The notes below the pieces were generated by a model, which saw nothing but the letters and a program-made list of their open reading frames with translations, searched no databases and was not told the origin of the DNA. Shown here in pieces: positions 1 to 12,211 of a stretch of 12,211 nucleotides of DNA. Where the stretch lies: assembly GCA_029259185.1 (NCBI GenBank), contig JAPDJF010000052.1:1-12211 (forward strand), read 5' to 3'. The first letter of the stretch is position 1. Each line of letters begins with the position of its first letter. Source of the DNA: Hadesarchaea archaeon (GTDB lineage Archaea > Hadarchaeota > Hadarchaeia > Hadarchaeales > WYZ-LMO6). The position numbers were made by a program, and so were the translations under genes.

Positions 1-705
1 CTCCACCCACCCCCCACTCACCGTTAGTTTGGCCATGATGTTATCGGCTTGAAGCGTCAAGGTGAAGTCCGTTCCCTCCCCACTCGTTTCTTCGTCTCCA
101 AACTTGAATTTCCTCACCCTGATCTCCTCCCCCCTATTTTCGGCTTTGACCCTGAGAGGAATCCCAAACACCGTGGTCTTGAAATCGAGCTTCTCCCCCA
201 TGTCCAGCTTTTCCATCCTTAAGATCTGAGTGGAACTCAACTTGATTTCAAAGTTCTCAGAACCTCCGAAGAGAGACATCACCGCTTGTACCTCCGGTTT
301 CGCAGGATCCCAGTTCGCGGTTTTACACAGATACCTGAGCCAGCCGAGCTTCCCCGAGTCCACAGTGTTGGGGATGGCTTTTCCTCGATTTTCCTCGGCC
401 AAACCAAGAACCTCTAAGGTCGTGACATCGTTCTCCCAGCCGAGCGGTCTACCGGATGTCTTGATGAGAACCTCCGAAGCATCGTTCGCGATCCGCTCCA
501 ACGAATAGCGAGACATGGTGCTCTCCGCCCGCTGACGCGCCTGTTTCAGGGCGAATCCAGAAGTACTGATCACGATCGCCACCAGGGTGATTGCCAGAAA
601 CATGTCAAGGGTGAAAACTTGCCCACTCTCACCCCCCTTCCGATGAAACCTCAGCCCGGAGCCTTTCCACGATGATTCATGGCCGCTCTCGTCCATCGGC
701 ACCAT
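1..705 (-). CDS. Pilus-operon protein with class III-like signal peptide (partial, runs off left edge; start at 705 or 696)
   Basis: Not in the ORF track. Manual translation gives MVPMDESG...RKGGESG|QVFTLDMFLAITLVAIVISTSG, then LERIANDASEVLIKTSGRP.GWE; the frame appears open to position 1. Co-oriented with the pilin genes. Confidence 0.8.
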   Translation of the reverse strand, partial: MVPMDESGHESSWKGSGLRFHRKGGESGQVFTLDMFLAITLVAIVISTSGFALKQARQRAESTMSRYSLERIANDASEVLIKTSGRPLGWENDVTTLEVLGLAEENRGKAIPNTVDSGKLGWLRYLCKTANWDPAKPEVQAVMSLFGGSENFEIKLSSTQILRMEKLDMGEKLDFKTTVFGIPLRVKAENRGEEIRVRKFKFGDEETSGEGTDFTLTLQADNIMAKLTVSGGWVE

Positions 706-725
706 TTGAGAACTCGGTCGGGTGT

Positions 726-1127
726 CTATCTCACCACCCTCTCCACCTCAACCACCACATCGTACGTGTAATAGCTTGTCTTCACAGGATAAGCGTTCCG
801 GGGAAAATCTCCAGCTATCGCTTGGTGGATGAACCTCAGCGCGTCTTCCCTCACCTCGTTTTCGATTGTCTGGTCATGGGGTGGTGGCCCTCCCACGACT
901 AGAAGGGAAATGGAAACCTCGCCGTTTTTAAAAGATACCTTCTCGATCCAAATGGTGACCCCATACTCGGCCTCAAGCGCGATGATGGCGTTCTCGGCTC
1001 CCAAGGAGGCGGCGGATTTGACGATTTCGACTTCTCTAGACAAGTTTCCAGCGTATACGATGGAGGTGGCGGTTAACACGATCACCCCTATCAGGATCAA
1101 CGTTTCAACACTCGCTTGTCCCCTCAT
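726..1127 (-). CDS. Type IV pilin-like protein, class III signal peptide (DUF361-like)
   Basis: MRG|QASVETLILIGVIVL: Gly -1, Gln +1, Glu +5, hydrophobic helix. ATGA overlap with the upstream gene. Confidence 0.88.
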   Translation of the reverse strand: MRGQASVETLILIGVIVLTATSIVYAGNLSREVEIVKSAASLGAENAIIALEAEYGVTIWIEKVSFKNGEVSISLLVVGGPPPHDQTIENEVREDALRFIHQAIAGDFPRNAYPVKTSYYTYDVVVEVERVVR

Positions 1128-1543
1128 ACGTTTGCGACCTCCACGCGGTCGTTCTCCCAGTAGATCCGGATGGGCTTTGAGGGATCCAGCTGGTGAATCA
1201 ATACGTTGCAGACTACCCCCGTTTTTACCTCGGGTCCCGAAGAGGGTTTCACGACGATCTCTCGAGTGGAATCGTCGAAGCTCACCGAGTATTCATCTCC
1301 CCCGATTTTTTCAGGTAAATCGATACGGAGTTCGAGTTCCGGTCCATTAGCGTAAACGGTGTTTATGGATGCTGCCAGTTTCTCCCCCACCACTTTGGCT
1401 TCCAGAGTAGTTTCAGCGGATTTCGCGACGATCAATCTCGATCGGTGAAGGTTCGAAAGAGAGGAAAAAACGAGCACGAGTAGAGCAAATGCAAGCAAGA
1501 GATCCATCGAGAAAAATCCTTCGCTCGATCTCACTTTACGCAT
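1124..1543 (-). CDS. Pilin-like protein with variant class III signal peptide
   Basis: MRKVRSSEG|FFSMDLLLAFALLVLVF. Shares the pattern LAASINTVYANG with its neighbours (IAEAMNTVYGNG, IKNALNTVYAGG). Confidence 0.8.
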   Translation of the reverse strand: MRKVRSSEGFFSMDLLLAFALLVLVFSSLSNLHRSRLIVAKSAETTLEAKVVGEKLAASINTVYANGPELELRIDLPEKIGGDEYSVSFDDSTREIVVKPSSGPEVKTGVVCNVLIHQLDPSKPIRIYWENDRVEVANV

Positions 1544-1988
1544 CCCCCGGCTTTATCCTGATGTATATCCTTTGACCCTCCTGGACCAGATTTTCCTCTT
1601 CTGTCCATTCAACGATAACCGTGTAAGTCCCGGCCGGAATACTCCTCAGGCTAGCATCGAAAGCATACTCGACAGCACTTCCGACGTTCTCCGTCCTGTC
1701 CGAGATCCCGATGCTTACCTTCACCTCGGGAGGATTTCTGGTCAATAGCAGGTCCCACCGATGCTCTAGGCTGACCAGAACAGACCGGACGGCACCGCTC
1801 CCGTTTCCGTAAACGGTGTTCATAGCCTCGGCAATGATATCGGAGGCGAGCCTAGCTTGGGAGAGCAACGATATATCTCTTGATGCCTCCCGAGAGGGAT
1901 CTATCAGTTGGGTTGAGGTGAGGGTAGCTACGGTGATCAGCATGACTACGAATATCAAGAGATATTCGGTGGCGGCTTGACCCCGCAA
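1536..1988 (-). CDS. Type IV pilin-like protein, class III signal peptide (DUF361-like)
   Basis: TTG start with GGGTGA RBS. MRG|QAATEYLLIFVVMLI (Q+1, E+5). Confidence 0.88.
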   Translation of the reverse strand: MRGQAATEYLLIFVVMLITVATLTSTQLIDPSREASRDISLLSQARLASDIIAEAMNTVYGNGSGAVRSVLVSLEHRWDLLLTRNPPEVKVSIGISDRTENVGSAVEYAFDASLRSIPAGTYTVIVEWTEEENLVQEGQRIYIRIKPGDA

Positions 1989-1992
1989 ACGT

Positions 1993-2514
1993 TCACCCGC
2001 CTCGAATAGTGATATATCTTCGACCCCCTCTGTACTCGTAAATGAGGGTCACCTGGTGGAGACCTTGGGCGATTCCAAAGTTTTCGTCGTTGATGATCAA
2101 CGAGTTTTCGTTCACCCCACTCGGGAGGATCGTGTTCAGGAGCACCACAGCCTCCATCTTGTTGTCCCACTGTCCGTCTTCGTTTAAATCCAGCCAGATC
2201 TGAACATCCATACGATTGTCCGAACTCACCACCCCATCGCTCGTGACTATCCCATCGGTGCTGGCGTTCGCGTGAATTCCGACGATCCCCTCAGGTAGGC
2301 GGTATCCGAAAACTACTCTAGATCCAACTCCACCCGCATAAACCGTGTTGAGAGCATTCTTTATATCCAGTGCGGCTTTGCGTGCGTAGGCGAGCTTAGA
2401 GATTTTGTCAGCGTCATCCCGTGAATGCTGGTACATGGGGATCGAAATGGCGTAGGCTATCAGCAACACTCCCGAAAGGACGACGATGAACTCGATGCTG
2501 AGCTGACCCCTCAT
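1993..2514 (-). CDS. Type IV pilin-like protein, class III signal peptide; first gene of the operon
   Basis: MRG|QLSIEFIVVLSGVLLIA (Q+1, E+5). Contains a DLNEDG motif. Confidence 0.88.
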   Translation of the reverse strand: MRGQLSIEFIVVLSGVLLIAYAISIPMYQHSRDDADKISKLAYARKAALDIKNALNTVYAGGVGSRVVFGYRLPEGIVGIHANASTDGIVTSDGVVSSDNRMDVQIWLDLNEDGQWDNKMEAVVLLNTILPSGVNENSLIINDENFGIAQGLHQVTLIYEYRGGRRYITIRGG

Positions 2515-2534
2515 CTCTTTCTCTTATAGGGATT

Positions 2535-2546
2535 GAAAATAATTAA
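2535..2546 (-). promoter_or_regulatory. Probable TATA box of the pilin operon
   Basis: TTAATTATTTTC lies about 25-30 nt upstream of ATG 2514, the spacing expected for a leaderless archaeal transcript. Confidence 0.5.
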
Positions 2547-2800
2547 GTGACCTCCTCCCTCGCTTTCGCAGGGGGGCTTCCACTTTTCCCTCGCGCTTCG
2601 CGGAAGCTTTCCCCGCTTTAGCGTGCTCTAGCCCCTGCTTCATCCACCGACCCGATCCCATCCCCCTTCGGGCGGTTACGGAGATCCAATGCCCATCCTA
2701 CCCGCCTCGTGCAGGTCATCGGTTTTCCAGGGCGTTGGGTTCGGGGTGACCCTCCCCACCTCCCGGAAGATTTTCGGCTCTCATCCCCAGCTCTCCCAGG
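2547..2800 (-). ncRNA. Orphan TnpB omegaRNA-like structured RNA ending in an IS200/IS605 right end (5' boundary uncertain, about 2760-2860)
   Basis: The 3' end reads GAAG-CCCCCCTGCGAAAGCGAGGGAGGAGG-TCAC (GAAG guide with TCAC cleavage motif). Scaffold-like motifs: CCCGAACCCAACGCCCTGGA, an ACCGAT/GTCGGT stem and GATGAAGCAGGG with CCCTG/CAGGG complementarity. No tnpB-like ORF is adjacent. Confidence 0.65.
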
Positions 2801-2871
2801 GGGCCCGCCGACAGAGTTAAACCGGTTTACGAATTTCGCCAACTACCTACCAGCGCCCCGGAGCCGATGGC

Positions 2872-2886
2872 GAGAGCTTTTAATTT
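2872..2886 (+). promoter_or_regulatory. Probable BRE/TATA of the aro operon
   Basis: GAGAGC-TTTTAAT about 30 nt upstream of the TTG start at 2915. Confidence 0.55.
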
Positions 2887-2914
2887 CGAGGCAGGTAATT
2901 AACATAGTGATGAT

Positions 2915-3715
2915 TTGTCCGAAATAGGCAAACGCATCCGCTTGGAACGCATAATCGATAGGAGGACGAAGCGAACGCTGATAGTCCCGATGGATCACGG
3001 GCTGAGCATGGGGCCAATCGCTGGGCTCGAGGATATGGAAGAAATGATAGATAAAGTCGCTAGAGGAGGTGCGAACGCAGTGGTGCTCCACAAGGGTATC
3101 GTGCGAGCAGGCCACAGGGGATACGGTAAGGACATTGGACTCATCGTCCACCTTTCGGGAAGTACTTCTTTGGGGCCGGATCCGAATTGCAAGGTGTCGG
3201 TGGCCACGGTAGAGGAAGCGGTGAAGCTGGGGGCGGATGGAGTGTCCGTACACATCAACGTCGGGGCCCCCAATGAGCTTGAGCAGCTCAAGCATTTGGG
3301 GGAGGTGGCCGAAGCCTGTGATCGTTGGGGAATGCCGTTGTTCGCGATGATGTACCCCCGGGGGCCGAAAATAAAAAAGGAACACGACTCCACCGTGGTC
3401 GCTCACGCGGCAAGGGTAGGGGCGGAACTCGGAGCCGACATAGTGAAGACCGTTTACACAGGGGATATCGATTCCTTCCGGAAGGTGGTGCGCGGGTGCC
3501 CCGTGCCCATAGTGATAGCTGGTGGGCCCAAAATGGAAACGGATAAGGATGTGTTGAGGCTCGCAAGCGAAGCCGTCGAGGCTGGTGCGATAGGGGTTTC
3601 CATAGGCAGAAACGTGTTTCAGCACCGGAATCCGGTGGCGATGATAAAAGCCTTAGCGAAGATAATCCACGAGAAGAGCACGGTGGAAGAGGCTATGCAA
3701 GAGTTCAAGCGGTGA
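2915..3715 (+). CDS. aroA': 2-amino-3,7-dideoxy-D-threo-hept-6-ulosonate synthase (DhnA-type class I aldolase, MJ0400 family)
   Basis: [23 protein letters not shown] (Schiff-base Lys), IAGGPK and GRNVFQH motifs; directly upstream of aroB'. Confidence 0.93.
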
Positions 3716-4833
3716 ATGGTTTGGGCCGAAAGATCTTTTGGGTTCGCGTGAATCGAGCTGGATCTTGGGAGGACAAAAGAAAGTTCGTATTGGCGGCGAT
3801 CGAGGCCGGTGCGAATGCGGTCGTGGTTCCCCCCCCGGATGCTGAGAGGGTGAGGGAAGCTGGCTTCGTCGAGGTCGTTTCCGAGGATCCTGCACCCGGG
3901 GTGGGGGTGGTGATGAAGAAACTCGGTTCCACCCAAGAGCTGGGCGGACTCCCGTCTCTGGTCGGGAGGCTGAGGGGAGAAGGGAGGAAAACCGCGATCG
4001 TTGTGGAAGTGGTGGACAAGGAAACGGAGCGGGCGGCTGTTAGGGCTGGTGAAATAGCGGACTTCGTCGTCGTGGCGGGAAAGGATTGGAAGATAATCCC
4101 CCTGGAGAACATAATCGCGGAACTCCACCAGAGGGGGGGAAAGCTGTTGGCTGTGGTCGAGAGTGCGGAGGAAGCAAGAGTCGTGCTCGAAACGCTTGAG
4201 GTAGGAACGGATGGAGTATTGCTTGATCCCGAAGGGGTGGACGAGATAAGGAAGACGGGTGAGATCGTGTCAAAGATCTCGATCGGTAAGATCGAACTCG
4301 TCCCCGCAAAGGTTCTGAAAGTGAAGGCAGCGGGAATTGGTGACAGGGCGTGTGTGGACACATGCTCCATCCTGAAAGAGGGGGAGGGAATGCTGGTCGG
4401 TAGCCAGGCTGAGGGAATGTTCTTGGTTCACTCGGAGACCCTGAACACGGAGTTCGTGGAATCGCGTCCGTTTCGAGTGAACGCTGGAGCGGTGCATGCT
4501 TATATCCTCCTCCCTGATGAGAAGACCAAATATCTGTCTGAGCTCTCCGCCGGAGACGAGGTTCTAGTGGTGGATGCGGATGGAAACACGAGGTCTGAGG
4601 TGGTAGGGCGGGTGAAGATAGAGCGTCGTCCGCTCGTGCTCGTCGAGGCAGAGGCTCGAGGACGCGTGATAAAGACCCTCCTTCAAAATGCAGAGACGAT
4701 AAACTTGGTTGGCGGGGATGGGAGACCGGTCTCGGTCACGAAGTTGAGGGAGGGGGATGAGGTCCTCGTTCACTTGGGTCAGAAGGGAAGGCATTTTGGT
4801 GTGGCCGTAGAAGAAACGGTGATCGAGAAGTGA
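3712..4833 (+). CDS. aroB': 3-dehydroquinate synthase II (MJ1249 family)
   Basis: [51 protein letters not shown] and GRHFG motifs. GTGA overlap with aroA'. Confidence 0.96.
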
Positions 4834-4852
4834 AGACGGTGGTCCTCTGGGA

Positions 4853-5554
4853 GTGATCCAACTGGGGAGGCGGAGGGTGAAGACTCCTGCGGTGTGTGGC
4901 TCGGTGATGGGGAGGACCGTGGAGGAGATGGAAATAATGAAATCGAAAGCACTGGATTCCGGTGCCGATCTCATCGAGTTGAGGGTGGATAGACTGAAGA
5001 GCTTCAGAGGGTGGGAGAGGCTGTTGGAGGATGATTTGCCCATGATCCTCACCAACCGCTCCAGCAGGGAGGGTGGGTTCTTCAGAGGCCCGGATTCGGA
5101 GAGGATAAACGTTTTGATTCAAGGGATGGAAAAGGGTGTCCCTTGCGTGGACATCGAGCTATCCACCCCTCCGGGATTATGCGATAAGGTGCTGTCCCAA
5201 GCCAGATGGGAGGGAACGACCGCTATAATATCTTTCCATGACTTCTCCAAAACTCCTCCCCCAAAGACCCTCCGCAAGATCGCGAGGCGAATAGAATCCA
5301 AGGGAGATATAGCCAAAATAGTGACGTTGGCTAGAAATCTAGAGGACGTGATCCGCTTGTTAGATTTCGTGGGGGGGGCGAAGTTATCAATCCCTCTGAT
5401 ATCTTTCGCCATGGGGGAGGTGGGATCCCTGACCAGGATCATATCCCCCCTCCTCGGTTCACCGATCGTGTACGCCTCCGTTGGGAAGCCCACAGCTCCT
5501 GGGCAGTTCGACGTCGGAACCGCTAAGCGCTTGCTCCATCTGGTGGGGGCATGA
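4853..5554 (+). CDS. aroD: Type I 3-dehydroquinate dehydratase
   Basis: DLIELRVD, TNR..EGG, VDIEL, SFHDF (catalytic His), DIAKIV (Schiff-base Lys) and APGQ motifs. Confidence 0.95.
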   Translation: MIQLGRRRVKTPAVCGSVMGRTVEEMEIMKSKALDSGADLIELRVDRLKSFRGWERLLEDDLPMILTNRSSREGGFFRGPDSERINVLIQGMEKGVPCVDIELSTPPGLCDKVLSQARWEGTTAIISFHDFSKTPPPKTLRKIARRIESKGDIAKIVTLARNLEDVIRLLDFVGGAKLSIPLISFAMGEVGSLTRIISPLLGSPIVYASVGKPTAPGQFDVGTAKRLLHLVGA

Positions 5555-6435
5555 TCACAGCTCGGACTGAGGTTTTCGCTCTCATCGGGGATCCCGTGGA
5601 GAAGAGTCTCTCCCCAGTGATGTACAATGCTGCATTTCGATTCTTCGAAATGGACAGCGTCTATGTCGCTTTGCGCGTGCCCCCCTCCTCCTTGCGGGAG
5701 GCCGTCTCCGGAATGAGGGCGATGGGTATCAAAGGGTTCAACGTGACCCATCCCCACAAGACCAAAATCCTCAGGCTGCTTGATGGGCTAGACCAATCGG
5801 CGGAGGAGGTTGGAGCGGTAAACACGGTTAGGAGGGTGGGTAATAAATTGGTGGGGTTTAACACGGACGGTCAGGGAGCGATCAAGTTCCTCAAGGAGGA
5901 GATAGGCTCCTTGAAAGGGAAGAAGGTCGTGATACTGGGAGCGGGGGGTGCGGCAAGGGCTTTGGCCTTCACGCTCACGAGGGAGGGAGCTAACCTCACC
6001 ATTGCGAATCGGACGGTGTCGAAGGCGAGGAGGCTGGTTTCGGAGCTGGAGGGGATTGAAGTCGAGCTTTCCTGGTGCGGTCTCGAAAGGAGAGTACTGA
6101 GGAAAATTCTAAAGGAGGCCGACGTGTTGGTGAACGCCACTCCGGTGGGCATGGGGGGGCGGGAGACGCTCGTGCGTTCGGATATGATGGACTCTTCCCT
6201 TTTCGTGTTCGATCTGATCTACTACCCCCTTGAGACCGCGCTGATGCGAGAGGCGAGGAAAGCGGGAGCTAAGGCGGTAAACGGACTCGGGATGCTCATC
6301 AACCAAGCGGTCTTGGCCTTCAAGATATTCACGGGCAAGGATGTCCCCCCACGCGTGCTCAAGGAAGCTGTAAGACTTCAGTTGGGAAAGATCGGGGTCA
6401 ACTACCCTTCCCTAAAGGATGGGCTTGCAGGGTGA
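5551..6435 (+). CDS. aroE: Shikimate dehydrogenase; last 12 residues and stop codon are supplied by the IS right end
   Basis: SLSP, GFNVTHPHK, GAVNT, NTDG, GAGGAARA, NRT, NATPVG and GLGMLINQA motifs. The tail VNYPSLKDGLAG reads through the IS end from 6397. Confidence 0.95.
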   Translation: MITARTEVFALIGDPVEKSLSPVMYNAAFRFFEMDSVYVALRVPPSSLREAVSGMRAMGIKGFNVTHPHKTKILRLLDGLDQSAEEVGAVNTVRRVGNKLVGFNTDGQGAIKFLKEEIGSLKGKKVVILGAGGAARALAFTLTREGANLTIANRTVSKARRLVSELEGIEVELSWCGLERRVLRKILKEADVLVNATPVGMGGRETLVRSDMMDSSLFVFDLIYYPLETALMREARKAGAKAVNGLGMLINQAVLAFKIFTGKDVPPRVLKEAVRLQLGKIGVNYPSLKDGLAG

Positions 6436-6525
6436 TCATCATGTCCGAAGACACTCAGACCCACACGGGGCCGGTTGACGGGGCGGCCCATGGAGGGAGA
6501 GCCGGCTCTCCGCTCCAAGTTCACG
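6397..6525 (-). ncRNA. Putative omegaRNA (right-end RNA) overlapping the tnpB 3' end
   Basis: GC-rich stems (GGGCCGCCCCGTCAACCGGCCC) followed by the right-end hairpin. Established architecture for TnpB elements; 5' boundary approximate. Confidence 0.55.
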
Positions 6526-7226
6526 CGGGCAACCCATCTCCCCTCCTTCGAGCCGAGCCGTTTCAGCCTGCGCTTGGCAGACGGCTTGCCTTTGGCTTGG
6601 AGGGAGGAGCGCAAGGCTCGAAAGTGCTGTCTTCGTTTGAGAATACCTTTGCCCCTGACCTTGAAGCCGTTGGAAGCGACGAGCAAATTGTTCATTCCCG
6701 CATCAACAGCGGCTGGGTTATCTCCTTTTGGCTCCGGGACTTCTCGCTCGACGGTGATGTGCAGGAAGAACCGCTTGTTCTTGTAGGTGAGCACGGCGTG
6801 GGTCGGCTTGACACCCTCGAGCAGTTTCCGCTGGTATTCGCCTATTTTGAGCGGGGGCTTGATCCGCTTCTGAACCGTTGCGATGGAGGCGTGCCACCCG
6901 TCGGGCTTCTCGAACACACGGAAGAGCCTAGCGTCGAGGTCGAGCGAGAGCTTGTCGAACCGGAGGAGCCTGTTCCGCCTTTGCTTGTATGCTTTGGCCA
7001 CCCGATCCCTGGCGCGGATTGCGAGGTTCGCAGGCAGGCCGAATTTGGCCCTGGTATCTCTGTAAACCATGTGGTGCAGGGCGACGGGGTTGAACACCCT
7101 GCGCTCGAAGGCGATCTTGGAGATGTGGTTGCAGGCATCCCGAAAAGCCTGGAGCGTGGCGAGGAGCTTATGCCGTTCCTCGTCGCTGAGCTCAAGCCTG
7201 CACGCGACGGTCTTGGCGAGCCTCAT
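6402..7226 (-). CDS. tnpB: TnpB, internally deleted and predicted nuclease-dead (may be a pseudogene)
   Basis: N-terminal FRDACNHIS, wedge-region IGEYQ and FFLHITVE, RuvC-I AVDAG, and bridge helix RRLKRLGSKEGRWV, which then joins directly to ARVNL. No RuvC-II Glu segment, no CxxC pairs, no RuvC-III Asp. Confidence 0.85.
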   Translation of the reverse strand: MRLAKTVACRLELSDEERHKLLATLQAFRDACNHISKIAFERRVFNPVALHHMVYRDTRAKFGLPANLAIRARDRVAKAYKQRRNRLLRFDKLSLDLDARLFRVFEKPDGWHASIATVQKRIKPPLKIGEYQRKLLEGVKPTHAVLTYKNKRFFLHITVEREVPEPKGDNPAAVDAGMNNLLVASNGFKVRGKGILKRRQHFRALRSSLQAKGKPSAKRRLKRLGSKEGRWVARVNLERRAGSPSMGRPVNRPRVGLSVFGHDDHPASPSFREG

Positions 7227-7250
7227 CAGAACAGCGTATATGCATTTTCA

Positions 7251-7257
7251 CTTAAAA
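7251..7257 (-). promoter_or_regulatory. TATA box of tnpB
   Basis: TTTTAAG about 25 nt upstream of ATG 7226. Confidence 0.55.
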
Positions 7258-7312
7258 CCCCTCCGCAGTTCCTCCCCGCCTTAAAAGGTCGGGTCTCTTC
7301 GCGGTGGTCGAG

Positions 7313-8170
7313 ATGAAGTTCGTCGTCGTGGGGGCAGGAGCGATGGGGAAGTGGTTTGCGAACTTCGGCAGGAGTAAGGGATGGGAGGTTTTGGTATTCG
7401 ACGTGGATGAACGGAAGGCTCGAGCGGTTGGAAGGGAACTGGGGGTTGGGGTGGTGAGTACGCTCGGGGAGGTGGGGAGAAAAGCAGATTCAGTGCTCGT
7501 AGCCGTCCCGGTGGCACGCACTCCGGAGGTTTTGGAAGAATTGGCAGGGGAGCTCGGGGAGGGAAAAATTTTGATGGATATAGCCTCTGTGAAGGAGGGG
7601 GTCGTCTCAACGATGCGAAGAGTTGGGGGAAGACTGGAAATGGTCTCCTTGCACCCCCTTTTCGGGCCGGGTGCTCGTACCCTGAGGGGGAAAATCGTAA
7701 TCTCGGTGCCCGTGAGGGGTGGCAGGAGGTACATGGAGTTCAGAAGATGCTTGATTTCCGGTGGAGCTAGGGTAGTTGAGATGGGAGCTACGGAGCACGA
7801 CAAACTCATGGCCGTGGTCCAAGCGGCCACCCATTTTCTGTTGCTCCTACACCTCGCGACTTTGGAGAAGTCCGGAAGGGAGTGGGGAGAAATCTCAACC
7901 CCGATATTCACCTCGCTTCTAGAGCTGGGGAAAGCTGTGCTAGCCACGAACCCCGAGGTATACGGTGAGATCCAGCTGTTCAATCGATACTCCCGGAGGG
8001 TGAGAGAGCTTTTGGTGAAGGAGGGTGAAAAGTTCGCACGGGAGCTTTCGTCCGGTAAGGTGGATAGGATTTCGCGCGTGTTCGAGAAGGGATTGAGGAT
8101 CTGGGGAGAGGGGGAGATACAAAAAGCCTATGAGAAGCTCTACGAGAGGTTCGAGCGCCTCAACACCTAG
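7313..8170 (+). CDS. tyrA: Prephenate/arogenate dehydrogenase (start at 7313 preferred over 7304, which lies inside the IS end)
   Basis: MKFVVVGAGAMG Rossmann motif, DIASVK, SLHPLFGP and HDKLMAVVQAATH. Confidence 0.92.
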   Translation: MKFVVVGAGAMGKWFANFGRSKGWEVLVFDVDERKARAVGRELGVGVVSTLGEVGRKADSVLVAVPVARTPEVLEELAGELGEGKILMDIASVKEGVVSTMRRVGGRLEMVSLHPLFGPGARTLRGKIVISVPVRGGRRYMEFRRCLISGGARVVEMGATEHDKLMAVVQAATHFLLLLHLATLEKSGREWGEISTPIFTSLLELGKAVLATNPEVYGEIQLFNRYSRRVRELLVKEGEKFARELSSGKVDRISRVFEKGLRIWGEGEIQKAYEKLYERFERLNT

Positions 8171-8303
8171 ATGCCACCGCGCCCTACACCGCCACCCTGC
8201 CCCCCTCTCTCCTCAACCTCCATAAGGTGAGGGGTCATGGTCTTGACCGCCCTCCTCTCATGCTTGGCGGGATCGACTTCTCTCCCTAGGCCTTTTGGTT
8301 AAG

Positions 8304-8376
8304 AGCCCCGGGTGGGCTTTGAACCCACGACCTATCGCTTACAAGGCGATCGCTCTACCCGCTGAGCTACCGGGGC
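8304..8376 (-). tRNA. tRNA-Thr(TGT), no intron, CCA not encoded
   Basis: GCCCCGG acceptor stem, D arm GCTC-AGCGGGTA-GAGC, anticodon arm ATCGC-CTTGTAA-GCGAT, T arm GTGGG-TTCAAAG-CCCAC. TATA-like TTATAATT at about 8398-8405. Confidence 0.97.
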
Positions 8377-8450
8377 TCCCAATATTTACTTGCTGATAAT
8401 TATAATCAAAGACGTTTTTTCATCCCTCCGGTGAACTTCTCATAGGCTCC

Positions 8451-8469
8451 TTCATTTTAATAAAATGAA
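8451..8469. promoter_or_regulatory. Perfect 9-bp inverted repeat, candidate operator
   Basis: TTCATTTTA-A-TAAAATGAA. Confidence 0.4.
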
Positions 8470-8644
8470 AGCTAAAATCAGGGAGGGGGGAATCATCCCA
8501 AGTGATTCCAAGAGAAAAGGGAAAGAGAGGGAAAAATTGCTCGACTTGCTCTTGAACTCGGAGATTGTTACCTCCGGTAAAGAACTGAACAAAGATTTCC
8601 CCAGGAAAAAACGTAGAAAAAGTAACCGAAATTTAAGAAACTAG
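8465..8644 (+). CDS. Possible 59-aa basic protein or antitoxin-like remnant
   Basis: Manual translation: MKAKIREGGIIPSDSKRKGKEREKLLDLLLNSEIVTSGKELNKDFPRKKRRKSNRNLRN. It fills the intergenic gap and is shorter than any ORF in the track. Confidence 0.3.
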   Translation: MKAKIREGGIIPSDSKRKGKEREKLLDLLLNSEIVTSGKELNKDFPRKKRRKSNRNLRN

Positions 8645-9337
8645 GGGTAAAATCTCTCCAAAAATACAGTTCAGGAAGTCTCTCAGCTCTACCCTGCTGA
8701 AAGTGGTGATGACACAGTTCCTAGTTATACCAACCACCATACCGTACCGCTTGAACTCGAAAACTGCATACCAAATTTTTCCGTGCTCCAGGTACTCCTT
8801 GTAGACTCTGGTGTCCGCCAATGCGGCACCAGCCAAAGCCAGTTTCCCGACGTTCGGGATATCGATATCGTCGAACCATATCAGTTTCGTTGCTTGAGGA
8901 TTCGACTCGTGGAGATCCCTAAGTGTCTCGTGGGTTATTCGGGCCTCCACTATCGCTCCCGATCTCAAGAACAATATTTCACTTAGCTTATTGGCCACGT
9001 GATTGGTCAAGAGCTTCCTCACGCCCCTCGGTTTGGAGGGAGCGAGAACTATCAAGAACACATTTTCCTCGAAGGGTCTGACCCAGAACGGAACTTCCTC
9101 GGTGACCGGGATCTCGACTACCCCTCGCTTGTAGTACCGACTTAGGATGAAGTCCTTGCTGAACACGCCAGCCAAGGTGTCGTCCTCTGACCTGAGGTCT
9201 AGGATCTCGGTGGTGAGCTCGATCCTCTTCCCCTCGTGCTCATAGGGCTCCGCTTCTCTGAAGTCCTTAAGCTTTCTCGCCATGGTGGGGAAGTCCACCC
9301 TCTCCCTGAACTCAAACACCTTTGCAGCCAGTACCAC
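8633..9337 (-). CDS. Hypothetical alpha/beta protein (about 234 aa; GTG 9337 preferred over 9388)
   Basis: Long ORF with globular-protein composition. TATA-like CTTAAAG lies about 25 nt upstream of GTG 9337. Confidence 0.8.
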   Translation of the reverse strand: MVLAAKVFEFRERVDFPTMARKLKDFREAEPYEHEGKRIELTTEILDLRSEDDTLAGVFSKDFILSRYYKRGVVEIPVTEEVPFWVRPFEENVFLIVLAPSKPRGVRKLLTNHVANKLSEILFLRSGAIVEARITHETLRDLHESNPQATKLIWFDDIDIPNVGKLALAGAALADTRVYKEYLEHGKIWYAVFEFKRYGMVVGITRNCVITTFSRVELRDFLNCIFGEILPLVS

Positions 9338-9360
9338 ATCGATAAATCTCCACTCAAAGA

Positions 9361-9369
9361 ACTTTAAGA
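9361..9369. promoter_or_regulatory. Candidate shared bidirectional TATA box
   Basis: ACTTTAAGA is centred between GTG 9337 (-) and ATG 9394 (+), about 25 nt from each. Confidence 0.5.
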
Positions 9370-9393
9370 TTGGGGAGGGGACAATCATGATGT

Positions 9394-11295
9394 ATGGTGA
9401 CCACCATCCGGGAGATAATCTTGGAAAACTTCATGAGCCATGAGTACTCGCGTGTCCAGCTTAAACCAGGTCTCAACATTATCTGCGGACCGAACGGAGC
9501 CGGAAAATCATCCATCCTGCTAGGTCTTTCGATCGCACTGGGGCAAACGTACACGGAGAGATCCAAGAGACTCAGCGATTTGATCCGAAGGGGAAAGGAT
9601 CTTGGAAGGGTAAGTGTCGTCTTCGATAATGTCCCTCAGAACGGGAAGCGCCCCATCCCCGATCTGAACTCAGACACCGTGGTGCTTTCGAGGTACTTGA
9701 ACAAGGACGGTACTTATTGGCACGAAATCAACTCCAAAAGCGTCACAAAGGGTGAAGTATTACGTTTTCTCCGGAGGCTCTCCATAAATCCGGATAACAT
9801 GCTTATCATCATGCACCAAAACATGGTCGATACCTTCGGTGCCATAGAGGCCAAGGAGAGACTAAGACTCGTTGAAGAAGCTGTAGGATTACGAGAGTAC
9901 AGAGAGCACATTCTGAGTGCGATGGATAAATTATCCCATACGTTAAGCGAAGAGGAATCAATAAGAAATCTACTCGAGAAGGCCGAAGAGACCCTCCGAT
10001 ATTGGGAAGGTGAGTACGAAAGATTCAAGCGAAAACTGGAACTCGAAGGTAAAAAGCGAGAGCTAGAAGTCGAGTACGCTTGGTCAAAGTGCATCAAGCA
10101 AGAGGAGAACTTGGAGGAGCTGAAATCCAGAATGGTGGATCTGAAGAAAGATCTGGACGAACTCGCAAAAGACTTGGAGAGAACTAGGAATAGAGAAAGA
10201 GAACTCGAGGAACGATTGAGGGAGCTAGAATTCGAAGTTGAAGCGAGTTACGAGAACTTGATAGCCCGAGAGAAGGCTCGAACCGAGGTGGAGACTAGTA
10301 TTACCTTTTTCAACGAACTCAAGGAGACCATCGGGAAAGCTGGCCTCAAGCTCCCCCAATCGCTCAAAGTGGAGTTACCCCCTGCACGGCGCAATTTACA
10401 AGAACTCGAGGAAAAGATCAGAGAAACCAGGTCGAAGATAGCTAGACTCAAAGGAGAGTTAGAGGAGAAGCGGGATTCCTACATAGACTCCCGGGTGCGG
10501 GTAGCCGTCCTCGAATTCAAACGGGGTTTGCTCGAGAGAGAGATTGACTCCTATGTAGGAGAGATCAAGAGGGTGAGGAGAGAACTTGAAACACTAAGGA
10601 GGGAAGCCGAGGAAGTGGGCGGAAGAGTCGAAACCGGAAGAAAACCACAAGAGATTCTAGACGAACTGAAACTCCTGAACGCTCAGCTAATGAGTTTGGC
10701 TGATGTTTCGTCAGATGTGGAGCGAATGTATCTGAGCTACAAAACCACTCTTAAAGAACTGGAAGTCAAAGCACGGGTGGCGACGGAGAACAGGAAGAGA
10801 GCAATTGAAGAACTAGAACTGAGGAAGAAGCGCTGGCGAGAAGAGCTGGAGAGACTTATCGGAGAGGTTAGGAACGAATACGTGGAACTCCTCAAAAGAG
10901 TAAATGCGGACGGAGACATCAGATTAGCAAACTTAGAAGACGTGGACGAGGCCGGACTTGAACTGTACGTGGGCTTTAGGGGAGCTGCACCTCACCTATT
11001 GGATGCTTATGTCCAGAGTGGGGGGGAGCGAACGACTGCGATAATGTTTTTCCTCTTAGCCCTGCAAAAGCAAATCAAATCGCCGATTCGAGCCATCGAT
11101 GAATTCGAGACCCATCTAGACCCCCATAACCGAGAGATGATATTCCAATCCATCGTAGAGTCCACAAAGGGAGAGAAAACTCAATACATCGTTATCACCC
11201 CCGGCCACCTGCTCTATGTCCAAGATGTGCCAAACGTGATAATGGTCCAAAACGTTGCGGGATCCTCTAGGATTAAGGTGGTGGCGAATGCGTAG
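9394..11295 (+). CDS. Short SMC-family ATPase with Smc5/6-like head motifs
   Basis: LENFMSH, Walker A GPNGAGKS, Q-loop IIMHQ, long coiled coil, signature QSGGER, Walker B/D-loop SPIRAIDEFETHLD, YIVITP. 633 aa. Confidence 0.9.
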   Translation: MVTTIREIILENFMSHEYSRVQLKPGLNIICGPNGAGKSSILLGLSIALGQTYTERSKRLSDLIRRGKDLGRVSVVFDNVPQNGKRPIPDLNSDTVVLSRYLNKDGTYWHEINSKSVTKGEVLRFLRRLSINPDNMLIIMHQNMVDTFGAIEAKERLRLVEEAVGLREYREHILSAMDKLSHTLSEEESIRNLLEKAEETLRYWEGEYERFKRKLELEGKKRELEVEYAWSKCIKQEENLEELKSRMVDLKKDLDELAKDLERTRNRERELEERLRELEFEVEASYENLIAREKARTEVETSITFFNELKETIGKAGLKLPQSLKVELPPARRNLQELEEKIRETRSKIARLKGELEEKRDSYIDSRVRVAVLEFKRGLLEREIDSYVGEIKRVRRELETLRREAEEVGGRVETGRKPQEILDELKLLNAQLMSLADVSSDVERMYLSYKTTLKELEVKARVATENRKRAIEELELRKKRWREELERLIGEVRNEYVELLKRVNADGDIRLANLEDVDEAGLELYVGFRGAAPHLLDAYVQSGGERTTAIMFFLLALQKQIKSPIRAIDEFETHLDPHNREMIFQSIVESTKGEKTQYIVITPGHLLYVQDVPNVIMVQNVAGSSRIKVVANA

Positions 11296-12112
11296 GGAAA
11301 CGAAGGAGATCCTCCTTCGCGTAATCGACCTCTGTGAAACCGTTAGAAAACGGGGGCTCGATCCTTTCGATGTAGAAGTTCAAGAATTCTTCGACAAGCT
11401 CAGGGAAATTCTTCCGAGGCTCAAGAGGAGGGAAGATCTTTACCTCGACATCCAAGCATTGCTCAGCCTCGCCGGTGTGATACACCAACAAGAGGAGTGG
11501 GTGAAACACCGTTCTTCGATGCTATACTTGGATCCCCTCCTGATAGCCTTAAAGCTACAGGCGATGCCAGCTAGAGATTTGGCCGAGATCTTCGTTCGTT
11601 CTTGGCACCCCATCGTCGAACTTGAGTCCATCGCCCCCCCAGGGATCTCCGAAGCCAAACGGTACTGGACTGATCTCCCTCCCCTCAAGGAACGTCATGG
11701 CGAACTGAAAAGCACGGAGGTCGGATCGGAGGAAATCGACTCACAAGAACTCTCAAGGATGGGCATACTCAGCACGGAAGAGTTCGAGAATCTCATGCAC
11801 AAAACTTGGGAGGAACTCTGGAAAGCGGTGGGCGAGGATGGGGAGGTTCCGTATTGGGATTTCATCTCCGCTCCAACTTTTGAAGAGACCGTGAAACGGG
11901 CGTGGCTTGTTAGCTTTTTGGTGAGTTACGGTTATGCCGGTATCGAGCTCCGACCGCTGGAGGATGAGATAATACTGATTCCTTCCTCGATGCCTCAACG
12001 ACGGAAAGAAGCCACCGTGTCGATTCCTATCTCTATAACGAAAACCGAGTGGTTGGAGAGGAGAGAACATGGAAGGGAAAGACATCGCGGATCTGAAGGA
12101 GAAGTTAGCTAG
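11288..12112 (+). CDS. Kleisin (ScpA)-like protein (start ATG 11288)
   Basis: GGTGGTG RBS and overlap with the SMC stop. N-terminal GLDPFDVEV resembles archaeal ScpA DPWDIDI. The C-terminal YWDFI...VKRAWLVSFLVSYGYAGIEL...IIL fits a kleisin winged helix. Confidence 0.65.
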   Translation: MRRETKEILLRVIDLCETVRKRGLDPFDVEVQEFFDKLREILPRLKRREDLYLDIQALLSLAGVIHQQEEWVKHRSSMLYLDPLLIALKLQAMPARDLAEIFVRSWHPIVELESIAPPGISEAKRYWTDLPPLKERHGELKSTEVGSEEIDSQELSRMGILSTEEFENLMHKTWEELWKAVGEDGEVPYWDFISAPTFEETVKRAWLVSFLVSYGYAGIELRPLEDEIILIPSSMPQRRKEATVSIPISITKTEWLERREHGRERHRGSEGEVS

Positions 12113-12211
12113 GGCCGCCCAGCTCCTCCTTTTCAAACACCACGTACAACCCGGGGCCAAGGGCTGGGAACTGAAGAGAGCTTTGGGAAGGGATCACGAG
12201 CGGATCATCGA
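12069..12211 (+). CDS. Partial gene, putative kite (ScpB/Nse1/Nse3-like) subunit
   Basis: Manual translation: MEGKDIADLKEKLARAAQLLLFKHHVQPGAKGWELKRALGRDHERII, open to the window end and overlapping the kleisin-like gene. The kite call rests on context and a winged-helix-like start. Confidence 0.55.
   Translation, partial: MEGKDIADLKEKLARAAQLLLFKHHVQPGAKGWELKRALGRDHERII

Follow-up and report, generated by a model that had tools for sequence, protein, structure and literature searches.

A probable protein-less IS200/IS605 derivative carrying an omegaRNA module upstream of a pilin operon in a Hadarchaeota archaeon

The DNA analysed here, hereafter the window, is a 12,211-nt stretch from the genome of a Hadarchaeota archaeon, and the feature under study lies in it between two divergent gene clusters. 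On the minus strand, downstream of the feature, an operon whose ATG is at 2514 encodes proteins that carry class III signal peptides, the archaeal pilin type; on the plus strand the divergent neighbour is an archaeal shikimate operon (DeoC-type aldolase, DHQ synthase II, dehydroquinase and shikimate dehydrogenase). The intervening DNA holds a 275-nt element at 2547-2821, read on the minus strand from a TTTAAC motif to TCAC, which ends 33 nt from the pilin ATG and directly adjoins ATTTTCAA, an AT-rich motif seen again in front of pilin homologues at nine metagenome loci. The only ORFs overlapping the element, two chance frames of 74 and 72 aa, both cross its boundary, and neither has a Pfam match at E<=1. 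On the other side of the element, positions 2872-2884 are conserved as CTTTTTAATCC in the four relatives read and, judging by position and conservation, form the promoter of the adjacent DeoC-type gene (aroA') on the plus strand. The first-pass annotation had listed a TATA-like motif at about 2878-2885 as lying upstream of its RNA, a suggestion that is not confirmed.

That annotation described 2547-2860 as an orphan, expanded omegaRNA-like RNA, and listed a series of minus-strand motifs, all of which are present on direct reading: CCCGAACCCAACGCCCTGGA (2745-2726), ACCGAT (2723-2718), GTCGGT (2651-2646), GATGAAGCAGGG (2644-2633), the small hairpins CGC-TAAA-GCG and CGC-GAA-GCG (within 2623-2592), the tetranucleotide GAAG (2580-2577), an imperfect hairpin with a GAAA loop (2576-2554) and TCAC (2550-2547). 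The last three make up a right end (RE) of IS605 type at 2547-2580, in which GAAG is the guide (G_R) and TCAC, following a 6-nt linker, is the cleavage site (C_R). The RE hairpin also emerges from covariation, as helix 13 of the RNAalifold model described below.

While the motifs stand, the boundaries and the solitary status given to the feature do not. Homology to sibling copies, both in blastn and in an alignment that included flanks, begins at 2821 and stops at 2547, leaving 2822-2860 as unique flank. A search of the genome's own assembly (1.27 Mb in 54 contigs) returned nine matches, the window included, and at the other loci these reach E values of 1e-103 to 1e-80, far beyond chance. What we call family A comprises three complete copies, namely that of the window (275 nt), C2:71787-72086 (300 nt) and C9:6581-6873 (293 nt), together with three partial copies, one truncated by another IS, one internally deleted and one represented by its 5' part alone. 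In the alignment with flanks the homology runs from TTTAAC to TCAC, and outside these limits the DNA is unrelated. A profile search added five copies (238-265 nt) of a sister family B in the same genome, which have the first ~55 nt and the greater part of the interior in common with family A; in family B, GATGAAGCAGG runs directly into the terminal hairpin, and a 52-nt insert that is specific to family A is absent.

The distribution among relatives is patchy. Eleven of the 61 genomes of the order, our own included, have a match, with 19 matches in G035 and 14 in G011, and family-A copies are found also in G035, G011, G053 and G055; further copies lie in other genera of the same order. Among the loci fetched from relatives, pairs of left and right ends lie 238-342 nt apart. 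A third protein-less family, 377 nt in length, carries a GGAGGAGGTCAC right end. It could still be asked whether the stretch is simply purine-rich, hairpin-rich intergenic DNA that resembles a transposon end by chance, or else a housekeeping RNA of a kind not yet described, and folding energy and database searches would not in themselves speak against this. The minimum free energy is unremarkable for the composition (z = -0.38 for 2540-2870 and -0.63 for 2547-2765, neither significant), that of the opposite strand is better (z = -2.27), and Rfam holds no relevant family at its gathering score or at E<=10: only a tRNA at 8304-8376 passes gathering in the window, and the best match in 2450-2950 is RT-3 with 15.2 bits against a cut-off of 40.5. 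The strength of the matches at other loci, their patchy occurrence across genomes and the sharing of both ends with elements that bear tnpA or tnpB are nonetheless what neither chance nor housekeeping would produce, and we consider this explanation safe to discount.

The left end (LE), which had been reported as not recognisable, is in fact present and repeated elsewhere. A left-end profile matches the window copy at 2821-2770, and the same end is common to some 35 other sites in the genome (35 left-end-like matches at E<=1e-5) and to full-length IS copies; a right-end profile matches the window at 2600-2547 and finds 21 matches in the genome at E<=0.01. The layout of the first ~55 nt is TTTAAC, about 13 nt of linker, the tetranucleotide AAGT, a hairpin with a GNRA loop, and ATGAGAG. 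It recurs upstream of a Y1 transposase gene (C9:42044-42385), upstream of tnpA N-termini at two contig ends, and upstream of tnpB in six related genomes. The RE mirrors it with GAAG, a hairpin similar to that of the LE, 6 nt, and TCAC. In the window copy the LE proper, consisting of linker and degenerate hairpin, occupies 2770-2816 on the minus strand, and the predicted left cleavage or target site (C_L) is the TTAA at 2817-2820, preceded by a T at 2821 and followed by a conserved C at 2816 that would be the first base of the element. The flanks of different copies diverge upstream of TTAA. If the cut falls after TTAA, the element proper is 2816-2547, and the same TTAA is likely to be the core of the motif (TAM) recognised by TnpB. 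The TATA-like sequence that had been noted at 2817-2821 is the TTTAA target motif that the element conserves.

Transposition of IS200/IS605 elements proceeds through folded single strands, and the base-by-base pairing of guide and site is known for IS608 from crystal-structure papers. According to He et al. (2011; PMC3201880), the left cleavage site of IS608 is 19 nt 5' of the left hairpin and the right site 10 nt 3' of the right hairpin, and for each site there is a tetranucleotide guide, immediately 5' of the foot of the hairpin, that recognises it. The spacing between cleavage site and hairpin in the present family is 17 nt at the LE and 10 nt at the RE. We tabulated 60 distinct LEs, 32 from this genome and 28 from relatives, in which the target site is TTAA in 55, TTAT in four and TAAA in one. 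Guide tetranucleotides and cleavage sites covary naturally in this table, reproducing the IS608 rule: 43 of the 60 combine TTAA with AAGT, all four TTAT sites are accompanied by AAGA, and all four AAGA guides by TTAT. The remainder are TTAA with AAGC (four), TAAA with AAGT (one), TTAA with point variants of the guide (seven), and a single LE, that of the window copy, with TTAA and no tetranucleotide at all. Right ends follow suit, with GAAG accompanying TCAC here and CAAG accompanying TGAC in an unrelated IS remnant at 6397-7247 of the window, and the earlier suggestion that GAAG and TCAC obey an IS608-type rule is borne out at the RE, 10-nt geometry included. A hairpin at 6405-6424 had been cited as that of a mobile copy; it is a right end from another IS family, and the IS to which it belongs encodes a truncated, 281-aa TnpB and ends in GTTGAC.

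Full-length relatives of the element indicate where its interior comes from. In the same genome, a 988-nt element at C9:41487-42474 consists, in order, of an LE, a Y1_Tnp domain (84.8 bits, with one in-frame stop), a tnpB fragment and an RE of the family-B type; no intact tnpA was found in the assembly, this copy with its in-frame stop being the best. Six relatives carry LE-tnpB-RE units of 1235-1618 nt. The sole near-complete cognate tnpB of the genome itself is C34:2-1120, which lies at a contig edge and encodes 373 aa with HTH_OrfB_IS605 and OrfB_IS605 (2.2e-28); the TNB domain is matched in its first half alone. It is a TnpB of the ISDra2-like lineage and aligns with ISDra2 TnpB (PDB 8bf8; E = 3.5e-38, residues 3-312). 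Six orthologues in other genera, at 71-78% identity, have open frames of 384-434 aa. All of them are without a CxxC...CxxC zinc ribbon, as is the C34 protein; they keep the acidic motifs DVG, E and DRD (the one exception being DRG in L088) and end in a conserved 45-residue tail, and the tnpB stop codon falls 6 nt before the transposon end. Loss of the zinc finger has already been reported in some TnpB branches (PMC10691335).

The DNA encoding this tail, together with the RE (~125-134 nt in all), aligns to the interior of families A and B, both for the C34-type IS and for its six orthologues. In the window, the omegaRNA-scaffold core so defined lies at 2633-2760 on the minus strand, by homology to the last ~125 nt of tnpB plus the RE, and holds a small 5' hairpin, CCCGAACCC, a CCCTG/CAGGG basal stem and an enlarged central arm at about 2726-2645. 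It is from this place, the 3' end of tnpB as far as the RE, that ISDra2-type elements encode their omegaRNA, taking as guide the flank that follows the right end. The description of the interior as a TnpB omegaRNA-type scaffold joined to an IS605-type RE is thus upheld by homology to precisely that junction, and, with no Rfam match, it is on the homology to tnpB 3' ends that the omegaRNA identity rests. The element has no tnpB of its own, as had been observed, so any RNA made from it would require TnpB in trans. By the TnpB rule, its predicted 16-nt guide would be the flank 3' of TCAC, at 2531-2546 on the minus strand.

Compared with its parent, the scaffold of family A has been expanded. In the fold of the parent's tail and RE, a small hairpin at the 5' side is followed by a long central arm, based on CCUG/CAGG, and by the right-end hairpin, and a closing helix joins GAAC to the GTTC that lies just before the boundary; families A and B keep this base and the ends, and their central arms differ and are longer. 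In family A there is in addition the 52-nt insert (2581-2632 on the minus strand, with the two small hairpins), situated between GAAGCAGG and the right-end guide, which has no counterpart in family B or the parent IS and which has grown to ~90 nt in the copies of G035, G011 and G053. The ~50-nt insertion and the larger central arm noted at first sight are hence real by comparison with sister and parent elements. We found no full-length IS of family-A type, with the 52-nt insert and the GGAGGAGGTCAC end behind a tnpB, in our genome or among the fetched loci, and the GGAGGAGGTCAC end is otherwise present only in the 377-nt family.

RNAalifold predicts 71 pairs for ten family-A copies from four genomes. 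In this alignment 94.2% of paired cells can pair, against 43-53% when partners are slid by one to three columns, and eight of the 71 pairs show double-sided changes, where shuffled alignments give 4.0+-1.4 and reach eight in three of 500 cases; in the parent structure two of 46 pairs have double changes. This covariation is modest. It comes from related and hence non-independent copies, the alignment tested is also the one from which the structure was predicted, and folding of single-stranded DNA would leave the same signature. As for the ACCGAT/GTCGGT stem proposed earlier, both motifs exist and could pair, but RNAalifold prefers to pair CCGATG with CATTGG and takes GTCGG into a long-range helix, and these columns are too invariant to separate the two arrangements. 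Mean pairwise identity among the copies is 0.83 for the left end, 0.62 for the spacer that follows it, 0.83 for the scaffold core, 0.72 for the family-A insert (0.63 between genomes) and 0.85 for the right end. Equal conservation of the scaffold and of the ends bound by the transposase, in an element without a protein, would be expected if the RNA aids persistence.

The same pattern can be read in terms of DNA. The interior might be kept as single-stranded DNA that makes additional contacts with TnpA, or as cis-regulatory DNA that the pilin operon has exapted as promoter or 5' leader; conserved pairing fits a single DNA strand equally well given the folded-single-strand mode of transposition, and the element does adjoin the pilin core promoter, 33 nt being all that separates it from the ATG. 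A function specific to the pilin operon cannot, however, explain conservation throughout a family whose copies sit in many unrelated contexts, and the interior is homologous to exactly the stretch from tnpB 3' end to RE where ISDra2-type elements encode their omegaRNA. We therefore hold a role as DNA in place of RNA to be distinctly unlikely.

The window copy is itself damaged. A 4-nt deletion in its LE removes the guide AAGT, the sole instance of a whole missing tetranucleotide among the 60 LEs, and in its degenerate LE hairpin (CCCCCTGG-GAGA-GCTGGGG, 2803-2785) a C-to-G change breaks the loop-closing pair; contigs of three sequencing runs reproduce this left-end sequence. Also absent is a 22-nt AT-rich segment that follows the left end in most copies and is missing from two other damaged copies as well, a segment which may be a promoter. 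For IS608, He et al. report that mutation of the left guide abolishes the synaptic complex, and taken with the deletion of AAGT this suggests that TnpA could no longer excise the window copy.

Six DNA runs are listed with this stretch, and none of the runs so listed is recorded as RNA; of the six we examined four (X3-X6). The RE junction is bridged by contigs in all four and the LE junction in three (X3-X5), and no joint that skips the element was seen in X3-X6, where contigs break inside the repeat. One metagenome contig (L074) encodes a pilin gene that is 100% identical and begins inside the right end, so that the RE junction is again present. It is one of ten loci recovered when metagenome contigs were scanned with the pilin protein; upstream of the other nine, at 59-62% identity, no sign of the element was seen by eye in up to 330 nt of sequence (116 nt in L080). 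The sister genus offers no empty site for comparison: the element was found in none of its five genomes searched, and the DeoC orthologues of all five have a different, co-directional gene upstream. With no empty site found, we infer the exact cut positions and the mobility of the window copy. The window copy is present at this locus in every population sampled, and is probably immobilised there.

These observations bear directly on the original proposal of a domesticated, independently transcribed guide or scaffold RNA, acting in trans with a TnpB-derived protein on behalf of the host in the manner of TldR. Several features are compatible with it: the element contains no tnpB, the loss of the LE guide may have fixed the window copy, that copy is in all four runs examined and in L074, the scaffold core is well conserved, and the predicted guide at 2531-2546 overlaps the pilin operon's AT-rich core promoter. 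Against it, the census finds the element many times over, left ends included, in places that have nothing to do with one another, as in an ordinary MITE; this is the outcome that the first-pass annotation had itself named as refuting its proposal. Both transposon ends are kept in the window copy as well. Synteny between the pilin operon and aroA', which had been suggested as a check, does not extend to the sister genus, with the element found in none of the five genomes and another upstream neighbour at their DeoC locus. Nor does the guide lead to a regulatory target: neither the 16-nt nor the 20-nt flank has a second match in the genome at up to two mismatches, and where the guide itself lies, TCAC of the RE stands before the target in place of TTAA, so that the putative RNA would have no target unless an empty allele exists. 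Finally, the candidate partner TnpB retains its three RuvC acidic motifs, unlike a nuclease-dead regulator. We judge domestication of this kind to be very improbable.

We favour instead, with a probability of about 0.85, the reading of window 2547-2821 as a non-autonomous, protein-less deletion derivative (a PATE or MITE) of an IS200/IS605 element with an ISDra2-like TnpB, carrying an omegaRNA module. Elements of this sort are a familiar form of selfish DNA. Homology, copy number, the presence of two ends, covariation of guide and site, and conserved pairing all speak for it. For the family as a whole, we suppose that a Y1 transposase, TnpA, supplied in trans, would excise and insert the top strand 3' of TTAA; that a transcript of the scaffold with ~16 nt of right flank would be bound by TnpB made elsewhere; and that the complex of TnpB and RNA would cut the empty donor joint, recognised as TAM plus flank, with the result that the element is copied back. 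The family-A scaffold, no longer coding for a TnpB C-terminus, could then have acquired its larger central arm and 52-nt insert. In the window copy, loss of the LE guide and of the loop-closing pair would have stopped assembly of TnpA on the left end. The copy would then be a relic, immobilised and fixed in front of the pilin operon, and its guide RNA, if made, would be without a substrate.

It is tempting to go further. The window copy could be an immobilised PATE caught at a first step of domestication with its expanded omegaRNA module intact, which, if transcribed and loaded on the zinc-finger-less TnpB, would direct cleavage of chromosomes that lack the insertion at the pilin promoter and so act as a drive or addiction device for one allele of the pilin operon; we regard this as a long shot. 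More generally, omegaRNAs borne by PATEs and freed of coding constraint may evolve new arms that tune TnpB or compete for it.

The immediate consequence of these results is that a lead towards a domesticated orphan RNA is removed. In its place stands a clean instance, from an archaeon, of how modular the IS200/IS605 system is, comprising a zinc-finger-less, ISDra2-like TnpB lineage in Hadarchaeota, a guide-RNA scaffold wholly inside the last ~125 nt of tnpB, and two miniature families that keep the ends and the scaffold alone. The comparison of these families illustrates what such a scaffold tolerates once it is non-coding, namely a variable central arm and an insert of 52-90 nt before the right-end hairpin, and variants of this kind could inform the engineering of omegaRNAs for thermophilic TnpBs. 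The current understanding of IS200/IS605 elements is unchanged. Among the best-ranked literature matches we found no report of TnpB or IS605 in Hadarchaeota or Hadesarchaea.

Palindrome-associated transposable elements (PATEs) are protein-less IS200/IS605 derivatives described in haloarchaea, and they are the known elements that the present family calls to mind. Protein-less IS605 elements that carry an omegaRNA are likewise already described, and family A adds one case: Meers et al. (2023; PMC10055086) describe PATE-like minimal IS605 elements of Geobacillus stearothermophilus and state that PATEs often encode omegaRNAs that need TnpB in trans. Measured against PATEs, the family described here is alike in having no ORF, a length of 240-340 nt, multiple copies, subterminal LE and RE hairpins, insertion beside a fixed short motif and a predicted omegaRNA dependent on TnpB in trans; it differs in its host, an uncultured Hadarchaeota archaeon from hydrothermal vents (according to the run labels), in a scaffold that is expanded relative to the parent, and in the missing LE guide of the window copy.

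With IS608 (PMC3201880) the family shares the placing of its cleavage sites, on the 5' side of the hairpin at the LE and 10 nt beyond it on the 3' side at the RE, tetranucleotide guides directly 5' of the hairpin feet, and their covariation with the sites. The sequences themselves are different, TTAC/AAAG and TCAA in IS608 as against TTAA/AAGT and TCAC/GAAG here, as is the LE spacing of 19 nt there and 17 nt here. TldR, reported by Wiegand et al. (PMC10705468), is a domesticated, nuclease-dead TnpB with fixed guide RNAs, and resembles the present case in combining a guide scaffold of TnpB origin with the lack of an adjacent active transposase. The resemblance ends there, in that the element of the window has kept its ends, exists in many copies, is not conserved in synteny, has no distant guide target and has no dead TnpB identified as its partner.

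A close parallel for the RNA is ISDra2 TnpB with its omegaRNA (PDB 8bf8, 8exa, 8h1j). The TnpB proteins align, and there, as here, the scaffold overlaps the 3' end of tnpB and runs to the RE, and the guide lies beyond it; the present TnpB subfamily differs in having no C4 zinc finger, and at the level of sequence the two RNAs are not connected by Rfam or any other model. The target motifs likewise differ, being TTGAT in ISDra2 and TTAA in the family described here.

Beyond family A, the protein-less miniature elements derived from IS200/IS605, the genome carries a third protein-less family of about 377 nt, present in two copies with 97.6% identity between them (contig C19, 3603-3982, minus strand; contig C8, 47118-47493, plus strand). 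Its left-end hairpin is related and its right end, GGAGGAGGTCAC, is of the family-A type; the interior is wholly unlike family A, being GC-rich and rich in hairpins.

The window also holds, at 6397-7247 on the minus strand, the remnant of an IS from a family other than that of family A, consisting of a TnpB fragment of 281 aa (OrfB_IS605 match at 3.2e-05, below the cut-off) and a right end in which CAAG is followed by a hairpin with a TTTA loop and then GTTGAC. A second copy of this IS lies at C2:61872-62680, where its insertion has truncated a family-A copy (C2:62686-62917).

In the related genome G011, a single palindromic GTTAAC (locus L031, 1733-1738) carries two miniature elements back to back, one on each strand, an arrangement that fits a TTAA target, which reads identically on either strand. 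Many contigs of the Hadesarchaea assembly start or stop within these IS copies (C34:1, C34:7436-7723, C53:994-1197, C19:125, C44:125 and C15:76-127), and it is therefore probable that further copies have been collapsed; the assembly may also lack tnpA or tnpB genes that are intact in the genome.

Elsewhere in the window, the plus-strand motif GCTTTTAATTTCG (2872-2884), upstream of a gene for a DeoC-type aldolase, matches CTTTTTAATCC at the equivalent position in four relatives (upstream sequence was read for four of the five DeoC orthologues found) and probably serves the shikimate operon as its archaeal TATA box. Four consecutive small genes on the minus strand (726-2514), at least two with class III signal peptides and one with a weak DUF7266 match, form an archaeal type IV pilin-like operon. 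Its homologues (~60% identity) lie on nine metagenome contigs, where the upstream neighbour is not the one seen here. At 8304-8376 the minus strand encodes a tRNA (71.1 bits, Rfam tRNA).

The CAAG/TGAC of the 6397-7247 remnant obeys the same guide/cleavage pairing as GAAG/TCAC. A TnpB subfamily of 373-434 aa (locus L084, which is C34:2-1120 in this genome, and loci L085-L090) has QNIPEGF or a similar stretch in place of the missing C4 zinc ribbon, and its open frames are retained in seven genomes from several genera. The whole omegaRNA scaffold is co-encoded with the final ~45 residues of this ISDra2-like subfamily, whose stop codon falls 6 nt before the transposon end.
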